A stretch of 63,402 bases of DNA, filler included, from Dimargaris cristalligena (Eukaryota): NCBI GenBank assembly GCA_003614675.1. It is 29 parts of 29 records of this genome, joined end to end, with 100 filler letters (N's around TTAATTAATTAA, not from the genome) between each part and the next. Parts side by side here need not be neighbours in the genome. Positions count along the whole stretch, not along the records: positions 30,861 to 32,954 come from ML004372.1; 28 more parts are not named here. The stretch is one strand, 5' to 3'. Position 1 is the first letter of the stretch. Each line of letters starts with the position of its first letter. The notes beneath the pieces were generated by a model, which worked only from the letters and a program-made list of their open reading frames with translations, had not been told where the DNA came from and did not search any database. This document shows, piece after piece, positions 1 through 63,402 of this stretch. The position numbers and the translations under genes were made by a program.

Positions 1-26102: not shown

Positions 26103-26758
26103 GCTGAGTGCATTGGCTTGGGCTATATCAGATCGACGATGAGCGTTCGCGGTTAAAAGAGGGGAATTCCGGCTAAACCGAGGGTATGGAGTACAAGTTA
26201 CTGGATGTTAAGGAGGGTGTGACACAAGCTCATGCCTAATCAGTACATGCTGTACTGACATGGGTCGGGATAGATTATCCTCTCCACAAGACAAACTAGT
26301 CGCGACCTTCGTCATGTGATCCCTGCGCATCCTACAGTTACACCCTTGCAGGAGTATTCGGAAGACCTANNNNNNNNNNNNNNNNNNNNNNNNNNNNNNN
26401 NNNNNNNNNNNNNTTAATTAATTAANNNNNNNNNNNNNNNNNNNNNNNNNNNNNNNNNNNNNNNNNNNNCTCTCCCAAAAACTCTACTATTGATGGGAGT
26501 GACCCCATATCTAGTGAGTACTGGCAGTCATACTTCATAAGAATTAGGACTAGCTATATAATAGGTGTTATGGCTGCTCCGTAGATGCTCTTCAGTTTAC
26601 TAGAATTCCTACCACTAATATATTTCTTTATTACATCTCCTTTGCTATATTTCCCTAATAAAATGTGTATCTTACTTACTTAATTCAACAGTCTCATCAC
26701 TTGAATTTGTAACCTATTTCTTTTTTGCTATGCCACACTGTCCAATTCATTGGGCCAC

Positions 26759-27249
26759 ATGAGGGCCTACAATAATCTCATTGGGGGTTCCCTTAAGTTG
26801 AAAGGAAAAGGTGGGAGAGTTACTAAGTAAGTTCTACCTCCATCCCAGGGTGATTTGTTTACATATATTCCAATGAAATACCAGGGTGGTTTCTACCTCC
26901 TGCCTCAGTATTGCATTAGGCAAACCCATTTTACATTGAAACTGGAACTACACTAATCCCTCAGACTTGACATACCCCATTGAAGTAACTCACCTAACTC
27001 TTGCATATACTAATTGTGTCCCATCTATACATCTTTATAGCCCCTTACTCCACCACTTATAGAAAAAGTAAAAAATCCAGGAAGTTGAAAAAAGCTGACC
27101 ATAGTAGTAGTTGTAGTAGTGGTAAATTGATTGCTAAGTAATATGACAAGAGCCAAGACAACAATTCCAGTCAGATACTCACTCCCACTGAAGTATTAGT
27201 AGCCAAAACTAAGGCCAAGATTGAATCTGGGAAGGCACAGGAAAGATGG
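26759..27249 (+). pseudogene. FAM32A/DUF1754-like gene fragment, copy 2 (exon 26759-26826, intron 26827-27062, exon 27063-27249)
   Basis: MRAYNNLIGGSLKLKGKGGRVTK|KSKKSRKLKK...KTKAKIESGKAQERW; one in-frame TAA; no CpG in the exons. Confidence 0.75.
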
Positions 27250-27640
27250 GTAAATTTGTGGATTGATTATTTGTCAGTTTGGTGGCAACTGGGGACTAGT
27301 TAGTTAGCTGGGCTCTCTCATTCTGTAGCTCTAAGAGTGTTTTTACATTTCAATATATGCTCATTCTATTTGATTTGAAAATAGCTAAGGTTATACCCCC
27401 CTTCCCTGCTCTTTCTCTCCTTGGTATATATTACTATCTAAAACTAGTTTGATGGAAACTGTGGATACTGACATATATGGCCTTCTTTATTTGTCACCCT
27501 AGTTAACTACCCTTAGTCCATCAAGAGTCCTGAAGATAGGCTTCTAAAAGTAGGTGGGGCTTTAGACTCAGCTAAGTAGGCTACTAGCATTAGATACAGG
27601 TGTAATGACATGACCCAGAGATCTGGGAGGGGTTAAAGAT

Positions 27641-27863
27641 TGTTGAAATACTAAGGTCATAAAGGAAATAAAACTGGAAGTAAGGGAAGAAAGAAGCAAG
27701 AGGACAATAGGTACCTCTAGGTGGTTAGTTTTATTGAACTGTAATTTCTGTGGGGTGAAATATAAGTGGCTACCATGAATGATCTCATGATAGCAGAATA
27801 AACTAATGTAATTGGGTAAAAATAGGATAGAATAAAGAATATGTAGGAATATATTCTTCAACA
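27641..27863. mobile_element. Solo LTR family V
   Basis: TGTTG...CAACA ends; TSD AAGAT/GAGAT. Confidence 0.85.
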
Positions 27864-28209
27864 GAGATAGCCTACCAGGTTGAGATAACTATGGTCAAGA
27901 AACAGAAGTTAGCCTAAATGCCTATTAGTTTAGGGATGTAGACTGGGAGGGCAAAGGTAATACTACTGTCTCTTGTGGAGAGATTGATTGGGGATGGCTT
28001 GAGCAAAACATATGGAAAAAGTTTAACCAGGCTGTATAATGATAAATCTATTAAATGAGGTAAAAGTCTCTATTTAAAAATGAATCTCCCACATATTTCC
28101 CCATACATCCATTATTCAAAACTTTATACAGCTGCACTGAATTCCACCTATATTATAAACTGAAGATAGAGTGACTAGAGTATCAATATTGAAAGATATT
28201 AAATGGGTT

Positions 28210-28564
28210 TGTTACCCAGGTTAACCACTCTTAGTCTATTAAGAGCCCCAAGGATAGGCTTCTAATAGTAGGTGGGGCTTAGGCTTGGCTAAGCAGGCTG
28301 CTAGCATTAAGTACAGGCACCATACTAACTAATAAAGGCTATAAGTACAGGTATAGGTAAGGGATATGCAGTAGGCACACTTACTAGTTAGTAAAAAGGG
28401 AGTAAGTGTATATAAAGTTTATTGGGGGTAAACTAGGGGTTAGGATAAGCTAAGGAATCTAACTGGTCCCAATGGGGCCTAGTTATATATGTATAGGGAC
28501 AACTCCAGAGGGAGGTCCCGGGGGAAGGATATTACTAAGACTAGGGTAAGATAAATAAGCCAAC
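28210..28564. mobile_element. Degenerate LTR family X (contig-truncated)
   Basis: TGTTACCCAGGTTAACCACTCTTAGTCTATTAAGAG is a decayed form of the sequence starting at 34793. Confidence 0.85.
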
Positions 28565-28664
28565 NNNNNNNNNNNNNNNNNNNNNNNNNNNNNNNNNNNN
28601 NNNNNNNNTTAATTAATTAANNNNNNNNNNNNNNNNNNNNNNNNNNNNNNNNNNNNNNNNNNNN

Positions 28665-30005
28665 CCTACTGTTAGAAGCCTACCCCCGAGACTCTTGACG
28701 GACTAAGAGTGGATAACTCGGGCGACAGCTAGTAGGAAAGGAATAAAAGAAGGATACATATATAGAAACAATTTTTTACATGAATATTATTCTTTTCTAC
28801 TTCAGGGAAACTAATATTTTTATGGAATAATTTTTCTTTCCCCTCTATGAACTGTTGGCCCTCCTTATCCAACCTAATCTAGACTTAACAATTGTCTGTC
28901 CTTATTAGGCCTTAAAACACCATATTAACCCTCCCATAGTCACCCCCAGTACTATGGGATCATTATATATTATATAACCCTTCTCCTTCTGGACCTGATC
29001 CTTCATAAAAAACACTCAACTGACTGATCTAAATGACTCTTCCAGTTCCTATGAGAGTCTTCCAGATACAAAGTTGTCAGGCCGGACTCCTTATCTACCT
29101 ATACCTTAGTCTTTGTAGCATTTCCCTTTGGACCTCCCTCTGGAGCTGTCCCCTTATATATATAATAGGGCCCCACTGGGACCAGTTTGACTTAGCAGCT
29201 TATTTCTTACCCCCATAATTTATCTCTAATAAACTCTATATATACTCACCCACTTCATGTCCCTTACATTTCCCTATACATATCCTTTATTAATCAGTAC
29301 TATACCCTATCCTAATATTAGTAGCCCACTTGGCTAAGTCTAAGCCCTACCTACTGTTGTCACAGTATGGTATTATTAGGCTACTAAAATGAATAACAAA
29401 ATATATTAAAAAGGGTAGGTTAGCTTCTCCAGGTAAACTGGTTTATCACTTGTTACCTAAATTGACTGCTCTTAGTCCATCAAGAGTCTTGGGGTTAGGC
29501 TTCTAATGGTAGGTGGGGCTTAGACTCAGCCAAGTGGGCTACTAGCATTAGGGCAGATCAGTACTAACTAATAAAAAAGAGGGTTCAAGCTAATGCAAGG
29601 GTTGTGCAGTAGGTACACTTACTGGCTAGTATAATGGGTGAGTATATAAGGAGTTTATAAAGGTAAACTATGGGGGGTAAGAGATAAGCTAAGGAACTGA
29701 ACTGGTCCCAGAGGGGCCCAGTTATTTATACAAGGGGACTGCTCATAACAAGAGGTCCCTAAGAGAATGGGATGACTAAATAAATAGGTGAGGGTCGGAG
29801 TCTTGCCCAGGTGGGCTTGCTTCTGGAAGACTCCACTGGGAAAGGAGGAATGTTGGATCAGCTGGTGGAGTATTATGTGAGAAGTGTTGGGACCCAGTCA
29901 TAGTAGGTCATATAGTAAAGGAGGGGTAATATGGTACTATAAGGTAAGATAGGATGGGATGATCATTATTCCTATATTTAGGAAGGATTAGGTGGACAGA
30001 TAATA
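28665..30005. mobile_element. Cluster of family X LTRs: intact end 28665-28727, degenerate about 28853-29356 and 29451-30005
   Basis: Shared family X blocks in both orientations. Confidence 0.8.
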
Positions 30006-30247
30006 TATTTATTATATAATTAAAATAAGAAGTAATAAAAAAGGATACTAATGATTGAATATAATTAATGAGTAAATAGGGTTAATATTAATCTATGGAG
30101 CTCTGCCTTGTCAAGCTATCCCTTCCTACTTATTTTAGAGAATTCAGAGGCCCAAGTCAGGATGATGTGCCCATAGTAATATTAGCTAGTCCTCTATGTG
30201 GATTGTTCTCAACTAGAGGTAGTTCCACTCTGGCTATATGCTTGCTG

Positions 30248-30760
30248 TGTTGCCAACGATTTGAGGGACTCTGCTGGCGTGCCTTTGGGAGAGTTGGCAG
30301 GAGGGGGAGCCTCCGGTTTCTTTCCGCTAGACGGCTCGCCGTATTTTGTCATGTAATGCGGAACGTTGGGCTTTGCTGGGTTCAGGGGGGTCGAGACCGA
30401 GGTGGCCTTAGGGAAGTCGCCGCTGGTGTTCTGGTCGGCCATTGCGTCGTAGGTTGTTAAAGTCAAAATAAAAAATAAAAACGTTAAAAAAAACGGTGTA
30501 ATCAATTTAGTACTTGGAGGTACTAAAACTTCGAACTGAATAAATAAAAAATAAGTAAATCAGAGCAGTAGTAATAAAATAACTGATAATAATAAAACTG
30601 GGTAAAAGGTTAATCGTCGGTATCGTCTGGTGAAGTTAAAACATATATTTATTCGTTTATCTCGAAACTAACTTGTCCAGTGAAGTTAAAACAGATATGT
30701 ATTCATTTATCTCGAAACTAACTTGTCCCTTGAAGTTAAAACAGATATGTATTCATTTAT
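30248..30760 (-). mobile_element. CpG-intact LTR-like end containing a 65-codon ATG frame (ATG at 30442)
   Basis: The CpG-rich segment stops abruptly at ...GGCAACA; MADQNTSG...SLAT is open up to that boundary. Confidence 0.5.
30631..30760. repeat. 50-bp tandem repeat, at least 2.6 copies, running off the contig end
   Basis: TGAAGTTAAAACA... at 30631, 30681 and 30731. Confidence 0.95.
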
Positions 30761-30860
30761 NNNNNNNNNNNNNNNNNNNNNNNNNNNNNNNNNNNNNNNN
30801 NNNNTTAATTAATTAANNNNNNNNNNNNNNNNNNNNNNNNNNNNNNNNNNNNNNNNNNNN

Positions 30861-31267
30861 GGCTTGTCTGGATTCGCCTTGACCATTTCCATCGTTATGT
30901 TCGCACGCAAACTTAAATAGCCATAATCCCATGGTTTATCCGGGTTCGTGTTGATCACATCCATGGTAATGTCTGGACGAAAATTTAAACCTCTCAATTT
31001 CCACGGCATCTCAGAATTTGATGTGATCATTTCAATGCTAATGTTCTCATTTTCCACCAAATTCGAATAATCCCATAATTTGTTTGGATCCCCCTTGACA
31101 ATTTCCATAGTGATGTTGGGATTCAAACTCAAATAGCAGTGGTCCCACGGTTTTTCGGGATTTTCATTAATAGAATCCATTTTAATGTTTGGATCACAAC
31201 TCAAATCGCAATAATTCCATGGAGCGTTTGGATTGGCATTAAAAATAAGTTGCGATTGGTTCGACAT
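30861..31267 (-). CDS. 24-aa repeat protein (NPDKPWDYxxLSxNPNITME type), giant-virus-like, 3'-truncated
   Basis: Five full repeats plus the start of a sixth; intronless and AT-rich. Confidence 0.75.
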
Positions 31268-31471
31268 GGTGCAATTAGATTTGCATTGTTCTTCGTTATC
31301 CTTTGTGAATTTTATTGAATTATTATTTATTTATCGATAAAGATTTTTGTTTTTTTCAGTGATCAGCTAAGGGTTTAGCATCTGCGTTCTAATGCAAGAA
31401 GCACGTTATTTGGAAGCAATTATGTGTAAAAAGTTATTGCATTAAAAGAAAACATCCAACTATAGACAAAC

Positions 31472-32350
31472 ATGAAAAACATTTTATCGATAGATGTTGG
31501 CGTCAAAAACCTTGCTTTGTGTTTGTTGCAAGAGGATAATCTGGGAGAAATAATTGTAACATTCTGGAATCTTTATGATGTCACCAGGCTTCATACGGAA
31601 AAAATGGAGGAAACTGCGGAATCAATTGCGAATCAAGATGTCAAAATTAGGAAAGCAAAAAACAAGGATATTTCTGTAGCACTAGACGCTTGCAAAAACA
31701 TCATAAGAAAGACTGGAAAACCATGTGGGATAATGGCGCCCTTGAACTCTAGAAATAGAGCATATTGTGGGAAAAATGACCCAACAAAGAAACATAAGCC
31801 GGAGGATACACAGCATTGGTGTTATCTCATGTTGCAGAGTCTCCCATTGATCACAAACGATCTTTCCAGAATCATAGAATCATTGCCTGAAGGAATTGCC
31901 AATCTTCAGATTCTGATTGAGCAGCAATCCATGGATAACAAAAAGATCCTCCTTCAAAGCCACATTATTTTTGGACATTTTGTAACTTTGTACGACAACC
32001 TTGTTCCCGTTCGCTTTGTCCCAGCATACAATAAGCTCTGCATTTATGACGGACCAGAAATCGATTGTGCTCTCAAAACACCATACGCGAAAAGGAAATT
32101 CCTTCCTAGGAAACACACGGAATACTTTCTTGAAAAATTACCGAGTCTTTCATTGTGAAAAACATTCTTTCAAAGTGCAAAATCCAAACAAGATGATCTT
32201 GCAGATTCTTTTTTGCAAGGGTTATATTTTATCGAAGGCAAGGCACCGACATTAGTAACATATTCCCCTGACAATCATGAACAACCTATGAATACAAAAT
32301 GCAGAAAAGGAGAGAAAAGGTTAATTTTGGAACTGCGTCTGGTTTCCATT
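31472..32350 (+). pseudogene. RuvC-like Holliday junction resolvase (poxvirus A22/NCLDV type) with a premature TGA
   Basis: ILSIDVGVKNLA and ILIEQQ motifs. After TGA 32156-32158 the frame continues KTFF..KQDDLADSFLQG (DDLAD at 32192-32206). The 3' end is approximate. Confidence 0.85.
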
Positions 32351-32371
32351 AAAATTGTAAGCATTTTTCAA

Positions 32372-32954
32372 ATGGTAAATAAAGAAAAATAACAAAGCAA
32401 CAAATCTATCCTATTCTATGGAAATTGTCAATTAAAAGCTCTCAGCGAATATCTTTCTCAGCACTCTCATTTTGTAAACAAATACACTTGGGGAATTTTT
32501 TACATTCATGAAGATGTATATCACTCCTCAAAGAAATGACTGAATGGCTGGAAAATTGTTCCTGCATGATTTATCAGCATGTGTCTCCAACCCTTCTCGT
32601 TAGTAAAAATGATGCATCTATCGATTGAGATTCTTTCACGCCGCCTGAACTGATCAAAACATTTTCAATTAGACATACCATTTCTCTGCCAAGCTTGTAT
32701 TTCTCTGGCTATTTCCCAGAGCCCATTGGAGCAGACGCACCAGTGTTGAAGAAGATGATAAAGTATAAAAATCGTTTCCTTCCATTGAGCCACATTATCC
32801 CTAATTATTCCTTGAATTCAAAACTTTGGGCTTACATTAATCTTGGTTATGATATTGGGGAACTTTGGAAGCATGTTACCAAAGATGATTTCGTTCATAA
32901 CGCAATAACAGAAAGCAATCTTTTGACAACCTGGCAAGACTTGAAGTAAATTGG
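32372..32954 (+). pseudogene. WcbI-like polysaccharide biosynthesis protein, disrupted
   Basis: ILFYGNCQ, CMIYQHV and PSLYFSGYFP motifs. TAA at 32390, frameshift near 32530, TGA at 32626. Confidence 0.65.
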
Positions 32955-34497
32955 NNNNNNNNNNNNNNNNNNNNNNNNNNNNNNNNNNNNNNNNNNNNTT
33001 AATTAATTAANNNNNNNNNNNNNNNNNNNNNNNNNNNNNNNNNNNNNNNNNNNNCCCTGATAAGGTTATCGGGCTATATTACCTTGTGGCATTAATTGCA
33101 ACCACAACACAGGACTGATAAAAGCTTATTGCACATCGATTATATCTGGTGCGACTATTTCCGAATTTATCCATATTATTACAACAGAGGCATTGTCATT
33201 GGTCCCTGCGAAGTACTCCATCGTCATATCTGAACCCGTGGGTGGAAAGTATACCGCCGAAAATGAGATCAGGCGTAAAAACTGAGGCCACCGATGACGA
33301 AGTACCTTCTCTGGTGACTATAATCTCGTCGAATATGTTCGCAAGACGGGGTGCGGAACCCCGAGCATGATCCTAAGTATAACCCCGCCCGAATATATTG
33401 CCCGTTTCCATGGCTATGGTTATTTGCTCCCGAGCTTCAGATTGAATAAATATCTAAATTGTTTAAAGTAATAGACCGCTCGCTAATCATGAGAAGAGGT
33501 CCACGAGGTTGAATATAAAAGTATACAGTATTAATAAAGCATACTGCCGTTTCTTTGACCTTGTAGATCCATTCAATTATTTTATTTAAAAAATACGCTA
33601 CTTGTTAAAAATACTTTATTAATTTTTTTCCCGACACTGTTTTACCTCTCTGAAGTGGCCATCGTCCCCTTCTTTCCGGTCATTGTCCGCCACGGATTGA
33701 TGGTGTAGGCCGACAATTCGGCCTTTCTCACACTTGGTCACGGTTCTTTTCCATGCGGTAGGGCCACGCCTAATCCCCCCAGCCTCCCAAGCCCTATCAC
33801 TGCAATTACACCAGTGGGCGGCTGGAATCATCATTATTATCATAAAAAGGAAAAAAACTTCATGAGATTTGATAGAAGGCCTATAAAACACTGGATAAAG
33901 CAAGGTGTGTACTATCCAAGTGGCAAATAGAATCCATGTCCATCAGTACATATCGAATATTCAGTGCTAAAGTACACAATAACTAGCTAATCTGGTAGGC
34001 GGTATGTTTTATTGCACTGTACAGCAATACAGCCATGATATTTAATGTGCCACTACCGTAATTTTTCATAACCGGCATTATCACTGCTCCCCATTGAAAC
34101 AATTAAAAAACTATAAGCAAATTAATTAAACATTTCAATAAGGTGAACAAGTCCCCTAATGCCGACCAGTCTAAATTATCCAGTGCCAGTTTCTATAACA
34201 GCGTACTAATATTATCATGGCTGACCAAACATGAGCCTACATAGCAGCATGTATTATAATAGGTGAGAACATGATTGATTTGAAGTCCTCCATATGCAAC
34301 TACTGCTATGTAGCCTGCTTCTTATATGATTAGATTATTGTAATACATGTCTTTATAACTCATTGTGGGCTTACTTAAACCGTTTTTCTGGTATTTGGAG
34401 TTCATTTATTAGGTTACTCACTCACTAGGCTACTATTTAAAATCTTTTCCCTTATCTATTTATTGGTGAGTAGGATATTATAAGGCTGCAATCAAGC

Positions 34498-35149
34498 TGT
34501 TACCTAGGTTATCAGCTCTTAGTCTGTTAAGCATCCCAAGGACATGCTTCTAATATTAGGAGGGGGTTCGGGTTAGCTACATAGCTACTAGTGTCAGGTA
34601 CAGGGCTATGTCACTAACTAATAAAGTCTAGGAGTAATGTGTATGCAAGGGATGTGCAGTTGGGATGCTTACTAGCCAATATGGGGGATGAGTATGCAGT
34701 GGCTCCAAAAAGTGTATCAATGTTTTGCACTTTTGGATTTAAGGCAATATTACTCAGAAATAAATAGTTATAATAAAAAAAGCCTTTCCTTTTGTCGCCC
34801 GAGTTAACCACTCTTAGTCCGTCAAGAGTCTCGGGGGTAGGCTTCTAACAGTAGGCGGGGCGTTGGACACGGCCAAGCGGGCTACTAGTGTTAGGGGGGG
34901 ATGACAAGACTAACCGGATAAAGCAAGCGTAGGACGTAGGTGAGGTCCGTGCACTAGATGCACACTTACTGGTCAGTACTAGGGGGTGAGCATATATAGA
35001 GTTTATTGGGGTAAACTACGGGGGTAAGAATAAGCTCAGGTGCTAACCGGTCCCAAAGGGGAGCCCGGTTATATATACGCTGAGGATGCCTCCAAAGGGG
35101 AGGTCCTGAAGGGGGAACTACATAATGGCTAACAATAATGTGGAACCGG
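34498..35149. mobile_element. Nested stack: degenerate LTR X (34498-34696), Tc1 terminus (from 34697), intact LTR X (34793-35149)
   Basis: CAGTGGCTCCAAAAAGT..TTTTGCACTTTTGGATTTAA matches 4608 onward; TGTCGCCCGAG start at 34793. Confidence 0.8.
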
Positions 35150-35349
35150 NNNNNNNNNNNNNNNNNNNNNNNNNNNNNNNNNNNNNNNNNNNNTTAATTA
35201 ATTAANNNNNNNNNNNNNNNNNNNNNNNNNNNNNNNNNNNNNNNNNNNNCTGCTTCTTCATGGTGATGCGATCCTTGTAAGGTGACGGAGGTTACAGCGC
35301 GGGCGCACGGGTGACGGGAGATGGGATCACCCGTGCGGTAGTTGTTGAA

Positions 35350-35493
35350 TCAGTTGGTGCTGATTACGCGAGAGATCGTCGTGGTCGTGGTGCTCGCCAC
35401 CACAGTTCGGCCGACCCAGGTGATCGTCCACGCGGTCAAGAAGACCACGCTGAGGCCGATGAAGTGGGCGTCGAGGAAGTCGATGATCCCCAT
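35350..35493 (-). CDS. 47-aa small membrane protein, phage-like
   Basis: MGIIDFLDAHFIGLSVVFLTAWTITWVGR...; its ATG lies 1 nt after the upstream stop; high GC3. Confidence 0.6.
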   Translation of the reverse strand: MGIIDFLDAHFIGLSVVFLTAWTITWVGRTVVASTTTTTISRVISTN

Positions 35494-35494
35494 G

Positions 35495-35830
35495 TTACGC
35501 GGCTTCGGCGGTGTCGGTGGTCTTGGCAGACTTGCCGATCTCGTTCGCGATGCCCTTGGTCGACTGCCCGATGAGCCTGAGCAACGTGCTGTCGGTCTCG
35601 TTGTCGGCGAACATAGCCAGGGCGGCGATGATGAATGCCTGGTCGAAGAGCATCGCTTTCACGATGTCGCTCTCGACATTGGCGTCACTGAGCTGTTTGA
35701 CCTCGGTATCGCTCCGCGCCCCGACTGCGACGAGCGCGGCACAGAGGGGCTCGCCAGCCGCCAACAGCGTCTTCTTCAGCGCGGTCAGAATGATGGCGTT
35801 GTTTCCGAGAATGGTATTGGCTTCGAGCAT
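35495..35830 (-). CDS. Hypothetical phage-like protein, 111 aa
   Basis: AAAAGGA ribosome-binding site; co-oriented with its neighbours. Confidence 0.7.
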   Translation of the reverse strand: MLEANTILGNNAIILTALKKTLLAAGEPLCAALVAVGARSDTEVKQLSDANVESDIVKAMLFDQAFIIAALAMFADNETDSTLLRLIGQSTKGIANEIGKSAKTTDTAEAA

Positions 35831-35904
35831 AGTAGTCCGTCCTTTTGGTGGCGTGAGGGAATGGCAGCCGTCAGAGCGCCCCGTTCTCTGACGGCCGATA
35901 GACG

Positions 35905-36309
35905 TTACGGCTGCGGCTTCGGCGGCTGCCAGGGCATGGTCGTGACGAACAACCGGCTCTGGAAGGGCTGCGCGAAGACGGTGACTGCGCGGATGGTGTC
36001 GATGTCGCTCTCCGCATCGGCCGCGTTGCCGCGACGATCTGCGCCGACGATCAGGCCTTTGCCAGCGAACGGCTGGTGGCCTGTCGCCATGTGAAACCAG
36101 CGCTCCGCGTTCTTCATGATGCCCTCGTCGTCGACGAAGATCGCATCGCGCCCCTTGAGGACGCCCGCGTAGGCCGTGGTGAACGTGGTGACCGGCATGC
36201 TCTCATGCGACAGCACGCGGTAGTAGGTGTTGATATCGTCCCCGTCGACCTCGACGTGTTCGATCTTACAGGCGAAGGGGTCGATCAGGATGGCTTTGAC
36301 ATTGGGCAT
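35905..36309 (-). CDS. DUF3846-family protein
   Basis: KAILIDP, IFVDDEG and PFAGKGLIVG.D..G motifs. Confidence 0.75.
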   Translation of the reverse strand: MPNVKAILIDPFACKIEHVEVDGDDINTYYRVLSHESMPVTTFTTAYAGVLKGRDAIFVDDEGIMKNAERWFHMATGHQPFAGKGLIVGADRRGNAADAESDIDTIRAVTVFAQPFQSRLFVTTMPWQPPKPQP

Positions 36310-36326
36310 CGGCGTGACTTTCGCTT

Positions 36327-36389
36327 TGTGAGTCGATTGTGAGTCCTGTGAGTCGAGTTAGGTATTTCGACTCACAAGATCAGCGTCAA
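36327..36389 (-). promoter_or_regulatory. Putative promoter/operator: TTGACG plus four TGTGAGTC boxes
   Basis: Direct copies at 36327, 36338 and 36347 and an inverted copy at 36369; 10-bp perfect inverted repeat. The -10 element is non-canonical. Confidence 0.55.
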
Positions 36390-36393
36390 GGTG

Positions 36394-60981: not shown

Positions 60982-63402
60982 GGTGTAGAGTTAGGGGGTC
61001 GAGCAGGGCAGTAGAAGGGAAGAAAGAGGAACTGAGGCTAGGTAAGGCAGCGCGAATCAATTAAGTACAGCTTTTGAGTTAAGGCCCAATGTAAGGCAGA
61101 GCAACATCCCTTACCGGGCCACATAGCCCACTCACCATGGCGCGGAAATTAATGTGCGTGGGAAACAGTTGCCACTTTGGGGATGGGGATTGGAATATAT
61201 AAATGAATTGGCCTTGCCTATGGTAAATATTTAATTTAGTNNNNNNNNNNNNNNNNNNNNNNNNNNNNNNNNNNNNNNNNNNNNTTAATTAATTAANNNN
61301 NNNNNNNNNNNNNNNNNNNNNNNNNNNNNNNNNNNNNNNNGGGGGGGGGGGGGGGTATTATCGGGCCGCCGATAACACAAAAAATAGCCGTCCCTTCTTG
61401 TTGTACAACGCGGCAATGACGTCGGAGAAATAGAACCAGTTCAGGCGACTACACCAATAGATCGAGACGATTTAAGATGTATGTAGCGTACGCGGACGTT
61501 CCACTGCTGTAGGACCATGACTCTCGGCCATCGATTTTCCCGTACCATACAGTGGTGATTTCTTGGCATCGTGCTGGGATTATGAAGGGAGAGGAGGCCC
61601 TGGGATAGAAGAAGAGGGAGGGAGAAGGAGGAGGAGGATCGCCGACCCTGCTCTTCTTACTCAGCGGAATCCGCGTGTGCCCTGAGAGTAAAAATACAAA
61701 GACAGTTATTTAATACGCTCACACTAGAGCACATGAACTATAATGTACCGGCGTTAAACCCATATGCGGCCGGAGGGGGTATATGACTGGGCCTTTTTCG
61801 TCGTATTATATATATATATATATATCAAATTATCGCGGGATTCAATTAGTCGCCGAGGGCGCGTCCCTTGCTTGACACCGCCGTTTGCTTTGATTTGATT
61901 TTGGCCTGGTTTTTCTCCCTTTTACTTGATTTTGTGGCATAAATATACAGCACCAAGGGGCTGATAATGATGGGCGGGATCCCAGCCACTGAAACCCTCT
62001 CCCATCCCAGTCGGCCTCAGGGGTCGCCTAAATGATGTGCCAGTGTGGGGAGGAAGAATAGAGCTCTACAGCTGGGTGCGAGGAGGGGAGGGGGGAGTAT
62101 GTCCACGTTGACTCCCCCCCCCCTCACATTGTGCAGGTGGGAGAGATGATGGTACATAATTGTGTATTATATAGAATCCCTTTGAGCTGGGGGACCGAGA
62201 GGAGACAGGATATTATTATTGACAACTGCCCCGCGTATTAGTCAATTTGTGTGTTTCTTCGCAGGAGTCCGTAATTAATCGGTGTACTATTTAGAGGATT
62301 ATAATCGATTAGGTCTTAAGGGTTCTCCATATAGTATGCTACTTAACCCCAATCGCCCAAGGTTAATTGAACTTGACCGTTATCCTGGGCGCATCCTCTT
62401 CCCCCAGCTTTTTGGGTCGGCGATGCATCTGCCCTAAATTAAGGGTGGTGGGGTATGCCCGTTGTTTTAGAGCCAGGCCGTTTCCCAGCGGGAAAACGAA
62501 AATAAAAAAAGGTACAGTGTTTTATTTAAGAAGATGGTTAAGTGTGGGGCGTGAGTTGAACAGGCTCATTTCACATGGCATAGTCATAATTGTTGGCCAG
62601 TGTCCTCGGCGAGTGGGAAAGGGACCACACTGCACATTAAGCAGGGATCGGACAAAAACAATGGCAAACAAGGGTGACGGAAGGATGTCACTCTTAGGTG
62701 TGGATGCGGCGAGCGGAGAGAGAGAGAGAGAGAGAGAGAGAGTAGCGTAAATATTATGCAATCGTAAATACAAATGAAAGTGCGGATGGGATGTGAGGTG
62801 AAGTGAAAGTGTAGAGGGCATTTGAAAATCCAGTGGACTCTAAATGGGGAAGAAGGGGTACGGGAGGGTACCCTCGTCAAGAATTGGGCGTGAAATGAGA
62901 GTGAATCGGAGTGGCTAAACATAGTAGGTAATCAATATAATGCGTGAAGGGAAATAAGCGAATAAAGGCGGAGGGGAAACGGGGAAGGGGCAGTCAAAAA
63001 AATAAAATGTAACGTAGTTTCAAGAGTGGGGTGGGCGTACAAGTTACCGGGGATAAAGGTATGAGTGTGAGGGGGAATATACATGATATACTAAATACAT
63101 ATAATGGCTGGCATTATTGAGCGAAGAGAGTCTCCCAGTGGGGGGCATAGCGCGTATTAGGCATTAGGTTAGGGTAAGAAACGAAAGAGGTAATAAAAAA
63201 CGGGCATTTCCATCAGTTGGGGCTAGTAAGAGGGCTGGGCAGTGGGTTCAAACACGGATGGGTTCAAAGAGTCGTTTTGAATAAACGATTTGCGGTAATC
63301 CATGGTCCAACCCTTTACCTGCCGGGTGAGGCGACGGGTCAGATTGCGCAGGCGGTTGGGGGCTTTCGCCGCACTACTGGAGGGCTCGGAATCGGACTTA
63401 TG

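Follow-up and report, generated by a model that had tools for sequence, protein, structure and literature searches.

A dead fragment with giant-virus affinity, probably one of several damaged endogenised copies, on a 2-kb contig of the Dimargaris cristalligena assembly

The window analysed here, a stretch of 63,402 nucleotides from the Dimargaris cristalligena assembly GCA_003614675.1, consists of 29 contigs of 2,062 to 2,115 nt that follow one another in falling length order, with 28 identical 100-nt linkers between them. Positions 30861-32954 are exactly one whole contig of 2,094 nt, flanked by two of these artificial linkers (Table 1). Three tightly packed, intronless genes lie on it, for a protein built of 24-residue repeats (gene 1), a resolvase (gene 2), and a WcbI-like protein (gene 3). 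The initial annotation had described three genes here, including a RuvC/A22 resolvase with a cysteine-rich insert, and all were recovered where it had placed them. It had also noted that CpG dinucleotides are retained compared with transposable elements, and this holds: the contig has a GC content of 36.5% and a CpG observed/expected ratio of 0.70, against 0.11 to 0.58 on four retroelement-bearing contigs.

The neighbouring contigs in the window are unrelated short contigs. The 29 are compositionally very mixed, with GC contents from 34% to 63%; contig 17 carries an ORF of DUF932, which we take to be a mostly bacterial or plasmid-borne family; and only one of the 29, the contig at 30861-32954, matches giant-virus loci. 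An apparent fungal context arises from the concatenation of unrelated contigs, and the neighbours are therefore no evidence that the contig was integrated. As a physical link, the description "in a fungal assembly" has to be dropped, since what flanks the contig is unrelated sequence behind artificial linkers. On 30861-32954 itself we found no host DNA and no host junction; one end cuts through gene 1, and the other comes 5 nt past gene 3.

Table 1. Features of the contig at 30861-32954 and its flanking linkers (window coordinates)
Feature	Position	Strand	Basis or remark
Artificial joiner, not biology	30761..30860	.	44 N + TTAATTAATTAA + 44 N
Gene 1, NPDKPW repeat protein	30861..31267	-	Open for 135 codons; 3' part lost at contig end
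Divergent intergenic region between genes 1 and 2, 204 nt	31268..31471	.	No ORF with family match
Gene 2, resolvase of RuvC/A22/Ydc2 fold, part before the stop, 228 codons	31472..32158	+	Includes the catalytic residues D8 and E150
Cys-rich (CCCH-type) insert of the resolvase	31691..31795	+	C74, C85, C99 present; Asn in place of the motif His
In-frame TGA at conserved Trp	32159..32161	+	Spanned by X1 record 5 and X3 record 19, both without differences from the window
KQDDLADSFLQGLY, C-terminal catalytic acidic motif, behind the stop	32186..32227	+	Contains D241, D242, D245
Family C-terminal tail KRREKVNF, in shifted frame	32305..32328	+	Following stop of relatives replaced by GGA
Gene 3 piece A, WcbI-like N-terminal part	32396..32536	+	WcbI profile positions 2-28
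2-nt surplus shifting the gene 3 frame	32517..32519	+	Alignment with relatives; X2 sister copies
Gene 3 piece B, WcbI-like middle part	32530..32946	+	WcbI profile positions 43-99; TGA at 32626-28
Artificial joiner	32955..33054	.	Linker of same series as 30761..30860

Both Pfam profiles that place gene 2 in the RuvC/A22/Ydc2 superfamily scored above their curated cutoffs, Ydc2-catalyt (PF09159) with 38 bits against 23 and Pox_A22 (PF04848) with 26.3 bits against 22, the best stretch of the Ydc2-catalyt match covering profile positions 1-44 of 258 rather than the full length. A homology search returned 966 relatives at E<=1e-3, the best at 2e-88. Among 120 aligned relatives (40 close and 80 distant), D8 was present in 119, the remaining one having an alignment gap, while E150, D241, D242, and D245 were kept in every sequence, and the codons for all five, with D8 in its SIDxGxxN motif, are retained in the window. 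The three cysteines of the insert are nearly as constant: C74, C85, and C99 each occur in 40/40 close relatives and in 74, 76, and 75 of the 80 distant ones, respectively.

An intact relative, P0002, 57% identical to the window copy, was modelled with an RNase-H-like RuvC fold (pLDDT 89), and this is the predicted fold of the family, as seen on P0002 rather than on the window copy. Foldseek matched the model to Ydc2, Thermus RuvC, and the fowlpox resolvase, each with probability 1.00. The best named structural matches were giant-virus Holliday-junction resolvases (E 1e-13 to 1e-7), headed by Marseillevirus LCMAC202 at 1.2e-13 and followed by Faunusvirus, Yasminevirus, Klosneuvirus, medusavirus, and others. 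In the giant-virus resolvase clade the insert follows strand 3 and precedes the first long helix, and in a close relative it was modelled as two short beta-hairpins (block pLDDT 89-97). Look-alike clusters in an atlas carried labels that were 94-100% viruses, and we treat these as leads only.

Searches of IMG/VR with gene 2 gave at least 326 related stretches at 23-32% identity, and of the 80 that were kept, 30 were on GVMAG-named contigs. In a tree that compared its immediate relatives with IMG/VR sequences, the window resolvase fell inside a tight clade of 42 rows (SH-aLRT 98), and none of the 38 IMG/VR sequences in the tree joined it. About 40 sequences make up this clade; they are 40-57% identical to the window copy, and contigs of 100-370 kb carry some of them. 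No IMG/VR match to it was obtained with two close relatives and a clade-specific motif, nor was one present among the matches listed. L081 was the one close relative to come out of a metagenome scan, and a scan of prokaryote genomes returned six distant matches, on MAG contigs. One close relative (44% identity) directly adjoins an intronless PCNA gene on a 3-kb contig. Helicases, phosphatidylserine decarboxylase, patatin, and DUF5767 neighbour the matches on L173 and L001; as far as these stretches were read, they showed neither a capsid nor a polymerase hallmark. The clade is probably viral, judging from context, fold, and its more distant kin.

The idea of a giant-virus origin was open to refutation by a grouping of the resolvase with mitochondrial Ydc2/Cce1 or with bacterial RuvC, and it did not group in this way: in the tree, which compared the clade with IMG/VR sequences, and in the searches, the closest relatives identified beyond the tight clade were IMG/VR and GVMAG sequences and named giant-virus proteins, none of them cellular fungal. 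Giant-virus affinity of gene 2 is well supported.

The same gene is broken several times. The in-frame TGA stands in a column that is Trp in 16/17 aligned relatives and, in the larger set, in 38/40 close and 44/80 distant ones, and because the DDxxD motif lies downstream of it, that motif is untranslatable in the window copy. A frameshift must lie between about 32230 and 32305, since the KRREKVNF tail is read in another frame; the tail pattern occurs in 19/40 close relatives and only once, at the position given in Table 1, in the 126,800 six-frame codons of the window. H102 of the insert, present in 40/40 close relatives, is Asn here, a change that fits decay of a clade member rather than non-membership. 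Overall, 61 of 66 highly conserved positions (92%) are retained, whereas intact relatives keep 83-100% of them (median 98%).

Gene 1 is still open and is partly degenerate. Five complete 24-residue units stand in register, followed by the start of a sixth, and the five agree with the family consensus, NPDKPWDYxxLSxNPNITWEIVxA, at 10, 16, 10, 7, and 16 of 20 positions; Tandem Repeats Finder detected no corresponding 72-nt period in the DNA. The window sequence scored 18.7 bits on DUF7430 (PF24207), below the cutoff of 27, and one relative (P0123) reached 33.4 bits. Fifteen protein relatives were found, the best named being a hypothetical protein in the assembly of the chytrid Blyttiomyces helicus (44% identity). 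We found nothing in the literature linking B. helicus with giant viruses, which is no proof of absence from print. IMG/VR contributed another 285 relatives at 42-52% identity, with E values down to 9e-41; GVMAG-named contigs carry 35 of the 73 loci kept, and several bins are multicopy. Because dozens of run contigs stack on the repeat units, gene 1 appears to belong to a large paralogous family. Its sequence relatives make a giant-virus origin well supported.

Gene 3 survives as two co-linear pieces in different frames, which scored 16.1 and 20.5 bits on Pfam WcbI (PF18588), both under the cutoff of 29.2. Its relatives are few, six in 1.84 billion proteins (276-305 aa; best 40% identity, E 7.8e-21). 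Four of them scored 75.6-99.4 bits on the full WcbI profile and are therefore true WcbI proteins; P0138, with 99.1 bits, is 40% identical to the window pieces. The product was probably once a sugar- or capsule-modifying enzyme. Piece A lacks an ATG where the relatives start and has an in-frame TAA just upstream (32393-95), its YGNCQ motif aligning in register with relatives that begin 5-6 residues ahead. The spacing between a conserved Val and Trp is 8 codons in relatives versus 26 nt in the window, and diverged X2 sister copies (three contigs, 800 of 846 depth units) lack the 2 nt at 32517. Within piece B, the TGA occupies a column that reads E, S, A, A, and S in five relatives, never Trp, and the TAA that closes the piece (32947-49) leaves it about 110 residues shorter than its relatives.

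No viral counterpart of gene 3 came to light. Scans of IMG/VR with P0138 and P0142 found no WcbI-like gene, a word-indexed search was also empty, local tblastn found none in 239 loci (2.6 Mb), and none of six motif-scan matches was WcbI-like. An association of WcbI with giant viruses was likewise not found in the literature, and this again does not prove its absence from print. The giant-virus origin proposed by the initial annotation therefore stands in part, for the resolvase and the repeat protein with their IMG/VR and GVMAG kin, and not for the WcbI-like gene, for which four probes gave no viral relative.

The lesions are reproducible, and related copies exist. Three contigs (X1 records 5 and 7 and X3 record 19), from two studies, show zero differences from the window across all lesions. 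The pseudogenisation claimed at the outset is thus real, and the resolvase and the WcbI-like gene, two of the three genes, are indeed the broken ones, with more breaks than had been named. The exact sequence occurs at depth 2-10 in runs under three organism labels and from three studies, and run contigs extend it by 93 nt past the left end (X4 record 21) and by about 230 nt past the right end (X3 record 19). A sister copy in X3 (record 14; 3,576 nt) is collinear with the window copy, differs from it at about 240 positions, and has lost the IEQQ catalytic region of its resolvase to a gap of 191 nt; X2 holds at least one further variant. Related collinear copies reach depths of 332-872 in some runs, values from which copy number is unreadable, given the small size of the runs and their very uneven depth. 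The window copy and its X3 sister copies show no marked RIP-like bias in their differences, with 110 transitions versus 124 transversions and, by direction, 61 C>T plus G>A changes versus 49 T>C plus A>G.

These data support a model, to which we assign a probability of roughly 0.6, that the contig is a dead fragment of a member of the Nucleocytoviricota, likely one of several diverged and damaged endogenised copies, and that it probably sits in the genome of a chytrid-like fungus. The data show that two genes have viral affinity, that the lesions are reproducible, and that sister copies exist; that the fragment resides in the genome of a cell, and which host this is, we infer. Members of the poxvirus A22 family are known to cut Holliday or concatemer junctions in viral genome replication, and the ancestral resolvase would have had the same task while its virus replicated. 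A giant-virus region would then have become endogenised in the sequenced eukaryote, and several copies would have diverged, each damaged independently. With the DDxxD motif removed by the stop, the tail frameshifted, and the insert His lost, the resolvase can no longer be made; the WcbI-like gene has lost its start, frame, and end; and the fragment would have no present-day function.

Two explanations would spare the genes. The low depth of the exact copy might suggest that a thinly covered contig was misread or misassembled and that its stops and frameshifts are errors, but independent contigs of two studies repeat every lesion with zero differences, making error highly improbable. Genetic code 4, found in fungal mitochondria, has TGA for Trp and would turn gene 2 into a working mitochondrial enzyme of the Ydc2/Cce1 type; this reading draws on the position of the resolvase TGA, exactly on a conserved Trp, and on a Pfam score that is higher for Ydc2 than for Pox_A22. 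That score, however, comes from a short N-terminal part of the profile, and the nearest relatives are viral. The TGA of gene 3 falls in a column that is never Trp, and no code accounts for the absent start codon, the premature TAA, and the two frameshifts. We rejected the TGA-as-Trp reading on the off-Trp gene 3 stop and the two frameshifts, and a recoded, functional enzyme seems to us scarcely credible.

More weight attaches to where the DNA resides. A giant virus that was free or episomal, whether it infected the sequenced cells or was sampled along with them, would account for a low-depth 2-kb orphan contig that carries virus-like genes and no host junction, which is also why the word "endogenous" in the initial annotation goes further than the contig itself; the high depth of the collinear relatives in some runs is what a replicating virus might show. 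Some pseudogenes do occur in giant viruses. Yet at least seven disabling changes have accumulated in two of three adjacent genes, including a junction resolvase, with near-invariant catalytic residues, that a replicating virus would be expected to keep intact, and the high-depth sister copy itself lacks 191 nt of the resolvase catalytic core. Because diverged, separately damaged sister copies occur in the same runs, we favour an endogenous, decaying element and consider free virus distinctly unlikely. Features used to recognise endogenous elements, genes of viral descent (two of the three) and inactivating mutations, are both present. A different doubt concerns the host: the element could be endogenous viral DNA of another eukaryote, such as a contaminating protist or alga, or library carry-over, the fungal link being spurious. 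Zero-difference pieces under three labels in three studies, always at low depth, could mean carry-over or an environmental source common to the samples instead of a single host genome, and the mixed composition of the window contigs, with the DUF932 ORF of contig 17, points the same way. Against this, the material under the three labels may be the same or nearly so, a chytrid assembly supplies the best named relative of the repeat protein, and NCLDV-like DNA is documented in zoosporic fungi in the published accounts (PMC13533422, PMC7017919). A non-fungal source thus appears rather unlikely, and the assignment to a fungus derives from that one named relative in B. helicus together with the statement in the initial annotation.

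Taking an endogenised fragment as the preferred reading, we might go further and see in the tight resolvase clade and the rare WcbI-like gene a distinct giant-virus lineage, repeatedly endogenised, or duplicated once endogenised, in a chytrid-like fungus, with several diverged, separately broken copies as the outcome, and maybe outside the Mycodnaviridae known to date, though this strikes us as a doubtful extension. If the host linkage is true, the element adds to the records of early-diverging fungi once infected by giant viruses, and a well-defined resolvase clade absent from the main viral catalogue could serve as a marker for tracing the lineage in metagenomes. Taken alone, a 2-kb dead fragment is a small addition to papers of 2020 and 2024-2026.

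Among known systems, the giant-virus A22/RuvC resolvases (of Marseillevirus LCMAC202, Klosneuvirus KNV1, and Acanthamoeba castellanii medusavirus J1, for example) are closest, having in common with the window family the RuvC fold and the D, E, and DDxxD motifs, and the CCC(H) insert in most relatives examined; at the 23-32% identity seen to the IMG/VR members listed, the window copy differs from them in belonging to a separate tight clade and in being a pseudogene. The poxvirus A22 enzymes (fowlpox 6P7A/6P7B, canarypox 5E6F) are alike in fold and catalytic motifs, with target-normalised TM-scores of 0.68-0.72, but are only about 150 aa long, lack the Cys-rich insert of about 75 residues, and show 13-14% identity. 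Schizosaccharomyces pombe Ydc2 (1KCF) has the same fold and is the best PDB match by E-value (1.4e-6), yet identity is about 11%, and the window resolvase has no cellular gene context. By profile the resolvase family is approximately equidistant from Ydc2 (E 1.6e-4) and the fowlpox resolvase (E 4.5e-4). With respect to WcbI (PF18588), the gene 3 group, with its handful of known members, is a very small side-branch, of which the window copy is a fragmentary, below-cutoff example.

Endogenous NCLDV fragments with stops and frameshifts have been described in fungi by Gong, Zhang and Han in 2020 (PMC7017919), and Myers et al. in 2026 (PMC13533422) named the Mycodnaviridae as giant viruses and proviruses of zoosporic fungi; these reports overtake the suggestion of a possibly undescribed fungus-infecting lineage. 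Neither a resolvase nor B. helicus is mentioned in the main text of the two papers. As presented there, the published elements rest on PolB or MCP, long contigs, and host context, whereas ours is a 2-kb orphan with no hallmark marker. The likenesses are that early-diverging fungal assemblies contain giant-virus genes, in some cases interrupted by premature stops and frameshifts, and PCNA, which is listed in the core gene set of the Mycodnaviridae (PMC13533422) and also adjoins a close relative of the window resolvase. The fragment is a fossil of a kind already published for early-diverging fungi.

In reading the three-gene segment at 30861-32954 as a pseudogenised giant-virus (NCLDV) element, the initial annotation joined two claims that hold for different genes. 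Viral descent stands for genes 1 (an NPDKPW repeat protein) and 2 (a resolvase), and decay stands for genes 2 and 3 (the latter WcbI-like). The underlying observation of a three-gene segment with breaks was borne out and extended by further lesions. Positions of the features discussed here are collected in the table.

Positions of genes, lesions and other features along the window
Feature	Position	Strand	Description
Linkers	2116-2215, 4329-4428, ... 61241-61340		Stop codons in all six frames
Ty3-type LTR-retroelement fragments, four separate contigs	7308-8111, 14213-14788, 18398-19771, 52728-54743	all (-)	RNase H, integrase zinc-binding and core domains
Gene 1	30861-31267	(-)	135 open codons, continuing off the contig end
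Gene 2	from 31472	(+)	Resolvase; Pfam Ydc2-catalyt 38 bits and Pox_A22 26.3 bits, both above cutoff
In-frame TGA, gene 2	32159-61	(+)	Trp in 38/40 close relatives at that column
Resolvase C-terminal tail	32305-32328	(+)	Tail pattern, in shifted frame only
Gene 3 pieces	32396-32536 and 32530-32946	(+)	Different frames; co-linear with Pfam WcbI, both below cutoff

The 63,402-nt window consists of 29 contigs of 2,062 to 2,115 nt, ordered by decreasing length and joined by 28 identical 100-nt linkers (44 N, TTAATTAATTAA, 44 N). As these are unrelated contigs joined artificially, conclusions resting on sequence across any linker are unsafe. The segment is exactly one whole contig of 2,094 nt lying between linkers, and thus has no physical link to its left or right neighbors. 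It alone among the 29 contigs matches the fetched giant-virus loci, and neither blastn nor tblastx detected similarity between it and the rest of the 29-contig window. The remaining contigs are mixed, with ORFs for WD40, Slo-like potassium channel, histidine phosphatase and DUF932 proteins and with Ty3-type fragments, those on contigs 9 and 25 having identical domain order; GC across window contigs ranges from 34% to 63%. Contigs 17 to 19 (35250-41711) have a GC content of 62 to 63% and a CpG observed/expected ratio (o/e) of 0.98 to 1.33, compared with an AT-rich remainder, and may derive from a genome or compartment other than that of the AT-rich contigs; one bears the DUF932 ORF, and another is crossed along its entire length by an open frame of 695 codons encoding a Slo-like RCK potassium-channel domain. 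At its right end (30620-30760), contig 14 carries about three direct copies of a unit of about 55 nt (…gtgaagttaaaaca.atat.tattc.tttatctcgaaactaacttgtcc…) that reach the contig end, probably a tandem repeat that interrupted assembly.

The resolvase has 966 homologues, about 40 of which form a tight family (40 to 57% identity, E values of 2e-88 to 2.5e-47), set off by a break below which the next homologues lie at 1e-24 and weaker. Residues E150, D241, D242, and D245 are invariant across 120 relatives, and D8 is present in 119. In the Cys-rich insert, cysteines C74, C85, and C99 recur in all 40 close relatives and in 74 to 76 of 80 distant ones, so the insert is general to this resolvase branch rather than unique to the window copy. 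An AlphaFold model of P0002, an intact relative and not the window copy itself, has a RuvC fold (pLDDT 89) about equally like Schizosaccharomyces pombe Ydc2, Thermus RuvC, and the fowlpox resolvase, and the family profile is about equidistant from Ydc2 (E value of 1.6e-4) and the fowlpox enzyme (4.5e-4). In a library of predicted viral structures, the top matches were named giant-virus Holliday-junction resolvases, with Marseillevirus LCMAC202 best (1.2e-13), followed in order by Faunusvirus, Yasminevirus, Klosneuvirus, medusavirus, Pandoravirus, a phaeovirus, and Pithovirus. IMG/VR holds at least 326 relatives at 23 to 32% identity, and contigs named as giant-virus bins (GVMAGs) account for 30 of the 80 loci kept. 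The phylogenetic check proposed in the initial annotation is thereby answered indirectly: sequence identity, profile coverage, and structural comparison each argue against descent from a mitochondrial or bacterial resolvase.

Our resolvase tree of 107 rows held the window copy together with the full set of 40 close relatives, 27 distant ones (every third of 80), metagenome contig L081, 28 GVMAG-named loci (the set of 30 less two partial matches), and 10 other loci from the top of the IMG/VR list, but no cellular Ydc2/Cce1 sequence. Within it the tight clade comprises 42 rows (SH-aLRT of 98) and includes the window resolvase, which adjoins P0001 and P0006; none of the 38 IMG/VR sequences placed in the tree lies in that clade. 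The sole gene context obtained for the clade is L081 (172-2964), a GC-rich 3-kb contig on which an intact close relative (44% identity) accompanies a 157-amino-acid ORF with no family match and an intronless PCNA gene with both domains. Another intact clade member, P0016, has 312 amino acids, shares 47 to 48% identity with the window copy, and is encoded on an NCBI contig of 2,042 nt.

Gene 1 begins with 11 leading residues, after which a unit of 24 residues is repeated five times in full and in perfect register before a sixth copy begins; against the family consensus NPDKPWDYxxLSxNPNITWEIVxA, the units score 10, 16, 10, 7, and 16 matches per 20 positions, and no repeat is visible at the DNA level. 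A protein search returned 15 relatives; the best one with a name is P0124, a hypothetical protein of 237 amino acids from the chytrid Blyttiomyces helicus, encoded on a contig of 2,038 nt. A scan of IMG/VR found 285 stretches with 42 to 52% identity across the whole query (E values down to 9e-41), GVMAG-named contigs carried 35 of the 73 distinct loci kept, and several bins had two or three copies. Gene 1 therefore belongs to a repeat family with multiple genes, of a kind that is typical of giant viruses. Dozens of contigs from the sequencing runs stack on its repeat units, so the family is large in the sequenced material as well.

Four probes found no WcbI-like gene in giant-virus sequence, and for this reason gene 3 is left out of the claim of viral descent. 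An exhaustive HMMER search of 1.84 billion representatives yielded only six relatives (276 to 305 amino acids in full length; best, 40% identity, E value of 7.8e-21), four of which score 75.6 to 99.4 bits against WcbI. Where these relatives begin, gene 3 lacks a start codon and has an in-frame TAA immediately upstream; it also has 26 nt between a conserved Val and Trp that are 8 codons apart in relatives, a TGA at a variable column that is never Trp in relatives, and a TAA about 110 residues too early. Sister copies in sequencing run X2 have exactly 2 nt fewer at 32517, independent evidence that the frameshift is a 2-nt surplus in the window copy.

In gene 2, the in-frame TGA severs the DDxxD motif from the resolvase. 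The tail pattern, which fits 19 of the 40 close relatives, occurs a single time when the window is read in six frames (126,800 codons), and its presence only in the shifted frame shows that a frameshift lies after the catalytic motif and before the tail; relatives have a stop behind the tail that the window copy lacks. Asn replaces a His found in all 40 close relatives, three conserved Gly are altered, and 61 of 66 highly conserved positions are kept (92%, compared with a median of 98% and a range of 83 to 100% in intact relatives). Gene 2 is a pseudogene in which drift is still small.

The segment had also been said to retain CpG unlike the retroelements, and its o/e of 0.70 agrees, compared with 0.11 to 0.58 in retroelement contigs and 0.03 to 0.16 in several other AT-rich contigs. 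With a TpA o/e of 0.54 and an excess of TpG plus CpA (1.28), it looks like coding DNA that is fairly recent and has lost CpG only mildly, a pattern that does not by itself discriminate virus from host. The extreme CpG depletion (o/e of 0.03 to 0.16), seen in AT-rich contigs 13 (26470-28564), 20 (41812-43892), 27 (57012-59076), 7, 11, 26, and 5, suggests heavy cytosine methylation and deamination, or an RIP-like process, in part of the assembly.

Six runs contain the segment, whole or partial; they come from three studies and bear three coded organism labels. As the runs are assembled contigs, depth and linkage in them are weak evidence. Two records of run X1 (5 and 7, study P1), which may be the data behind the window assembly, and record 19 of X3, from a separate study (P2), match all lesions with zero differences, confirming that the stops and frameshifts are real rather than low-coverage errors. 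Four zero-difference pieces in X4 (study P3) cover 30861-31993. Exact copies have depths of 2 to 10, and diverged collinear copies in the same runs are far deeper: record 14 of X3 (3,576 nt, depth of 332) extends across genes 1 to 3, shows about 240 differences, and has lost the IEQQ catalytic region of the resolvase in a gap of 191 nt, and X2 holds further variants at depths of 503 to 872. These high-depth relatives (332 to 872) are about 87% alike and come from runs of one organism label. Differences between the window and sister copies showed no RIP-like transition bias.

Because viral descent and decay are joined by several diverged, separately broken copies in one sample, an endogenised, eroding giant-virus region fits the copies and lesions better than a replicating virus does. 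A replicating virus would be expected to retain this resolvase, given that its catalytic residues hardly vary across 120 relatives. The segment contig carries no host DNA and ends inside gene 1 and 5 nt past gene 3; run contigs overshoot it by 93 nt on the left and about 230 nt on the right. Zero-difference pieces under three labels could be shared material, library carry-over, or related elements in related hosts, and because the exact sequence recurs under all three, its source may be carry-over or an organism other than a fungus. That the eroding region is endogenous in a fungus is plausible, and an undescribed viral lineage is possible.

Myers et al. 2026 (PMC13533422) report giant-virus major capsid protein genes in 17 fungal genomes out of 141, most of them from zoosporic fungi, together with proviral contigs as long as 350 kb, and describe a family, Mycodnaviridae, that has PCNA in its core set; the main text of that report mentions neither a resolvase nor Blyttiomyces helicus. 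The organism or contig may already be among those tabulated in published surveys. In several fungal phyla, endogenous PolB fragments of NCLDVs have been described, and some of these carry premature stops and frameshifts (Gong, Zhang and Han 2020, PMC7017919); a catalogue of double-stranded DNA viral regions in 153 fungal assemblies reports pseudogenisation as common (2026 preprint, 10.1101/2025.04.19.649669). The general phenomenon of giant-virus DNA in fungi is therefore already known.
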